From Candidatus Bathyarchaeota archaeon (GTDB lineage Archaea > Thermoproteota > Bathyarchaeia > 40CM-2-53-6 > RBG-13-38-9), in assembly GCA_026015185.1 (NCBI GenBank), contig JAOZGX010000070.1:2378-66377 (forward strand): a DNA stretch of 64,000 nucleotides, in the 5' to 3' direction. Within the stretch, counting starts at the first letter, position 1. Each line of letters opens with the position of its first letter. This document shows, in pieces, positions 1-64,000 of this stretch. Below the pieces are notes generated by a model. The model was not told the origin of the DNA and did no database searches. It saw only the letters and a program-made list of their open reading frames with translations. Made by a program: the position numbers and the translations under genes.

Positions 1-1127
1 ATGATCCCAGTAGCTTTCATTTTTCTGCCAATTCCTGCTAGTTGATCAAGGTCTCTAGATTCTACTGCATAAAGAAAGGCTCCTGCACAGAGGAAGAGAA
101 GGCTCTTCATAATTGCATGATTCATCACATGGAATATGCTGCCAGTTAATCCATAATATGTAGCTAATGATAGCCCAAATATTACATAACCCATCTGTGC
201 GATACTACTAAATGCCAATAATCTTTTGAGATCGGATTGTAGAAGTGCCATAATATTTCCGACTGTCATAGTCAATACTGCTAAAATCGCTAGGATAAAT
301 TGCCAATTATAAGTTCCAGGAATAAATATTATCATCAAAGTACGAATAAGAGCATATGCACCTACTTTAATAACAACACCAGAAAGCATAGCGCTTATTG
401 AGCTGGGAGCAGCTGGGTGAGCGTCAGGAAGCCATGAATGCATTGGAACAACAGAAGCTTTTATTCCAAAACCTATTATCATAAATGCCAATGCCAAAAT
501 TGACCAATAATTAATTGGCATTGTGGAGATTATTGAACCGAGATATGCGAAGTTTAGTGTTCCCGTCATTCCATAGAGCATCGACATTGCAAAGAGAACC
601 ATAACGCTACCGCTTGCACTCATTATTAAGTATTTGAATCCTGCTTCCACAGGCTCCCATTGACCTTTTCTAAAAGCAACTAGAACATAAGAAGTGATGC
701 ACATAATTTCCCAGAATATGAAGAATGTGAAAAAGTCTCCAGCAAAGACTACTCCTACCATACCAGCTACCATAAGCATCAGAAGAATATAGTATTCTGT
801 GAGTCCGCTATCTCTCTCCATATATCTTATTGAATAAATAGAAGTCAATAATCCTATGAAGACAAATAGTCCTGCCATAAAGATGCCTAAAGCATCTATT
901 TCAAAAATAGATGATATCGGCAAGAGACCATTAGCTACCGTAACTATAATTATTTTTCCAGATTTAATAGTCTCATAGAGTGTGTATATGAAATAGGACG
1001 CTATAATAAAAGCTAAAGTCGCCCAATAGTCGATTACCTTTCTAAAATTGATCTTAACACCGATCCAATAGATTATCGGAGCTAACAACGAGAAGATTAA
1101 AAGTGTATCAATTGGTCCTGTAAACAT
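1..1127 (-). CDS. nuoN: NADH-quinone oxidoreductase subunit N (antiporter-like), N-terminal part; continues past window start
   Basis: Minus-strand ATG at 1127 (MFTGPIDTLLIFSLLAPIIYWIG...). Polytopic membrane protein directly downstream of nuoL/nuoM in the operon. Open to the window edge. Confidence 0.55.
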   Translation of the reverse strand, partial: MFTGPIDTLLIFSLLAPIIYWIGVKINFRKVIDYWATLAFIIASYFIYTLYETIKSGKIIIVTVANGLLPISSIFEIDALGIFMAGLFVFIGLLTSIYSIRYMERDSGLTEYYILLMLMVAGMVGVVFAGDFFTFFIFWEIMCITSYVLVAFRKGQWEPVEAGFKYLIMSASGSVMVLFAMSMLYGMTGTLNFAYLGSIISTMPINYWSILALAFMIIGFGIKASVVPMHSWLPDAHPAAPSSISAMLSGVVIKVGAYALIRTLMIIFIPGTYNWQFILAILAVLTMTVGNIMALLQSDLKRLLAFSSIAQMGYVIFGLSLATYYGLTGSIFHVMNHAIMKSLLFLCAGAFLYAVESRDLDQLAGIGRKMKATGI

Positions 1128-1136
1128 TTTTCTTCA

Positions 1137-2615
1137 CTAACCTCCTATGAAAAGTTTGCCTATACTTTCTGCAGCGGGATACAATATCTCCATTGGAATA
1201 AGCGGGAAGATACCGTATATTATAGTAAAGAACGTGAGTATGCTTAGTGGTATGAGCATATAGATTGGGGCTTCTCTAACCTTGCTTAAACTTCTTGGTG
1301 ATGTTCCAAAAAAGACCTTCTTGATCATTCTCAAATAATAGCCCACAGTGATTATAGTTGCGATAATTGCTAAAGCACCAAGAAGCATATATTCTGCTTG
1401 GAAAGCTCCAGCAAATATCATCCACTCGCTAGCAAAACCTCCAAATGGTGGTGTTCCAGCTATGGATAAGGCGCCACATAAAGCAGCAACAGTGGTGATT
1501 GGCATCTTAGCCGCCAGACCGCCGAGCTTATTTATATCCCTAATTCCGGTTGTGTAAATTATTGCTCCTGCAACCATGAAGAGAAGTGCTTTTGCAATCC
1601 CATGATTTAGTATATGGAAAAGGCCTCCAGCTATTCCTAATGTATAAAGGCTCATTAACCCAAACACTATGTAACCAGCTTGACTTATGCTACTATAAGC
1701 TAAAAGTCTCTTGATGTCTGTTTGTGCGAAAGCCATTATGCCTCCCCAAAGCATTGTAATAACAGCCAAAATTAACAGTGCATGAGAGACTGTAATAACA
1801 GTTGATGAGAACATCGCTAAAGTGATTCTGGCCATGGCGTAAGCTCCACACTTTATCATGACACCGCTTAACAAAACACTGATAGGAGTGGGGGCTTCTG
1901 CGTGTGCATCCGGAAGCCAGGTATGTACTGGGAAGATGGCTAACTTAACGGCGAATCCGATAAACATCAATATCATTATCCATTTAAGGGAACTCAAAGG
2001 AGCTGTCTGCAATGCTGCAGAGAGTTGCATCATGTTGAATGTGCCTCCTAAAGCGTATGCCCAGAGTATACCAAAGAAAAGACATGCTGCTCCAGCATGC
2101 GTGAACATAAAATATTTAAATCCAATAATTCTGGGTCGTCCTGATCCCCAGTATGCTATCAGGAAATAGGATGGAATCAGCATCATTTCCCAGAACAAGT
2201 AGAAGAGAATTAAATTTGAAGCCAATACAACGCCTATCATACCTGCAACGAACAATAGCATACATGTAAAATAGATTTCTTGATCATGCTCATGAGTCAT
2301 ATATGTTATAGAATATAACGCAACCAATGTTGAGATGCCTGAAATTAACAGAACAATGGGTAAACTGAGGTAATCCATTAAGAAGCTTATATCTAGCTTG
2401 AATAAACCAATCCATACACCATAACTTTCTGTTATAGGGCCTGATGAGAGAACTGGATTCCAATATGATAGCAATAAGGCTGTTGATATTCCAAGTGCTA
2501 ATGTAGATAGAATTCCATTCCAAACTCTACCGATTTTTTTTCCTAAAAAGAAAGTTATTGGAGATGCAATAATAGGTATGAGTATTGCATAAAGCATTAG
2601 ATCATTATTCATCAT
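1137..2615 (-). CDS. nuoM: NADH-quinone oxidoreductase subunit M (antiporter-like)
   Basis: 492-aa polytopic membrane protein with NuoM/N/L-family conserved helices. It sits between nuoL and the terminal nuoN, matching the L-M-N order. Confidence 0.65.
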   Translation of the reverse strand: MMNNDLMLYAILIPIIASPITFFLGKKIGRVWNGILSTLALGISTALLLSYWNPVLSSGPITESYGVWIGLFKLDISFLMDYLSLPIVLLISGISTLVALYSITYMTHEHDQEIYFTCMLLFVAGMIGVVLASNLILFYLFWEMMLIPSYFLIAYWGSGRPRIIGFKYFMFTHAGAACLFFGILWAYALGGTFNMMQLSAALQTAPLSSLKWIMILMFIGFAVKLAIFPVHTWLPDAHAEAPTPISVLLSGVMIKCGAYAMARITLAMFSSTVITVSHALLILAVITMLWGGIMAFAQTDIKRLLAYSSISQAGYIVFGLMSLYTLGIAGGLFHILNHGIAKALLFMVAGAIIYTTGIRDINKLGGLAAKMPITTVAALCGALSIAGTPPFGGFASEWMIFAGAFQAEYMLLGALAIIATIITVGYYLRMIKKVFFGTSPRSLSKVREAPIYMLIPLSILTFFTIIYGIFPLIPMEILYPAAESIGKLFIGG

Positions 2616-2622
2616 TTTTTCA

Positions 2623-4482
2623 TCATCCTAGCATTATTAACATTAAAATCAGGATTCCAAGAAGCCCCACAAGTATGCCTGACATATTCATGCTTAGAAC
2701 ACCGGTATGAGTTGGTCTGAAATCTTGGCTTATCTTTTTAGAAACGTTAGCTACAAAATAATTGAAATTATCAATTATTTTTATCTCAATCCAATTGTAA
2801 AATAGACTTGTAAATTTCAAAAAGCCGTTTACAAAGATAGCATAATAAACTCTATCAAAGTAATAGCCTTCTGATAAGAGCTTCTGAAGCGCCCCTATTC
2901 CACCTGTTCGTGTACTCCTTGTTGATTTCGAACCTTTGAAATAAAGTATGTAAGCTGGAATAAATCCGACTAGAAGTATTACAATTGAAATAAGAATTGG
3001 AAATATCTCGATGCCAATTGCGTGTTCTATTCCCATATAATGTAAGAAGGATTCCTCAGAAAAGCCAGATATACAAGCTAATCCAGCCAGAATGATCATT
3101 GGAATTGTCATAACATATGGTGACTCATGTATATGGCTGGCTTTTTCTTTACCACGATACTTACCGAAGAATACTAGACCGAGCCATCTAAAACTATACG
3201 CAACAGTGAAAATAGAGGCCAGGATTATCAATCCTAATATCGGGTAAATATGACTTTCAAGTGCAGCCAAAATTATTAGATCTTTGCTCCAAAAACCATT
3301 AAAAGGCGGAACCCCAGAAAGAGCCAATATACCAATAAAGCTTGCTATGAAAGTGATCGGCATATATTTGCGAAGACCGCCCATTTTTGCTATATCGGTG
3401 GTCCCAACAGAATGCATTACAGATCCAGCACAAAGGAAGAGCAGTGCCTTGAAAATTGCATGGCTCATCACATGGAATTGACTTGCAAACCATCCAAGTG
3501 TAGTTCCTAATCCCAAGGCAGCTATCATCAAACCGAGCTGACTTATAGTTGAATAAGCAAGAACCCTTTTGATATCATTTGAGACTATTGCTATTGTTGC
3601 AGTCAGTAAAGCAGTTATACCGCCTATATAGGCGACTACAAGAAGCCATTCACTTATTCCCGAGAACAGAGTGAATGTCCTAGCTGTTAAATAAACTCCG
3701 GCTTTTACCATAGTTGCAGCGTGTATCAATGCGCTGACTGTGGTTGGGCCTTCCATAGCATCAGGTAACCATGTCTGTAAGGGAAATTGAGCAGATTTTC
3801 CAACAGCGCCTGCAAATATCAGCAACGATATCATTAAAAGCATAGAGAATGCTATCTTTCCCCCTTCTATGAATGCTTTGGAAGACATAAAGTCAAAAGA
3901 TCCAGTTAATGCAAAAAGCATTACAATGCCGATTAACATAAGGACGTCACCGGCCTTGGTTACAATGAATGCTTTCATTCCTGCATCAGATGCTTTTTTG
4001 GTCTTATACCAGAAACCTATCAAAGCATAAGAACACAATCCGACGATCTCCCAAAAGATAAAGAGTTGTAAAAAGTTATTTGCCATTACAAGTCCAACCA
4101 TACCACCTATGAAGAATAAGATGAAGAAATAATATCTTGTCAAACCTTCTTCGTGAGACATATAGCCTATAGAGTAAAGAACGATTAGAGCGCCTATACC
4201 CGCAGCAATGCTTGCCATAAATACGCTTAATGGATCAACATAGACCCCAACATTCAACCCTATTTGTGGAATCCAAGTAACTGACCAGTCTATTGGTTCT
4301 CCATGATGAGACATTATCATGGGGATCATTGAAAGCGCATATCCTGCAGTTACAAAGCTAACAACAACGGCAAACCAATTTCTTATCTTTTCCCCAAATT
4401 TTGCAAAAATAGGAACTAAAACAGAAGCTACCAAAGGAATTATCCATACAAGCCATGGCGCATATTCTTCATACGGTAACAT
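2623..4482 (-). CDS. nuoL: NADH-quinone oxidoreductase subunit L
   Basis: 619 aa, the longest antiporter-like subunit, with a C-terminal amphipathic extension. Lies immediately after nuoK. Confidence 0.8.
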   Translation of the reverse strand: MLPYEEYAPWLVWIIPLVASVLVPIFAKFGEKIRNWFAVVVSFVTAGYALSMIPMIMSHHGEPIDWSVTWIPQIGLNVGVYVDPLSVFMASIAAGIGALIVLYSIGYMSHEEGLTRYYFFILFFIGGMVGLVMANNFLQLFIFWEIVGLCSYALIGFWYKTKKASDAGMKAFIVTKAGDVLMLIGIVMLFALTGSFDFMSSKAFIEGGKIAFSMLLMISLLIFAGAVGKSAQFPLQTWLPDAMEGPTTVSALIHAATMVKAGVYLTARTFTLFSGISEWLLVVAYIGGITALLTATIAIVSNDIKRVLAYSTISQLGLMIAALGLGTTLGWFASQFHVMSHAIFKALLFLCAGSVMHSVGTTDIAKMGGLRKYMPITFIASFIGILALSGVPPFNGFWSKDLIILAALESHIYPILGLIILASIFTVAYSFRWLGLVFFGKYRGKEKASHIHESPYVMTIPMIILAGLACISGFSEESFLHYMGIEHAIGIEIFPILISIVILLVGFIPAYILYFKGSKSTRSTRTGGIGALQKLLSEGYYFDRVYYAIFVNGFLKFTSLFYNWIEIKIIDNFNYFVANVSKKISQDFRPTHTGVLSMNMSGILVGLLGILILMLIMLG

Positions 4483-4489
4483 TTCTAGA

Positions 4490-4807
4490 TCACCATCTCA
4501 ACCTACTTAGTTTTCTAACATCCAGGGTCTTGTAGTGCCTATATGCATAGACAGCTATTGTTAGCCCTACTGCGGCAATACATGCCCCAATTACTATCGA
4601 CATAATAACAATCGAATGACCTAAAGGATCTACAAATCCTTGTTTTGCATAAGCTGAAAAAGTAATAAAATTTAGGTTCGCAGCAGTTGTAATAATTTCT
4701 ATTCCAATTATTAATCTAATCATATTTCTTTTTACTGCTAAACAGTATAAACCAATTATCAATAGAATCAAAGATGTAGCCAAGTAGTAATTTAATTCTA
4801 TCATCAT
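4490..4807 (-). CDS. nuoK: NADH-quinone oxidoreductase subunit K
   Basis: 105-aa protein with three TM helices. Position between nuoJ and nuoL. Confidence 0.75.
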   Translation of the reverse strand: MMIELNYYLATSLILLIIGLYCLAVKRNMIRLIIGIEIITTAANLNFITFSAYAKQGFVDPLGHSIVIMSIVIGACIAAVGLTIAVYAYRHYKTLDVRKLSRLRW

Positions 4808-5092
4808 CTAATCCTCCTTCCTCCGTAAAGGCCTCAACATAGCTACACAACAAGCTGCAGATGCTAGAATAAGAAAAGCTTGAGCGATAAGGTCAAGGGA
4901 TCTCTGGTTCCATAGAATATCAGCGGTTTCTCGCCCAATATTCTCAGAAGAATCAATAAGCTGAGTGTCTACTACAGTTGTAGAGAATAATGGAAATCCA
5001 GTTGAGAATAGAATCGAAAAGATGACCGCAATTCCAACAGCAGTCAGAATTGTTCCAGTGATACTAGTCCAGTCAGCTTTTCCTCTTGCCAT
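4808..5092 (-). CDS. nuoJ: NADH-quinone oxidoreductase subunit J, C-terminal half (split gene)
   Basis: 94-aa membrane ORF starting one codon after the stop of the 5'-half ORF. It has its own GGAGG Shine-Dalgarno 9 nt upstream of the ATG. Confidence 0.5.
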   Translation of the reverse strand: MARGKADWTSITGTILTAVGIAVIFSILFSTGFPLFSTTVVDTQLIDSSENIGRETADILWNQRSLDLIAQAFLILASAACCVAMLRPLRRKED

Positions 5093-5338
5093 CTATTTTA
5101 CCTCCCTTCTACCTGTCAGCATAACAGCTGCTATGAAAAGAACTATAATAGCACCTGCATAGATCAATATTTGAAAAACAGCTACATATGGAGCATTAAG
5201 TAGCCAGAATAAAGCTCCCACACAAACGGACATACCAGCAAATGAAATTATAGCATAAAGAAGGTCTTTAAATTCTACAGTCAATAATGCTAATATGCAA
5301 GTAATAGCCAAAATCGCAATTTGAATTATTTCTAACAT
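5093..5338 (-). CDS. nuoJ: NADH-quinone oxidoreductase subunit J, N-terminal half (split gene)
   Basis: 81 aa with TM helices, in the nuoJ position between nuoI and nuoK. Confidence 0.55.
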   Translation of the reverse strand: MLEIIQIAILAITCILALLTVEFKDLLYAIISFAGMSVCVGALFWLLNAPYVAVFQILIYAGAIIVLFIAAVMLTGRREVK

Positions 5339-5355
5339 TTTAAAAATTCCGCCTT

Positions 5356-5727
5356 TTATTCAGTCTTTGGTCTTTTAAATAGAATCCACCTTTCTGATAC
5401 TTGTCCTGCATCCTTTACGCTTTGTGAGTCAGAAAGATCCCATTCGTGAGTTTGTACTATTGCGTTTCTAGGACATGATTCTACACATTGCCCACAATAA
5501 ACACATCGGCTAGGATACCATTTCATATCACAAGTCAATCCTTTTCCAACCATCTCAAGTGCGAAAGCTGGACAGTCATGAATACACATGCCGCAACCAA
5601 TGCACTTTGTCATATCAAACTCGATTTTTCCTCTAAAGCCATCTACTGGTTCAAACTTTTCAAAAGGATAGACAATTGTTGCGGGTTTCTTACCCAGATG
5701 TTTTAATAATTCACTTTCCATAGCCAT
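5356..5727 (-). CDS. nuoI: NADH-quinone oxidoreductase subunit I (2x[4Fe-4S] ferredoxin)
   Basis: Two CxxCxxCxxxCP motifs (CIGCGMCIHDCP and CVYCGQCVESCP). 123 aa. Confidence 0.85.
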   Translation of the reverse strand: MAMESELLKHLGKKPATIVYPFEKFEPVDGFRGKIEFDMTKCIGCGMCIHDCPAFALEMVGKGLTCDMKWYPSRCVYCGQCVESCPRNAIVQTHEWDLSDSQSVKDAGQVSERWILFKRPKTE

Positions 5728-5734
5728 TTTAAAC

Positions 5735-6685
5735 TTACCCCAAGATCAACTGTAGTATAATAATTTGAAGAATAGCCAAAGGTACTAAGTACTTCCAAGA
5801 GCCGCTTACCATTTGATCGATCCTGAATCTTGCGAATAGCGCCCTCAGATTTGATAATATTAGGACTACAAAAGTCGCTTTAATTAGGAACCAAATAATT
5901 CCTGGTACAATACTAATTGGACCTGTTGGCCCTCCTAAAAATAGAGCGGTAATTAGAGCCGCGGCCATAATTAATTCAAGGTCAAAGGAGAATCTAAGTA
6001 GTGCTAATTTTCTTCCGCTGTATTCAGTTTGCCAACCTGCAACTATCTCAGTCTCTGCTTCGGGAATATCAAACGGTATTTTTTCAAGTTCAGCAAGCAG
6101 TGCTACAATAGCTATGCCAAATCCAAGTGGATTCAAAGCGATTGCCCAAAGATTATTTTCTGCTTGCCATCTAACAATTTCAGTTATCGAGAGTGATTGC
6201 GCCAATATAGCTGGTCCTATAAAGGCTATAGCCAAAGGCACTTCGAAACCCAAAGTCTGAACTGCAGCTCTCAGACCACCTATAGTACTGAATCTATTAG
6301 TTGAACACCATCCACCTAAGAATGCCAGAATGGCAACTAAGCTCATAATGAATAATATGAATATGAGATCTCCTTCAAAATGTGTGAAGGCTTCAATTCC
6401 GGAAATCGGAATTAAGAAAAGTGCAGTTATTGAAATTGTTAAAAAGAGAATTGGTACTCCTCTAAAAATATACTTATCAACAGCCCTAGGCTCAATATCC
6501 TCTTTTGCTAGTAATTTTAAAAAATCAGCAAAAGGTTGTAGAAAACCTTGCCTTCCTGTATGCAAGGGACCATATCGATTCTGAAGTCTAGCATAAAATT
6601 TTCTATCTAACCATTGATAGAACAGAGCGAGAGAAAAAAGGAAGAATATTCCTGGAATTATTAATAATTTTAAAACTTCTATCAT
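5735..6685 (-). CDS. nuoH: NADH-quinone oxidoreductase subunit H
   Basis: 316-aa polytopic membrane protein in the NuoH/ND1 position and of matching size. Confidence 0.8.
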   Translation of the reverse strand: MIEVLKLLIIPGIFFLFSLALFYQWLDRKFYARLQNRYGPLHTGRQGFLQPFADFLKLLAKEDIEPRAVDKYIFRGVPILFLTISITALFLIPISGIEAFTHFEGDLIFILFIMSLVAILAFLGGWCSTNRFSTIGGLRAAVQTLGFEVPLAIAFIGPAILAQSLSITEIVRWQAENNLWAIALNPLGFGIAIVALLAELEKIPFDIPEAETEIVAGWQTEYSGRKLALLRFSFDLELIMAAALITALFLGGPTGPISIVPGIIWFLIKATFVVLILSNLRALFARFRIDQMVSGSWKYLVPLAILQIIILQLILG

Positions 6686-6688
6686 TTT

Positions 6689-7864
6689 TCATCGACCGTA
6701 GAATTTCTTTGCATGTTTTCTTAGTCGTTCCAAACTCCAAGTCCAAGTCTTGTCTGAATTAGCATCCACAAAGGTCATCCTATCAGTGCAACTCATACAG
6801 GGATCTATAGCCGCTAGAGTAATCGGAACATCAGCTACATATCCACCAATCAGCATCCTCGCCATAGAAGCCCAATTGCCCATTGTTGGAGCTCTGACTT
6901 TGTATCTTTCAGGTTTATCAGTGCCATTTGACTTGCAATAGTGTATATCTTCTCCTCTTGGAGCTTCAACTATGCTCACTCCTTCTCCTGGTGGAACTGA
7001 TCTAGGCGCTTTAATCCCTATTGGGCCACTAGGTAAGTGGCTTATTGCATAGTCAATGATCTTAATAGACTCTAATAATTCGTCTACTCTTACATATATT
7101 CTAGCAGCGACGTCACAAGAATCATAAGTTATAAGATCAAAAGGCATCTCATCATAAGCTGAATATGGATCGAACTTACGAACATCCTTTTTTACTCCAC
7201 TAGCTCTGGTCGTGGGTCCTACAGCGCATAACTCAACAGCATCCTTATATGGAAGTATACCTACACCAGCCGCTCTTTTTATTATCGTCTTTTCTGTAAG
7301 TCCAATTTTTTTGTAATATTCTGTCCTTTTTTTAAGAATTTTCATACCTTTTCTTAATTTTGATATAATCTCAGGAGTAAGATCTTTTCTGACTCCACCC
7401 AAAGTATTTGCTGCATGTAAAACACGATTACCTGTTATCTCTTCCATGAGATCTAGAGAGATCTCCCTATCGCGCCAACAATACATAAACAAAGTATCAA
7501 AACCTATTTCATGTGCTGCTACACCTAACCAAAGAAGATGGCTATGTATTCGTTCAAGTTCTGCAACTATGGTCCTTATGTAATGTGCTCTTGGAGGGAC
7601 TTCTATTTCCATCATTGATTCAATGTTATTGACATAACAAAGCTGATGGGCCATGGCGCATATGCCGCACACTCTTTCAATTAAATACATATTCTGAACG
7701 TATGTCCTGTTCTCAAATGCTTTCTCCCCACCGCGATGAACGTATCCTAAACGTATTTTTACATCAATAATTTCTTCGCCGTCAACTGTTAGCGTGAAGT
7801 TCTCTGGCTCTTTAAGCGCCGGATGTTGAGGACCAATTGGAACTGTATAGGTTGATTCAGACAT
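6689..7864 (-). CDS. nuoD: NADH-quinone oxidoreductase subunit D (49-kDa)
   Basis: 391 aa with NiFe-hydrogenase large-subunit-like features. Follows nuoC. Confidence 0.85.
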   Translation of the reverse strand: MSESTYTVPIGPQHPALKEPENFTLTVDGEEIIDVKIRLGYVHRGGEKAFENRTYVQNMYLIERVCGICAMAHQLCYVNNIESMMEIEVPPRAHYIRTIVAELERIHSHLLWLGVAAHEIGFDTLFMYCWRDREISLDLMEEITGNRVLHAANTLGGVRKDLTPEIISKLRKGMKILKKRTEYYKKIGLTEKTIIKRAAGVGILPYKDAVELCAVGPTTRASGVKKDVRKFDPYSAYDEMPFDLITYDSCDVAARIYVRVDELLESIKIIDYAISHLPSGPIGIKAPRSVPPGEGVSIVEAPRGEDIHYCKSNGTDKPERYKVRAPTMGNWASMARMLIGGYVADVPITLAAIDPCMSCTDRMTFVDANSDKTWTWSLERLRKHAKKFYGR

Positions 7865-7869
7865 TCAGC

Positions 7870-8385
7870 TTACTTCCTCATTCTATTAATCTTTGCTTTC
7901 AAATCTTCAACTTTCCACTCTTTTCTTAAAGGATAAACTCCAGAGGGCCATTTCTCTGGCAGAATTAAAGGTGATAAATCTGGATGGCCAGTAAATATTA
8001 CGCCAAATAATTCATGTACTTCTCTCTCGTATAACACTGAACCAGGAATTACTTTTATTAAAGTAGGTAATTTTGGATTTTCTTTTGGAACGTTAGCCCT
8101 AAGAGAGAGTGTAATAGCGAGATCACTTTCTTCTATTAAATGATAAATTACACCAAGTTCTTTTCCCAAATCTAAACCAGATATTGTAGAAACGTGTGTA
8201 AATCCCTTTTCATGAGCTAGATATTCTGCTACTTCTATTAAAGAATTCGAATCTATTGTTACAAAGACTCTTCTTGGTTTTTGAACCTTAGTCTCGATGA
8301 TCTTTTGACCAAATTTTTCTTTAAGCTCATCTACAATTTCTTGTTCTCGCTTGGTTTCAATCAATTTTTCATTACCCCGCTTCAA
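7870..8385 (-). CDS. nuoC: NADH-quinone oxidoreductase subunit C (30-kDa)
   Basis: 171 aa. Its 3' end overlaps nuoB; position in the operon. Confidence 0.7.
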   Translation of the reverse strand: MKRGNEKLIETKREQEIVDELKEKFGQKIIETKVQKPRRVFVTIDSNSLIEVAEYLAHEKGFTHVSTISGLDLGKELGVIYHLIEESDLAITLSLRANVPKENPKLPTLIKVIPGSVLYEREVHELFGVIFTGHPDLSPLILPEKWPSGVYPLRKEWKVEDLKAKINRMRK

Positions 8386-8794
8386 TTTTTTGAAGTAGTT
8401 TTACTGCACCGTCAATTATTGCTTGTGGACGAGGTGGACATCCTGGGACATAAACGTCTACAGGAATTACTTTATCTGCGCCTTCAAATACATTGTAACA
8501 ATTCTGGAAGACGCCACCGGAAAGAGCGCATGATCCTAGTGCCATTACGAACTTTGGTTCCGGCATTTGCTCGTATATCCTTACCAATCTATCTTTTATC
8601 TGCCTAGTGACAGTCCCTGTCAAAAGCATAACATCAGCATGTCTTGGGCTACCTTTAAGAATCATGCCAAACCTCTCGATATCATATCGAGGAATAAGTG
8701 CAGCCAAAACTTCTATGTCGCATCCATTACACCCACCAGCATTAAAGTGGAATACCCAAGGGGATTTTAATCTTGACCATTTTACTAAGTCCAA
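8372..8794 (-). CDS. nuoB: NADH-quinone oxidoreductase subunit B (20-kDa, N2 cluster)
   Basis: GCNGCDIE...GSCALSGG...PGCPPRP cysteine motifs typical of NuoB/PSST. Confidence 0.9.
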   Translation of the reverse strand: MDLVKWSRLKSPWVFHFNAGGCNGCDIEVLAALIPRYDIERFGMILKGSPRHADVMLLTGTVTRQIKDRLVRIYEQMPEPKFVMALGSCALSGGVFQNCYNVFEGADKVIPVDVYVPGCPPRPQAIIDGAVKLLQKIEAG

Positions 8795-8810
8795 TTACTT
8801 ACACAACCTT

Positions 8811-9143
8811 CTATCTTAGTTTCAATAAAGGTAGCAATACGACTACCGCCAATAACGTCACAATTGCATAAAACGCCGGGATAATTCCGGGATTCATAAA
8901 AGATGTAGCTAGAATGAAAGCTAAAATGTCAAAAATCATGAAATAAACAGCGTACACAAAGAAACTTTCCACATTCAGTTGTAGTTTTTCTGCTGGAAAA
9001 TCTTCACCGCATGCGTATGGAGCTAGTTTTCCTTTAGTCCTCGCTCCCTTAGGAGCAATTCTTCCCCCGATCCAATAAATCACTAAAGCGATAACCAACG
9101 ATATGAAAAGCACAAATGGTAGAGATGTAATTATATTTGCCAC
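8811..9143 (-). CDS. nuoA: NADH-quinone oxidoreductase subunit A
   Basis: 110 aa with three TM helices. First gene of the operon, with an AT-rich promoter region upstream. Confidence 0.7.
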   Translation of the reverse strand: MANIITSLPFVLFISLVIALVIYWIGGRIAPKGARTKGKLAPYACGEDFPAEKLQLNVESFFVYAVYFMIFDILAFILATSFMNPGIIPAFYAIVTLLAVVVLLPLLKLR

Positions 9144-9454
9144 GCCTTTTTCACGCCTTCCTATATTGATTTTTATGTTTTCACATTTCTCACCATTAAC
9201 TCATATATATATTTTCTTCCAGAAAGTCCGTGTTTTCTAAGATGTGAATGAATTAAAGGGCTTCATTTATTCAAATTAAGTAGATATAGAGTATTCATTT
9301 AACAGAAAAAGTAATTTTGGCTCCGCTCTGGTTTCATCGGTCATAATTCTCCAATACCAGCTTTCTTCATCGCCAATTTAGTAATAAATTGAAACTAGCT
9401 TATAGCAGTTTAGTTAAAAAAGAGGCATTCCATTAAAAATTCTAATTTATATAA

Positions 9455-12358
9455 TTACCAAAATCCTTTTGTCAGAGCTTCTTTCTCTGCTTTCATTATC
9501 AATTTGAACAAATCTGGTGAGATTTCTCTTACTTGATTTAATATTTCATATGCGTCTGATATTTCGATCCTCTTTCCGCTTAATACATAAGCAGCAACTC
9601 TTCCATATTCTTTAATCAAATTTGATGTCTCGAGTATATTTTCTAATAGATTTTTTTCTTTTGAGGATAAATGAGCTTTTGACTTTTGGATTATTTTATT
9701 TATTGTCTCTTCGGATTCATTTGCCATCCCTATAGTAGGCTTACTACATTTTGAACAAGAGATCTTGTCAGGCAATTCTTTAATCTGTGTAATTTTAACC
9801 TGATTCCAGCAATTCGTGCAGACAATTGTTTTGTATTCATTTAGAATTCGTGCTTCTGTAGCTTTAATCAATATTCTTTCTATTTTCTCAGGAGGAATCA
9901 GATCCGTTCTTCTGCTTATCCTCTCCAATCCTATTCTAGTTATGGGAGTGATGTCCTTGCTAGCCTTGATAGTAGCTATACTAATTTTGCCTAATTTTAT
10001 TTCTTCAAAAATTATTAAGGTATTAGGTAGATCTAGATCTTTACTAAAAGTCTCTTTCAAAGCTTCATCAAGAATTACTGTTCCTTCAAAACTCTTCAAG
10101 AGTCTATTCAAAGAAATCCCACGTGATCTCTTAATCCTTTTTGAGATAGCCCCAGCCCGTTTTGCGACTTGGATCATTCTTCTTTTGAAAAGTCCAGATT
10201 TTAAAGATGCTTGTTTTATTAGATCTTTAATCTTAACGCTAGCTAAATCAGCTATAGCCCTTGATACATTGTCACTATTGAAGAAGCCATCATTTTGTAT
10301 AATTATTCTGTATGGATCTTGTTGAATCCCAACCATATGGCCAACTTGTTCAGAAAGTACATGAGCCAATAGTCTTGCCAATGTCCTATTAACAGAGGTC
10401 CCAAAATGTGCATTAATTATAATGTAATCTTTAACATCTTCAATAATGATTTGCTTATCAGATGGTATTGGATGTCCCTGCATTATTTGCTCCAAAGTTT
10501 CTTCTATAGCCCTTTGAATTGTAATCTCATCGCTTGGATAAATTTTTGCAAGTTCATCAACTATTTCCTGTTTATCTTTTCCTTTTTCAATTCCTTTTTC
10601 TATAGACGCTCTAATTTGTCCAACTTCTCTAGCTATTTCAAAAGGAACAGGTATCTCTTCACCAATCCAACTAGGAATTGCGCCAGTTGGATCTTTTATC
10701 GATCTAGCAAAAATTTTGTCCCCACTCATCATGGTCATTTTCCAAGGACTCCCCCTGATAATAAATTTTGTATTAAACCCACCATACTCTGCAACAAAAG
10801 CTTCATCAAGCACACCTATCGGAGAATCTGTACTTTCATCGATCACTAGGAATTGCTTTTGATCAGGAATCATCGATAGTTTTCCAAAGTAATAATGATA
10901 AAGAGCTCTTGTTATTTTTGGTCTAAGAACAATTTGATCTTCAGCAGATATCCAAGCCAACCTTGGAAATCTTGAATGCATATAAATCAGCACAGATTCA
11001 AGTTCTTTCTTGCTCAAATTCCTATAAGGATAGGCTTTCCTAAAAATTTCAAGAATTTCATCAAACATCCATTTACTTCTCTGCATGAGTAAGCCTACAA
11101 TCTGATGGGTCAGAACATCAAAGGGTCTATCAGGAATCATAACAGGTTCAAGCTTTTCCTCATATGCTCTCTTTGCTATAACTAAAGCTTCAAGAGTATC
11201 ATCTGCATCCATTGTGAGAACTGTTCCTTCAGCTAAACGCCCAATGCTATGGCCACTTCTACCAATTCTTTGAATTAGTCTCGTTACTTGTCTTGGACTC
11301 ATATACTGAATGACAAAGTCAATGCTGCCTATATCTAATCCCAATTCTAAAGATGAAGTCGCAACTAAGGCTTTTAGATCTCCATTCTTGAATCCTTTTT
11401 CTGCAGATATTCTGGCTGGTTTTGAAAGAGAACCGTGGTGTATAGAGATGGGAAAATCTGTATCCCATACTTTGAATCTGCTTGTTAGGACTTCAGCAAG
11501 AGAACGAGTATTAGTAAAAAGTATTATTGACTGATGATTCTCGATTAGATCACGCATCACTCGTAATCTTGCAGTGACATCAGGATGCGTATATAATTTC
11601 GATGAAAGCCTATAGTCCGAAGGGTTTGGCTTCGGATAAAGTATTTTCAAAGAAGTCTTGCGAGCAAGAGATACTTTAATTATCTCAACTTCTCTATCAG
11701 TCCCTACCAGAAAACTTCCAACTTCTTCAGGTGTTCCTATAGTAGCAGACAATCCAATTAATTGAAAATCTTTTTTTATTATCCACCTCAATCTCTCAAG
11801 AGCTAGAACTAGCTGGCTTCCTCTTTTATTTTCAGCTAATTCGTGAACTTCATCAACTATAACAAATCGAACTTCCTGTAGATGTTTTTTTAGAATCCTG
11901 CCTGTCAAAATCGCTTGAAGTGTTTCAGGAGTTGTAATAAGCATATCCGGAGGATCTTTTGATTGTCTTGTTCTTTCAGCTGTATCAGTATCTCCATGAC
12001 GAACTGCTACCCTAACATCTAATAAATTACACCACCATTCCACTCTCTCAAGCATATCTCTGTTCAATGCACGTAATGGGGTGATGTAAAGAATCTTTAT
12101 TCCAGAGGCATTTTTATTATTTGAAATGAATTTGCTTAATGTTGGAAGTAATGCCGCTTCAGTTTTCCCACTTGCTGTGGGAGAGATTAGAAGTATGTTT
12201 TTACCTTCAAGTATTAATGGAATAGCTTTTTTTTGTGGCTCTGTTGGACCAGGAAAACCTCTATCTCGTATAGCGTTTTGAATGGGGTCAGCTAATAATG
12301 AAAAGATCTTGTTTTTTTCCAACATTTTAATAAAAGCCGATAAAAAGATTTTGAACAA
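9455..12358 (-). CDS. Lhr-type large ATP-dependent DEAH-box helicase
   Basis: Walker A (SPTASGKTEAA) and DEVH box in SF2 helicase motif order, 967 aa. The C-terminal region carries a CxxC...CxxC zinc ribbon. Confidence 0.7.
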   Translation of the reverse strand: MFKIFLSAFIKMLEKNKIFSLLADPIQNAIRDRGFPGPTEPQKKAIPLILEGKNILLISPTASGKTEAALLPTLSKFISNNKNASGIKILYITPLRALNRDMLERVEWWCNLLDVRVAVRHGDTDTAERTRQSKDPPDMLITTPETLQAILTGRILKKHLQEVRFVIVDEVHELAENKRGSQLVLALERLRWIIKKDFQLIGLSATIGTPEEVGSFLVGTDREVEIIKVSLARKTSLKILYPKPNPSDYRLSSKLYTHPDVTARLRVMRDLIENHQSIILFTNTRSLAEVLTSRFKVWDTDFPISIHHGSLSKPARISAEKGFKNGDLKALVATSSLELGLDIGSIDFVIQYMSPRQVTRLIQRIGRSGHSIGRLAEGTVLTMDADDTLEALVIAKRAYEEKLEPVMIPDRPFDVLTHQIVGLLMQRSKWMFDEILEIFRKAYPYRNLSKKELESVLIYMHSRFPRLAWISAEDQIVLRPKITRALYHYYFGKLSMIPDQKQFLVIDESTDSPIGVLDEAFVAEYGGFNTKFIIRGSPWKMTMMSGDKIFARSIKDPTGAIPSWIGEEIPVPFEIAREVGQIRASIEKGIEKGKDKQEIVDELAKIYPSDEITIQRAIEETLEQIMQGHPIPSDKQIIIEDVKDYIIINAHFGTSVNRTLARLLAHVLSEQVGHMVGIQQDPYRIIIQNDGFFNSDNVSRAIADLASVKIKDLIKQASLKSGLFKRRMIQVAKRAGAISKRIKRSRGISLNRLLKSFEGTVILDEALKETFSKDLDLPNTLIIFEEIKLGKISIATIKASKDITPITRIGLERISRRTDLIPPEKIERILIKATEARILNEYKTIVCTNCWNQVKITQIKELPDKISCSKCSKPTIGMANESEETINKIIQKSKAHLSSKEKNLLENILETSNLIKEYGRVAAYVLSGKRIEISDAYEILNQVREISPDLFKLIMKAEKEALTKGFW

Positions 12359-12498
12359 TAAGAAGAGATTGTTCTATTAAAAGCTTGATATACTTAATAA
12401 GGCCTGATAGAAATCAATATATTTTCTCATTCAAAGAACATGATTTAAATTAACAGAATTAATTAATTCATAAACCTCAAATTAGGAAGTCAATTGAT

Positions 12499-13770
12499 TT
12501 GAGTATCAAATTAGCGGTAATTGCAGACGATCTAACTGGTTCTAATGATACCGGAGTGCAATATTCTAAACAAGGATTAGAAACAATTGTTGTTACAAAA
12601 TTAGAAAATATCCCAAAGATCAAAGATAGAGCAGATGTAATAGTCATTGATAGCGAAAGCAGGGCAGACAAAAGTGAAATTGCATATTCTAAAGTGAAAA
12701 AGGTAGCTGAGTCCATAAAAAAGATCGGAATTGATGTCGTCTATAAGAAGATAGATTCAACTTTAAGAGGAAATATTGGACCGGAATTAGATGCAATAAT
12801 GGATGTTTTCAATTATAATCTCGCAACTCTCGTTCCAGCTTTTCCAGCAAATAGAAGAATAACTGTTGGAGGTTATCAATTAGTAAATCAAGTACCTCTC
12901 AACTTAACTGAAATTTCAAAAGATCCGTTAACACCTGTAAAAGAGTCTCATGTCCCATCTCTACTAAAAAAACAAACAAAAAGAGATGTAATGCATATAC
13001 CGCTTTCAAAAGTTATGAATCCTTCTGATTTAGTAGAAGAGCTTAAGAAAATCAAGAAAGAGAAGAGCGGTATAGTAATTATTGATGCTGTTACCCAAAA
13101 TGATTTGAAAACGATAGCTAAAACCCTATCAATAGTTGGCCTTGAAAGATTAACAAGTGGTCCTGCAGGATTAGCCGAAGAAATGCCCGAGGCACTAGGA
13201 TTAGTTACTGGAAAACCCGCTGTTTTGATTTCAGGAAGCGTTAGCGAGGTAACGATGAGACAAATCAATAAAATAGAAGAGTCTCTGGGCACTGAGGCGA
13301 TAAAGCTGGATGTTAATAAAATCATTAAAGAAGAAGAATTAAAGAGTAAGGAAATCGACCGAGTCTTAAAGAATGTAAAATCGAATATTCTAAAGAAGAG
13401 GGATTCAATAATTACTTCAGCTATTTCAAAAGAGGCTGTTGAGGAAAATATCGAGTTTGGGAGTAAACTAGGTTTATCTAGTGTTGAAATAAGCAAAGAG
13501 ATCGCTAAAACTTTTGGTGAGATCGCAAAAAAAATAGCTGGAGAAAACATTGCTGGATTAATTTTAACCGGCGGCTCCATCGCAATAAGTGCATTAAAAG
13601 CTATGGAAGCTTTAGGTGTAAAAGTCACAAAGGAGATAATGCCTGGAATCCCAAGTGGCATAGTGATCGGTGGTAAATTTGACGGGTTTAGAGTTATTAC
13701 AAAAGCTGGGGCATTTGGAGATGAATTTGCATTATTAAACTGTTTGAAGCAATTAAAAAGAAGTGAATAA
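12499..13770 (+). CDS. Four-carbon acid-sugar kinase (DUF1537 family; OtnK/DtnK-like)
   Basis: N-terminal 'LAVIADDLTGSNDTG' signature of DUF1537 kinases. 423 aa, and overlaps the start of the pdxA-family gene. Confidence 0.7.
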   Translation: MSIKLAVIADDLTGSNDTGVQYSKQGLETIVVTKLENIPKIKDRADVIVIDSESRADKSEIAYSKVKKVAESIKKIGIDVVYKKIDSTLRGNIGPELDAIMDVFNYNLATLVPAFPANRRITVGGYQLVNQVPLNLTEISKDPLTPVKESHVPSLLKKQTKRDVMHIPLSKVMNPSDLVEELKKIKKEKSGIVIIDAVTQNDLKTIAKTLSIVGLERLTSGPAGLAEEMPEALGLVTGKPAVLISGSVSEVTMRQINKIEESLGTEAIKLDVNKIIKEEELKSKEIDRVLKNVKSNILKKRDSIITSAISKEAVEENIEFGSKLGLSSVEISKEIAKTFGEIAKKIAGENIAGLILTGGSIAISALKAMEALGVKVTKEIMPGIPSGIVIGGKFDGFRVITKAGAFGDEFALLNCLKQLKRSE

Positions 13771-14797
13771 TTTGACGAATGAATTTAAACCGATCATAGC
13801 TATTACAATGGGAGATGCAGCAGGAATAGGAGCCGAGATTACTGATAAGACGCTTGCTAAAAAAGAGATTTACGATTTATGCAATCCAATAGTTGTCGGA
13901 GATCTAAACACATTAAAAGATCATATGAAAGTGGCAAAAGTCGATCTTGAGTTCAATTCTATAGAAAAAGTTTCAGATGCTGGATTTAATTTTGGAACTG
14001 TAGATGTAATCGATTTAAAGAATATTGAACTAGAGAAGCTGGTGATGGGACGACCACAAGCAATGGCAGGAAAGGCTTCATTTGAATATGTAAAGAAAGC
14101 AGTTGAGTTGGCACTTGATGGTGAAGTTCACGCAATAGCCACCGCCCCGCTCAATAAAGAAGCCATGAATATGGCCGGCATAAAATATGCTGGACATACT
14201 GAAATTTTGGCTGATTTGACGAACGCTAAAGATTATGCTATGATGCTTGCAGCTGGGAATTTTAGAGTGATTCATGTCTCAACTCATGTTTCCATGAGAG
14301 AAGCCTGTGATTTAGTTAAGAAAGATAGAGTTTTGCGAGTGATACAATTAGCAAATGAAGTATTACTTAACTTAGGAATAAAAGAACCAAAAATAGTGGT
14401 ATCAGGCTTAAATCCACATTCAGGAGAATCAGGACTCTTTGGAAAGGAAGAAATTGAAGAGGTTGAACCTGCAATGGAAGAAGCTAAGAAACTCGGAATT
14501 AATGTTGTAGGACTCTATCCACCGGACACGGTATTCCTTAGAGCCAGCAAAGGAGAATTTGACATAGTCATCGCAATGTATCATGATCAAGGTCACATTC
14601 CACTCAAGATGGCTGGTTTTGAATTGGGTATTAACGTAACAGTAGGTTTACCTATCATAAGAAGTTCAGTAGATCATGGTACCGCTTATAGACGTGCTGG
14701 TTTAAGATTAGGAACAGGAGACCCAACAAGCTTAATAGAGGCATTAAAATTTGCAACCCAAATGGCTAAAGGTAAGTTCGGTTCAATAAAAGCTTAG
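13763..14797 (+). CDS. pdxA: PdxA-family NAD-dependent dehydrogenase (4-phospho-threonate/erythronate dehydrogenase, PdxA2-like)
   Basis: 'ITMGDAAGIGAEI', HTEILADL and GLNPHSGE motifs of PdxA. Translationally coupled to the DUF1537 kinase. Confidence 0.75.
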   Translation: MNNLTNEFKPIIAITMGDAAGIGAEITDKTLAKKEIYDLCNPIVVGDLNTLKDHMKVAKVDLEFNSIEKVSDAGFNFGTVDVIDLKNIELEKLVMGRPQAMAGKASFEYVKKAVELALDGEVHAIATAPLNKEAMNMAGIKYAGHTEILADLTNAKDYAMMLAAGNFRVIHVSTHVSMREACDLVKKDRVLRVIQLANEVLLNLGIKEPKIVVSGLNPHSGESGLFGKEEIEEVEPAMEEAKKLGINVVGLYPPDTVFLRASKGEFDIVIAMYHDQGHIPLKMAGFELGINVTVGLPIIRSSVDHGTAYRRAGLRLGTGDPTSLIEALKFATQMAKGKFGSIKA

Positions 14798-14802
14798 GAT
14801 CC

Positions 14803-14811
14803 TTTTTTTTT
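14803..14811 (+). terminator. Oligo-T (T9) archaeal terminator after pdxA
   Basis: T9 run 6 nt after the pdxA stop codon. Confidence 0.4.
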
Positions 14812-14834
14812 AGAAAAATCTAATTCTAGCAAGA

Positions 14835-15044
14835 ATGCTGTTTGTCGAAAGCAAGGATCATGGTCATCTAATCACAAGGTTAAATACATACAAAATAAAA
14901 TTCCGAACCGAACCATATGCCTTAACATTAAAATTTAGTACAGAAGATCGTGAACGAAAATATGACCTGAAATTGACTTCGTATGATGACATAAATCGGG
15001 ATAGCATCGATAAGAAAGTAAGACCTATCAATCCTTGGCTTTAA
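14835..15044 (+). CDS. Hypothetical small protein (69 aa)
   Basis: ORF only; no recognisable motif. Confidence 0.2.
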   Translation: MLFVESKDHGHLITRLNTYKIKFRTEPYALTLKFSTEDRERKYDLKLTSYDDINRDSIDKKVRPINPWL

Positions 15045-15131
15045 GCCTAAAATATGCTTACTTCCTTATTTTTTATTACTAGTATTCTGAATCAGGTAGA
15101 TTTTTGTTAATCAATCTTTAGTTATATTAGC

Positions 15132-15809
15132 ATGCCACAAAAAGAGTCCAAGGGAAATATCATAATCAAACTAGTGCTCTTCATATTTGTCATGTTGGCT
15201 ATCCTTCTTTTCCCAGCAGGCACCTTCAACTGGCCTGAAGCTTGGTTATATCTCCTAATCAACATTTGTTATTTCATACCAACATTTCTGTACTTAAAGA
15301 AACATAATCCCGAATTACTCAAAAGACGAGCTAAAATTAAACCAGAAAAAGGATGGGATATGGTCATTACGGTAGCAGCTTCAATTCTTTTCATACCAAT
15401 GTTTGTAATCACAGGTCTTGATGCAGTTCGTTTTGGTTGGTCTTTAGTGCCTGTTGAATTAAAGGTAGTTGGATTTGTAGGAATTATCTTTTCATTCATC
15501 ATTTTGTTTTTGGTAATGAGAGAGAACGCCTACCTTTTCAGAGTAGTAAAGGTCCAAAAAGGTCAAAAGCTAGTAACTACAGGCCCATACAGTATCGTGA
15601 GACATCCAATGTATGTGGCTGTTATGACCCAATTCACTTGCATTCCTTTGGCCCTCGGCTCGTTCTATGGACTAATCCCAGCCATAATAATCGACATTTT
15701 CATCGTCATACGCACTTATCTTGAGGACAAAACATTACTCAAAGAACTCAAAGGCTACAAGAAGTATGCCAAAAAGACCTCATATCGACTTCTGCCTGGG
15801 GTTTGGTAA
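15132..15809 (+). CDS. Membrane methyltransferase-family protein (isoprenylcysteine carboxyl methyltransferase/PEMT-like)
   Basis: Multi-TM protein with the C-terminal 'TTGPYSIVRHPMYVAV' motif characteristic of ICMT/PEMT-fold enzymes. Confidence 0.5.
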   Translation: MPQKESKGNIIIKLVLFIFVMLAILLFPAGTFNWPEAWLYLLINICYFIPTFLYLKKHNPELLKRRAKIKPEKGWDMVITVAASILFIPMFVITGLDAVRFGWSLVPVELKVVGFVGIIFSFIILFLVMRENAYLFRVVKVQKGQKLVTTGPYSIVRHPMYVAVMTQFTCIPLALGSFYGLIPAIIIDIFIVIRTYLEDKTLLKELKGYKKYAKKTSYRLLPGVW

Positions 15810-15825
15810 CCAAATAATAGACATC

Positions 15826-15839
15826 TTTTTTTTTATTTT
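15826..15839 (+). terminator. Oligo-T terminator
   Basis: T9ATTTT run about 17 nt after the stop at 15809. Confidence 0.35.
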
Positions 15840-16005
15840 AAGTGAGTGCTAATGAATATCTCAACAATTTAAGAAAAACTATAACAAACATGTAATAGAG
15901 AAATTCGACTGGCCAAGAATTAATGATAAATAATTAATTATTATTGAACAGATTATCTTATAATGATAAAAATTCTTTAAACTTCAATTGAGAAGAGTTT
16001 AAAAT

Positions 16006-16404
16006 ATGAAAAATTCTGACACTACTACTGTTGTGATAGTGATTTTCTTCGTCGTATTGGGGTTTATTGTAATCACAAATCCGTCTTTCAAAGATATGAC
16101 TCGAGATACAATGACTAATCTCGAAGAAGGTGCTCAACACACGGACATAGAAGTTGTTTCATTTGAAATTGAATCTGATCCTAATATCCCAGGTAACGTC
16201 ATAACCCACTTAGTATTAAGAAACAAGGGAGAATCCAGTTACTTTAATGTGCAATACTATTCTAATAATGTTGCAATACTAGGAGAATCGTATTACTTAG
16301 AGTCAGGAGATGTCACAATGTTTACAGAAAATTTCAGCAATATCTTCAGTGAAGAGATTGATTACAAAGTTAATGAACAAGGACGTGGTAACAATATCCG
16401 CTAG
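16006..16404 (+). CDS. Hypothetical membrane-anchored protein
   Basis: An N-terminal TM helix (VVIVIFFVVLGFIVI) followed by a soluble domain. No recognisable motif. Confidence 0.35.
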   Translation: MKNSDTTTVVIVIFFVVLGFIVITNPSFKDMTRDTMTNLEEGAQHTDIEVVSFEIESDPNIPGNVITHLVLRNKGESSYFNVQYYSNNVAILGESYYLESGDVTMFTENFSNIFSEEIDYKVNEQGRGNNIR

Positions 16405-16430
16405 CTTGGTAGTAGAAAATCAATTCTTTA

Positions 16431-17516
16431 TTAATCTGGATTTGGATATTGAGGGTCATTATCTTTTGTCCAGAGAGATTTTGAATTTGGGTTTTCAATA
16501 TCTCCATAGGGATCTGAATTAAATCCCCACTCTACAACAGAGGACCCTATATAAACACCAAAATGAAGGTGTGGTTGTCTCTTAACTAATGTTCCTGATC
16601 TGTCTGAGAACGCTATAAGCTGCCCTCTTTTTACTCTTTCTTTCGTTTTAACAAATAAACCATCATCTAAGTGGCAATAATAAGTTTTCATACCATTATC
16701 GTGGTAGATCATAATTCTATTTCCATGTTTTCTATGGTAATTATTCAATTTAGAAAATGAAGTATGCCAACCATCTTCGGTTAATATAGTTGTACCTGGA
16801 GCAGCAGCAACTATCAGTTGACCATTAGACATATAAAAGTCAGTTCCTGCATGGCCATCGTATGTTTGATTCCCGCCTTTCCAGTCTCGGATCTTCCCAT
16901 CCTTTATAAAAGGGGGACCTCCATGGTCATAGAAGGAGGTCTCTTGGAATTCCCAATTTGTACCATCTCTAATCGGTAATGTTAAGAAACCCTCCATCAG
17001 CCCCAATGATATTTCAGGCATGTTGGAATTGGCAATAAATTTGTAATCGGAATTCTCCCTGAATTCTTTGTTAGAGATCGATAGATACCTGTATTTTCTC
17101 AATGTATCTTTAGAAAATATAACTTCATACTCTATCCCGTCAATCAAATCATCTAATCTATAAATTCCATTACCATTTCCTCTAATCCTGTCAAGGATTC
17201 TATTACCATTATCATCAAAAACATCAAAACTAGCATCTTGGATAACTGGTTCATCATCTTGTTTTGCACCATCTCCATGATAGTCGTGGAATAACAGTAA
17301 TTCTAAGTCGATTTTTTCAAAAGTTTTGGTAGTTGTTGAGGTAACAATGGGTTCAGGTGTCAATGTTTGAATAGGTGAAGGAGAATGTTCAGGTTGAGTA
17401 GTTAAATCCTGAATTAATGGACTCCAATAATCCTTTGTTAAATAACCTACACTCGCAGCTGCTACTAATCCAGTTCCTGCATAAAGAAATTTTCTTCTAG
17501 AAATTTTGGCAGACAA
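16431..17516 (-). CDS. Tat-signal secreted M23-family (LytM-like) metallopeptidase
   Basis: N-terminal twin-arginine motif (SRRKFLYAGTGLVAAAS). The C-terminal region has the HAGTD...HLHFGVY (HxxxD/HxH) zinc-ligand motifs of the M23 family. Confidence 0.6.
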   Translation of the reverse strand: MSAKISRRKFLYAGTGLVAAASVGYLTKDYWSPLIQDLTTQPEHSPSPIQTLTPEPIVTSTTTKTFEKIDLELLLFHDYHGDGAKQDDEPVIQDASFDVFDDNGNRILDRIRGNGNGIYRLDDLIDGIEYEVIFSKDTLRKYRYLSISNKEFRENSDYKFIANSNMPEISLGLMEGFLTLPIRDGTNWEFQETSFYDHGGPPFIKDGKIRDWKGGNQTYDGHAGTDFYMSNGQLIVAAAPGTTILTEDGWHTSFSKLNNYHRKHGNRIMIYHDNGMKTYYCHLDDGLFVKTKERVKRGQLIAFSDRSGTLVKRQPHLHFGVYIGSSVVEWGFNSDPYGDIENPNSKSLWTKDNDPQYPNPD

Positions 17517-17574
17517 TAATAGTCAAAAATATAGTTTGAAGAATTAATGATAAAAAATTAACTTACGAAAATGA

Positions 17575-17600
17575 TGTAAGTAGTGGGATTCGAACCCATT
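17575..17600 (-). other. tRNA-like 3' fragment (T-arm GGGTTCGAATCCCA plus acceptor 3' strand) without a recognisable 5' half
   Basis: Minus strand reads aatGGGTTCGAATCCCActacttaca, a canonical T-loop. I could not fold a complete cloverleaf from the flanking sequence. Confidence 0.3.
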
Positions 17601-17922
17601 AGAAATATATTACTTCTCAAAAAGCAAGTAATGCTTGATCCAAATGTCTCGGCCAGTTGCTTGATAGGTATGGAGACGCCAACCCTTCTCTTGCCATTCG
17701 GCAATTGTTCTACCGATATTTCTATGGTTATCAATTTGCACACATATGTAATCTTTCACCTAAATTCACCTCATTTATGACATAGGTTTAGACCCATAAA
17801 TAAGGAAAATCTTTCATTCATATTTATTATTGATTTTGAGAACTCACTGCTCAAACTTGTGAAAGGAAGATGTATGATGATGTTTTGAGATTTTTCATAG
17901 AGAGATATGAGAAGAAATAATA

Positions 17923-17932
17923 GCGCGCGCGC
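17923..17932. repeat. Alternating (GC)5 tract, palindromic with flanks (tAGCGCGCGCGCTta)
   Basis: Read directly from the sequence. Extremely unlikely by chance at ~33% GC. Confidence 0.9.
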
Positions 17933-18278
17933 TTATCTTCATTAGTGATAATTAAGATTTTTTTCTATGTGTGTGTGGGTACCTTGGTGCGAGCACTTAC
18001 TTGAACTCGAATATTAAACCGGAATTTTATCATAATCTTGCCCATAGATAACCTCATGATTTTTCAGGACCCTAATATTATAGAATGTTAGAACTCTTGT
18101 CTAGAGTTCCTCAATTATTACCCTCTTTTCATTAGGCTTGAATCGAACTTTAACTTTGATAGTTTCTGTAATTTTGAATGGGAATGCAGTATCCTTTATC
18201 AGGCTCATAGGTAAGTATACAAAGTATTTGCCATCTTTCCTCTTGAAGATGCTTCCAACGCCTTGATTTACCAACTAT
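17933..18278. repeat. Direct repeat copy 1 (~346 bp, ~85-88% identical to 18712..19058)
   Basis: Aligned by eye. Both copies begin TTATCTTCATT(A/G)GTGATAATTAAG and end ...TACCAAC. Confidence 0.8.
18101..18274 (-). CDS. AbrB/MazE-like swapped-hairpin mini-protein (57 aa, TTG start), copy 1
   Basis: Core GVGSIFKRKDGKYFVYLPM.L.KDTAFPFKITETIKVKVRF.PN.KR is identical in both repeat copies, while the termini diverge. The AbrB-like call is by pattern only. Confidence 0.35.
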   Translation of the reverse strand: MVNQGVGSIFKRKDGKYFVYLPMSLIKDTAFPFKITETIKVKVRFKPNEKRVIIEEL

Positions 18279-18302
18279 AGTTTAACCACCATGCAAATAT
18301 TT

Positions 18303-18539
18303 CTAGATTCCTTCAGCAACGGTCATTGTTATAGTGCTTCTTACTTCACTTAGACTTCGAATATTACGAGTTACCATTTCCTTCAGTATGTCCATGTTTT
18401 CAGCTTCGACCTTAACTACTATATCATAAACACCGTAAACTATGTGTGCTTCTTTTACATTGCTGATGCTTCTTAATTGTTTGAGGAGATTTTTTTCTTC
18501 TCCCAATTCAGTACTTATGAATACAAAAGCCGTAACCAT
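18303..18539 (-). CDS. Stand-alone RAM (Lrp/AsnC C-terminal ligand-binding) domain protein
   Basis: 78 aa with the beta-alpha-beta-beta-alpha-beta pattern and the GVYDIVVKVEAENMD motif typical of AsnC RAM domains. Confidence 0.55.
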   Translation of the reverse strand: MVTAFVFISTELGEEKNLLKQLRSISNVKEAHIVYGVYDIVVKVEAENMDILKEMVTRNIRSLSEVRSTITMTVAEGI

Positions 18540-18711
18540 ATTTTTCCCATGGCAACAGTTATTTTTGGGGCGGAATCGGATTCGGTAGGAAGATTAGTAG
18601 TTCTTAGCTGGAGATTGAGAAAAACGCCTTAATACTAAAAGCGAAACTCAAGATTCCGCTTTCCCAATAACCCATTCATGTAGGTATACAGGTAAATGCA
18701 ATAGATAAGGA

Positions 18712-19058
18712 TTATCTTCATTGGTGATAATTAAGATTTTTCTGTGTGTTTGGGTAACTTCGTGCGGACATTGAAATTTAAATTCTAATATGGAACTGTG
18801 GGTTTTATCATAATCTTGTGCATGGATAGTCTCATGATTTTTTAGGACCCTAATATCATAGAATGTTAGAACTCTTGTCTAGATTCCCTCAAATACTATT
18901 CTTTTTTGATTAGGTCTGAATCGAACTTTAACTTTGATAGTTTCTGTAATTTTGAATGGAAATGCAGTATCTTTTACGAGTCTCATAGGTAAGTATACAA
19001 AGTATTTGCCATCTTTCCTCTTGAATATGCTTCCAACACCTTCGCTTACCAACATATG
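18712..19058. repeat. Direct repeat copy 2
   Basis: See copy 1. Confidence 0.8.
18879..19055 (-). CDS. AbrB/MazE-like swapped-hairpin mini-protein (58 aa, ATG start), copy 2
   Basis: MLVSEGVGSIFKRKDGKYFVYLPMRLVKDTAFPFKITETIKVKVRFRPNQKRIVFEGI. An AAGGGG sits 7 nt upstream of the ATG. Confidence 0.4.
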   Translation of the reverse strand: MLVSEGVGSIFKRKDGKYFVYLPMRLVKDTAFPFKITETIKVKVRFRPNQKRIVFEGI

Positions 19059-19063
19059 ACCCC

Positions 19064-19309
19064 TTATCTTAGGGGCTTTTTTTCTAAAACTTTGTTAATA
19101 TAAACAAGAAGTTCAAAACCTTCTGTGCCTTTTACATCAATTTGTTCTAGAACATTCCTATCATTGAATAAATATACGGAAGTATCATGGTCATCTTCAT
19201 CAGTCCAAGAATATTGGAGCGCCGTAATTCTATAACCTCTTTGCAGAAGGCGTTCCAACTTTTCTAATGACTTTTTCATTTGATGACCTTCAGAATATGG
19301 TACCAACAC
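19064..19309 (-). CDS. Hypothetical protein (81 aa) immediately upstream of AbrB-like copy 2
   Basis: ORF only; no recognisable motif. It lies 8 nt upstream of the mini-protein on the same strand. Confidence 0.3.
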   Translation of the reverse strand: MLVPYSEGHQMKKSLEKLERLLQRGYRITALQYSWTDEDDHDTSVYLFNDRNVLEQIDVKGTEGFELLVYINKVLEKKPLR

Positions 19310-19711
19310 ACAATAGATTCTTTCTATTAGCTCGCTGTATCAGAGCGTCCTTAGATAGATATTAAATACTAATTTCTCATTTAAAGTGTTATCGACCACT
19401 GACAGTTAGGTTGAGCGACGTACACAAATTGGTAAAACTATTGGGGATTATCTTTATTCTGCTAGTTGGATGGGAATTGGTTATTGTTTTAAAAGGTTCT
19501 GGTGACTGGAACTGTTAACTTCATCGCACATCAATCTTGGTGTTAACCATCGGCACATGCTATGGATGTTGCAAAAAATTAGTCCTGATATCTAACTATT
19601 TTATAAAACATATATCTAAACATCTAGAGAGCTATTATTTAGCGAAATCATTACATAGTAGATTTAACAAGATTTATTTTCACTATTTATTTTTAAGGAT
19701 GGAAATGCTGA

Positions 19712-20749
19712 ATGAAAGCTGTACTTAAAAGAGATACGAAACCTGGAATCGAAGTTGGCGAGATTGAAAAGCCAGAGATTGGCTCAAGAGATGTACTTGT
19801 AAAAGTTAAAGCAACAGCATATTGTGGTTCCGATATTCACTTATATCACTGGGATGGGCAAGCTATAAAATGGAATCCTCCGTTACCCAAAATACTTGGA
19901 CACGAATTTAGTGGCGACGTTGTAGAGGTTGGCGAACATGTCAGATCAATCAAGGTTGGAGACATCATAGCTGCAGAGACTCATATTCCTTGTGAAGAAT
20001 GTTATATGTGTAAAACCGGTAGGATGCACATATGTGAAAATATGCAAATATTTGGTTGTCATACAGACACAGGTTCTTTCGCAGAGTATGCAGCAATCCC
20101 TGAGACAATTGCTTATAAATTGCCTGAAGGGACCACGTATGAGGAAGGAGCATTATATGAGCCCTGCGGAGTTGCCATGCATGCTGTTCAAAGAGCCCAT
20201 CCAGAACCTGGCGATACCGCAGTTGTATTAGGTTGCGGACCGATAGGCATCTATGCACAACAAATTATGAACGCACTTGGTTCAAGAGTTGTAGCTACAG
20301 ACATAAAACCTTTCAGAATTGAGCATGCAAAAAAGATAGGTGCTGCAAGGGAAGTTATTGATGCGTCCAAAGGTGATGTAATATCAAAAATCAAATCAGC
20401 CATTGGAGAACGGGGAGCAGATATCGTTTTTGAAGGAGCTGGATCGACCACCACAATTCAACAAGCATTAGAAGCGGTCGCACTTTGTGGCAGAGTTGTA
20501 CTATTTGGAGCATGTCCAGATAATCCAACCTTGGATACTTCGAGCTTTATTACATATAAAGAGATAGATGTTCTAGGAATGACTGGTAGATATATGTATG
20601 ATACTTGGTTCAGGGTTCAAAGATTTGTTGAGGATAAAAAAATAGATCTAACTTCTGTAGTAACTCACAAACTTCCACTAGATAAAGCCGAAGAGGGTTT
20701 TCAGCTAATAATGAAAGGCGAAGCTTCCAAAGTATTATTGCTGCCATAA
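19712..20749 (+). CDS. tdh: Zn-dependent alcohol dehydrogenase family, L-threonine 3-dehydrogenase-like
   Basis: Catalytic Cys (TAYCGSDIH), GHEFSGDV, and a structural-zinc CEECYMCKTGRMHIC motif. The N-terminus parallels Tdh (...YHWD). Confidence 0.6.
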   Translation: MKAVLKRDTKPGIEVGEIEKPEIGSRDVLVKVKATAYCGSDIHLYHWDGQAIKWNPPLPKILGHEFSGDVVEVGEHVRSIKVGDIIAAETHIPCEECYMCKTGRMHICENMQIFGCHTDTGSFAEYAAIPETIAYKLPEGTTYEEGALYEPCGVAMHAVQRAHPEPGDTAVVLGCGPIGIYAQQIMNALGSRVVATDIKPFRIEHAKKIGAAREVIDASKGDVISKIKSAIGERGADIVFEGAGSTTTIQQALEAVALCGRVVLFGACPDNPTLDTSSFITYKEIDVLGMTGRYMYDTWFRVQRFVEDKKIDLTSVVTHKLPLDKAEEGFQLIMKGEASKVLLLP

Positions 20750-20799
20750 TAACTAAAAAAGGATTAATTGGATAACAAGAATTGAGCAACTTCATTTAC

Positions 20800-20817
20800 T
20801 TTTTTTTATTTTTTTTT
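20800..20817 (+). terminator. Oligo-T terminator after the tdh-like gene
   Basis: T8AT2T7 run about 50 nt after the stop. Confidence 0.4.
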
Positions 20818-20854
20818 AATAGCAATATCAAACTATTTTTGTTAAAATTCGTTT

Positions 20855-21445
20855 GTGAATTTGACTAATGGTGAAAATATGTCAAAAATTGAAAATAACA
20901 TTGAGAAAGAAGCAGTTTTGACTGGCGCCAAACTTATGGCCGGTAGTGCAAGAACTGCTCCTAAAGGTCGTGGATTGGATAGGACATCAATTAGACTTTT
21001 AATAGACGATGAAATCATTCGATTAGCAGAAATGATGGGAAAGAAATCTGAGAAAAAAACAATAGGCAAAGCTTTTAAAAGAGATGCAAAAAATGTGAGA
21101 AATTCCCAAGCGATCCTTCTTCTAGGCGTTAATGGTACAGTGCCAAAAAAACCTGAGGATCCTATAAATTGTGGAGCATGTGGTTTTAAAGGATGCTCTG
21201 AATTCATGGAAATTAAAAAGAATAAAGGAGAAGATTTTGTAGGTCCCTTATGTGTTTTTGAGATCTTGGATCTTGGCATAGCTATTGGTTCAGCAGTTAA
21301 ATTAGCTAGCTACTTCAACATTGATAATAGAATCATGTATACTATTGGGGCCGCAGCAAAGGAGTTGGAACTGCTTGATTCAGATTTGATTATAGGCATT
21401 CCATTAAACGCTAGTGGTAAGAACATATATTTTGATAGAACGTAG
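20855..21445 (+). CDS. DUF2148/COG4739-like ferredoxin-domain protein
   Basis: About 190 aa with a CGACGFKGC cysteine cluster. The start is probably at the internal Met at 20879. Confidence 0.4.
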   Translation: MNLTNGENMSKIENNIEKEAVLTGAKLMAGSARTAPKGRGLDRTSIRLLIDDEIIRLAEMMGKKSEKKTIGKAFKRDAKNVRNSQAILLLGVNGTVPKKPEDPINCGACGFKGCSEFMEIKKNKGEDFVGPLCVFEILDLGIAIGSAVKLASYFNIDNRIMYTIGAAAKELELLDSDLIIGIPLNASGKNIYFDRT

Positions 21446-21627
21446 TATTACCGTCTAATTTACTTTTTCATATTATGATAATTTAGTCCTATTAGAAATT
21501 CAATACACCAAAAAAGCTACTAGGAAACAAAGCTTAATACAATAAAAATATCTTACTTTTGATAAAAGAGGGTATTTACCGATACTGAGGAAGTTTTAAT
21601 CTCATTTTTTATGGGGCCCTGAATTAA

Positions 21628-21966
21628 ATGGACGCAGATATGGAAAAAGCATGGAGGGAGCGTTTGGTCAAAAGTAATTTAGATCTGATAATATTATCGC
21701 TGTTGAAGACAAAATCGCGGTGGGGCTATGAAATTAATATGGAAATCAAAGAACATTTCAAAGTATATCTTAGTGCAGGTACATTGTACCCATTATTGCA
21801 TTCCTTAGAAGATAAAAGATATATAGAAGGAATTTGGGAGTCTGAAAAAGGCAGAGGTCGTAGAATCTACAAAATCACACAAGAAGGAGAAGATTACCTG
21901 GCAACCGGAGAGAGGATCTCTCAAGAACTAATGAAAAGGATCCGAGTTGAATACGAGACTTCTTAA
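21628..21966 (+). CDS. PadR-family transcriptional regulator
   Basis: Winged-helix with the ...GYEI...SAGTLYPLLHSLEDKRYIEG... PadR signature. Confidence 0.7.
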   Translation: MDADMEKAWRERLVKSNLDLIILSLLKTKSRWGYEINMEIKEHFKVYLSAGTLYPLLHSLEDKRYIEGIWESEKGRGRRIYKITQEGEDYLATGERISQELMKRIRVEYETS

Positions 21967-21983
21967 AGGACTGGTATTTTCAC

Positions 21984-22520
21984 ATGAGCAAGTTCATAAG
22001 TATTATAAAAAGGCATGAATGGATCAGACTCTTAATTTTAGCTGTAGTATTAATCTCCGCATCAAATTTGGCTTGGTTTGGTTTAAGAGTTGCACTTAAT
22101 GCTGAACATCCGATTCTGGTTGTTGTTTCTGGAAGCATGGTTCCAACATTAAACGCAGGTGATATAATAGCGGTTCGGGGCTCACAACCTGAAAATATAG
22201 CGGTAGGAACAATAATTGTATTTCATAGTCCAAGAGATTATGATACACTCATAGTACATAGAGTAATAGAAAAAGTAGATTACAACGAAGGCATAGGCTT
22301 CAAGACTAAAGGCGATTTCAATCTCTTTGCAGATACTTGGATAGTCCCATCAAATTATGTAATCGGAACCTATATCGGAAGAGTGCCTTATATTGGCTTA
22401 GTAGTAATGAAATTGAAAGAACCAGCTGGAATGGGCTTTATTATTTTCATTATAGCAGTATTACTAATAATAGAGCTTATGGAATCAAGAAAAAAGAAAT
22501 CAATCTCATCACCTAATTAA
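21984..22520 (+). CDS. Signal peptidase I (S26/Sec11-type)
   Basis: An N-terminal TM helix followed by the catalytic-Ser box VVSGSMVPTL. Confidence 0.7.
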   Translation: MSKFISIIKRHEWIRLLILAVVLISASNLAWFGLRVALNAEHPILVVVSGSMVPTLNAGDIIAVRGSQPENIAVGTIIVFHSPRDYDTLIVHRVIEKVDYNEGIGFKTKGDFNLFADTWIVPSNYVIGTYIGRVPYIGLVVMKLKEPAGMGFIIFIIAVLLIIELMESRKKKSISSPN

Positions 22521-22597
22521 ATTTTAGAATTTCTTTTGTATTAGAATTCTAACATTGACTTATTTCATAAACTACTATCTCTTAAAAGGGGAATATT

Positions 22598-23353
22598 TTG
22601 AATAGTGATAGACGAAATTCTTCAAAAGGCCTGAGTGAGCAAGAAAAAATACGGTATGATAGACAGATCATATTGCCTGGAATCGGATTAGATGGTCAAA
22701 AAAAGCTTAAGAACTCAAAAGTATTCATAGCGGGCGCTGGCGGATTAGGTAGTCCAATTTCAATTTATTTAGCAACAGCCGGAGTTGGGCAAATAACGAT
22801 TGTGGATAAAGATAATGTTGAACTGAGTAATTTGAATCGCCAAATACTTCATTGGGAAAAGGATTTAGATCGTGCGAAAACTGAATCGGCTAAAGAGAAG
22901 CTAAAAATGATAAATTCTGATATAATAATTGAGACAATTACTGCCCAAATTGATGAAAAAAACGCATTTGATTTGATTAAGAGCTCTGATGTGATTCTGG
23001 ATGCTATGGACAATTTCCCAACAAGATTTATTCTAAACAAGGTAGCGCTTGAGCTCGATATTCCATTTATACACGGAGCGATATATGGATTAGAAGGGAG
23101 AACAACCACTATAATTCCAAATAGAACTGCTTGTCTTAGATGCCTTTTTAAAGAAAGCCCACCAGAAAGGGCCTTTCCAGTATTAGGTGTGACGTCAGGA
23201 ATTATCGGTATTATTGAAGCTACTGAAGCAATAAAGTTCTTAACAGGAGTCGGGGAATTGTTAGAAAATAGATTACTGATATTCGATGGCGAATTTTTAA
23301 AATTTTATGAGATTGAAATCTCAAAAGATCAGAATTGTCCTGATTGTGGCTAA
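22598..23353 (+). CDS. E1-like ThiF/MoeB/UbaA adenylyltransferase
   Basis: RYDRQI...GAGGLGSP Rossmann motif. C-terminal CxxC...CPDCG zinc knuckle. Confidence 0.7.
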   Translation: MNSDRRNSSKGLSEQEKIRYDRQIILPGIGLDGQKKLKNSKVFIAGAGGLGSPISIYLATAGVGQITIVDKDNVELSNLNRQILHWEKDLDRAKTESAKEKLKMINSDIIIETITAQIDEKNAFDLIKSSDVILDAMDNFPTRFILNKVALELDIPFIHGAIYGLEGRTTTIIPNRTACLRCLFKESPPERAFPVLGVTSGIIGIIEATEAIKFLTGVGELLENRLLIFDGEFLKFYEIEISKDQNCPDCG

Positions 23354-23452
23354 TTATTTTTTCTTAGAGACTGGAATTTCAATGAATCATTTATATACTC
23401 TTCCAGATCTACTTTTTCCATTAAAATTTCTTGACTTTAACTCGACACATAC

Positions 23453-24028
23453 TTGCTGAGGTATTATTACTTGTCCGAGGATAAAATATTCATAAATATC
23501 GAGAATGTCGTGGCTTCGGCTACTTTGAAACAAAATATTGACTTGAACGCTATTGTAAGGATATTTCCTGGAGTTGAATATAGACCAGAGCAGTTCCCAG
23601 GATTAGTTTATCGCATTAAAAAGCCTAAAACAGCAACTTTAATATTCAGTTCTGGAAAAATGGTGTGCACTGGGGCAAAGTCTGCACGACAAGTAAGGAA
23701 AGCTGTTTTTAAAGTAATTGATGATCTTAAGAATAATGGAATTGTTATTGTTGGAAAACCCGATATACAAATACAGAACATTGTAGCGTCTGCAGGACTT
23801 GGAGGATACATTGATTTGGAAAAATGTGCTGTATCTCTTGAAAAAATGATGTATGAACCAGAGCAGTTCCCAGGATTAATTTACAGAATGGGCGAGCCAA
23901 AAACTGTAATGCTCTTATTCTCAAGCGGTAAGCTCGTATGTACTGGTACAAAGAAAGAAGAGGATGTTGAAAAAGCAGTAAAAAAATTAAAAGAGATCCT
24001 CGAATCGAAGGATCTTATTCATTATTAG
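23453..24028 (+). CDS. tbp: TATA-box-binding protein
   Basis: Two direct TBP repeats (IENVVAS...EQFPGLVYR and IQNIVAS...EQFPGLIYR). The called TTG start may be a few codons too far upstream. Confidence 0.9.
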   Translation: MLRYYYLSEDKIFINIENVVASATLKQNIDLNAIVRIFPGVEYRPEQFPGLVYRIKKPKTATLIFSSGKMVCTGAKSARQVRKAVFKVIDDLKNNGIVIVGKPDIQIQNIVASAGLGGYIDLEKCAVSLEKMMYEPEQFPGLIYRMGEPKTVMLLFSSGKLVCTGTKKEEDVEKAVKKLKEILESKDLIHY

Positions 24029-24152
24029 ATATGTTATCTATCTATCAAATATTTTTTTTATTTTTGACTATTAATTATAATTATACTCTTACAGTAAAGC
24101 CTAATTCAATTTGTTAATAATTTAGTTGTAAAATTTTTAGAGGAAGATCAAT

Positions 24153-24446
24153 TTGGTTATAGCAGAAATTTCTGTAATTCCATTAGGATCTGGTGCAAGC
24201 GTTTCAAAATTTGTTAAAGCTGCTTTGAAGGCAATTAAATCAAGTAAAGTAAAATTCACTGTTGGGCCTATGAGTACAACTATCGAAACAGATTCTATCG
24301 ATGAACTCCTTGAGGTTATTAAAAAAGTACACGAATCTGTTTTCGAGATGGGTTCAAAGAGAGTTGTAACTTCAATAAAAATTGATGATAGAAGAGATAG
24401 GAATTCATCTATTCAGCGTAAACTAAACTCAATTAAAGATCATTAA
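24153..24446 (+). CDS. MTH1187/YkoF-family thiamine-binding-like protein
   Basis: 97 aa. 'IAEISVIPLGSGASVS...TVGPMSTTIE...RVVTSIKIDDRRD' matches the family consensus. Confidence 0.55.
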   Translation: MVIAEISVIPLGSGASVSKFVKAALKAIKSSKVKFTVGPMSTTIETDSIDELLEVIKKVHESVFEMGSKRVVTSIKIDDRRDRNSSIQRKLNSIKDH

Positions 24447-24490
24447 TCTTAGCCAGATTCTATATAAGAGCAAATAGAATAGACTTGAGT

Positions 24491-25246
24491 TCATATTTTT
24501 TCTGATGTTTTGAAAAGCCATTCAAAATATTCTCTGGCGAATTTTGCTAAACCTAAGTGTTCAGAACAGATCGCCAATGGTTCACTATCCTCAGTTTCAC
24601 TTCCCAAAAGAAGCAATACTTCTTTACCATCTGCGATAATTCCACCGCCAAACATCTTATCTCTTACCCTTATTTCAGCGATTTTCTTAAATTTTTTCAA
24701 TATTTTTGCACTGTCTTCAGTAGCAAGGATTGTAATTTTTATCCCTTTTGATTCCAAGTACATCAGAACTGGAGAAATTCTTTGGGCTATACTTCGGGAT
24801 ATTAAAGGCAAAGCGATAAGGATTTCTTTTTTCGATTTGCTTATTGTATCACCAATTCTATCAGTAATATTGCTCTCTCCCCTTAGAATCCATATTTCAG
24901 GCTTCTCAAGACTCTCTTTACTTTCATACAACGGCTGTAATTCACTCAAGATCTGATTCTCATTTTTTTTATGAATAGATTCAAGTCGAATTTTAGTATC
25001 TTCTATGGCTAGGGACGGGGATTTAGCTTTAAAATTCTTTGGCCTACTATCGTCAGATTCAATCCAACCTTTTTGCTCTAAATTCAGTAATATTTCGTAG
25101 ACTTTAGAATATGGTACATTTGATTGCTTACTTATCTCAGTAGCGTTCATCTGTCCAAATTTCAAAAGAGATAGATAACTACGAATTTCATTTTCTAATA
25201 GCCCAAATTCATGCATCGATTTTTTAGTTCTTTCACTTATGGACAT
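24491..25246 (-). CDS. TrmB-family transcriptional regulator
   Basis: N-terminal winged helix (LLENEIRSYLSLLKFGQMNATEISKQSNVPYSKVYEIL), a C-terminal TrmB-like domain, 251 aa. Confidence 0.7.
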   Translation of the reverse strand: MSISERTKKSMHEFGLLENEIRSYLSLLKFGQMNATEISKQSNVPYSKVYEILLNLEQKGWIESDDSRPKNFKAKSPSLAIEDTKIRLESIHKKNENQILSELQPLYESKESLEKPEIWILRGESNITDRIGDTISKSKKEILIALPLISRSIAQRISPVLMYLESKGIKITILATEDSAKILKKFKKIAEIRVRDKMFGGGIIADGKEVLLLLGSETEDSEPLAICSEHLGLAKFAREYFEWLFKTSEKI

Positions 25247-25357
25247 GATTTATCTTTCACACTTTTCTATGTATGAATTGTTTGAAAAAGTTCATATAGG
25301 ATTAAGTATGACCAAAGAAAATAAGGTTTTTTTAACATTTATCGGAGACAATAAATT

Positions 25358-26863
25358 TTGTCCACAACAATATTAAGAAAGACAGAAAGTATATGCCCAG
25401 TCTGTCTAAAAGTTATTGATGCTGAATTATTCATTGATAATGATAATAAAGTTAAGATAAGAAAAGAGTGTAAGGAACACGGTCCTTGTGTTGATACCTA
25501 TACATTCTCATCTCCAGAGTTGTACACTTGGGCTGAGAAATTTGCCCATAGAGGAACAACAATAGAAAACCCAAGAACCTCTACTAAATTAAAGTGTCCT
25601 CACGATTGTGGTATCTGCCCAGAACATAAGTCTCATACAGTTTTGGCAATAATCGATCTAACCAATAGATGTAATCTAAAATGCCCCATCTGTTTTGCAA
25701 ATGCCGCCGCAGCAGGATATGTTTATGAGCCATCTATTGATGAGATTAAAGGAATTATTAAAAATCTGAGAACTAATACCCCAATTCCACCCCCTGCATT
25801 GCAGTTCAGCGGTGGAGAACCGACACTAATAGATGAACTTCCGGATTTGATCATAGCTGCGAAAAAAGAAGGCTTCAAGCATATTGAAGTAAATACAAAT
25901 GGGATACGATTTGCTAATGATATCAGTTTTTTCAAAAAATGCATTGATGCTGGATTGAATACGATATATCTTCAATTCGATGGCCTAGATGACGGAATAT
26001 ACAGAAAGACAAGAGGTGTCCCTCTTTTTGATATAAAATTGAAGGTAATTGAAAATGCTAAAAAATTGAACTTTGCAAGCATTGTCTTAGTGGTTACTTT
26101 AGTACGTGGAATTAATGATGATCAAATTGGACGAATTATAGACTTTGCATTAGAAAATCATAAAGTCATTAGATGTGTTAATGTTCAACCTGTTTCGATA
26201 ACTGGCAGAATAAATCCAGAAGAACGCAAGTCTATGCGAATAAATACAACAGACTTTATGAAAATTATTCAAGAACAGACTGATGGTTTGATAAGAACTA
26301 GTGATTTCTACCCAGTACCTTCGGTAATACCCATATCTTGGGCAGTTGGAGCACTTAAGAAGAAAAAATATTTCGAGTTCTCTACAAGCCCTTGGTGTGG
26401 GGTAGGAACTTTTTTAGTAAAAAGTAAAGAGAAATGGTTACCAATTACCGATCTATCAAATTTTGAAAAATTCTTAAAGAGTATGGAAAAGGTCTATGAG
26501 GAGGCTTCAAAAGGACATAAATTACTTGCTAGGCTGTATGCATTTGCATCTTTAAGACATCTTAAAGGACGATTAATAAGGGAATTAATGTGGCCAGTTC
26601 TAAAGGAAGGAAATTATAGAGCTCTTGGGAATTTCATGTATAATGTAGTCATGGTTGGATGCATGCATTTTATGGATCCTTATAATTTTGATCTTCAAAG
26701 ACTACAAAGCTGTGTGATTCATTATGGCTTACCTGATGGAACAATAAGACCCTTCTGCTCAATGAACTCTCTGCATAGAGCTGAAGTAGAAAAGAATTTT
26801 TCGATGCCATATGATGAATGGGTAAAGAAGAGAAAAGAGCGCAGGATTTCACAAAAAGCTTAG
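25358..26863 (+). CDS. Radical-SAM protein with N-terminal zinc ribbon, Tes/MJ0619-family-like (tetraether-lipid synthase candidate)
   Basis: CPVC...CKEHGPC ribbon, then two Cx3Cx2C motifs (CPHDCGIC and CNLKCPIC). About 500 aa with no B12 domain. Confidence 0.45.
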   Translation: MSTTILRKTESICPVCLKVIDAELFIDNDNKVKIRKECKEHGPCVDTYTFSSPELYTWAEKFAHRGTTIENPRTSTKLKCPHDCGICPEHKSHTVLAIIDLTNRCNLKCPICFANAAAAGYVYEPSIDEIKGIIKNLRTNTPIPPPALQFSGGEPTLIDELPDLIIAAKKEGFKHIEVNTNGIRFANDISFFKKCIDAGLNTIYLQFDGLDDGIYRKTRGVPLFDIKLKVIENAKKLNFASIVLVVTLVRGINDDQIGRIIDFALENHKVIRCVNVQPVSITGRINPEERKSMRINTTDFMKIIQEQTDGLIRTSDFYPVPSVIPISWAVGALKKKKYFEFSTSPWCGVGTFLVKSKEKWLPITDLSNFEKFLKSMEKVYEEASKGHKLLARLYAFASLRHLKGRLIRELMWPVLKEGNYRALGNFMYNVVMVGCMHFMDPYNFDLQRLQSCVIHYGLPDGTIRPFCSMNSLHRAEVEKNFSMPYDEWVKKRKERRISQKA

Positions 26864-28020
26864 TTTTTAAATGTCTTTAGAATTTCGTAAGTCGTAGTTC
26901 TCTGTGCAGGAATTCTCCCTGCATCTTTTATTAATCTGATTATTTCTGATGATATCAAGTATTGGCCAGATGAAGAACCTGCTGATTTTGAAATATTTTC
27001 TTCTATGAGTGTGCCTCCAAAATCATCAGCGCCTGCATTCAAGCAAAATTGAGCAAATTTTGGTCCAAGTTTTACCCATGAGACCTGGATGTGATTTATG
27101 TATCCATCCAGCATAAGCCTTGAGACCGCATACATTTTTATGTCGTCTAAACCAGAAGCACCAGCATGTGCTAAACCTTTTTTGTATATTGGAGTATTTG
27201 GATATACAAAGCTTAACGGAACAAATTCTGTAAATCCAGATGTTTCTTTTTGAATCTCTTTCAATATAGTAAGATGTTCGACCCAATGTTTTGGTCTATC
27301 TACATGCCCATACATAATAGTCGATGTGGTTGGAATGCCCAATTTATGAGCTGTCTTAATCACATTACACCAAGTCTCTACATCAACTTTTTCTGGGCAA
27401 ATAATTTTTCTAATTTCATCATTCAAAATTTCTGCTGATGTGCCAGGCATGCTATCTAATCCAGCATCCTTCAGCATCATTAAAAATTCTTTTATATTAT
27501 ATCCGGCTTTCTCAGCAGCGTACACTATCTCAGTCGGAGAAAATGCATGGATGTGAATCTTTGGGAATTCTCTTTTAATGTGTTTACAAACTTCAACATA
27601 AAAAGAGGAATTGATACTTTCATTGAGTCCTCCTTGAATGCATACCTCAGTAGCACCTAAATTATGAGCCTGCCTTACCTTTTCAATTATCTGTTTCAAA
27701 GAGAGCTTGTATGTATTCGTATCTTTTGGTGACTTTCTAAAAGCACAAAATCCGCAATTCGCATCGCATATGTTGGTAAAATTTATGTTCTGATTGATAA
27801 CAAAAGTCACAGTTTCGCCAATGGATCTTTTTCTGATTTCATCAGCAACGAATATTAAAGCAGATAATTCCTTTCCTTTAGACTTAAAAAGTTCTTCAGC
27901 TTCGTTAATCCTAATCTCCTTTCCATTAATAGCTCTCTCCAGAATCTCAGCTAGAATCGGATCAATTCTTTTCCAAAGTTTTTCAATTTTAACCTCTTTG
28001 CTAAAGAACATCTCAGTCAA
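26860..28020 (-). CDS. cofH: FO synthase subunit CofH (radical SAM)
   Basis: CDANCGFC radical-SAM motif. Paired with cofG in the domain order seen in fused FbiC. Confidence 0.7.
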   Translation of the reverse strand: MTEMFFSKEVKIEKLWKRIDPILAEILERAINGKEIRINEAEELFKSKGKELSALIFVADEIRKRSIGETVTFVINQNINFTNICDANCGFCAFRKSPKDTNTYKLSLKQIIEKVRQAHNLGATEVCIQGGLNESINSSFYVEVCKHIKREFPKIHIHAFSPTEIVYAAEKAGYNIKEFLMMLKDAGLDSMPGTSAEILNDEIRKIICPEKVDVETWCNVIKTAHKLGIPTTSTIMYGHVDRPKHWVEHLTILKEIQKETSGFTEFVPLSFVYPNTPIYKKGLAHAGASGLDDIKMYAVSRLMLDGYINHIQVSWVKLGPKFAQFCLNAGADDFGGTLIEENISKSAGSSSGQYLISSEIIRLIKDAGRIPAQRTTTYEILKTFKN

Positions 28021-28023
28021 TAT

Positions 28024-29217
28024 TCAGTCTGACCTTCTTACATATCCTTCATTATCAGCCAAAGAAAAAACCTTATCCTTTATAGATTTTGACATGAATT
28101 CAGATTTTCTAATATATTTTGGATATATCGGCAGTCTTTCTTTAAAGTCAAATCCATTATTTTTAGTAATTTTCTCCAAATCTTCAATCTTTGGCCAAGG
28201 AAAATCTGGATTTATAAAATCCATCGTTATAGGTGATATTCCGCCCCAATCGTCTATCCCAGCAAGAATGGATAACTCGTAATAATTCGTATTCAAATTA
28301 GGCGGGATCTGAATACTCATGTCTTTGCCAAAAATCAATCTTGTCATTATTACTATCTTTAGAAGCTGTTCAATTATCGGTTCTTTACTATTTTCCATCT
28401 CAGTTCTAGGCTCAGCTCTAAAATTCTGAACAATAATCTCTTGTATATGATCATATTTGTCATGCAACTTCTTTATTGCAAAAAGTGAATCGATTATTTC
28501 TTTGTCGTTTTCTCCTATTCCTATCAACAACCCAGTTGTGAAAGGTATTTTTAGTTGGCCTGCATGATCAATTACATCAAGTCTTAATTTTGGAGTCTTT
28601 CCTGGACTTAATTCATGAGGCCCTCCCTTTTCACTTAGCCTATTGCTAGTAGATTCAAGCATAAGACCAAGGCTAGCATTGAATTCTTTCAAAGTTTTCA
28701 TTTCGTTTTTATCGATAAGCCCTGGATTACTGTGTGGCAACAAATTGGTTTTTTTAAAAACAGTTTCACATATATGACATAAATATTCTATAGTATTTTC
28801 ATAACCTAGTTTCTTTAGTCTCTTCAAATAATCTTTATACTTTTTTTCAGGTTTTTCGCCAAGACAAAATAAAGCTTCATGACAACCTGAAGCATCTCCC
28901 TTTTGAGCTAAATCAACAACTTGAGAAGGGGTCATAAGTTTAGCGTCAGTTTCAATTGGATCTCTTCTGAATCCGCAATATTTACACATATTACTACAAA
29001 TGTTGGTTAAAGGTATGAAGACATTTTTTGAATAACTGATTTTTTTTTCATTCGAACGATCTCTAATTATAGAACTGGCAGCCATCAGCATAGGCAAACA
29101 AGAATTATCTGCTTCAATAATGTAATTAGCTTCCTGTCTAGAGATAGTTTTTCCTTTAAAACATCTTAAGATGGATTCTTTAATTTCAGGTGCAATATCT
29201 TTAGATAAAGAGTTCAT
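28024..29217 (-). CDS. cofG: FO synthase subunit CofG (radical SAM)
   Basis: CSNMCKYCGF radical-SAM motif. Lies upstream of cofH. Confidence 0.7.
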   Translation of the reverse strand: MNSLSKDIAPEIKESILRCFKGKTISRQEANYIIEADNSCLPMLMAASSIIRDRSNEKKISYSKNVFIPLTNICSNMCKYCGFRRDPIETDAKLMTPSQVVDLAQKGDASGCHEALFCLGEKPEKKYKDYLKRLKKLGYENTIEYLCHICETVFKKTNLLPHSNPGLIDKNEMKTLKEFNASLGLMLESTSNRLSEKGGPHELSPGKTPKLRLDVIDHAGQLKIPFTTGLLIGIGENDKEIIDSLFAIKKLHDKYDHIQEIIVQNFRAEPRTEMENSKEPIIEQLLKIVIMTRLIFGKDMSIQIPPNLNTNYYELSILAGIDDWGGISPITMDFINPDFPWPKIEDLEKITKNNGFDFKERLPIYPKYIRKSEFMSKSIKDKVFSLADNEGYVRRSD

Positions 29218-29251
29218 ATGTCACCGAATTTAACAATCAAATATTGCATAT

Positions 29252-30049
29252 TCATAATTTAGCAATTGCCGGAGTTTCAAGCTTATGCTGATTTTTTACA
29301 GTCATATTCATTATTATTTTCGCATCACTAGTTGAAATACTAAGTTCCTTAGTTAGTTCAGAAATAGATAATTTCAACTCATTGAGGCCGTATAGTGCGA
29401 GATCCAATAATTCATATTTAAATCCTATTTCGTTTTCATCCGTTTGATTTTCCCATAATCCTGCCGTAGGAACTTTCCAGATTAGATTTTTTGATATACC
29501 CAGATACTCTGCCAATTGTCTGACTTGGGTTTTATAAAGATCTCCAATCGGCAACATGTCTACTCCTCCATCACCATATTTAGTAAAATATCCAATTAAT
29601 AGTTCGCTCTTATTTCCTGTTCCAGCAACTAATCGGTTCATTGAATTAGCATGGAAATAAAGAATCGTCATACGAAGTCTTGGCAATATATTACCGATCG
29701 CAACTCTATCAATTTGTTTATCATAATTTAACAAAGACTCGAATTGCTCTTCTAAATCAGCGATATTTATTGTCGTAGTGTCAATATTCAATTGATTAGC
29801 TAAATCTTTTGCATCTTGAATGTCTTCATCCTTTGTATTTTTTGAGGGCATTATTAATCCAAGTATTCGATCTGCTCCTAGAGCAGATTTGCATAAACTA
29901 ACTACAGTTGTTGAATCAATACCACCACTTAAGCCAATTACTATTCCGGTAGCTTTAGCTTCTTCAACCTTTTTCTTAATGAAATTTTCAATTTTGTCAT
30001 TGATTGATTCTGGATCAATTCTTAATATTCTTTCATCTATTTTTTTCAA
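29252..30049 (-). CDS. nadE: NH3-dependent NAD+ synthetase
   Basis: PP-loop GLSGGIDSTTV. 265 aa. Confidence 0.8.
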   Translation of the reverse strand: MKKIDERILRIDPESINDKIENFIKKKVEEAKATGIVIGLSGGIDSTTVVSLCKSALGADRILGLIMPSKNTKDEDIQDAKDLANQLNIDTTTINIADLEEQFESLLNYDKQIDRVAIGNILPRLRMTILYFHANSMNRLVAGTGNKSELLIGYFTKYGDGGVDMLPIGDLYKTQVRQLAEYLGISKNLIWKVPTAGLWENQTDENEIGFKYELLDLALYGLNELKLSISELTKELSISTSDAKIIMNMTVKNQHKLETPAIAKL

Positions 30050-30061
30050 TAATTCATTCGC

Positions 30062-31609
30062 CTATTCCCATTCTATTGTAGCTGCTGGTTTATGAGTGAT
30101 ATCATAGACAACCCTAGTCACTTCAGGTATTTCATTTGTGATCCTAGTAGACATTCTTTCTAATACTTCATAAGGAACATCAGCAAAATTTGCAGTCATA
30201 GCTTCCTTACTCTCAACAATTCTAATAGCCATCGTATAACCATAAGCTCTAGCATCACCTTTGACTCCTGTACTCTTTGTATCTGTCAAGACTGCAAAAT
30301 ATTGCCAATATCTTTCATCAAGTCCCTTTCTTTCAACTTCATCAGTTACTATCTTATCAGCTTTTTTAACAATATCCAATTTTTCTTTGGTTACTTCACC
30401 TATAATTCTAACAGCTAAACCGGGACCAGGAAAAGGTTGACGCCAAGCAATTTTTTTTGGAAGTTCCAGAAATTCAGCTATTTTTCTTACTTCATCTTTA
30501 TACAAATCTCTTAGCGGTTCTACTATTGCTTTAAATTCAGTTTCACTAGGTATTCCGCCAACATTATGATGTGTCTTAATTTTATCTGAAAATTTTCTAA
30601 ATCCTGATTCGATTCTATCTGGATATATTGTGCCTTGTATAAGATAATCTGCTTTTATCTCTTTGGCAACCCTTTCAAACGCTCTAATAAATTCGTTACC
30701 AATTATTTTTCGTTTCTTTTCTGGATCTATTATACCCTTCATTCTTTCTAGAAATTCTTCTTGTACATTAAGTAGAATGAAATTCATATCAGATTTTTTG
30801 AAAGTCGATTCAACGAATTTAGGTTCGTTTTCACGCAGGAATCCATGATCCACAAACACCGCAGATAACTTTTTACCAATAGCTTTGGAAGCAAGAATAG
30901 CGGCTGTACTTGAATCTACTCCTCCACTTAAACCCACTATCGCCTTGTCATTTTTTATAATTTCTCTAATTTTATCTATTGTCTGCTCTATATAATTCTC
31001 CATTGTCCAATTTGGAGTGCATCTGCAAATGTCATTTACAAAATTTCGTAGAATAGTCATTCCTCTCTCAGTATGAGCCACTTCCGGATGCCATTGTATT
31101 CCATAGATAGGTTTTGATTTATGCATGAATGCTGCAACAGGACAGTTCTCTGTATGAGCTAATATTTCATAATCTTTCGAAAGTTCTGTAACTACATCAC
31201 CATGACTCATCCAAACCTTTTCAGATTTATCCAGACCTTTTAGAATTCCTGATGAATTATTGACTTCAATATGAGCCATCCCATACTCACGTTTAGTACC
31301 CTGACTGACTTGTCCACCAGTAATGAATGCCAATAGTTGATGTCCGTAACATAAGCCTAAGATAGGAATATTCTCATCCAATAGTCTCTCATCGATTTTT
31401 GGTGAATTTTTATCATATACGCTTGAAGGCCCTCCAGATAATACTATACCCTTAATATTGAATTCCCTTTCTACATCTTGAAACTCTTCAGAAGAGATGT
31501 CTCCGTTAACCACTTCAGAATAAACATTGAATTCTCGAATTCTTCTTGCCATCAGATGAGCGTATTGCCCGCCAAAATCAAAAACTACAATAGTATCTAA
31601 TTTCATCAT
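30062..31609 (-). CDS. guaA: GMP synthase (glutamine-hydrolysing), fused GATase + ATP-PPase
   Basis: GATase-I catalytic Cys (LGLCYGHQ) with H/E, a GLSGGVDSS PP-loop, and a C-terminal dimerisation domain. Confidence 0.85.
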   Translation of the reverse strand: MMKLDTIVVFDFGGQYAHLMARRIREFNVYSEVVNGDISSEEFQDVEREFNIKGIVLSGGPSSVYDKNSPKIDERLLDENIPILGLCYGHQLLAFITGGQVSQGTKREYGMAHIEVNNSSGILKGLDKSEKVWMSHGDVVTELSKDYEILAHTENCPVAAFMHKSKPIYGIQWHPEVAHTERGMTILRNFVNDICRCTPNWTMENYIEQTIDKIREIIKNDKAIVGLSGGVDSSTAAILASKAIGKKLSAVFVDHGFLRENEPKFVESTFKKSDMNFILLNVQEEFLERMKGIIDPEKKRKIIGNEFIRAFERVAKEIKADYLIQGTIYPDRIESGFRKFSDKIKTHHNVGGIPSETEFKAIVEPLRDLYKDEVRKIAEFLELPKKIAWRQPFPGPGLAVRIIGEVTKEKLDIVKKADKIVTDEVERKGLDERYWQYFAVLTDTKSTGVKGDARAYGYTMAIRIVESKEAMTANFADVPYEVLERMSTRITNEIPEVTRVVYDITHKPAATIEWE

Positions 31610-31663
31610 TAATTGCCTTTTCAGAAATATAGTCAGTATTAATTGATTACTCAGGCATTAAAA

Positions 31664-32113
31664 TTAGACTAGTAACCTTGAACCTTCTTTCATAGTGGTT
31701 AGAACAACGTGAGTAAACGTTCTTTCCACATTGGGCATACTTAAAATCGATTTCACGAATTTGCTTAGTTCATCTATATTCCTATACTTTACAATAATTA
31801 TGGCATCTGTATCGCCTGTAATATCATACACTTGGTGAACAATTGGATTCTGAGATATTTCCTTTTCTACTTCTAAAAGTTTACCACTAGATACTACTAT
31901 CTCAACGATAGCAATTTCATAGCCTAATTTCTTAGAATCCAGTATTGTTGTATATTCTTTAATTACTCCATTTTCTTCTAGATTCTTTACACGATTAACG
32001 ATAGTACCGACAGAGACTTTCAATTTTCCAGCAATATCTCTAAATGATTTCCTAGAGTTGGATTCCAACTCAGCTAGTATCAGTTTGTCTAAATCATCTA
32101 TTTTTATAGCCAT
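31664..32113 (-). CDS. Lrp/AsnC-family transcriptional regulator (full length)
   Basis: N-terminal HTH (DDLDKLILAELESNSRKSFRDIAGKL) plus a C-terminal RAM domain. Confidence 0.8.
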   Translation of the reverse strand: MAIKIDDLDKLILAELESNSRKSFRDIAGKLKVSVGTIVNRVKNLEENGVIKEYTTILDSKKLGYEIAIVEIVVSSGKLLEVEKEISQNPIVHQVYDITGDTDAIIIVKYRNIDELSKFVKSILSMPNVERTFTHVVLTTMKEGSRLLV

Positions 32114-32121
32114 AACTATAA

Positions 32122-33348
32122 CTAGAATCCTGCCTCTGATAGGACCTTTTTAAATTCAGAATCTTGAAGAGATGCTCTTCTTCCACTTGCATACATCTGT
32201 TTTACTTTATCTATAACTAATTGGAACTTTTCTTCGTTAGTGTCGATTTTCTGCTTTAGTATCTCTTCCATTTTATTCTTAATTGCTGCTTTTCCTGACT
32301 GTTTTCCTATAGTCATTCTTCTCCAATTCCCAATTAATTCTGGAGGATACGGTTCATAAGTAAGCGGATTACTCAAAACCCCATGAGCATGTATCCCAGA
32401 TTCATGAGCAAATGCATAATCTCCTACCATCGCTTTATTTGGCGGGACAACAGCACCGCAAGCTTTGCTTATAAATTCTGCAATATCCTTGAACATACCG
32501 ATGTTTTTTTTATATTTCTTAACGCCGTGGTGTAGATATAGATTCATAATAACTTTTTCAGTTTCGGCATTTCCTGCTCTTTCACCAAGGCCCAGATAAG
32601 TAGTGCTAGCATAGATTTTATCATAAAGGCCTGAAGCAGCTCTGATAGCAGCTAACGTGTTTTCCACTGCATTTCCTAAATCATCATGAGTGTGGATCTC
32701 AATATGGCCTATTTTCGTTTCGTTCTTAATTCTTCTTATTTTCTCTGGGATGCCGTTAGGCAAAGGAGACTTAGTATATGATACTCCGATACCAACTGTA
32801 TCACAAATACGATACACTTCTGCTCCCGCTTCTGCAATTGCATCAATGAATCTCTTTTCAAAATTCCAATCTGCCCTTGTACTATCTTCACCATGTACAA
32901 AAACTCTCAACCCATGATCTTTAGCCGCGTATTCTACAACATCTATTACCCTACTGAGTAGATCATCATCACTTTTGTTTTTCCATTTTGATCTGAGATG
33001 TATATAAGAAACAGGATGAGAAATACCGATATCTTTGAAATCTGATTCAAGTGCAGCATCTATATCCTCTTTAAGTGCCCTACACCAACCTGCTACACTT
33101 GCATTAAGACTCATATTATGAATTAATTTTACAGCTTCTTTGTCTGGTTTTTGAAAATGATGTAGCTCTAATCTTTCTACGCCCAGCTGATCCAACAATT
33201 GAGCTATTTTAGCTGTGTCTTCTGGCGATGCGGCTATCCCTGGCATCTGAACGCCATCCCTTAATGTTGAATCGTCTATTACAGGCTCTACATCCAATGG
33301 TACTTTTCCAAAATATTCTTTCCAATCATTATTTTTAATCTCGGTCAA
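32122..33348 (-). CDS. Homocitrate/citramalate/isopropylmalate synthase-family enzyme (no LeuA regulatory domain)
   Basis: DRE-TIM barrel with LRDGVQ, HTHDDLG and GERAGN motifs. At 408 aa it lacks the C-terminal LeuA_dimer domain. Confidence 0.7.
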   Translation of the reverse strand: MTEIKNNDWKEYFGKVPLDVEPVIDDSTLRDGVQMPGIAASPEDTAKIAQLLDQLGVERLELHHFQKPDKEAVKLIHNMSLNASVAGWCRALKEDIDAALESDFKDIGISHPVSYIHLRSKWKNKSDDDLLSRVIDVVEYAAKDHGLRVFVHGEDSTRADWNFEKRFIDAIAEAGAEVYRICDTVGIGVSYTKSPLPNGIPEKIRRIKNETKIGHIEIHTHDDLGNAVENTLAAIRAASGLYDKIYASTTYLGLGERAGNAETEKVIMNLYLHHGVKKYKKNIGMFKDIAEFISKACGAVVPPNKAMVGDYAFAHESGIHAHGVLSNPLTYEPYPPELIGNWRRMTIGKQSGKAAIKNKMEEILKQKIDTNEEKFQLVIDKVKQMYASGRRASLQDSEFKKVLSEAGF

Positions 33349-33597
33349 ATTTGAAACGCCTTAAGAAGTTTTGATATCGTATTATTTTCCCTTTAAATTG
33401 CATCCTTTTAGCGATAAAGTTTTCACGATAATCCTTATTTTCTAGATTTGATATCAATCAAAGCAACAATATGAATATAAAAACATTTCTCAAATAATTG
33501 AACATTCATTCATAATCATATTAATGTATTGTCAAATATTTATAAAAAATTGCTCAAAAATTGTTATAATTTTCAGTAATTTAAATTATCAAAAGAA

Positions 33598-34707
33598 CTA
33601 CGTAATAAAATTCTCAAGTCCTGCTTCTTCTGCAATCTCGATCGCTCTTTTCATCTCTTCTGAATTCAATTTCCTCTTTAATTCAGGAACTTCATCTGCT
33701 CTCCATTCAGGCCTATACTGGAAGAGTATATTAACCCTAGTTTTTTTTCCAAGATTTTGGGCTATCCAATTTAATATAGGTTTAGTACAGCATTCCAAAT
33801 GCTCGGGTAGAACAAGAATCCTTATTATCAATTCGCCAAATTCATTTGCTATTGAATGATTTCGGGTACATGCCTCCCAATATCCTGGAGCATCTGATAA
33901 CTTCTTTGCACAATCCTCTGGGCCGTATTTGAAATCTAATAAATACACATCTGCAAATCCAATCAGGATTTTTGCTGTTTCTTCGCTATAATAGGAGTTG
34001 CTGTTCCATACAATCGGCAAGTTTTCATTTACATGCTTGAATGTTTTCAACCATTCGCTTAACCAAGGTGTTGGATCGCCTCCAACCAAATTTATATTCC
34101 TGCATCCTCTTTCTTTCAGCCTTCCAACAATTTTCGCTAGCACTTCGTGAGTATAGGTCTCACCTGATTCAAACATTTGAGAGATCGAATAGTTTTGGCA
34201 ATGAAGACAACGCATACTACATCCACAAGTGAAAATTGTTCCTGAAGGGACAAGTTCCGGTTCCTCACCCATATGCTCAAAATAACTCGAAACCACCATC
34301 TTCTTGCCACATTTGCAATATCCGATTTCTCCAGCTGTTCTGTTCGGCCTATCGTCATGCATACATAAATGACAATTCTCCATAATTCTATCAGAAATTT
34401 CTATCTTTAAATCTAAAAAAGAAGTCTTGGGAGTTTTCAAAACTTTAAATTTCTTTTTTCCAGAATCAATTTTTTTTTCATAATTTTTGTACTCTTCTAC
34501 AAGACTTTCATGTTTTGTCCAAAGATCCTTTATTGAAGAATTCGATTCAAATTTTACCGGAATTTTTTTTGTTATTTGTAATTTACTATATTTCTTATTT
34601 TGAAATACGTCAAAATATCTTGAAAGACTAAACTTACAATTCTTATCCTTTAATACGGAAACAGCATCAGGCCTAAAAAGGGGCAACAATGATTCTTTGA
34701 CCTTCAT
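33598..34707 (-). CDS. Radical-SAM protein, PflA/activase-like
   Basis: CSMRCLHCQN Cx3Cx2C motif plus an N-terminal Cys-rich extension (CHLCMH...CKCGKK). Confidence 0.45.
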   Translation of the reverse strand: MKVKESLLPLFRPDAVSVLKDKNCKFSLSRYFDVFQNKKYSKLQITKKIPVKFESNSSIKDLWTKHESLVEEYKNYEKKIDSGKKKFKVLKTPKTSFLDLKIEISDRIMENCHLCMHDDRPNRTAGEIGYCKCGKKMVVSSYFEHMGEEPELVPSGTIFTCGCSMRCLHCQNYSISQMFESGETYTHEVLAKIVGRLKERGCRNINLVGGDPTPWLSEWLKTFKHVNENLPIVWNSNSYYSEETAKILIGFADVYLLDFKYGPEDCAKKLSDAPGYWEACTRNHSIANEFGELIIRILVLPEHLECCTKPILNWIAQNLGKKTRVNILFQYRPEWRADEVPELKRKLNSEEMKRAIEIAEEAGLENFIT

Positions 34708-34863
34708 TTGAATCTAATTTAAGAAAGACTGTTAGAATTAAGAATAAGTAAATATTTTCCTTTTTTAAAAAAATAAGGATTGTTAGTTCACACTAAGTAA
34801 TTAAGAAGCTATGGCAAAGAAACTTGAAATAATAAAAAAATTGGTTAAAGTTAATTTAAGCTA

Positions 34864-35136
34864 TCATTCACCATTTCCTGAAGTAAACATAGTTAGCAAT
34901 GTTTCAGAATGAGTAACGTTAGGATGCTGCTCAATCATTTCATAGATTATCTTCTTTAGTTCCACTAGATCCTTCGCTTCAACAATTGCAACAGCATCGA
35001 ACCTCCCCAATACAGAGTTGACCATCTTAATGCCTTTTATTTTTCTTGAACTAACTATCTGATTTGAGGTCCCAGGCTTCATCCTGATCAGTATAAATGC
35101 TCTAATATATTTAGTTCGTAAATCTTTGGAAGACAT
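34864..35136 (-). CDS. Stand-alone RAM-domain protein (Lrp/AsnC C-terminal domain)
   Basis: 'AFILIRMKPGTS...GRFDAVAIVEAKD' RAM-domain pattern. Confidence 0.55.
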   Translation of the reverse strand: MSSKDLRTKYIRAFILIRMKPGTSNQIVSSRKIKGIKMVNSVLGRFDAVAIVEAKDLVELKKIIYEMIEQHPNVTHSETLLTMFTSGNGE

Positions 35137-35150
35137 TTCAATGACACCCG

Positions 35151-35396
35151 CTAAAGCGTTATAGACGTCTCAGTATGTACGATATTTGGATCCTTGCCAA
35201 CGACTTTATACACTATTTCATTTATTCTCTCAATGTCTGGCGCTTCAACAACTACGATAGCATCGAATCTCCCATACACCGAATCAACACTAATAGCTTC
35301 TTTCACTCTTTTCTTTATATCAGCAACTACTTCTTCAGAAGTCCCAGGTTTTGTTTGAATTAATATATATGCTTTCATTAAACACCCTCCCATCAT
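35151..35396 (-). CDS. Stand-alone RAM-domain protein (Lrp/AsnC C-terminal domain)
   Basis: 'AYILIQTKPGTS...GRFDAIVVVEAPD' pattern. Sits directly downstream of glnA. Confidence 0.6.
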   Translation of the reverse strand: MMGGCLMKAYILIQTKPGTSEEVVADIKKRVKEAISVDSVYGRFDAIVVVEAPDIERINEIVYKVVGKDPNIVHTETSITL

Positions 35397-35410
35397 AACT
35401 TTATCATAAC

Positions 35411-36859
35411 TCAGTAATCAAGGTATTTCATAATTTCCCATGGGGTTACGTAAAGACAGTACTGGTTCCAGTCATTTGTCTTGTATTCTATGAATGAATC
35501 AAATATATGACTTCCAAGTGTTCTCTGAAGAACCTCATCACTTTTCAAGCTATCAAGAGCAGCTTTCAAGTTGGTAGGAAGTTCTTGAATTCCTAGAGCT
35601 CTTCTTCTCTCAGAGGTCAATTCGTATACATCTTCATCCACGGGATCACCAGGATCAATTTTCTTCTTTATTCCATCTAATCCGGCTGTTAATATGCAAG
35701 AGAAAGCTAGGTAAGGACTGCAAGATGGATCTGCTGAACGGAATTCAACTCTTTTAGCAGCTGAATGCTCTGGACCTTTAAAGTATAATGGAACACGTAC
35801 CAAAGCCGAACGGTTTCGTCTAGACCACATAACGTATATCGGTGCCTCGAACCCAGGAACCAATCTTTTGTATGAGTTGACTGTGGGACAGCAAATCGCT
35901 GCAAGTGCTTTTGCATGCTCTAATAAACCTCCGATAAAATACCTTCCCTCTTGACTAAGTTCAGCATATTCATCGCTTTCATCATACATGGCGTTTTTCT
36001 TACCCTTCCACATAGATGCATGAACGTGCATGCCGCTAGCATTGTCTAAATACACAGGCTTAGGCATGAATGTGGCCACAAGCCCGTGAGCCTTAGCTAT
36101 GTTCTTTGCTACGAATTTAAGATATAATGCTCTATCAGCAGTCTCGATTAATTTGCCAAAACGATAGTCAATTTCTATCTGCCCTGCTGTAGCAACTTCG
36201 TGATGGTGCATCTCAATGTCCATCCCAAAATTATCTTCTAAAACTGATGCAACTTCGTTTCTGTATTCAATTGTAGTATCTTCTGGTGGAGGTCTGAAAT
36301 AAGCTTCTTTAGGTCTTAACACAAAACTTCCCGGTGTTGATTCTGGAGACTCAGGTAACACTCTTGGGGCACCCCAAGAATCTCCCTTTCCTCCAGACGG
36401 ACTAACCCACATATCCCAAACAAGTTTGGTTGGATCTATTGAGCTAAAAACGAAGTACTCCAATTCCGGACCGAAATAAGGTGTATAACCCATATCACTT
36501 GCTTCTTTTACAGCTCTTTTTCCCACATAGCCTCTTGGACATACGTCAGACGGTTTGTCGCCTCCAAACGCTTCATATACATCACCCAACATTATAGCAC
36601 TTTTCTGTTTTTGATCAGTTGTCCAAGGTATTATTGCTAGAGTTGAAGGATCGGGCATCAAGATCATATCGGATTCTTCTATAGATTTGAATCCTCTAAT
36701 CGAGGACCCATCGAATCCTATTCCAGTCTTTAAAGCCTTTCCTTCAGTATATTCCTTAGCTGGAATTACTACGTCTTGCATAAGGCCTCGAACATCGGTG
36801 AAAGCCGAGTGCACCCAACGAACGTTGTTATCACGCAATAGTTTGATGGCTTTTTCCAT
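35411..36859 (-). CDS. glnA: Glutamine synthetase type I
   Basis: 482 aa with the GS beta-grasp and catalytic domain motifs (GMHVHASM, NSYKRLVPGFEAP). Confidence 0.9.
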   Translation of the reverse strand: MEKAIKLLRDNNVRWVHSAFTDVRGLMQDVVIPAKEYTEGKALKTGIGFDGSSIRGFKSIEESDMILMPDPSTLAIIPWTTDQKQKSAIMLGDVYEAFGGDKPSDVCPRGYVGKRAVKEASDMGYTPYFGPELEYFVFSSIDPTKLVWDMWVSPSGGKGDSWGAPRVLPESPESTPGSFVLRPKEAYFRPPPEDTTIEYRNEVASVLEDNFGMDIEMHHHEVATAGQIEIDYRFGKLIETADRALYLKFVAKNIAKAHGLVATFMPKPVYLDNASGMHVHASMWKGKKNAMYDESDEYAELSQEGRYFIGGLLEHAKALAAICCPTVNSYKRLVPGFEAPIYVMWSRRNRSALVRVPLYFKGPEHSAAKRVEFRSADPSCSPYLAFSCILTAGLDGIKKKIDPGDPVDEDVYELTSERRRALGIQELPTNLKAALDSLKSDEVLQRTLGSHIFDSFIEYKTNDWNQYCLYVTPWEIMKYLDY

Positions 36860-36888
36860 TTGATTTCATTACCCCTATGGTTTCATGA

Positions 36889-36920
36889 TAGCCCTACATT
36901 GCTTAGGGCTAATATATAAA
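36889..36920 (-). promoter_or_regulatory. glnA promoter region: TATA-like TTTATATAT plus the inverted repeat TAGCCCT-N9-AGGGCTA between the TATA box and the start codon
   Basis: Perfect 7-bp inverted repeat 30-52 nt upstream of the glnA ATG. The TATA-like element lies 53-61 nt upstream on the minus strand. Confidence 0.3.
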
Positions 36921-37145
36921 ATTATCTATTTTATTGGATATATTTTCTATATTTCATTAAATAATTAAATGTTTGTTCATTTATATATTAAACCAATGTC
37001 ATTCTGTCCAATAGAAAAGTATGAGGTTATTTTAATAAAAACAAAAATTTAATCATGATCATATTTGAAAATACTTTTACTTCAATAAGAAAGAATAATT
37101 CATAAAAGATGCATATAATTTAGTAAGCACTTAGAGGATTATTTT

Positions 37146-38024
37146 ATGATTATCGCTAGTACAAATGAATTCTCTGAACTTGGGAAAAAAATCGCTATTA
37201 ATTTGAATGTCAAATTTTCAATTATAGAATCTAAGATTTTTCCTGATGGAGAGAACTATATTCGATTTACAGATAGTTTAGTTGATAAAAAAGTAATAAT
37301 AATACAATCGTGCTTTCCTGAACAAGACAAAAAACTAATCGAACTCTTTATGATGCTCGACGCTGCAAAAAATCTTAGATCCAAAGAGGTTATAGCAGTC
37401 GTTCCATATCTAGCATATTCCCGACAAGACAAGTCATTTTTAGATGGAGAAGCCATCAGCATAAAGACTATAGTAAAATTGATTGAGACAAGTGGAGCTA
37501 ATCCTTTTATTACCGTGGATATTCATGAAAAGAGGATTCTGGATTTATTCAGCATCAACGCAATAAATATAATGGCTATGCCTGAAATAGGCAATTATTT
37601 GAAGATGCAATCATTAAAAAAACCCTATGTAATCGCCCCAGATAAAGGTGCGTTATATCAAGCAGAAGAAGTTGCAAATGTTCTAGACACTAACTATACT
37701 TTCTTTTCTAAAAAAAGAGATAGAAAGACTGGTGAAGTGCGAACAAGTATTAAAGATGTTGATGTTGAAGGGCGTGATGTAGTTATTGTTGATGACATTA
37801 TCTCCACAGGCGGAACTATTGCAAACGTAGCGAAAATTGTAAAGCAACAAGGTGCAAAGGAGATAATTGCTACTTGTACTCATCCACTACTTCTAAATGA
37901 TGCTAAAAACAGGTTGAGGGATGCAGGAATAAATAGGATTATTGGGACTGACAGCATTGTTAGTGATGTTAGTTTTGTTTCATGTGCAAATATCATCGCT
38001 GATGCTTTGAGGAAGTTATCTTGA
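37146..38024 (+). CDS. prs: Ribose-phosphate pyrophosphokinase
   Basis: PRPP-binding motif VVIVDDIISTGGT. N-terminal Prs fold, 292 aa. Confidence 0.85.
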   Translation: MIIASTNEFSELGKKIAINLNVKFSIIESKIFPDGENYIRFTDSLVDKKVIIIQSCFPEQDKKLIELFMMLDAAKNLRSKEVIAVVPYLAYSRQDKSFLDGEAISIKTIVKLIETSGANPFITVDIHEKRILDLFSINAINIMAMPEIGNYLKMQSLKKPYVIAPDKGALYQAEEVANVLDTNYTFFSKKRDRKTGEVRTSIKDVDVEGRDVVIVDDIISTGGTIANVAKIVKQQGAKEIIATCTHPLLLNDAKNRLRDAGINRIIGTDSIVSDVSFVSCANIIADALRKLS

Positions 38025-39055
38025 ATGATCTCATATACTTCTTTCTTTCAGGTGAACATCCTACACTTCCTAAAGCTGAGATAACAGCCATATTGGAGGC
38101 AGAACGAGTAAATTTCAATGAAAGAGGGAAAGCAACTCAACTTTATCGAGTAGAAGCATCAAGTGAAGCTTTAAACAAAGTTTACTTAAGAAATGCAATG
38201 TGTAGATCTTGCGGTATTGAAATTTTTTCCTGTAAAAATAGAATGGAAGACATAGTAAATTCTGCTAAAGAAATTAACTTTACTGAATATATTAAAAAGA
38301 ACGAAACATTTTCTGTAAGAATAACAAGAGTTGCTGATAGTTCTAAGAGTCTAAGTTCTATAGATCTTGAGAGATCTCTTGGCAAAATTATCAAAGAGAA
38401 TTTGAAACAGGTTGAAGTAAATCTCAAAAATCCTATGAAAAAAATCCACGGCATATTGACTGATGAAGAGTTTCTTCTAGGGTTAAACATCTTTGAAAAA
38501 GATAGAGAATTGATGCAAAGAGGGCCTAGAAAAAGACCTGCATTTCATCCCTCGACTATGGATCCTAAATTAGCAAGATGTATGGTCAATTTATCAAGAG
38601 CTAGAAAGGATGATTTCTTACTTGATCCTTTTTGCGGTGTGGGCGGAATTTTAATTGAAGCTGGACTTATCGGTTGCAGGATTCTTGGATGTGATTTAAG
38701 CACAAAGATGGTCGAGGGCACTAAGAAAAATCTCAAGCACTTCAAACTTGAAGCTCGAGGAATAATTCTTTCTGATGCGAGGAAAATTGCTTTTACTCCT
38801 GTTGATAATATAGTCACTGATCCACCATATGGAAAAAACTCGTCTTCCTTAGGTGTTGAATTAGAAAATCTTTTTAGAGATTTTATCTACTCAGCTTACA
38901 ACATGTTAAAAGAGAATAGATACATCTCATTTTCTTCACCTAAAGGTGCAAATCTGGTTAATCTTGGAGAAGATATAGGATTTAAGTTAATGGAAGTTCA
39001 TGACGTATATATTCATAGAAGTTTAACTAGAGAGATTGTTGTATTCAAACGTTAA
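38021..39055 (+). CDS. tRNA (guanine10-N2)-dimethyltransferase, Trm-G10/Trm11 family (THUMP + MTase)
   Basis: DPFCGVGGILIEAG SAM motif and DPPYG catalytic motif. The N-terminal THUMP-like region overlaps the prs stop. Confidence 0.7.
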   Translation: MNDLIYFFLSGEHPTLPKAEITAILEAERVNFNERGKATQLYRVEASSEALNKVYLRNAMCRSCGIEIFSCKNRMEDIVNSAKEINFTEYIKKNETFSVRITRVADSSKSLSSIDLERSLGKIIKENLKQVEVNLKNPMKKIHGILTDEEFLLGLNIFEKDRELMQRGPRKRPAFHPSTMDPKLARCMVNLSRARKDDFLLDPFCGVGGILIEAGLIGCRILGCDLSTKMVEGTKKNLKHFKLEARGIILSDARKIAFTPVDNIVTDPPYGKNSSSLGVELENLFRDFIYSAYNMLKENRYISFSSPKGANLVNLGEDIGFKLMEVHDVYIHRSLTREIVVFKR

Positions 39056-39117
39056 AATATGCGAGCCTTAGTTGGTGCTTCAATCTGCAGATAATATTTC
39101 TTGGAACTGGAGGTTCA

Positions 39118-39987
39118 ATGCCAACAAGAAAGAGAAACCTCCCTTGTGTTGTTATTAAACGAGGACCGGAAGTAATTATGCTTGATTGTGGAGAAGGAAC
39201 TCAAAAACAAATGCGATATTCAAAAATCGGTTTCAATAAAAAGATGAAGATTCTGATATCGCATATGCACGGTGATCATGTATTGGGACTCCCAGGTCTT
39301 TTCCAATCCATGTCAATGCTAGGGAGAACAAAAAAAATCGATATTTATGGACCTGAAGGTTTGAAGGATTTTATAGAATCTACTGAGCGAACAGTCAAAT
39401 ATTCACGCCGTTTTGATTTAGTTATTTATGAAGTTAATGAGGGAAAAATCATTGAAGAAGATGAGTATGAAATATTTTCCAAATGGATTGATCATGATTT
39501 TCCTTGCTTGGCATATGCTTTAGAAGAAAAGGAAAAACCTGGAAAATTTAAGCTAAATAAAGCTAAAGAACTTAAAATTCCTAAAGGTCCTCTGTGGAAA
39601 GAATTACAGAAAGGTAAAAGCATAAAAATTGATAATAAAACAATCAAGCCAAATGATGTTCTAGGCCCAAGTCGACCTGGAATTAAACTGGTCTATGCAT
39701 CAGATACACGACCATGTAAATCGGTCATAGCTCTTTCAAAAAATGCTGAGGTATTAATTCATGATTGCACTTTTGAAGGTTCGCACAAAGACAAAGCCCA
39801 AGAATATGGACACTCAACAGCAAGTCAAGCAGCCAAAATTGCTAAAGAAGCATGCGTAAAAAAACTTATTTTAATTCACATAAGTGCAATGTATGAGGAA
39901 TCAAATAATCTCCTTAAACAATCTATAAAGTTTCATAAGGATACTATATTAGCTGAAGATCTAATGAAGATCGAGGTTAAGAAGTAA
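39118..39987 (+). CDS. rnz: Ribonuclease Z (short form)
   Basis: Metallo-beta-lactamase HMHGDH motif. 289 aa; the N-terminal ...MLDCGEGTQ box is typical of RNase Z. Confidence 0.8.
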   Translation: MPTRKRNLPCVVIKRGPEVIMLDCGEGTQKQMRYSKIGFNKKMKILISHMHGDHVLGLPGLFQSMSMLGRTKKIDIYGPEGLKDFIESTERTVKYSRRFDLVIYEVNEGKIIEEDEYEIFSKWIDHDFPCLAYALEEKEKPGKFKLNKAKELKIPKGPLWKELQKGKSIKIDNKTIKPNDVLGPSRPGIKLVYASDTRPCKSVIALSKNAEVLIHDCTFEGSHKDKAQEYGHSTASQAAKIAKEACVKKLILIHISAMYEESNNLLKQSIKFHKDTILAEDLMKIEVKK

Positions 39988-40021
39988 TGTTTATTAAATC
40001 AAAACAAGTGCACACTAGAAA

Positions 40022-40390
40022 TCAAGCAATTATCTCATATGCTATTATACCCAGAACTAGAAGAAGCACACCTAATATCACAGCAATCATTAATACCTTC
40101 TGATAAGTAGGCGATACTTTTTGTGGTTTACCCCACTTGTCCTTATTTTTTAGACCAATAGAGATGTATACTAGTCCCATAATTAGGAACCAAAGACCTA
40201 TCACGCTTTCAAAAAGCAAATACAAAATCATACCAAATGGAAGCCATATTATTCCCATAGTAAAATAACTGCGATAGTCGACCTCTCTTTTCCAACCTTT
40301 TCTTTTGAGCATTAAAATAAAGAGTATTGCTAACATCACAACTGCAACAGCAATTGAAACGAGTATCCATGGTATATTCATTCTGATCAC
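40022..40390 (-). CDS. Hypothetical membrane protein
   Basis: 4 TM helices and nothing else recognisable. Confidence 0.35.
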   Translation of the reverse strand: MIRMNIPWILVSIAVAVVMLAILFILMLKRKGWKREVDYRSYFTMGIIWLPFGMILYLLFESVIGLWFLIMGLVYISIGLKNKDKWGKPQKVSPTYQKVLMIAVILGVLLLVLGIIAYEIIA

Positions 40391-40487
40391 ACTTTATTTG
40401 ATAATGTTAGAAATAGGATATAAATTACCCGATAATGTGGGAAGTGAATTCCCGAAAGTATTTACAAGTAAAAATAAGGGTAATAGA

Positions 40488-40907
40488 TTATTTCTTATAA
40501 AGAGTGCCAAGTACAAGACCATATATAACCCACATATATGATCCCATGACGATTAAATTAACTCCAGCAGCAATCCATTCAAGAAGACCTTCGGCTACTA
40601 CTGTACCGGAGAAGATAAGATACGCGCCAGCAGCAATATCCTTAATAAACCAAATCAACAGGCCAAAAAAAAGCCCTTTCATGATGCCTTTTCCAGGAAT
40701 TAAATCATAGATCCTTTTGTATAATAACCCAAAAAAGATGCAGAAGATGACAGTAAGCACGATCCAACCCACAGAAAACATGAATGCATTCTCCAGTGGT
40801 GCAAGCACTCCAAAGAGTTTCATCAAACGACCTATCAGGACTATAATGGTGGATAGTAAACCACTAATCAGTCCGGCAATGGCACTAGCGAGAACGGCAT
40901 TCTTCAT
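40488..40907 (-). CDS. Hypothetical membrane protein
   Basis: 4 TM helices and nothing else recognisable. Confidence 0.35.
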   Translation of the reverse strand: MKNAVLASAIAGLISGLLSTIIVLIGRLMKLFGVLAPLENAFMFSVGWIVLTVIFCIFFGLLYKRIYDLIPGKGIMKGLFFGLLIWFIKDIAAGAYLIFSGTVVAEGLLEWIAAGVNLIVMGSYMWVIYGLVLGTLYKK

Positions 40908-41021
40908 AAAATGATCACTTCCTTATGAAATCTATAATTTAGTTTCCATAATATTAAAAAGAATTAGTAATTGATTTGCTAATTAACTCGAAAAAATTCT
41001 AATAATCAAATAATCATAACT

Positions 41022-41489
41022 ATGGCAGGTGTGAAAATGACTAAAATTGAGAAGTCCGTTATTATAAACGCTCCAGTAGAGAAGGTTTACGATCTTGCGA
41101 TTGATGTTGACTACTTTGCTAAGGCCCAACCACCTGAGACTGAGACAAAGAACATAACTAAACCAGAAAAACCTCCCAAAGTTGGTCGTACTTGGAAAAT
41201 GAGAATGAAAACAGGCGATCAAGTATACGAGTGGAAAAATGAGATTACAGAATTGGAAGAAAATAAAAAAATTGTTGGGCGTCAAAAAGGTGGGCCTTTT
41301 AAAAAACTAGAATGGACTCAATCATTTGAATCCAGTAACGGAGGCACAAAATATACTATTGTAACTGAATATGATTTGCCGCTTTCTTTTCTTGGAAAGA
41401 TTATAGACAAAATAAAAATTGAAAAAGAAATGGACAAGAACTTCGACCATTACATTAAGAAGACCAAGGAGCTCATTGAAAAAGGATAG
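41022..41489 (+). CDS. SRPBCC (Bet v1/START-like, polyketide-cyclase-type) domain protein
   Basis: 'IEKSVIINAPVEKVYDLAIDVDYFAKAQP' N-terminal pattern of the SRPBCC superfamily. Confidence 0.5.
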   Translation: MAGVKMTKIEKSVIINAPVEKVYDLAIDVDYFAKAQPPETETKNITKPEKPPKVGRTWKMRMKTGDQVYEWKNEITELEENKKIVGRQKGGPFKKLEWTQSFESSNGGTKYTIVTEYDLPLSFLGKIIDKIKIEKEMDKNFDHYIKKTKELIEKG

Positions 41490-41646
41490 TATAGCTAGCG
41501 TTAAAAAAGTAAGAAATATAACGCATATTTACCAGTAAGAATTTTGTTAGTAATAGATTATACCCTATGAAATGAATTATGAAAAAAATTAAAAATGGAG
41601 GTTCAATCTGCAATTTTTAGTTTATTCGTTTTCTAATTATTCTGAC

Positions 41647-41985
41647 TTACTTTGTCTGTTCGATTTTTATTTCTATTGTGGAAACATTCCTTACGTCATC
41701 GCCTTCGCCAAGTGCTTGTGTTCCTATTGCCACGTCCTTCACTTTTAGTTTTCCTTCGAAGAACCGTCTACGTACAACCTCGACTACGTCGACCGCTCTG
41801 CTAATTGCTCTTCCTCTAGCCTTTATTGTTAGCACGTCCTTACCTCCTCCTTGGAAATGCATCATCACAGCAGTTACATAGGCCATGACTGGTTTACTCC
41901 CTATGAGAATCGTATCTGGAGGAATTGGACTCCGTGGCGCCTCTTTTCTTTCTGTTTCCTTTTCTGGATCTGGACTTTTAGCCAT
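41647..41985 (-). CDS. albA: Alba DNA/RNA-binding protein with a ~22-aa Pro/Glu/Lys-rich N-terminal extension
   Basis: 'ILIGSKPVMAYVTAV...IKARGRAISRAVDVVE...VSTIEIKI' Alba core. Confidence 0.8.
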   Translation of the reverse strand: MAKSPDPEKETERKEAPRSPIPPDTILIGSKPVMAYVTAVMMHFQGGGKDVLTIKARGRAISRAVDVVEVVRRRFFEGKLKVKDVAIGTQALGEGDDVRNVSTIEIKIEQTK

Positions 41986-42463
41986 GTACTTTCACCTCCA
42001 CGTATTCTTTGATTATTCACTTATTTATCATCTAGCTTGTATGCGCTCTACTTAAATATTAATGCAAAATGAAACAACATCCAAGTTAACAAATTTGTTA
42101 AAGGAAATGATCAATAATTTCAGCAATCAATCTCGGTACAGCACCGATTTTCAAAGAATTATTCATTGTAGAACTCGATAGATATGTATAGTCAGTATGT
42201 TGTAATTAAGAATTGGCACTGAAACCTTCTAGGATAGGGAGTGGGATTTCCGCACATGGAGTGCATATATTTAAACCCAAATAGCCTGTTTTAGTAGGAC
42301 CCTTCAAGAGTACACGAATCTCTATACAAGAATAAAGTAAGAGTTAACTGATTTGGGACTAGAGTTCTATTAGAAACAATATCCGTTAAAACATGTTATA
42401 CACAAATAACTTAACAATAATAAATATCAATAGGATTTTAATCTTGATAAATTCAATATCCCG

Positions 42464-43381
42464 GTGGTATTTTTGAAAGTAAATAACGTAGAAGTAGAAG
42501 ATACTTTTGCTGAAGCTTTCGATATGTACATTGGTAGAATTCTTATTACCGCTCAAAATAGAAGATGGAGCTATTTGTCTACTCAAGAGGCAAAAGGTCT
42601 AGGCGTATCTGCAACAATGGGCCCTGGAGAGACTGGAATTGAGTCTGAAGTCCAAGTAGACGCTACACCTGATGGTAGGCCTGGCCATATTTTAGACGTT
42701 GGCCACAGTAATAGGAAAGAACTGGATTATTGGTTGATTGCAAGAATTCGTAAATGTGTAATCCCAGTTCCAACAACTGCTGCTTTCAACGCTTTGCCAG
42801 ATAATGCAACCGATTATTTTGTTGATATTGAAGGTACACCAATTCAATTGTTCGGAGATGGCTTTGAGGAGATTGTCTCTAAATTCGGAAGAGAGATGTA
42901 CAAAATTCCACGAATGGATGGATTCTTCTATATAGAAACTAAACTTGGGATCTGTAAAGGTATAGCAGGTGGAAATTTCTTAATTTTAGCTGAGTCACAA
43001 CCAACAGCTTTGCTAGCTGCAGAAGCTGCTGTTGATGCGATGAAAAGCGTGTCTCATGTTTTCAATCCATGTGCGGGTGGTGTTGCAGCATCTGGCACTA
43101 AAGTCAGTGGACGAAAGTATAAGGAAGCAGTAGCTACGACGAACGATGCATATAATGCATGTATTAGAGATTTAGTACCCGAAACAAAATTACCCGATGA
43201 TGTGAATTGTGTTTATGAATTATTTGTAAATGGAATTTATTTAGAAAACATAAAGGAAGCAATGAAACTCGGTATTGAAGCAGCGACATCGGTTGATGGT
43301 GTGAAGAAGATTACTGCAGGTAATTATGGAGGAAGTCTTGGCAAAATAAAAATTCAACTAAGTGATGTACTCAAGTCCTAG
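42464..43381 (+). CDS. ftr: Formylmethanofuran:tetrahydromethanopterin N-formyltransferase
   Basis: N-terminus 'VNNVEVEDTFAEAFDMYIGRILITA' closely matches the Ftr N-terminal signature. 305 aa. Confidence 0.75.
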   Translation: MVFLKVNNVEVEDTFAEAFDMYIGRILITAQNRRWSYLSTQEAKGLGVSATMGPGETGIESEVQVDATPDGRPGHILDVGHSNRKELDYWLIARIRKCVIPVPTTAAFNALPDNATDYFVDIEGTPIQLFGDGFEEIVSKFGREMYKIPRMDGFFYIETKLGICKGIAGGNFLILAESQPTALLAAEAAVDAMKSVSHVFNPCAGGVAASGTKVSGRKYKEAVATTNDAYNACIRDLVPETKLPDDVNCVYELFVNGIYLENIKEAMKLGIEAATSVDGVKKITAGNYGGSLGKIKIQLSDVLKS

Positions 43382-43787
43382 TTTTAGGAGTCAACCAGTC
43401 TATCAACGAATCTAATTTTTTTGATCTTATTCTTATTTTAATCGGGCCTAAAGGAGACTCGCCTTCTGGCATGGAAAAAGAAATATGACTTACAAAAGCA
43501 ACCTGTTTATTTAAATAGAAAACCATAGAATCATCAGATTTACTTCGTATCATAGTAGCTCGAGCTGCGTCACGTATCCTATCCTGTTTGAGTAAATCTC
43601 GAAATTTTTCTAATGTTTCTAGGCTAATGGCCTTACCTATGATCAATTGCACATTGTTCTCAATGTCTTTGATTTCATAATTCAGATCTTTGAAGATGTT
43701 GTTTATTGCACTCTTGACTTTTTCAATGTTTTCTGTAGGATACAAATAAGCTTCAACTTCGAGCTTTACATCGTAAGATTCAGACAC
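43371..43787 (-). CDS. UPF0201-family (MJ1564-like) putative RNA-binding protein
   Basis: 'VKLEVEAYLYPTE...YLNKQVAFVSHISF...SPLGPIKI...WLTPKT' pattern. Adjacent to a UPF0200-like kinase. Confidence 0.45.
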   Translation of the reverse strand: MSESYDVKLEVEAYLYPTENIEKVKSAINNIFKDLNYEIKDIENNVQLIIGKAISLETLEKFRDLLKQDRIRDAARATMIRSKSDDSMVFYLNKQVAFVSHISFSMPEGESPLGPIKIRIRSKKLDSLIDWLTPKTRT

Positions 43788-43840
43788 TTATTTAAAACCC
43801 CTCTTTCAAGTCTGCAATAATTGATTGTAAGCAATAGAAT

Positions 43841-44407
43841 TCAGTACCTTTTTCTCAAATTCATTAAGATTGGTCTAATTTTATTTTTGAATTCCTCTTT
43901 GGTAGACTCATTAATAACCATAATATCCGATAAAGCCAATACATCACCTATACCGACTTTCAATTCTCTCCTATCCCTCTCTACAAACTCCTCCCATTTT
44001 TTAGGATCATCGCTTCGTTTTCTTCTTACAAGTCTTTGAAATCTCTCTTCAGGAGATGTATGAACTCCAAGAATCATCGTCTTATAGCCTTTCTCAAATT
44101 CCTCAATCTCGTTGAGACTCCTCACACCCTCTACGATAACCAATTTCACCTTTTCGCTCTTCATTTTTGATAGTAGCCTTTTTGCTACCACGCCTTCCCC
44201 TTCCTTTTCTCTTATTTCCAGCGTCAATCTCCCAAGGTTTTTTGGAGTAGGCGAAATTCCCTTTGTATTAGCTTCTTCCCTGATAACATCGCCTAAAACG
44301 AATATTGGAAAACCAATTTCTTTCGCTACTTTTGAAACCAATCCTTTACCTGCACCGGGCATTCCGGTTATCGCTATTATTGCTCTACTCATAAGATGAT
44401 CACACAT
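43841..44407 (-). CDS. UPF0200-family P-loop nucleotide kinase (dephospho-CoA/adenylate-kinase-like)
   Basis: P-loop GMPGAGKG. 188 aa. Paired with the UPF0201 gene. Confidence 0.55.
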   Translation of the reverse strand: MCDHLMSRAIIAITGMPGAGKGLVSKVAKEIGFPIFVLGDVIREEANTKGISPTPKNLGRLTLEIREKEGEGVVAKRLLSKMKSEKVKLVIVEGVRSLNEIEEFEKGYKTMILGVHTSPEERFQRLVRRKRSDDPKKWEEFVERDRRELKVGIGDVLALSDIMVINESTKEEFKNKIRPILMNLRKRY

Positions 44408-44508
44408 GTATTTTCAAAATATTGAATAGAAATATGTTGTATCTTGTTAAGAAATCTTTTGAATTTATTTTAATAAATTAACGCACGTTTAAGTAGGTTA
44501 TTTATCAA

Positions 44509-44805
44509 TTGAATGATAGCAAAAAACAGGTTCTCCCGAAAGAGTTAGCAGATAAATTGAAAGAGTTTCAAAGAATAATTGACAAAGCATTCGGGCAACT
44601 AGATGATTCTCAATTATTACAATTGAAAGATGCATTATCTGCAGCAGACGACTATATTATTTCCTTGAAGAAAGAGATTAAGAAAGATCATAATGAAAAT
44701 GATAAGAAATATTTTGAACGAGAATTGAAGCTATGGTTAGAGAAAAGGGGGGCTCTCTCAACTTTGATTAAAATCATAGAGAGAATTCACGCAGAATCTA
44801 ATTAA
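44509..44805 (+). CDS. Hypothetical coiled-coil protein
   Basis: ORF only. Confidence 0.3.
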   Translation: MNDSKKQVLPKELADKLKEFQRIIDKAFGQLDDSQLLQLKDALSAADDYIISLKKEIKKDHNENDKKYFERELKLWLEKRGALSTLIKIIERIHAESN

Positions 44806-44937
44806 TTTAGTATGCGTCAACCAAGGATTAACGAAATTCTTCACAAAGTTTATATTAAGTTTGCTGAATTAAAATTGCAAATGATTTATGCACCTACATA
44901 TGATTTGGTGCGACATTAGAGTGGATTCATTCTGAAC

Positions 44938-45534
44938 TTGTCAGATATTGTGCCATTTGCTGAGTATTTAATAGATACTTTCGGATACTTTGGAATTTTC
45001 ATTGTTGAAGCTATAGCCAACGCGACGCTCTTCTTTCCAATACCAGGTGCAATATTCACAATGGCTTCAGGCTTATTCTTGAATCCAATTATGGTAGGAA
45101 TTTATGCTGGTTTAGGAGCGGCTGTGGGAGAACTTACTGGTTATTTGGTTGGTTTTGGTGGCGGAGTTCTTATCAAAGATAAAGTTGAATTCAAGTCTAT
45201 GAGAAGAGTTTACGCTAAATACGGTTTATGGACTATCTATATATTCTCAGCGATCCCTTTCCCATTTGATATCATAGGAATTATCTGCGGTGTCTTAAGG
45301 GTCAGACCCTTAGTATTTTTCGTACTCACAGCATTAGGAAAAATTACATCAAGAGTAATGCTAGCTGCGGTTGGAACTCAGGTTGCAAATATCTTTATCG
45401 GCATTTTAGAAGGAAGATTTGATTTGCTCGCGATTATACTAATCCTTATTATCTCTGCGATATTTACATTTTCGATCTCTTATTGGAAAATCATTGTTAA
45501 CAGAGATAAGAAAGCTTCTAATTCGGAGAAATAG
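44938..45534 (+). CDS. DedA/VTT-domain membrane protein
   Basis: 'FPIPGAIFTMASGLF...GAAVGELTGYLVGFGGG' DedA motif. Confidence 0.6.
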   Translation: MSDIVPFAEYLIDTFGYFGIFIVEAIANATLFFPIPGAIFTMASGLFLNPIMVGIYAGLGAAVGELTGYLVGFGGGVLIKDKVEFKSMRRVYAKYGLWTIYIFSAIPFPFDIIGIICGVLRVRPLVFFVLTALGKITSRVMLAAVGTQVANIFIGILEGRFDLLAIILILIISAIFTFSISYWKIIVNRDKKASNSEK

Positions 45535-45537
45535 ATA

Positions 45538-46113
45538 TTGCAAACTCAACGAATAAGAAGTTTCATTGCATTAGACATAGATGATATGAATCTCTTGGAT
45601 AAATTTGCAACCGTCCAAAAGAAGATTCATAATGCTGGAGCAGATCTGAAATTAGTTGAATTAAAGAACATCCATATTACTTTCAAATTTTTGGGAGAAG
45701 TAAATCCAATCACACTTGACAAGGTAAAGGAAGAGATGGATGGAGTCAAAGTTTCCGCTTTTAATATTGAATTTGAAGAAGTTGGAACCTTCCCAAATAT
45801 CAAGCGTCCAAGAGTTATTTGGATTGGGATAAAGAAAGGGTCAACAGAGCTTCAAAAAATCAACGATCAATTGGATCCTAAACTTCGACAGCTAGGCTTT
45901 GTCTCAGATAGAAAAGGCTTCAGTCCTCATGTGACAATTGCAAGAGTAAGGTCGGGTAGAAATAAGAAAGAATTGATCGATGTGTTGAATGAAATAAAAT
46001 CGACGCAATTTGGTTCTATGCATGGAGGATGCCTGAGATTAAAGAAAAGTACGTTAACTCCGGAAGGTCCTACTTACACAACTATTCATGAAGTCAAGTT
46101 CAATACTTCCTGA
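45538..46113 (+). CDS. thpR: RNA 2',3'-cyclic phosphodiesterase (2H family, LigT/ThpR)
   Basis: Two HxT motifs (HITFKF and HVTIARV). 191 aa. Confidence 0.75.
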   Translation: MQTQRIRSFIALDIDDMNLLDKFATVQKKIHNAGADLKLVELKNIHITFKFLGEVNPITLDKVKEEMDGVKVSAFNIEFEEVGTFPNIKRPRVIWIGIKKGSTELQKINDQLDPKLRQLGFVSDRKGFSPHVTIARVRSGRNKKELIDVLNEIKSTQFGSMHGGCLRLKKSTLTPEGPTYTTIHEVKFNTS

Positions 46114-46250
46114 AATCTCTCGGTAATCAATACTATAGCTACCCATAATTTTGAATTTCAAAGCTTTTATTACATATTATAGGCAAATATCCACATGGAC
46201 TTGGTTAGTTCTATATTTTTATTAGATGTTTAAGGCAGCAGGTAGAAAAA

Positions 46251-47702
46251 ATGCCTACCAAGAATTTAACAAAGGTGAAAGATGAAGTCCTGAAAAGAGT
46301 CATTCCTGATTCTAAAGAAGTTCAAAAAGCACAGAAGCTTGCTGATGATATTAAAACTAAAATCGAAGAGAAAGCGAAGAAACACAAATTAGATTGTGAG
46401 GTCAGGATAGATGGCTCATTTGCAAAGGATACATGGTTGAAAGGCGAAGCAGATATAGACCTTTTTATGCGTGTTCCGAAAACGTTAACTGAAGAAGAAT
46501 TTAGAAAAGTATGCCTTAAGGTCGCTAAGGAATCTGTGAAAGAGTATGGCCACATAGAAAGGTATGCAGAACACCCATATATTGAAACAGTTATTGATAG
46601 TTATAAGGTGAACATTGTTCCATGCTATCTTACTGAGAAGAACAAATGGATTAGCGCTGTTGATAGAACCCCTTTCCATACTGATTACATGAAAGAGAAA
46701 CTGGGCAAGTTAAGAGATGAAGTTAGAATTCTAAAGAAGTTTATGAAAGGCATTAAAACATACGGAGCAGAGATTAAGGTTGGTGGATTTAGTGGCATAC
46801 TCTGCGAGACCTTGATTCTAAACTACGGTTCCTTTGAAGGTACTATAAAATCAGCTATCAATTGGAAAAAGAGAGAAATAATAGATATTGAAAATCATTA
46901 TGAAGTTACAAGAGCTGATATCTATGATCTTTTTGATGAGCCCTTTATAGTCATAGATCCTGTAGATAAATTCAGAAATGTAGCGGCAGCCGTAAGAGAA
47001 CAGAAATTATGGGATTTTGTATATGCATGCAGAGTTTTTCTTAGAAAACCTAGTTTAGATTTCTTTTATCCTCCTGAACCGAGATTATTATCAAAAAATG
47101 AAATGTGTAAGAAAATCACTGAGTATGGCTCGAACTATCTGGCATTGAAATTTGGTGAAGTGGATGCTGTGGTCGATGTTTTATGGAGTCAGCTATATAA
47201 GAGCGAGAGATGTCTGAAGAATCTATTTGAGAAAAATGATTTCAACGTATTTAGATCTGGTTCTTGGAGTAATGAAGCTGACTTAAATATCATAATCTTT
47301 GAATTGGAAGAAAACCCAATCTCATCTGTAAAGAAACATTTTGGGCCTCATGTTTATCGAAGGAAGAATGGGGATATTTTCATAAATAAACATCTAAAAG
47401 CAGATGATACAATTTTGGGCCCATGGATAGAGAACGATAGATTGGTAGTAGAGAAGAAGAGAAAATATTGTGATGCTGCTGATTTACTCAATGAGTCCTT
47501 AAGTAAAGGTGGAGAAAATATTGGCGTTGGCAAACTTGTTATCATAAGCTTACAGAATGGATTTGATATACTATTAGATAAGGATATTTTGAATCTATAT
47601 AATTTAAAAACCGAATTTTCAAAATTTTTAGTAGATTTTCTTAATGGCAAGCCAATATGGATGGAAGCGCGCGCGCGCTTAAGCAAATCATCAATGAAAT
47701 AA
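46251..47702 (+). CDS. cca: Archaeal class-I CCA-adding tRNA nucleotidyltransferase
   Basis: 'RIDGSFAKDTWLKGEADIDLF' nucleotidyltransferase motif. Classic thpR-cca pairing. Confidence 0.8.
   Translation: MPTKNLTKVKDEVLKRVIPDSKEVQKAQKLADDIKTKIEEKAKKHKLDCEVRIDGSFAKDTWLKGEADIDLFMRVPKTLTEEEFRKVCLKVAKESVKEYGHIERYAEHPYIETVIDSYKVNIVPCYLTEKNKWISAVDRTPFHTDYMKEKLGKLRDEVRILKKFMKGIKTYGAEIKVGGFSGILCETLILNYGSFEGTIKSAINWKKREIIDIENHYEVTRADIYDLFDEPFIVIDPVDKFRNVAAAVREQKLWDFVYACRVFLRKPSLDFFYPPEPRLLSKNEMCKKITEYGSNYLALKFGEVDAVVDVLWSQLYKSERCLKNLFEKNDFNVFRSGSWSNEADLNIIIFELEENPISSVKKHFGPHVYRRKNGDIFINKHLKADDTILGPWIENDRLVVEKKRKYCDAADLLNESLSKGGENIGVGKLVIISLQNGFDILLDKDILNLYNLKTEFSKFLVDFLNGKPIWMEARARLSKSSMK
47667..47678. 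repeat. Alternating (GC)6 tract (aaGCGCGCGCGCGCtt), inside the cca 3' end, encoding ...EARARL...
   Basis: Read directly from the sequence. Confidence 0.9.
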
Positions 47703-47717
47703 AGGATCCTGATAAAT

Positions 47718-49019
47718 ATGGAAAACAAGAAAGCTATTGGCCTGATTCTGATTCTGACAATTGTCCTGTTAGCTATTACAATAATTCCAGCTTATCCAAG
47801 ATTTCAAGATGTGATGAACACTGCTAATGAGCGATTAATTGCTGGGAGTAGAACTGTACAGACGAATCATGGTTTACTCGAGTTTGGTGATGAAGGGGAA
47901 GGTTATCCTGTACTTGTAATTCATGGGGCCGATGGCGGATATAACCAGGGTCTTATTCTAGGAAAAACTTGGTTGGGTGATGGATTCCGTCTGATTGCTC
48001 CGTCACGATTCGGTTATATACGTACTCCAATTCCTGTAGATGCTACGCACTCTGTTCAAGCAGATACTTATGCTGATCTACTTGACTATCTGGAAATTGA
48101 AGAGGTGATAGTAGTTGGAATAGGTGCAGGAGGACCTTCTGCACTTCAATTTGCCTTACGTTATCCTGAACGATGTACAGCGCTGGTAATGGTATCAGCT
48201 ATTAGCCAAACAGGAAAAGCGATGAATCCGTTTGAGTGGATAATTCATCATACTTTATTGAAGTCGGATCTCATCTTCTGGTTGGTTGCTAAACATTTTG
48301 AATCGATGCTTATCTTTTTCTTTGGTGTGCCTTTGGAAGTACAGAACGAATTAACTCCTAAAGATCAAGCATGGATTTCTGATGTTTTAATCCCATCGAT
48401 GCACCCTATCAGTCAACGAAATGCAGGAATGTTAAATGATGCAACCAACTATATACGTAATTATCCGATAGAGCAAATTACTGTACCCACATTGGTCATT
48501 CATGCTCAAGATAATGGATTGGTGCCATTTTCACATGGCCAATACACTGCAGACAGCATTCCTAATACAAAATTCGTTGCTTTACAAAACGGCGGTCATT
48601 TTCTCATGGGGCAACATGAGAGTGTTAGGTTACAAATTGAAAATTTTCTGAAGCCGCTAATCATCACTGAAACAATTTTGGAAGGTCGGTGGATATTGCG
48701 GTCTTTTATAATTGATGGTGAGGAGATCCTGTTCCCTGAAGAAAAGAATATAACTATTCGATTTGATGCCGAAGGCAAATTGTCTGGTTCAGGAGGATGT
48801 AATGAATTCATTGGTTCATATAGAATAATCTACGATAATATGATATCTATAGGGCCTATAGCTTTCACCGAAATAGCATGCCCAGAAGGTATGGAGCAAG
48901 AACTGCTCTACTTTGGATCTCTTGAAGAACTATCAAAATTTAACTTAACAGATGATGAACTGAGACTATCTTCAACAAATGAGCGAATAGTGTTGATATT
49001 TTCTAGACAGAGTCTTTGA
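47718..49019 (+). CDS. Alpha/beta-hydrolase fused to a C-terminal META/HslJ-like (DUF306) domain, membrane anchored
   Basis: An N-terminal TM helix, then HGADGG...GIGAGG hydrolase motifs, then a C-terminal '...RFDAEGKLSGSGGCNEFIGSY...' META-domain pattern. Confidence 0.5.
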   Translation: MENKKAIGLILILTIVLLAITIIPAYPRFQDVMNTANERLIAGSRTVQTNHGLLEFGDEGEGYPVLVIHGADGGYNQGLILGKTWLGDGFRLIAPSRFGYIRTPIPVDATHSVQADTYADLLDYLEIEEVIVVGIGAGGPSALQFALRYPERCTALVMVSAISQTGKAMNPFEWIIHHTLLKSDLIFWLVAKHFESMLIFFFGVPLEVQNELTPKDQAWISDVLIPSMHPISQRNAGMLNDATNYIRNYPIEQITVPTLVIHAQDNGLVPFSHGQYTADSIPNTKFVALQNGGHFLMGQHESVRLQIENFLKPLIITETILEGRWILRSFIIDGEEILFPEEKNITIRFDAEGKLSGSGGCNEFIGSYRIIYDNMISIGPIAFTEIACPEGMEQELLYFGSLEELSKFNLTDDELRLSSTNERIVLIFSRQSL

Positions 49020-49071
49020 TTTGTGCTTTTAGTTCAACTTAAACAATATCAATTCTTTAAGAGTTATAGCC

Positions 49072-50274
49072 ATGAAATCCGCAATAAAATTTCTAGTTCT
49101 TGGATTGGTTGATGTAGCTAGCATTACGCAATCTGCAAATAAAGTTGGACGTAGTGTGTATACAATAGATCTTTTTGGGGATTTAGATACAAAAAAACAT
49201 TCGAAACAAAGTCTATCAATCTTGCAGGAGTATGGAAAAATTCCGCTTAAAGATCTTGAACTCTCAGACGCATTTCTCAAATTAACCAAGAAACTATTAA
49301 AAGATAACGATATTGATGCCATCTTACTTTCTAGTGGACTTGATGATGAAGGTCAATTGCTTCAAAGTCTGCATGATCTAGTTCCCATACTCGGAAATGA
49401 ACCTGAAAAAATTGATGGGGTAAGAAATAAACATAATTTTTTTAATGAGCTTAGAAAGTTAAAAATCCAATTTCCTGAAACTAAATTCGTTAGTAATCTA
49501 AATGAAGGATTGCTAGCATCTCGGGACATAGGATTTCCTTTGGTGATAAAACCTACCAAAGGATATGGTGGAATCGGTATTAAAATGTGTAAAGATAGAA
49601 AAGATCTACAGGATTTCCTTAATAATAAATCAGATGGTAAATGGATTATTCAAAAATATATGCCCGGTACTCCTGCCAGTATTTCTATCATAGCAGATGG
49701 AACAAAGTCTAAAATCTTATCACTGAATGAGCAATTGCTTGGGATTAAAGAATTTGGGCAAAGAGAGGATTTTGGTTTTTCAGGAAATATTGTTCCATTA
49801 TGGACTGATAGAAATCTATTGCAGAGATGTGAAGAATTAACTGATAAGATTGTAGCAAAATTTGGATTGAAAGGATCGAATGGAATAGATATAATAATCT
49901 CAGATCAATCTGATGAGATAAATATTATTGAAATAAACCCTCGATTTCAGGCATCCTTAGAATGCATTGAACGGTATTTGGGTGTAAACCTTGTAGATTT
50001 GCATCTAAAAGCCTGTAATCATGGGGAATTACCAACCAATCTAAATAGATCTCAATCAAAGTTTGTTGGAAGGACGATTCTATACGCCAAATCAAATATT
50101 AGAGTACTCAATCTTGTACAATTTGATTTCATAAGAGATATCCCTAGTTCAGGATCTGAGATTCCAGAGGGAGAACCTATATGTTCTGTAATTATTGGCT
50201 CTTCAAGTAGAGAAGAATGCTTACAAGAAACAAAGAATTATGCTAAAATGATCTATGATGGGGCAATTCAATGA
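49072..50274 (+). CDS. ATP-grasp-domain enzyme of unknown specificity
   Basis: 'GFPLVIKPTKGYGGIGIKMC' ATP-grasp core with a pre-ATP-grasp N-domain. Overlaps the next gene by 4 nt (ATGA). Confidence 0.5.
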   Translation: MKSAIKFLVLGLVDVASITQSANKVGRSVYTIDLFGDLDTKKHSKQSLSILQEYGKIPLKDLELSDAFLKLTKKLLKDNDIDAILLSSGLDDEGQLLQSLHDLVPILGNEPEKIDGVRNKHNFFNELRKLKIQFPETKFVSNLNEGLLASRDIGFPLVIKPTKGYGGIGIKMCKDRKDLQDFLNNKSDGKWIIQKYMPGTPASISIIADGTKSKILSLNEQLLGIKEFGQREDFGFSGNIVPLWTDRNLLQRCEELTDKIVAKFGLKGSNGIDIIISDQSDEINIIEINPRFQASLECIERYLGVNLVDLHLKACNHGELPTNLNRSQSKFVGRTILYAKSNIRVLNLVQFDFIRDIPSSGSEIPEGEPICSVIIGSSSREECLQETKNYAKMIYDGAIQ

Positions 50275-50954
50275 TTAACTCCAAAAGAATTGCACTAATT
50301 ACAATATTCGCTGCGTTAACTGCAATCCTGGACTCTATACCTGGAATTCCGCAGTTTACCTCAGGAGTTTGGTATAGTTGGGTATTCTTAATCGAGCCGA
50401 TCGTAGGATTCATATTAGGTCCATTTAACGGATTTCTCTCAGTCTTAATTGGTGTTCTGATTGGGCATTATATATATTTCAGAGACCCTTATGAGTTTAT
50501 ATTTACTTTAGGTGCTCCTATAGGAGCAATGATATCAGGAATGCTTTTTCAAGGCAACAAAAAATTTCCACTTTTACTCTTTACTTTCTTGTTGGTTGCT
50601 TATTTCTTAGCGCCAATTTCATTTAGCTTACGCGCGCGCGCGCTATGGGGAATCTGGGATGTGCTTCTTGCTTTTGTGTTGCTTTTGACGATTACATTGA
50701 TAAAAATCGAAAGAATACGACCGGTGTTTAGTGCTTTTATTGGCCTTGAATCAGATGTGTTGTTTAGAATTTTTCTATTAGTTCCATTGCAGACCTACAA
50801 AATATTCTATGGCTTCAATCTAGAAGCAATGAAGCTAATTTGGACTGCATCGGCTTTTATGACTCCGATTCAAGTAGGCTTATCCTTATTTTTTACAATT
50901 TTAGCGTTCCCACTGTTAAAGAAGGCTACTAGAAGATTTAATCTGCAACTATAA
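50271..50954 (+). CDS. Hypothetical polytopic membrane protein (possibly a transporter S-component-like)
   Basis: 6 predicted TM helices. Translationally coupled to the ATP-grasp gene. Confidence 0.4.
   Translation: MINSKRIALITIFAALTAILDSIPGIPQFTSGVWYSWVFLIEPIVGFILGPFNGFLSVLIGVLIGHYIYFRDPYEFIFTLGAPIGAMISGMLFQGNKKFPLLLFTFLLVAYFLAPISFSLRARALWGIWDVLLAFVLLLTITLIKIERIRPVFSAFIGLESDVLFRIFLLVPLQTYKIFYGFNLEAMKLIWTASAFMTPIQVGLSLFFTILAFPLLKKATRRFNLQL
50631..50643. repeat. Alternating C(GC)6 tract inside the membrane-protein gene, encoding ...SLRARAL...
   Basis: Read directly from the sequence. Confidence 0.9.
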
Positions 50955-51235
50955 GCTTATTTGGTATATTTCTTACTCAAGTTAATGCCCCACCAAGCCC
51001 ACATAGCTCCAAGAATTGTTGCACCAATGAGAAATGTTATCACAAGCAAAGCCAGATTTTGGATAGTACTAAAATTCGACCACATGAATGCTACATGATA
51101 AACAGCATAAGCTAGCCAAGCGAAAAATATTATTATTGAAGCAATAACTCTTGAGGCTAGACCCGGAGGGGTTTTTTTCTATGGCTCATATTTATTACGT
51201 GAAAGTAAAATCTATTTAGATTTTTTCTTTAGCTT

Positions 51236-51889
51236 TCACAAGTAATGTGCTAATTTGGATAGAATCTCATTTTCTAACAGGAATTCTTTTGTATTTGCAT
51301 TCATATCTCGTTTGGAAAGGTAGAAAAGATCCTGTGGGGAGTCTATATCCAGCGATACATTTGGGATCTTAAGAACTTTTGGATAGATTCCTTTCACCAA
51401 TGCTTCTCTCAAATGAAATCTTGGGCTATTCATGCCATACCTAACAGGGATAGCGTTTGGCGGATCAAGCATCATGATATTAGTCCCATCAAATCTATGG
51501 GAAGGAACTAAAACTACTCCTGGTGGTTTATTTAAACCAATTATACGATTCAAATCACTTCTCTTTATTAAAGGCATATCAGCAGGATTAATAAGAATAG
51601 AATTTGCTCCTTTTTTCACGCAATAATCTATACCATTTTGGATCGCGTAATTTATCCCTCTTTGTTCTTTTTCCTTCAGTGTTTTTGCACCGAAATGTTT
51701 TGCTGTTTTGAGAACCGTATTATCATTACTAATTGCTACAATCTCTTCAATATTAGATTCATTTGCTGAATTTAAGACGTCTTTAAACATAGCTAATGTC
51801 AGATATCTTCTTTCTTCTGGACTTAAGCAAGAAGAAAGTCTACTTTTTGAGTGTTTAAGATCCTTTACAGGAATTATCATGAAAGCCAA
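51236..51889 (-). CDS. cofC: 2-phospho-L-lactate (or PEP) guanylyltransferase CofC-like
   Basis: N-terminal 'IIPVKDLKHSKSRLS' MobA-like NTP-transferase pattern. Sits immediately after cofD. Confidence 0.6.
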   Translation of the reverse strand: MAFMIIPVKDLKHSKSRLSSCLSPEERRYLTLAMFKDVLNSANESNIEEIVAISNDNTVLKTAKHFGAKTLKEKEQRGINYAIQNGIDYCVKKGANSILINPADMPLIKRSDLNRIIGLNKPPGVVLVPSHRFDGTNIMMLDPPNAIPVRYGMNSPRFHLREALVKGIYPKVLKIPNVSLDIDSPQDLFYLSKRDMNANTKEFLLENEILSKLAHYL

Positions 51890-51918
51890 AGAGATTACAT
51901 GACCCCTAAAACGAAGTT

Positions 51919-52860
51919 TTATTCCTCTCTCTTTAGTTCCTCACCAATTCTTAATATATTTTCCGCGATTCGCATCTTTTCTTTTAATCCTTTCATCAGG
52001 GTATCGATCACGTAAACATCCATTCTGAGTGATTCTATTTTATCTTTCAAGTGTCGATCAGTTACATCCAAAACAAAAGCATCAATAAAATCCTTATACA
52101 TGTTTGCAATTGAAAATGACGATACTTCTAAACCCATTCCCTTCATCAGCTTATCAAGAGGCCCTTTGATAGGGGAACCTCCTATTAATGGTGTTATAGA
52201 GATGGTTTTTGCTTTAGTCTCTTTAAGTGCTTTTTCAATTCCATCAACAGAAAGTATCGTTCTTATGCTTACAAGTGGATTGCTTGGGCATATGATTATC
52301 AATTCTGCGTTCAATATAGATTCAATTACACCTGGAGTCGGTTTGGCCTTTTTCTTACCCTCAAATAAAATATCACGAACTTGATCTTTTGATGATCTCT
52401 TAACAAGATATTCTTGGAAATGTATATTTCCTCTATCTGTAATAATCCTTGTTTGGAATTTTTCATTGGACATAGGGAGGATTCTAACTTTCAAATTCAA
52501 CAATTTACATAGACGTTCTGTAGCTTCAGAAAGAGTTAGTCCTTTCCTAAGAAAATCGGTTCTTACTATATGCGTTGCTAGATCTCTATCCCCTATATTA
52601 AACCAAGTATCGATGCCGTAATCCTTTAACATATTAAGAAAATTGAAGCTATCGCCTTCAATGCCCCATCCTTTCTTTTTATCTACAATACCAGCTAGTG
52701 TGTATGTAATAATATCGACATCTGGTGATATATGTAAGCCGTATAGTTCGATATCATCTCCAGTATTGACAATTATTGTTATTCTTTCTTCTGGGTGTAC
52801 TCTGGCCAATCCTTCAATAAATCTCGCTGCACCTACACCGCCTGCCAAAGCTACTATCAT
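51919..52860 (-). CDS. cofD: LPPG:FO 2-phospho-L-lactate transferase CofD
   Basis: 'MIVALAGGVGAARF' CofD/UPF0052 N-terminus. 313 aa. Confidence 0.7.
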   Translation of the reverse strand: MIVALAGGVGAARFIEGLARVHPEERITIIVNTGDDIELYGLHISPDVDIITYTLAGIVDKKKGWGIEGDSFNFLNMLKDYGIDTWFNIGDRDLATHIVRTDFLRKGLTLSEATERLCKLLNLKVRILPMSNEKFQTRIITDRGNIHFQEYLVKRSSKDQVRDILFEGKKKAKPTPGVIESILNAELIIICPSNPLVSIRTILSVDGIEKALKETKAKTISITPLIGGSPIKGPLDKLMKGMGLEVSSFSIANMYKDFIDAFVLDVTDRHLKDKIESLRMDVYVIDTLMKGLKEKMRIAENILRIGEELKREE

Positions 52861-53465
52861 AATTTATTTCCCCAGTAATTCAGATAACTGATTTCCTCCA
52901 GATCCTTTCTGGAGGTTTGCAAAGGTTCTTCCTCTGCATAACCGATAGCTATCAAAGCTTGAGGTTCTATATTAGAAGGAATTTTCAGAATCTCTCTTAT
53001 CAAATCTTTACAGAAGAGGGGAGCACAATACCAACAAGAACCTAGACCTTCAATTTTAGCTGCTAAAAGTATATTCTCAATAGCTGCAGCTACGCTTTGA
53101 ATGGCCATAGTATATTCAGCTTCATTTCTTCTATCACTGTAATCATGCATGTCTTTCATTGTTAAACAAACTAAAATCAAAACTGGAGGTTCTGTAAATT
53201 TTCTTATTGATTGGCTAATTAGCACTTTACGAATTTTTTCATCCATCCTATCTGATTTAAGATCGTTTTCCCATTTTTCAGCCATGGTCTTAGCTAACTT
53301 TAGTTTAAGATCAGATTTTGAAATAATTATAAAGCGCCAAGGTTGCGCGTTGTGTGCTGAAGGTGCCCACATAGCAACATTTAATATATTTTGAATTTTT
53401 TTATCTGAGATCTTTTTTTGAGAATATTTTCGTATGCTTCGCCTTTTTCGGAATAGATCCTGCAT
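52857..53465 (-). CDS. Nitroreductase-family flavoprotein, first gene of the cofD-cofC cluster
   Basis: 'RRSIRKY...AMWAPSAHNAQPW' NTR-fold signature. Overlaps the cofD start by 4 nt. Confidence 0.7.
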   Translation of the reverse strand: MQDLFRKRRSIRKYSQKKISDKKIQNILNVAMWAPSAHNAQPWRFIIISKSDLKLKLAKTMAEKWENDLKSDRMDEKIRKVLISQSIRKFTEPPVLILVCLTMKDMHDYSDRRNEAEYTMAIQSVAAAIENILLAAKIEGLGSCWYCAPLFCKDLIREILKIPSNIEPQALIAIGYAEEEPLQTSRKDLEEISYLNYWGNKL

Positions 53466-53544
53466 TTAACGAGCACCAAAAAATTTTGACAAGAAATAAT
53501 GCCTAATATCCAAATTAAGAAACATTTTTATTTAAGATGTTTAA

Positions 53545-53640
53545 ATGTCTCATCCAGACATCCCATCTTTGGGATGTCTCCACAGGAAGGGGCGCTTGCA
53601 CACCGTGTTACTGCCCCTCTTGTGGACTTACTTTTTGCAT
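53545..53640 (+). ncRNA. Candidate small structured RNA: perfect 10-bp/4-nt hairpin plus a long imperfect stem, ending in T5
   Basis: AGACATCCCA-TCTT-TGGGATGTCT (53556..53579), then CCACAGGAAGGGGC...GCCCCTCTTGTGG, then TTTTT at 53632..53636. A TTTTATTTA box lies about 25 nt upstream. The local GC is much higher than in the flanks. Confidence 0.3.
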
Positions 53641-53715
53641 TCCAAGTGCATAAAAGTTTAAAAGTAATATATAGACCCTAGCATCTAAATCTTAAAAAAT
53701 CTTGAGTGGGGTAAA

Positions 53716-55938
53716 ATGCCACGTTATAAAACAACTGCCGATATATTGAAAATCATTAAGAATAAGGACAACATCCGAAAGAAATAGAGTTAGGCTTCGC
53801 CTATATTTCCGGAATATATGGGCATAATTGCCCACGTTGACCATGGAAAAACTACTATGTCAGACTCTCTTCTGGCATCTTCTGGATTACTCTCACCATC
53901 AGTCGCAGGTAAAGCATTAGCTTTGGACTTTATGGAAGAGGAACAAAAAAGACAGATGACGATAAAAGCAGCAAACGTCAGTCTCTTGCATGAGATGAAA
54001 GAGCAATCTTATGTTATAAATCTAATAGACACGCCAGGCCATGTGGACTTCAGCGGAAGAGTCACACGTTCGTTAAGAGCAATAGATGGAGCTGTAGTTG
54101 TTGTTGATGCTGTCGAAGAAGTAATGGTCCAGACAGAGACCGTTACTAGGCAAGCTGTGGGAGAGCGTGTTAGACCTGTATTATATATAAATAAAATTGA
54201 CAGGCTGATCAAGGAGTTAAAATTAACCCCACAACAGATTGAGGAAAAAGTTGCAAGGATAATTAAAGATTTTAATGAATTAATTGAAACCTATGCTGAG
54301 CAAGAGTATAGAGAGAAATGGAAAGTGAACTTTTCAACGAATACCGTTGCTATGGGTTCAGCAAAAGATAGATGGGGTTTCAATTCAGTAATAGCTAAAG
54401 ATAAAAATGTAAAATTCTCAGATGTTGTAGATGCTTATAAGGAGAATAAAGTAGAAGAACTAAAAGAGAAGGTGCCTCTGAATGAGGCCATACTTAACAT
54501 GGTAGTTGAAGCCATGCCTCCGCCTCATGTTGCCCAGAAATATAGAATCTCTAAGATTTGGAGAGGGGATGCAGATAGTGAAATCGGTCAAGCTATGACC
54601 AACTGTGATGACAATGGTCCCGCTGTAATGTGTGTAGCGAACATAGTAGTAGATCCTCAGGCGGGAGTGGTTGCCACAGGTCGTTTATTCTCGGGCACTG
54701 TGCGAGAGGGTGATACAGTTCAATTGATTGGAGCAAAATCCCATTCAAGAATACAGCAAGTCTGCATCTTTATGGGACCTTATAGAGAAGTTATAGGAGA
54801 GATCACTGCTGGAAATATTCCTGCTTTATTAGGTCTAGATGCAGCTAGGGCCGGAGAGACCATCAGTTCAGTAAAGGATACATCACCTTTTGAAGCTGTA
54901 AAATATGTTACTGAGCCTGTTGTGACCTTAGCTGTAGAACCAAAGCACAGCAAAGATCTACCTAAATTAGTCGATACGCTTAAGAAGCTTTCAATTGAGG
55001 ATCCAAACCTTGTTACTACAATAAATGAAGAGACAGGCGAATACCTAATCGCTGGTATGGGAACATTGCATTTAGAGATTGCGACTACTTTAATTCAAAA
55101 AACAGGACTTCAAGTAATAACATCGAAACCTATAGTGATCTATAGAGAAAGCGTTAAAAAGCAAGCCGGACCAATCGAAGGAAAATCACCAAACAAGCAT
55201 AATAGGATTTTCATTAGCATTGAACCACTGAACGATGAGATCGTAGATATGATTAGAAAAGGAGATATCGGAGAATATATGGATCGTGCAGAAATGGCCA
55301 AAATCTTACGAGGAAAGGAATGGCCTGCTGATGAGGCAAAAGGTGTCTGGAGTGTTGATGAGGGATCCAATATGCTAATTGAAGTGACTAAAGGAGCACA
55401 ATTCCTCCAAGAAGTCAAGGATATGGTTACAGCAGGCTATAGATGGGGTTTGAAAGAAGGGCCTATAGCATACGAGCAAATGAGAGGAGTAAAAGTAAAG
55501 ATAGAAGATGTAAAGCTACATGAGGATGCAGTTCACAGAGGACCGGCACAGACTATGCCGATGACAAGGAGAGCGTTCTTCGCATCTTTCCTTTCTGCTG
55601 ATCCTTGCTTACTAGAACCCATACAAAGAATAACCGTTAAAATTGCCCCAGACCTATTAGGAGCAGTTACAAGTGTGATCACACAAAAGAGAGGTAAAAT
55701 TACATCAGTAGACCAAAAAGAAAATCTTGTGAATGTCTATGGAGATCTGCCTACAGCCGAAACATTCGATCTTTCGGAGGCACTCAGAGGCGCAACAGCG
55801 GGTCGTGCATTCTGGGGATTAGAATTCGCCCGATGGTCTCCTGTACCTGCATCTATGATAAATGAAGTCATCAGAGACATAAGAAAAAGAAAGGGTCTTC
55901 CTCCAGAACCACAAAAAGCAGCAGATTTTATGGACTGA
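53716..55938 (+). CDS. fusA: Translation elongation factor 2 (aEF-2); proposed join(53716..53779,53816..55938) after removal of a 36-nt BHB intron. The unspliced ORF would start only at 53818.
   Basis: G-domain AHVDHGKTT, DTPGHVDF, NKIDR; diphthamide loop HEDAVHRGPAQ. The upstream in-frame peptide MPRYKTTADILKIIKNKDNIR matches the EF-2 N-terminus and is separated from the G-domain by an insert with two TAG codons. Confidence 0.85.
53780..53815 (+). other. Candidate bulge-helix-bulge (BHB) intron inside the EF-2 coding region
   Basis: Central helix H is TCCG (53774..53777) paired with CGGA (53810..53813). Bulge 1 is AAA (53778..53780, cut aa|a). Bulge 2 is ATA (53814..53816, cut at|a). The intron-intron helix h' is GAAATA/TATTTC, a perfect 6 bp. 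The predicted cuts remove exactly 36 nt, giving ...DNIRN|MGIIAH... Confidence 0.5.
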
Positions 55939-55965
55939 CGTTTAGCATATGCTACTAAATTTTTT

Positions 55966-56256
55966 CTATTTCTTTACTTTTGAATTTTGAAATTTTGCCA
56001 ATTCCATGAACTTCATAGCCAACTCCGCATCGCCTGACTGAAGAGCATCAATAGAATTTCTTAACATCTCGTCTTTAGTCAAGGGAATAACTCTATCAAT
56101 TGGCTTGAATGTAGCGGATTTAGGCATCATTAATTTTTTTTTGGACAGCTTTAATTTTTGCATAATTTCATTTGAAAGATCTATATCCCCTTCGTCAAGA
56201 GCGATCATTGCATCTCTCAACAATTCTGCTTTAGTTTTTGAGGTTTTTTCAAACAT
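55966..56256 (-). CDS. Hypothetical protein with an internal duplicated helical motif
   Basis: 'DAMIALDEGDIDLSNEIMQKLKL' and 'NSIDALQSGDAELAMKFMELAK' are tandem repeats. Confidence 0.3.
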   Translation of the reverse strand: MFEKTSKTKAELLRDAMIALDEGDIDLSNEIMQKLKLSKKKLMMPKSATFKPIDRVIPLTKDEMLRNSIDALQSGDAELAMKFMELAKFQNSKVKK

Positions 56257-56646
56257 AATTATTTTGTTTCTTATTGATGTTTTTAATATTATTTGGCATG
56301 CTGAGTATAAACAGCAAATCGCTACATACTTTTAGTTATCTCTCTATCTTGCGATGATCTACTCTCAACTTTTTATTATAAATCAAATATCAAAGATCTG
56401 TATGAGATGCTTTTGTATACCAAGATTCAAAATTCATGATCTTATATAATGAGTTTCCCTCCAGCTAAGGAATTTTGGTATAAAGCATCTCTACTATTAT
56501 TTAGAATTACGTTAAATCATTTTTTCTACTAAAATAGGAAAAATATAAATTATAGTAAACGCCTATAACGCAAAAACCAAAATACCTTCAGAGTTATTAT
56601 TTTAAAGGACATAAGTTACAATTCATGGATGCAATAAGGTGGAATC

Positions 56647-57126
56647 ATGGGAAAAGTCAGAAATGAAACGATAAAGAAATTTGCTAGATCTATAATTGAA
56701 AAATATCCTAATAAATTTTCACGAGATTATGAAAATAATAAGAAGCTATTGGAAGAAGTCGCTGATATTCAATCTAAAAAATTAAAAAATAAAATAGCAG
56801 GATACGTTACAACCTTAATTTCAAGAACGCCCAGCGAACCTATAACAGAGCCTACAAAGGAAAGTGTAATCCCGCCAAAAGAAGAAAAAAAGCCTGAAAA
56901 ACCGGTTGAAACTACTGCTGAAAAGAAACTAAAAGAGGAAAAACCGCAAGCTGAACCTGTCGAAGAAGAAAAGGAAATCAAAACAGAAGCTTCAAAAGAA
57001 GAAAAATTAGAAAAGAAAGAAGTAGAAAAGCCGAAAGAAGAGAAGCCTAAAAAACCAGTTAAATCTGCTGCAGAAAAAAAACCTGAAAAAGTAAAACCAA
57101 AAAAACAAGCTAAAGTAGAGAAGTAA
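56647..57126 (+). CDS. rps17e: Ribosomal protein eS17 (S17e) with a ~90-aa Lys/Glu/Pro-rich C-terminal extension
   Basis: N-terminus 'MGKVRNETIKKFARSIIEKY...SKKLKNKIAGYVT' matches eS17. The tail is PEKPKEEKPKKPVK-type low complexity. Confidence 0.8.
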   Translation: MGKVRNETIKKFARSIIEKYPNKFSRDYENNKKLLEEVADIQSKKLKNKIAGYVTTLISRTPSEPITEPTKESVIPPKEEKKPEKPVETTAEKKLKEEKPQAEPVEEEKEIKTEASKEEKLEKKEVEKPKEEKPKKPVKSAAEKKPEKVKPKKQAKVEK

Positions 57127-57151
57127 AAAAAAGAAATCAAAATCCTGATTT

Positions 57152-57508
57152 TTATCTCTGTTTCTTACCGCATGACAAACAATAAAATGATCCCTCTGGA
57201 ATTTTCGCTCTGCAACTTGTACAGTATTTTAATCTTCTTGTTTCAATATTCTGCTTTTTTCTTGATCTTATGAACATAATTAAAATGAAACATATCCAAA
57301 TAACAAAGGCCCAAAATACAGCATTTGTTATTGCATACAACCATTTCCAAACAGGTATTTCTCGAACCATATAGTCACTTATGGGAATTTTCAAAATGTC
57401 ATGAATCAAACTTCCAGGAAAGATTGTTCCTGGAGGGATTTCAGGAATAGCCAGACCAATCGATAGAATAAAAATGAAGCATATTATATACACTAAAGCA
57501 TCAATCAA
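57152..57508 (-). CDS. Membrane protein with a C-terminal zinc ribbon
   Basis: Two TM helices, then CTSCRAKIPEGSFYCLSCGKK. Confidence 0.35.
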   Translation of the reverse strand: MIDALVYIICFIFILSIGLAIPEIPPGTIFPGSLIHDILKIPISDYMVREIPVWKWLYAITNAVFWAFVIWICFILIMFIRSRKKQNIETRRLKYCTSCRAKIPEGSFYCLSCGKKQR

Positions 57509-57595
57509 GTCTGAACTCCGATTTATAGCTAGTTGATTAAAAGCTATAAATCTTCGTATAGAAAATTATAGGCGATAAGGATTAAGTTGAATTTA

Positions 57596-59104
57596 CTATT
57601 TCCTCTTTTTCCTTGCAAGGATTTTATTTATACCTTCTATCATAGCCTCTACGCTAGCCATCACAACATCTTCACGTGCCGCACTAGCTGAAACGACATT
57701 GCCCTGACCATTCTCAACTTTTATTAGAACTTCAGCCAATGCATCAGAACCACCTGTAATTGCCTCCAATCGGTATTCTTTAAGTCTTACATTTGCTAGG
57801 GGACTAATTATCTTTTGAATGGCTTTTATTGCAGAATCAACAGGTCCAACACCCGTTGCAGAAGCAATGTGTTCTTTGCCATCTAATGAGAGTTTAACAG
57901 ATGCTGTTGGTACTGTGTTCATTCCAGATAATACGGATAGATTCTCCAGATTTACAATCCTTTCCTCATCAGATAAGCCGTCTATTACAGCCCTGGCTAT
58001 TGAGTAAAGATCAATGTCTGTTACTATCTTACCCTTATCTCCAATCTCTTTTACCCTATCAAGGATCTCTTTCATATGCGTGTCGTCAGCATCCATACCG
58101 GCTTCAGCCAACTTTGCCTTCAAGCCATGAGTACCTGCGTGCTTACCTGCCTGGAACCATCTTTTTCTTCCTACTAACTCAGGACTAATCGGTTCATAAG
58201 TAATAGGTTTAGTAGAAATTCCATGCGTATGAATTCCGGCCTCATGCCCAAATGCATTTTCTCCAACTATAGCTTTGTTGGGTTGCACAGAAATGCCGGT
58301 AAGTCTAGTAACCAATTTTGAGGTTTCATACAGTAATTTTGTATTAATATTGGTTTTTTTCTTCAATAACAATTGAATTCCTATTACTATCTCTTCTAAA
58401 GAGGCATTTCCTGCTCTTTCTCCAAGACCGTTAATAGTAGCATGAACTTGAGTTGCACCTGCCTCAACAGCAGTAAGTGAGTTTGCAACAGCTAGTCCGA
58501 AATCATTGTGGCAATGAATGCTTATCGGTATTTTAATCGAATCAGTGATCTTACTAATCCAGTCATAGACATTTCTAGGATCCATTACTCCTACAGTATC
58601 AGGTATATTTATTCTATCAGTCTTAGCATCTGTAACAGCCTTCAATACCTTCATAAGATAAGAGAAATCAGTTCTACTAGCATCTTCAGGTGAAAATTCT
58701 ACTACAACGCCGTGCTTTTTTGCATATTCAACACTATCTACGGCTGCTTTTAGAACTTCTTCTTTACTCATTTTAAGTTTATATTTCATGTGTATGTCGG
58801 AAGTAGCTATAAATGTATGAACGCAATCTACATCGCATTCAATAGCCTTATCGATATCCGCTCTATTAGCTCTCGCAAGTCCACAAATCTCAGATCTTAA
58901 TTTTTCTTTCGTTATTCTCTTTACCGCTTCATGTTCTCCTTTTGAGACTAAGGGAAAGCCAGCTTCTATAGTATCTACGCCAAGTGAATCTAATTTATGA
59001 GCTATCTCTATTTTATCTTCAGGAGTCAAAGACACACCTGGTGTTTGCTCTCCATCCCTCAAAGTCGTATCAAAAATACTGATTACTTTAGGTTTTTTAC
59101 TCAA
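57596..59104 (-). CDS. leuA: 2-isopropylmalate synthase / (R)-citramalate synthase (LeuA family with C-terminal regulatory domain)
   Basis: LRDGEQ, HCHNDFG, GERAGN and a C-terminal LeuA-dimer-like domain. 502 aa, last gene of the ilv-leu operon. Confidence 0.8.
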   Translation of the reverse strand: MSKKPKVISIFDTTLRDGEQTPGVSLTPEDKIEIAHKLDSLGVDTIEAGFPLVSKGEHEAVKRITKEKLRSEICGLARANRADIDKAIECDVDCVHTFIATSDIHMKYKLKMSKEEVLKAAVDSVEYAKKHGVVVEFSPEDASRTDFSYLMKVLKAVTDAKTDRINIPDTVGVMDPRNVYDWISKITDSIKIPISIHCHNDFGLAVANSLTAVEAGATQVHATINGLGERAGNASLEEIVIGIQLLLKKKTNINTKLLYETSKLVTRLTGISVQPNKAIVGENAFGHEAGIHTHGISTKPITYEPISPELVGRKRWFQAGKHAGTHGLKAKLAEAGMDADDTHMKEILDRVKEIGDKGKIVTDIDLYSIARAVIDGLSDEERIVNLENLSVLSGMNTVPTASVKLSLDGKEHIASATGVGPVDSAIKAIQKIISPLANVRLKEYRLEAITGGSDALAEVLIKVENGQGNVVSASAAREDVVMASVEAMIEGINKILARKKRK

Positions 59105-59237
59105 AATTAGTCACATTATTTTCGATTAATATTCCCTAATATTCTTTTTACCCTAGATTTGCTATAATTATTATTCTATAAATCCTCAATAATCGGAGGC
59201 AAATATTTCTAACATATTAATAGAATCTTTGCTGTTT

Positions 59238-60314
59238 TTAATCGCTATTCTTTGATAGATATTCAACCACTAGATCACCCACTTTTGATGTTGAATAACC
59301 CATCTTTCCTGCTGAGAAACTCTGTAGTTTTTCTTTAACTACCTGTTTCACTGCATTCTCTACTATAATTGCTGCTTGTTGCTCACCAATTGTATCTAAT
59401 AGCATCGAGAGAGCACATATTGCTGCAAGGGGATTGATAATATTTTTTCCAGTATATTTAGGTGCACTACCACCGATTGGCTCAAACATCGATACCCCAG
59501 TTGGATTGATATTTCCTCCAGCTGCAATTCCCATGCCACCTTGTATTATGGCTCCAAGATCCGTGATAATATCTCCAAACATATTATCGGTTACAATGAC
59601 ATCAAACCATTCAGGACTCTTCACCATCCACATACAAGTAGCGTCAACATTTGCATACTCAGTCTCAATGTCTGTATAGTCTTTAGCCACTTCATAGAAG
59701 ACTCTCTCCCACAAATCAAAGGCATAAGTTAACACATTAGTTTTCCCACAAAGCGTTACTTTCTTCCGTTTATTTCTCCGCTTGGTATAATCAAAAGCGA
59801 AGCGTATAACTCGTTCTGCTCCCTTGTATGTATTGATGCTGTCTTGAATGGCCACTTCATCCTTAGTGCCTTTTTTCAGAAAGCCTCCAGCCCCACAATA
59901 TAGGCCTTCGGTATTCTCTCTTATCACCACAAAATCGACATCATCTTCAGTTTTATCCTTCAAAGGACAAAACCGCTTATCATAAAGAACAACAGGACGT
60001 AAATTTACGTACTGATCGAGTTCAAAACGTAATTTCAACAATATCCCTTTTTCCAGAATTCCTGGCTTTACTTTTGGATCTCCGATTGCACCTAAATAGA
60101 TCGAATCAATTTTCTTCAACTCTTCATATATTGAATCAGGAAGAATTTCACCGGTTTTACGATATCTTTCTCCACCTAAATCATAAGAAATTGTCTCATA
60201 GGCAAATCCTTGCTGAACAGCGATTGCTTTTAAGACTTTTAGCCCTTCATTTACAACTTCCGGACCAGTTCCGTCACCACCAATTACCGCTATTTTATAA
60301 GATTTCTTACTCAT
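59238..60314 (-). CDS. leuB: 3-isopropylmalate dehydrogenase
   Basis: Isocitrate/IPM dehydrogenase fold with the NMFGDIITDLGA motif. Confidence 0.8.
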   Translation of the reverse strand: MSKKSYKIAVIGGDGTGPEVVNEGLKVLKAIAVQQGFAYETISYDLGGERYRKTGEILPDSIYEELKKIDSIYLGAIGDPKVKPGILEKGILLKLRFELDQYVNLRPVVLYDKRFCPLKDKTEDDVDFVVIRENTEGLYCGAGGFLKKGTKDEVAIQDSINTYKGAERVIRFAFDYTKRRNKRKKVTLCGKTNVLTYAFDLWERVFYEVAKDYTDIETEYANVDATCMWMVKSPEWFDVIVTDNMFGDIITDLGAIIQGGMGIAAGGNINPTGVSMFEPIGGSAPKYTGKNIINPLAAICALSMLLDTIGEQQAAIIVENAVKQVVKEKLQSFSAGKMGYSTSKVGDLVVEYLSKNSD

Positions 60315-60367
60315 TAATCTCCTCTCCTTTTTTCGTAGTATATGGTCTTTTCATTTGGAAAATATAA

Positions 60368-60874
60368 TTAGGAACTACCTTCCGTTCCTAACTCTTTTTT
60401 GAGGTGTTCTATTAATCCACCTTCTTGAAGAATTGTCATCAAGAATTTCGGAATCGGAGCAGTCTTAAATGTTAAATCTTTTGACTCATTTGTCACGATT
60501 CCTTTCTCTAAATCGACCGATATTATATCTCCTTCTTCTACATTTTCCGAAATATTCTCGCACTCGATTGCTGGCAATCCAATGTTTATGCAATTTCTGT
60601 AAAAGATACGTGCAAAGTATTCAGAGACTACACATTCAACTCCAGCGTTTTTTAAGGCAATTGGAGCTTGCTCGCGACTGGATCCACAACCGAAATTCTT
60701 CCCGCCAATTAGAACAGCCCCATCTCTGACTTTTGATGAGAAGTCAGGATCTATTCCTTCCATTGCATGCTTGCCTAATTCCTTTGGATCTATCAATTCG
60801 AGATATTTCCCAGGTAGTATGACATCTGTATTGATATTGTCACCAAATTTTACAGCTTTCTTTTTTAATACCAA
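60368..60874 (-). CDS. leuD: 3-isopropylmalate dehydratase small subunit
   Basis: 168-aa aconitase swivel domain (GKNFGCGSSREQA). Confidence 0.8.
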   Translation of the reverse strand: MVLKKKAVKFGDNINTDVILPGKYLELIDPKELGKHAMEGIDPDFSSKVRDGAVLIGGKNFGCGSSREQAPIALKNAGVECVVSEYFARIFYRNCINIGLPAIECENISENVEEGDIISVDLEKGIVTNESKDLTFKTAPIPKFLMTILQEGGLIEHLKKELGTEGSS

Positions 60875-60888
60875 GTTTATCAGTCTCC

Positions 60889-62142
60889 TTATTTGTTAGC
60901 TGGATCCACAATCCTGCCCTCTAAAGCTGATGCTGCTGCAGTTGCTGGGGATGCCAGATATACCTTAGACTCTGGACTGCCCATTCTTCCGATGAAGTTT
61001 CTGTTAGAAGTTGCAACACAGATTTCACCGGGCGCAAGTAAACCCAAATGTCCGCCTAAACAAGGACCGCAAGTAGCATTAGTAACAATTCCACCGGCTT
61101 GAATGAAAATATCCATTAGGCCTTCTTCCAATGCTTCTGAATAGATATCTTGAGAAGCTGGTGACACTATCATCCTTACACCTTTTTTGATCTTTTTACC
61201 TTTCAAGATCTTTGCTGCTAGCCTCAAATCTTCGATTCTTCCATTTGTGCAAGAGCCTAAGAAAACTTGATCCACTTCAACGTTTCCAACTTCTGAAGCT
61301 GGCTTAACATTGTCCACAGAGTGTGGACAGGCAACTTGAGGAGTCAACTCGCTGGCTTCAATTTCAACGGTTTTATCATAAGATGCGTTTTCATCGCTTT
61401 TTATTGGAGTGAATTGCTTATCAGTTCTCTCTTTAACATATTGCATTGTTTTTTCATCTGCTGTAACTGTACCAGTTTTAGCACCCGCCTCGACTGCCAT
61501 ATTACAAATAGTAAGGCGGCCGTCAATGCTCATATCGCTGATTGCCTTGCCTATGAATTCCATTCCCATATACCTTGCACCATCCTCGCCAATTTTTCCA
61601 ATGATATTCAATATCAGATCTTTTGGAGTCACAAGATTCTGGAAGTTTCCATTGGTCTGTATTTTCATGGCTTTAGGAATCCTGAACCACATCTTTCCTA
61701 TTGCCAAAACCGCTGCCATCTCTGTTGAGCCAATTCCAGTAGCGAATGTACCTAAAGCACCATATGTACATGTATGAGAGTCGGCACCAACTATCAATTC
61801 CCCCGGCCTAGCATGACCTTTTTCATGGAATACCTGATGGCATACTCCACCGTAACCAACATCATAGAAGTTTTGTATGCTTTGTTCTTCTATGAACTCT
61901 CTCAAGGTCTTTTGTAATGTAGCAGCTCTTATCGTACTAGCTGGCACTAAGTGATCAAAGATTACGACTATTCGCTCGGGATCATGAACTTTTTTTACAC
62001 CGATCCTACCAAATGAATGAATGGTCAAAGGGCCTGTCAGATCGTGCATCATAGCCATATCTATTTTGGCTTCGACTATCTCATCTGGTTCTACCTTTGA
62101 TTTATCGGCTGCTTTCGCAAGTATTTTTTCAAAGATATTCAA
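60889..62142 (-). CDS. leuC: 3-isopropylmalate dehydratase large subunit
   Basis: Aconitase-family Fe-S ligands (ATCGPCLG, GSCTNGR). 417 aa. Confidence 0.85.
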   Translation of the reverse strand: MNIFEKILAKAADKSKVEPDEIVEAKIDMAMMHDLTGPLTIHSFGRIGVKKVHDPERIVVIFDHLVPASTIRAATLQKTLREFIEEQSIQNFYDVGYGGVCHQVFHEKGHARPGELIVGADSHTCTYGALGTFATGIGSTEMAAVLAIGKMWFRIPKAMKIQTNGNFQNLVTPKDLILNIIGKIGEDGARYMGMEFIGKAISDMSIDGRLTICNMAVEAGAKTGTVTADEKTMQYVKERTDKQFTPIKSDENASYDKTVEIEASELTPQVACPHSVDNVKPASEVGNVEVDQVFLGSCTNGRIEDLRLAAKILKGKKIKKGVRMIVSPASQDIYSEALEEGLMDIFIQAGGIVTNATCGPCLGGHLGLLAPGEICVATSNRNFIGRMGSPESKVYLASPATAAASALEGRIVDPANK

Positions 62143-62170
62143 AATCTATTCACGTATTCATATCCTTATT

Positions 62171-63160
62171 CTATTTTTGTATTCCAGACATCTTTCTAAT
62201 CGTTTTACCAACTTTCTCTATTGGGTGTTCTTGAAGCTCTTTGAATAATTTTTCTAGTCTTTTCATACTTTCTTCAGGGTTTCCACTCCATTCCTTAGCG
62301 AATTCTCCACTTTGAACGTACTTGACATTCCATCTCATATTCTCTTTAACGTGGTCGTCTACAATTTTTGGCCCAATCGCCAGTCCGCCATACTGGGCAG
62401 TGTGTGAAATGCCACTCATCATTTTACTGATGCCTCCTTCGTACAATAAGTCAACCATAAGCTTCAGCTCACTGGCTACTTCAAAGTAAGCTAATTCGGG
62501 TTGATAGCCGGCCTCAACTAGAACTTCAAATCCTTTCTTTATTAATTCTGAAACGCCACCCGCTAATACACACTGCTCTCCAATGATATCGGTTTCAGCC
62601 TCTTCTTTGAATGTGGTCTCGATAACTCCAGCTTTAGTATGCCCCAAAGCTTTGCACATTGCTAAAATGATGTCTTTAGCTTTACCGGTAAAGTCTTGTT
62701 GTGCAGCGAACAATGCTGGTACACCGAAACCTTCTACATAAACTTCTCTTACTCTTTGTCCTGGACTTTTGGGTGCAACCATGATTACGTCTACATTCTG
62801 TGGGGGAACTATTTGTTTAAAATGAATATTATATGCATGAGAACAGCTGATAGCTTTCCCCTCGGTCAAGTTTGGCTCAATTGATTCTTTATATACATTG
62901 GGTTGATCTAAGTCAGGAAATAGCATATGAATGATGTCCGCTTTCTCTGCTGCCTCCGATACACTGACTGGAGTGAAACCATCTTCCTTTGCCCTATTCC
63001 AGGAATTTCCTCCTGGTCTTAAGCCCAAGACTATATTAAGGCCAGAGTCTCGATAATTTAAAGCTTGAGCTCTACCTTGATTTCCATAGCCAATTACAGC
63101 TATTGTTCTATCTTTCAATATTCCTAAATCCGCATCCTTATCATAGTATATTTTTGCCAT
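62171..63160 (-). CDS. ilvC: Ketol-acid reductoisomerase
   Basis: '[21 protein letters not shown]' Rossmann N-terminus. 329 aa class-I KARI. Confidence 0.9.
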
Positions 63161-63176
63161 TTTTTATTTTAACCTC

Positions 63177-63686
63177 CTAATCATCTATTCTAACAGATTT
63201 TGGACCCCTTAAGCTAGCGGTCTCACCAGTTCTAGATACCTCTACAAGTCCGAAGTCTCTAGTCAATTCAATGAAAGCGTCAATTTTGCTCTTACTACCT
63301 ACCAGTTCAACTATAACTGATTTAGGAGACAAGTCGACTATTCTTCCCCGGAATGTCTCCACATAATTGAATAAATCCGATCGAGTCTTTGAGTCATCAA
63401 CTTTAAGTTTTATAAGTGCAAGTTCTCTGATTACAGCTTCTCCAGGGTCTAGTTTTGCTGCCTTTAGTACATCTACCAATTTCTCAAGCTGACCCACTAA
63501 CTGTTCGGCCTCTCTTTCCTCTCCTTTGATTGTTATCGTCATTCTAGCTAGATCGTTTTGTTCAGCTGTTCCGATTGCAACGCTCTCAATATTGAAGTTT
63601 CTACGCCAGAACATATTCGACACTTTATATAAAACTCCGGGTTTATGCTCAACTAATGCCGAAATAATAAAAGTTTTTCTCAACAT
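63177..63686 (-). CDS. ilvN: Acetolactate synthase small (regulatory) subunit
   Basis: ACT domain at the N-terminus. 169 aa, positioned between ilvB and ilvC. Confidence 0.8.
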   Translation of the reverse strand: MLRKTFIISALVEHKPGVLYKVSNMFWRRNFNIESVAIGTAEQNDLARMTITIKGEEREAEQLVGQLEKLVDVLKAAKLDPGEAVIRELALIKLKVDDSKTRSDLFNYVETFRGRIVDLSPKSVIVELVGSKSKIDAFIELTRDFGLVEVSRTGETASLRGPKSVRIDD

Positions 63687-63689
63687 TTA

Positions 63690-64000
63690 TCACTCTATTA
63701 TTTTATCCAATGATTGCCCAGCTGGAACCATAGGTAATACATCTTCTTCAGGGTCTATCGGTACATCAATAACCGTTGTAACTGGAGTATTCATTGCCTT
63801 TTTAACAGCACTGGTAAATTCCTTTAAGGAATTAACTCGAATGCCTTCCGCACCGTAGGACTTTGTCAACTTAACAAAGTCTGGGATTTTATGAAGTTCG
63901 ACAGCCGAGTATCTATGGCCAAAGAACAACCTTTGCCATTGAGCAACCATTCCTAACATTTGGTTGTTAAGTATTACAACAATAACAGGAATGTCCTCAT
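63690..64000 (-). CDS. ilvB: Acetolactate synthase large subunit, C-terminal portion (gene continues past the window end)
   Basis: ThDP-enzyme C-terminal region (...VIDVPIDPEEDVLPMVPAG...). Open at the window edge and upstream of ilvN. Confidence 0.7.
   Translation of the reverse strand, partial: EDIPVIVVILNNQMLGMVAQWQRLFFGHRYSAVELHKIPDFVKLTKSYGAEGIRVNSLKEFTSAVKKAMNTPVTTVIDVPIDPEEDVLPMVPAGQSLDKIIE

Follow-up and report, generated by a model that had tools for sequence, protein, structure and literature searches.

The window analysed here is a 64,000-nt stretch of a Candidatus Bathyarchaeota metagenome-assembled genome (MAG) and carries a series of small minus-strand genes (Table 1). Two direct repeats, 17933-18278 and 18712-19058, each encode a protein of about 57 residues, and the genes preceding them differ. 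Copy 1 of this mini-gene follows a stand-alone RAM-domain gene, whereas copy 2 follows an orphan ORF whose stop lies 8 nt before the copy 2 ATG. Related loci found elsewhere are labelled with L-numbers.

Table 1. Features of the repeat locus, in window coordinates.
Feature	Coordinates	Strand	Description
(GC)n tract	17922..17933		outer edge of repeat copy 1
T-arm-like sequence	17576..17597	-	GGGTTCGAATCCCACTACTTAC; not a tRNA gene
49-aa gene	17610..17759	-	conserved; downstream of the module, outside the repeat; apparently unannotated in the source record
Block D	17933..17962	-	far end of repeat copy 1; duplicates the first 30 nt of the RAM-upstream region
C element, intact	17964..18012	-	dispersed intergenic repeat in the copy 1 flank; core GCACCAAGGTACCCACACAC at 17971-17990
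Block A, copy 1 flank	18025..18100	-	76 nt after the stop; best-conserved non-coding stretch
Mini-gene copy 1	18101..18274	-	57 aa, TTG start; NWF08_06260; predicted AbrB-like; RAM-linked
RAM-domain gene	18303..18539	-	stand-alone; PF01037; 78 aa; ends 28 nt ahead of copy 1
RAM-upstream region	18540..18742	-	conserved, ~200 nt; first 30 nt form block D of repeat copy 2
C element, decayed	18743..18789	-	copy 2 flank; core GCACGAAGTTACCCAAACAC at 18746-18765
Block A, copy 2 flank	18803..18878	-	aligned to block A of copy 1
Mini-gene copy 2	18879..19055	-	58 aa, ATG start; NWF08_06270; paralogue of copy 1
Orphan ORF	19064..19309	-	81 aa if started at GTG; the record (NWF08_06275) gives 71 aa

The repeats are 84-89% identical. 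A repeat search recovered 18025-18275 against 18803-19053 as one pair (251 nt, 89%) and 17933-17976 against 18712-18755 as a second pair (44 nt, 86%), with a spacing of 778-779 nt between partners, and the full ~346 nt of both repeats could be aligned with MAFFT. The mini-genes are 88.5% identical in DNA and 79% in protein (11.5% of ORF positions differ), while about 16% of positions differ between the flanks, which also carry indels and have unlike neighbours. Since the copies differ by a dS of 0.31 (dN 0.09, dN/dS 0.28), the duplication is old and not an artefact of assembly. No member of the mini-protein family other than the two copies was found in the window. A tandem periodicity of 779 nt, which would bring the 81-aa ORF, the RAM gene and the 49-aa ORF into register, was rejected: the spacers of 172 and 173 nt show no homology, and neither do the three encoded proteins.

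Both mini-genes encode intact proteins. Where copy 2 reads ATG-TTG at its start, copy 1 has TAG-TTG at the same place. The proteins share the core GVGSIFKRKDGKYFVYLPM.L.KDTAFPFKITETIKVKVRF, in which the copies differ at the two dotted positions only, and copy 2 retains every residue that is invariant in the subfamily alignment. The mean dN/dS across the subfamily is 0.18, with 0.11 for the core and 0.37 for the termini. The two copies are thus real paralogues under purifying selection. In all these points, namely the repeat pair, the two start regions, the common core and selection on a small protein, the analysis agrees with the original prediction, which erred in supposing that the mini-ORFs escape ORF callers: both are in the public record as hypothetical proteins (NWF08_06260 and NWF08_06270). 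Copy 2 probably originated through duplication of ~346 bp, from the ORF start codon through 167 nt of downstream DNA, and the duplicated piece now stands 433 bp upstream behind the orphan ORF, with an ATG and a ribosome-binding site of its own. In this reading the flank was carried along with the gene and is partly constrained itself.

Family and predicted fold of the mini-protein

Close relatives of the mini-protein form 11 clusters and the wider family comprises at least 168 clusters at 50% identity (E <= 0.001). Genome searches gave 293 matches, and the 80 loci listed from these lie nearly all in Bathyarchaeia or Bathyarchaeota MAGs, a restriction that sets the family apart from the wider AbrB/SpoVT/MazE superfamily. 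Its members carry the signature RKDGKY..YLP...D[ST].FPF; some are fused to zinc ribbons and others are tandem double domains. At 43-45 of the 80 loci the family member lies between a wyosine-forming Taw1-like radical SAM gene (PF08608 and PF04055) and a translin-family gene (PF01997). Such a context of the main orthologue is as compatible with a function connected to RNA as with one connected to DNA.

An AlphaFold2 (AF2) model of the monomer, computed from an alignment of 68 sequences, reached a pLDDT of 92.6 and placed strands at residues 8-11, 17-20, 41-45 and 52-56 and a helix at 23-26, which is the strand-strand-helix-strand-strand order of an AbrB-type domain of ~45-55 residues. When the model was compared with the PDB using Foldseek, the only full-length matches at a TM-score of 0.51-0.57 (rmsd 2.5-2.8 Å) were AbrB-type VapB antitoxins, matched through their N-domains; 5itj, deposited as a 'histone-like protein', matched with a TM-score of 0.51 and an rmsd of 3.4 Å. 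The E-values of these matches are non-significant (best about 2), as is usual for a query of 57 residues, so that they are no proof of the fold. A library of viral structures returned 'SpoVT / AbrB like domain' among its named matches.

Profile comparisons point in the same direction. The AbrB/SpoVT/MazE family PF04014, which shares the ~50-residue domain and the order of elements predicted here, was matched by 7 of the 68 family members (best E 1.8e-4, model positions 5-46 of 48), the best score of 21.9 bits staying below the gathering cut-off of 24.7. SymE was likewise matched below threshold by 3 of the 68, all of these being distant relatives of the window proteins. With hhalign, a hand-assembled profile of seven AbrB/MazE/VapB sequences aligned over 46 columns (P 1.8e-4, probability 48%), and the VYLP of the mini-protein family fell on the VVIP of AbrB, both being instances of a hydrophobic x-Y/I-L/I-P motif at the end of strand 2. 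In contrast to members of PF04014, the window proteins themselves stay under every Pfam threshold, with no Pfam match at E <= 1 and no NCBIfam or PDB sequence match, and the family has its own signature, and its helix is separated from strand 3 by a longer stretch than in AbrB. Matches to CATSPERD and to galectin in direct Pfam and PDB sequence searches were discarded as chance matches.

Because of the structural matches to VapB and the sub-threshold matches of relatives to PF04014, we regard an AbrB-like fold as likely but not proven; the swapped hairpin put forward in the original prediction is the best structural reading of the model. The window would accordingly hold two paralogues of a family of ~57-residue proteins specific to Bathyarchaeia and likely to adopt the AbrB/SpoVT/MazE swapped-hairpin fold. 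We infer that the mini-proteins dimerise and bind DNA, and they would act as dimeric nucleic-acid-binding regulators. If so, a family that is present in many Bathyarchaeia genomes and covered by no curated library could be named and assigned a role open to testing. Bathyarchaeia are abundant archaea that have not been cultured, and to our knowledge hardly any of their regulators have been described.

A conserved cassette of RAM gene and mini-gene

The gene upstream of copy 1 encodes a RAM domain and little else. PF01037 matched residues 6-75 of 78 over model positions 1-71 of 73 (E 1.2e-12, 48 bits against a cut-off of 25), the protein has no helix-turn-helix (HTH), and it aligns only with the C-terminal effector domain of AsnC, LysM and Lrp. 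The RAM gene anticipated in front of copy 1 is therefore genuine, as is the orphan state of the ORF in front of copy 2: its sole match among 5.8 billion protein clusters was itself, and it had no Pfam, NCBIfam or meaningful PADLOC match.

At the DNA level, the RAM gene of the window shares 85-91% identity with its counterparts at L001, L007, L008 and L218. A RAM gene followed by a mini-gene was found at L001-L004, L007, L008, L218 and L219, with unrelated flanking genes, and this arrangement is kept in six sequence clusters. The two genes thus form a conserved cassette that occurs in several populations in different surroundings, and since their order is kept in six clusters whose surroundings differ, we take copy 1 to be the ancestral one. 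The region upstream of the RAM gene can be aligned with L001, L007, L008 and L218 as well, and L008 carries a second copy of it upstream of a TFIIB gene; no covariation supporting a structured RNA was seen in this region. Among the 80 genome loci of the wider family, none had an adjacent RAM gene, and the pairing is therefore specific to the subfamily.

These observations suggest how the locus might work. The cassette consists of the conserved upstream region of ~200 nt, the 78-aa RAM gene and the mini-gene 28-29 nt downstream, and the two genes would be co-expressed. The RAM protein would sense an amino acid or another metabolite and the AbrB-like protein would supply DNA binding, the pair resembling a one-chain sensor-regulator that has been split in two. 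We infer both the partnership of the RAM protein with the mini-protein and its response to a ligand. Taken as a whole, a regulatory pair of RAM and AbrB-like proteins with an old paralogue (copy 2) and a partly constrained flank is our preferred explanation, to which we assign a probability of roughly 60%. The small paralogous regulatory module named as one option in the original prediction would be in line with the conserved pair and the selected paralogue. The locus is probably a small regulatory gene pair with a paralogue rather than a toxin-antitoxin system or the scar left where an element integrated in a tRNA gene.

Amino-acid binding is known for stand-alone RAM proteins such as DM1, which also assemble with full-length Lrp regulators into hetero-oligomers, and the physiological role of stand-alone RAM proteins has been described as unclear (PMC2995911). 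The protein studied here, like DM1 of P. horikoshii and STS042 of S. tokodaii, is a RAM domain of ~78 residues on its own without a helix-turn-helix. It differs from them in that its conserved neighbour is an AbrB-like mini-protein and not a full-length Lrp. A looser parallel is SpoVT of Bacillus, which joins an AbrB-type DNA-binding module to a small-molecule sensor; the likeness is one of analogy, with no homology of the sensors claimed, given that SpoVT is one polypeptide with a GAF sensor whereas the locus described here would use two gene products and a RAM sensor. If the preferred reading is right, at least some stand-alone RAM proteins would act as ligand sensors for a minimal DNA-binding protein encoded by another gene. 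One can go further and picture a previously undescribed two-component regulator of Bathyarchaeia in which the RAM sensor docks on a minimal DNA binder, the cassette moves between sites together with its ~200-nt control region, paralogues (copy 2 and a third member at L218) heterodimerise to alter the choice of targets, and the hyperconserved, tRNA-3'-end-like C elements and the (GC)n tracts at the homology breakpoints serve as recombination sites through which such small-gene cassettes are shuffled. That all of this should hold jointly is a long shot.

The 3' flank, dispersed elements and competing explanations

The flank behind the mini-genes is unevenly conserved, as the original prediction had noted. 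The block A copies agree at 69 of 76 positions, and at 46 of the 48 that directly follow the stop. Identity is only ~72% in mid-flank and ~91-94% over the last ~32 nt. The first 48-76 nt diverge less than the synonymous sites of the adjoining ORF, which show 9 differences in 35 sites against 7 in 76 for block A (2 in 48 at its start). Block A is also 88-90% identical to the flank of the L218 orthologue, and its first ~20 nt are kept in L001 and L219. Over blocks B and C the copy 2 flank is 86% identical to L218 compared with 72% to copy 1. The 3' flank is thus a mosaic of elements that are also found elsewhere.

Such conservation raises the question of whether the functional core is non-coding, with block A, alone or together with C and D, encoding a small RNA, a promoter or an element of the 3' UTR. 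The retention of the flank would then be due to this element and not to the protein. In addition to its low divergence, block A contains a TATA-like CTATAATA ~20 nt before a conserved ATG, the start of a tiny ORF reading M(R/Q)LSM.KIMIK that all three copies share, and RNAalifold proposed a 9-bp long-range stem and a 7-bp hairpin for the flank, both of which survive one-sided changes. From codon 11 onwards, however, the tiny ORF is divergent and its end varies, and L001, L007, L008 and L219 lack the flank beyond its first ~20 nt. RNAalifold found no true compensatory pair in the flank, Rfam had no match, and single-sequence folds were no stabler than those of shuffled sequences (z 0.07 and -0.07), the two copies folding differently. 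A structured RNA, be it in the 3' flank or in the RAM-upstream region, is therefore unsupported. With the ORFs clearly under selection, a non-coding function would supplement the protein-based explanation rather than replace it, and as the core of the locus it seems doubtful to us.

A second possibility concerns the role of the protein. The mini-protein may be an RNA- or protein-binding adaptor, for instance in tRNA or RNA metabolism, instead of a regulator of transcription, in which case the linkage to RAM would be incidental. The frequent position of family members between the wyosine-forming radical SAM gene and the translin gene favours this idea, and so do the zinc-ribbon fusions and tandem double domains. 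It is nevertheless unlikely, given that the pairing with RAM is kept in six sequence clusters despite changing contexts, that RAM domains are chiefly known as parts of transcription regulators of the Lrp/AsnC type (PMC2995911), and that the structural matches of the mini-protein are DNA-binding domains.

Within the flank lies the C element, whose exact core occurs in L001, L002, L008 and L013 as well as in more than 120 metagenome contigs; the decayed copy has derived changes in common with the L218 flank. The C element resembles the last 25 nt of a tRNA, CCA included, and looks derived from a tRNA 3' end; one class of it is spaced like such an end (G52 to A76), with AGGTACCCACACAC coming next. 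As with REP/BIME-type and tRNA-derived repeats, it is short (22-45 nt), highly conserved and mostly intergenic, is found in both orientations, often near the 3' ends of genes and sometimes in tandem or inverted pairs, and reaches a density of up to ~1 copy per 1.3 kb in some contigs. Unlike REP/BIME elements, it does not have a hairpin as its conserved core, since changes on the 5' side are uncompensated. None of the papers searched contains the core sequence. Next to the intact element, block D is 97% identical to 18712-18741, and the similarity ends at the (GC)n tract at 17922-17933. The window contains three such tracts (8 overlapping GCGCGCGC matches), compared with 0.06 expected in shuffled sequences.

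The original prediction placed a tRNA-like 3' fragment at the distal end of the module and named, as one option, that the module is the remnant of an integration event at a tRNA gene. The resemblance to a T arm stands: matches such as GGGTTCGAATCCCACTACTTAC were expected 0 times in shuffled sequences, and the T-arm-like sequence shares TGGGTTCGAATCCCAC with the T arm of a Bathyarchaeia tRNA-Leu (L053). The rest of the fragment is not tRNA-like: its acceptor part TACTTACA is AT-rich, whereas the 20 Bathyarchaeia tRNAs examined have GC-rich ends. ARAGORN found no tRNA gene in the 64-kb window; Rfam gave no match at gathering thresholds in the window and, for 17400-19500, no tRNA and only noise at E <= 10. 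A decayed tRNA gene behind the 49-aa gene was also considered and rejected, as the relatives of this gene have neither a tRNA nor a T arm there. The 49-aa gene has 28 homologous clusters at 55-84% identity, none at 100%, and its relatives stand in unrelated contexts. When synteny was used to look for an insertion, this gene was seen to adjoin a zinc-dependent alcohol dehydrogenase (zinc-ADH) gene both here and in relatives; the ADHs are only 28% identical and therefore paralogues, and none of the genes flanking the relatives maps into the window.

These findings bear on a broader version of the integration idea, in which the module, or else all 1.9 kb of small genes, is the remnant of a mobile element that integrated site-specifically, the T-arm fragment and the C element being its old attachment sites. 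A 13-mer of the T arm that is not expected by chance, a C element that mimics a tRNA end, a cassette whose surroundings change from population to population and two homology breakpoints marked by (GC)n tracts would all agree with it. We consider it quite improbable. No integrase was present in the ten flanking genes (~8 kb), nor was there a transposase or tRNA gene in the neighbourhood, only the T arm of the fragment is tRNA-like, the GC content is flat across the region, and C elements are general intergenic repeats that occur in either orientation and are unpaired around the cassette in L001 and L008.

AbrB-fold proteins are common antitoxins. It had been proposed that the locus is toxin-antitoxin-like; in such a type II module the mini-protein would be the antitoxin and the upstream RAM or 81-aa orphan protein the toxin. 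The best structural matches of the mini-protein are indeed VapB antitoxins, and the genes are small, tightly spaced and duplicated. A toxin could not be recognised, though: the RAM domain is a ligand-binding module, the 81-aa ORF is without any homologue, and PADLOC, Pfam and NCBIfam gave no toxin or defence match for the five small proteins. Unlike AbrB-type VapB, the 57-58-aa protein is a bare domain that ends 1-2 residues past the last predicted strand and thus has no C-terminal oligomerisation or toxin-binding domain, and the main orthologue of the family resides among housekeeping genes (Taw1-like and translin). We therefore judge this reading to be very improbable. An assembly artefact, conceivable for a sequence of metagenomic origin, is virtually excluded by the divergence of ORFs and flanks, the indels and the different neighbours, and by the fact that each copy has its own closest relative elsewhere.

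The duplication is in itself ordinary biology, and the locus illustrates in detail the copying and reshuffling of small genes, together with their flanks, in Bathyarchaeia genomes. In ORF DNA, copy 2 is 91.4% and copy 1 90.2% identical to L218, where the third mini-protein member is divergently oriented.

Two diverged copies of a small archaeal gene

The window carries a real, old and selected duplication of a Bathyarchaeia-specific small gene, probably encoding an AbrB-fold protein, next to a conserved RAM-domain partner. A repeat search recovered the direct repeats of the original prediction as two pairs, 18025-18275 with 18803-19053 (251 nt, 89% identity) and 17933-17976 with 18712-18755 (44 nt, 86% identity), both at a spacing of 778-779 nt, and MAFFT aligned both minus-strand segments over ~346 nt. 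The predicted minus-strand ORFs of ~57 aa are also present (57 and 58 aa), with TAG-TTG at the start of copy 1 versus ATG-TTG in copy 2. As claimed, the protein core is near-identical, residues G6-F46 being common to both apart from two positions, and 46/48 nt agree directly after the stop (69/76 over the first 76 nt). The claim that ORF callers would miss these genes was wrong: they are annotated as NWF08_06260 and NWF08_06270 in the public Candidatus Bathyarchaeota archaeon MAG record. An assembly duplicate was excluded by 11.5% DNA divergence and unlike flanks.

Copies 1 and 2 are real genes. Over seven close sequences (Nei-Gojobori), mean dS was 0.47 and dN 0.083 (ratio 0.18), the ratio being 0.11 for the core and 0.37 for the termini; copy 1 against copy 2 gave dS 0.31 and dN 0.09 (ratio 0.28). 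A word-indexed search found 11 clusters of close homologues, and an exhaustive profile search at E <= 0.001 found a wider family of 168 clusters at 50% identity, whose members almost all have 45-100 residues. The dN/dS values and the homologues therefore indicate that both copies have long been kept as protein-coding genes, in agreement with the suggested selection on the mini-protein.

The peptide pattern RKDGKY[FL][VIL]Y was confirmed at 293 places in species-representative genomes. The 80 of these loci that were listed (L009-L088) come nearly all from Bathyarchaeia or Bathyarchaeota MAGs, some genomes having several copies. At 43-45 of the 80, the family member has a wyosine-forming radical SAM gene (PF08608 + PF04055) on one side and a translin-family gene (PF01997) on the other, for example at L057 1829-2908 and L077 3293-4030, a neighbourhood that hints at an RNA-related role of this main orthologue. 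Six proteins (P0014, P0096, P0142, P0123, P0151 and P0067) have further architectures, which comprise tandem double domains, C-terminal zinc ribbon fusions and one domain that ends a 281-aa protein C-terminally, and which could aid function inference.

Coordinates and composition of the module and of related features (L numbers, loci outside the window; P numbers, proteins or protein sequence clusters)
Feature	Location	Strand	Remarks
Mini-gene copy 1	18274..18101	-	57 aa, TTG start, intact ORF
Mini-gene copy 2	19055..18879	-	58 aa, ATG start, intact ORF
RAM gene + mini-gene	L001-L004		cluster P0007
RAM gene + mini-gene	L007		cluster P0002
RAM gene + mini-gene	L008		cluster P0005
RAM gene + mini-gene	L218		cluster P0003
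RAM gene + mini-gene	L219		cluster P0009
RAM upstream region, ~200 nt	window 18540-18742	-	conserved about as well as genes
RAM upstream region, relatives	L001 2525-2732; L007 1-201; L218 about 980-1180		sequence conservation
RAM upstream region, L008	2262-2478 and 7030-7245 (-)		two copies
Block A	directly 3' of stop		76 nt, copy 1 vs copy 2 91%
Block B			short, poorly conserved, B+C about 72%
Block C			about 45 nt, low conservation (B+C about 72%); dispersed repeat whose copy 1 version is intact and whose copy 2 version is decayed
Block D			30 nt, copy 1 vs copy 2 97%; at copy 2 this is just where the conserved RAM upstream region begins
TATA-like + tiny ORF	window 18025-18057, 18803-18835; L218 about 1663-1719	- (window)	
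C element, intact	window 17964-18012	-	core GCACCAAGGTAYCCACAC, also written (C)GCACCAAGGTAYCCACACAC; copy 1 flank
C element, decayed	window 18743-18789	-	copy 2 flank
C element elsewhere	L002 853-870, 2460-2477; L008 751-768; L013 2791-2808, 3186-3203; L185; L090-L209		
(GC)n tracts	window 17922-17933, 47665-47681, 50632-50646		AGCGCGCGCGCT-like
(GC)n tracts elsewhere	L008 about 2921-2934; L001 3594-3609; L114, L216		downstream of tRNAs in L114 and L216

Fold of the mini-protein and its RAM-domain partner

The AbrB/MazE-like fold claimed for the mini-protein is the best reading but is not established, and searches with the two window proteins themselves gave no match in Pfam, NCBIfam, PADLOC or PDB sequences. 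AlphaFold performed poorly with only the 11 close sequences (pLDDT 66) and gave a confident model with a 68-sequence alignment of the wider family (pLDDT 92.6), with strands at 8-11, 17-20, 41-45 and 52-56 and a short helix at 23-26. AbrB-type domains share this strand-strand-helix-strand-strand order. Foldseek gave no significant E-value against the PDB, a common outcome for a 57-residue query; AbrB-type VapB antitoxins were the sole full-length matches in the range TM 0.51-0.57 and rmsd 2.5-2.8 A, and a 'histone-like protein' (5itj) reached TM 0.51 at rmsd 3.4 A. In a viral structure library, 'SpoVT / AbrB like domain' was among the named better matches. PF04014 was matched by 7 of the 68 family members (best E 1.8e-4, 21.9 bits vs a 24.7-bit cut-off, spanning model positions 5-46 of 48) and SymE, also AbrB-like, by 3. 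Profile-profile comparison with seven hand-entered N-domain sequences (AbrB, Abh, SpoVT, MazE, ChpS, Kis and VapB) gave P 1.8e-4 and a probability of 48% over 46 columns, pairing V-Y-L-P of the family with V-V-I-P of AbrB. On top of this likeness, the family has its own signature, RKDGKY..YLP...D[ST].FPF.

As predicted, copy 1 has a stand-alone RAM-domain neighbour: the 78-aa protein encoded upstream matches PF01037 (E 1.2e-12) and is without the DNA-binding part. The mini-gene lies 28-29 nt downstream of the RAM gene, also at several loci besides the window. The genes around this unit are unlike in every case, including MEDS with asparagine synthase, a zinc ribbon with DUF998, and TFIIB paralogues, and none from the other loci maps into the window. 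Because the ~200 nt upstream of the RAM gene are conserved along with it, the unit comprises upstream region, RAM gene and mini-gene, and copy 1 is the ancestral one. The upstream region could contain a promoter or operator; RNAalifold found no covariation support in it. Its second copy in L008 consists of the first ~110 nt and lies upstream of a TFIIB gene. In L218, from another population, the opposite strand carries a third, more divergent family member (741-914, minus strand, LVSKGRGSILKNKEGKYFIYLPKYFVEDTNFPF...) immediately upstream of the RAM gene. The window is therefore not alone in having a pair of mini-genes around its RAM gene, and mini-gene paralogues cluster around a RAM gene more than once. 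Among the 80 listed loci of the wider family, none has an adjacent RAM gene.

Amino acids are ligands of stand-alone RAM proteins, which can also enter hetero-oligomers with DNA-binding Lrp proteins and whose physiological role is described as unclear (PMC2995911). A regulatory function of the RAM and mini-gene pair is a plausible prediction, in which a minimal AbrB-fold DNA binder would rely for ligand sensing on the RAM protein encoded alongside. A literature search found no archaeal case of AbrB named together with a RAM domain.

Origin of the duplication and its mosaic 3' flank

The repeat starts exactly at the ORF start codon and ends after 167 nt of downstream DNA; upstream of the start codon, copies and orthologues are unrelated in sequence. 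Copy 2 is equipped with an ATG of its own and with a GGGG(T) motif for ribosome binding, and the orphan ORF preceding it (71-81 aa) had no homologue in a protein database search. A simple tandem duplication fails because the 433 nt between the repeats have no counterpart upstream of copy 2. The 3' flank is a mosaic, as had been proposed, and consists of four blocks, A-D. Downstream of its RAM-linked mini-gene, the L218 orthologue has the same A and B, a decayed C and a partial D. The copy 2 flank is nearer to L218 (85.6% over all blocks, 86.4% over B+C) than to copy 1 (84.2% and 71.9%), and ORF identities are 88.5% between the copies, 91.4% between copy 2 and L218 and 90.2% between copy 1 and L218. 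The two copies are as distant from each other as either is from orthologues in other populations; either the duplication is old or copy 2 originated in a related lineage, and recombination gave rise to the mosaic.

Block A differs between the copies at 7 of 76 nt (2 in the first 48), and the synonymous sites of the adjoining ORF at 9 of 35; by a binomial estimate on a stretch picked after inspection, it is conserved beyond neutral expectation with P about 1e-4. L218 retains block A as well, whereas L001 and L219 retain just ~20 nt from the stop onward, and L007 and L008 no more than 12 nt. Single-strand folds of the flank were no better than those of shuffles and differed between the copies, RNAalifold on three sequences gave stems that tolerate one-sided changes with no compensatory pair, and Rfam returned no match. 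By eye, a TATA-like CTATAATA precedes a conserved ATG by ~20 nt. The tiny ORF that follows, M(R/Q)LSM.KIMIK, keeps its first 11 codons in all three copies, three of the changes being synonymous, and then diverges and stops at unlike places. Block A may serve as a promoter, encode a leaderless micro-ORF or be an element of the 3' end.

Block C is a hyperconserved dispersed repeat, the C element; both of the copies that occur in the window belong to the module. Its core also occurs in L001 and, among the matches listed, in more than 120 metagenome contigs. Among the listed matches from metagenomes and viral collections, 119 of 130 sites continue with AC and 90 with ACAC, so these are not chance matches. 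Their left flanks include the classes ...ACGGTTCAAATTnnGAyGCyC (62 sites), (GT)nGC (29) and (CGT)n (9). The first class is tRNA-like, with the layout GGTTCAAAT...GCyCGCACCA then AGGTACCCACACAC: the stretch from the GG of GGTTCAAAT to CCA measures 25 nt, exactly the tRNA G52-A76 span, and 20 of the 25 match the 3' end of a real tRNA-Pro in L002. C elements are mostly intergenic, in both orientations, nearer gene 3' ends and up to 7 per 9.5 kb; an inverted pair surrounds an asparagine-synthase-like gene in L002, and in L013/L185 they occupy three successive intergenic regions around another family member. The element is missing from Rfam, and a literature search did not find its sequence; possible roles are those of a REP-like repeat, an att-like site and a processing site. 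(GC)n tracts are far commoner than expected in the window, with 8 overlapping GCGCGCGC matches versus 0.06 expected in this 35% GC DNA. Two lie exactly where related loci cease to be homologous, one where block D ends in the window and the other where block A homology stops in L008, and the tracts may be recombination hotspots or scars.

Toxin-antitoxin and tRNA-integration readings

A remnant of integration into a tRNA gene had also been suggested. A T-arm-like GGGTTCGAATCCCACTACTTAC does lie at the distal end (17576-17597, minus strand; 0 matches in shuffled sequence) and has 16 nt in common with the Bathyarchaeia tRNA-Leu T arm, but its acceptor part, TACTTACA, does not resemble the GC-rich 3' ends seen in the 20 tRNAs from related loci. 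The 64-kb window has no tRNA gene, the ten flanking genes include no integrase or transposase, and GC content is flat across the region, so the integration reading is not supported. The flanking genes are ordinary (PdxA, a sugar-kinase-like protein, methyltransferase, zinc-ADH, DUF2148, PadR, signal peptidase, ThiF and Lhr helicase), and an M23 peptidase is encoded by the 361-aa ORF that separates the module from the methyltransferase gene. The fragment is probably tRNA-derived debris without a demonstrable tie to the module. The proposed TA-like module is not supported, as none of the small proteins matches a toxin family and the mini-protein has no extension beyond its domain.

The T-arm fragment is absent downstream of homologues of the adjacent 49-aa ORF (17610-17759, minus strand, MKDYICVQIDNHRNIGRTIAEWQEKGWRLHTYQATGRDIWIKHYLLFEK). 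This ORF has no library match. Its database homologues fall into 28 clusters at 55-84% identity with no exact match among them, so it is apparently a conserved small gene that the source record does not annotate.
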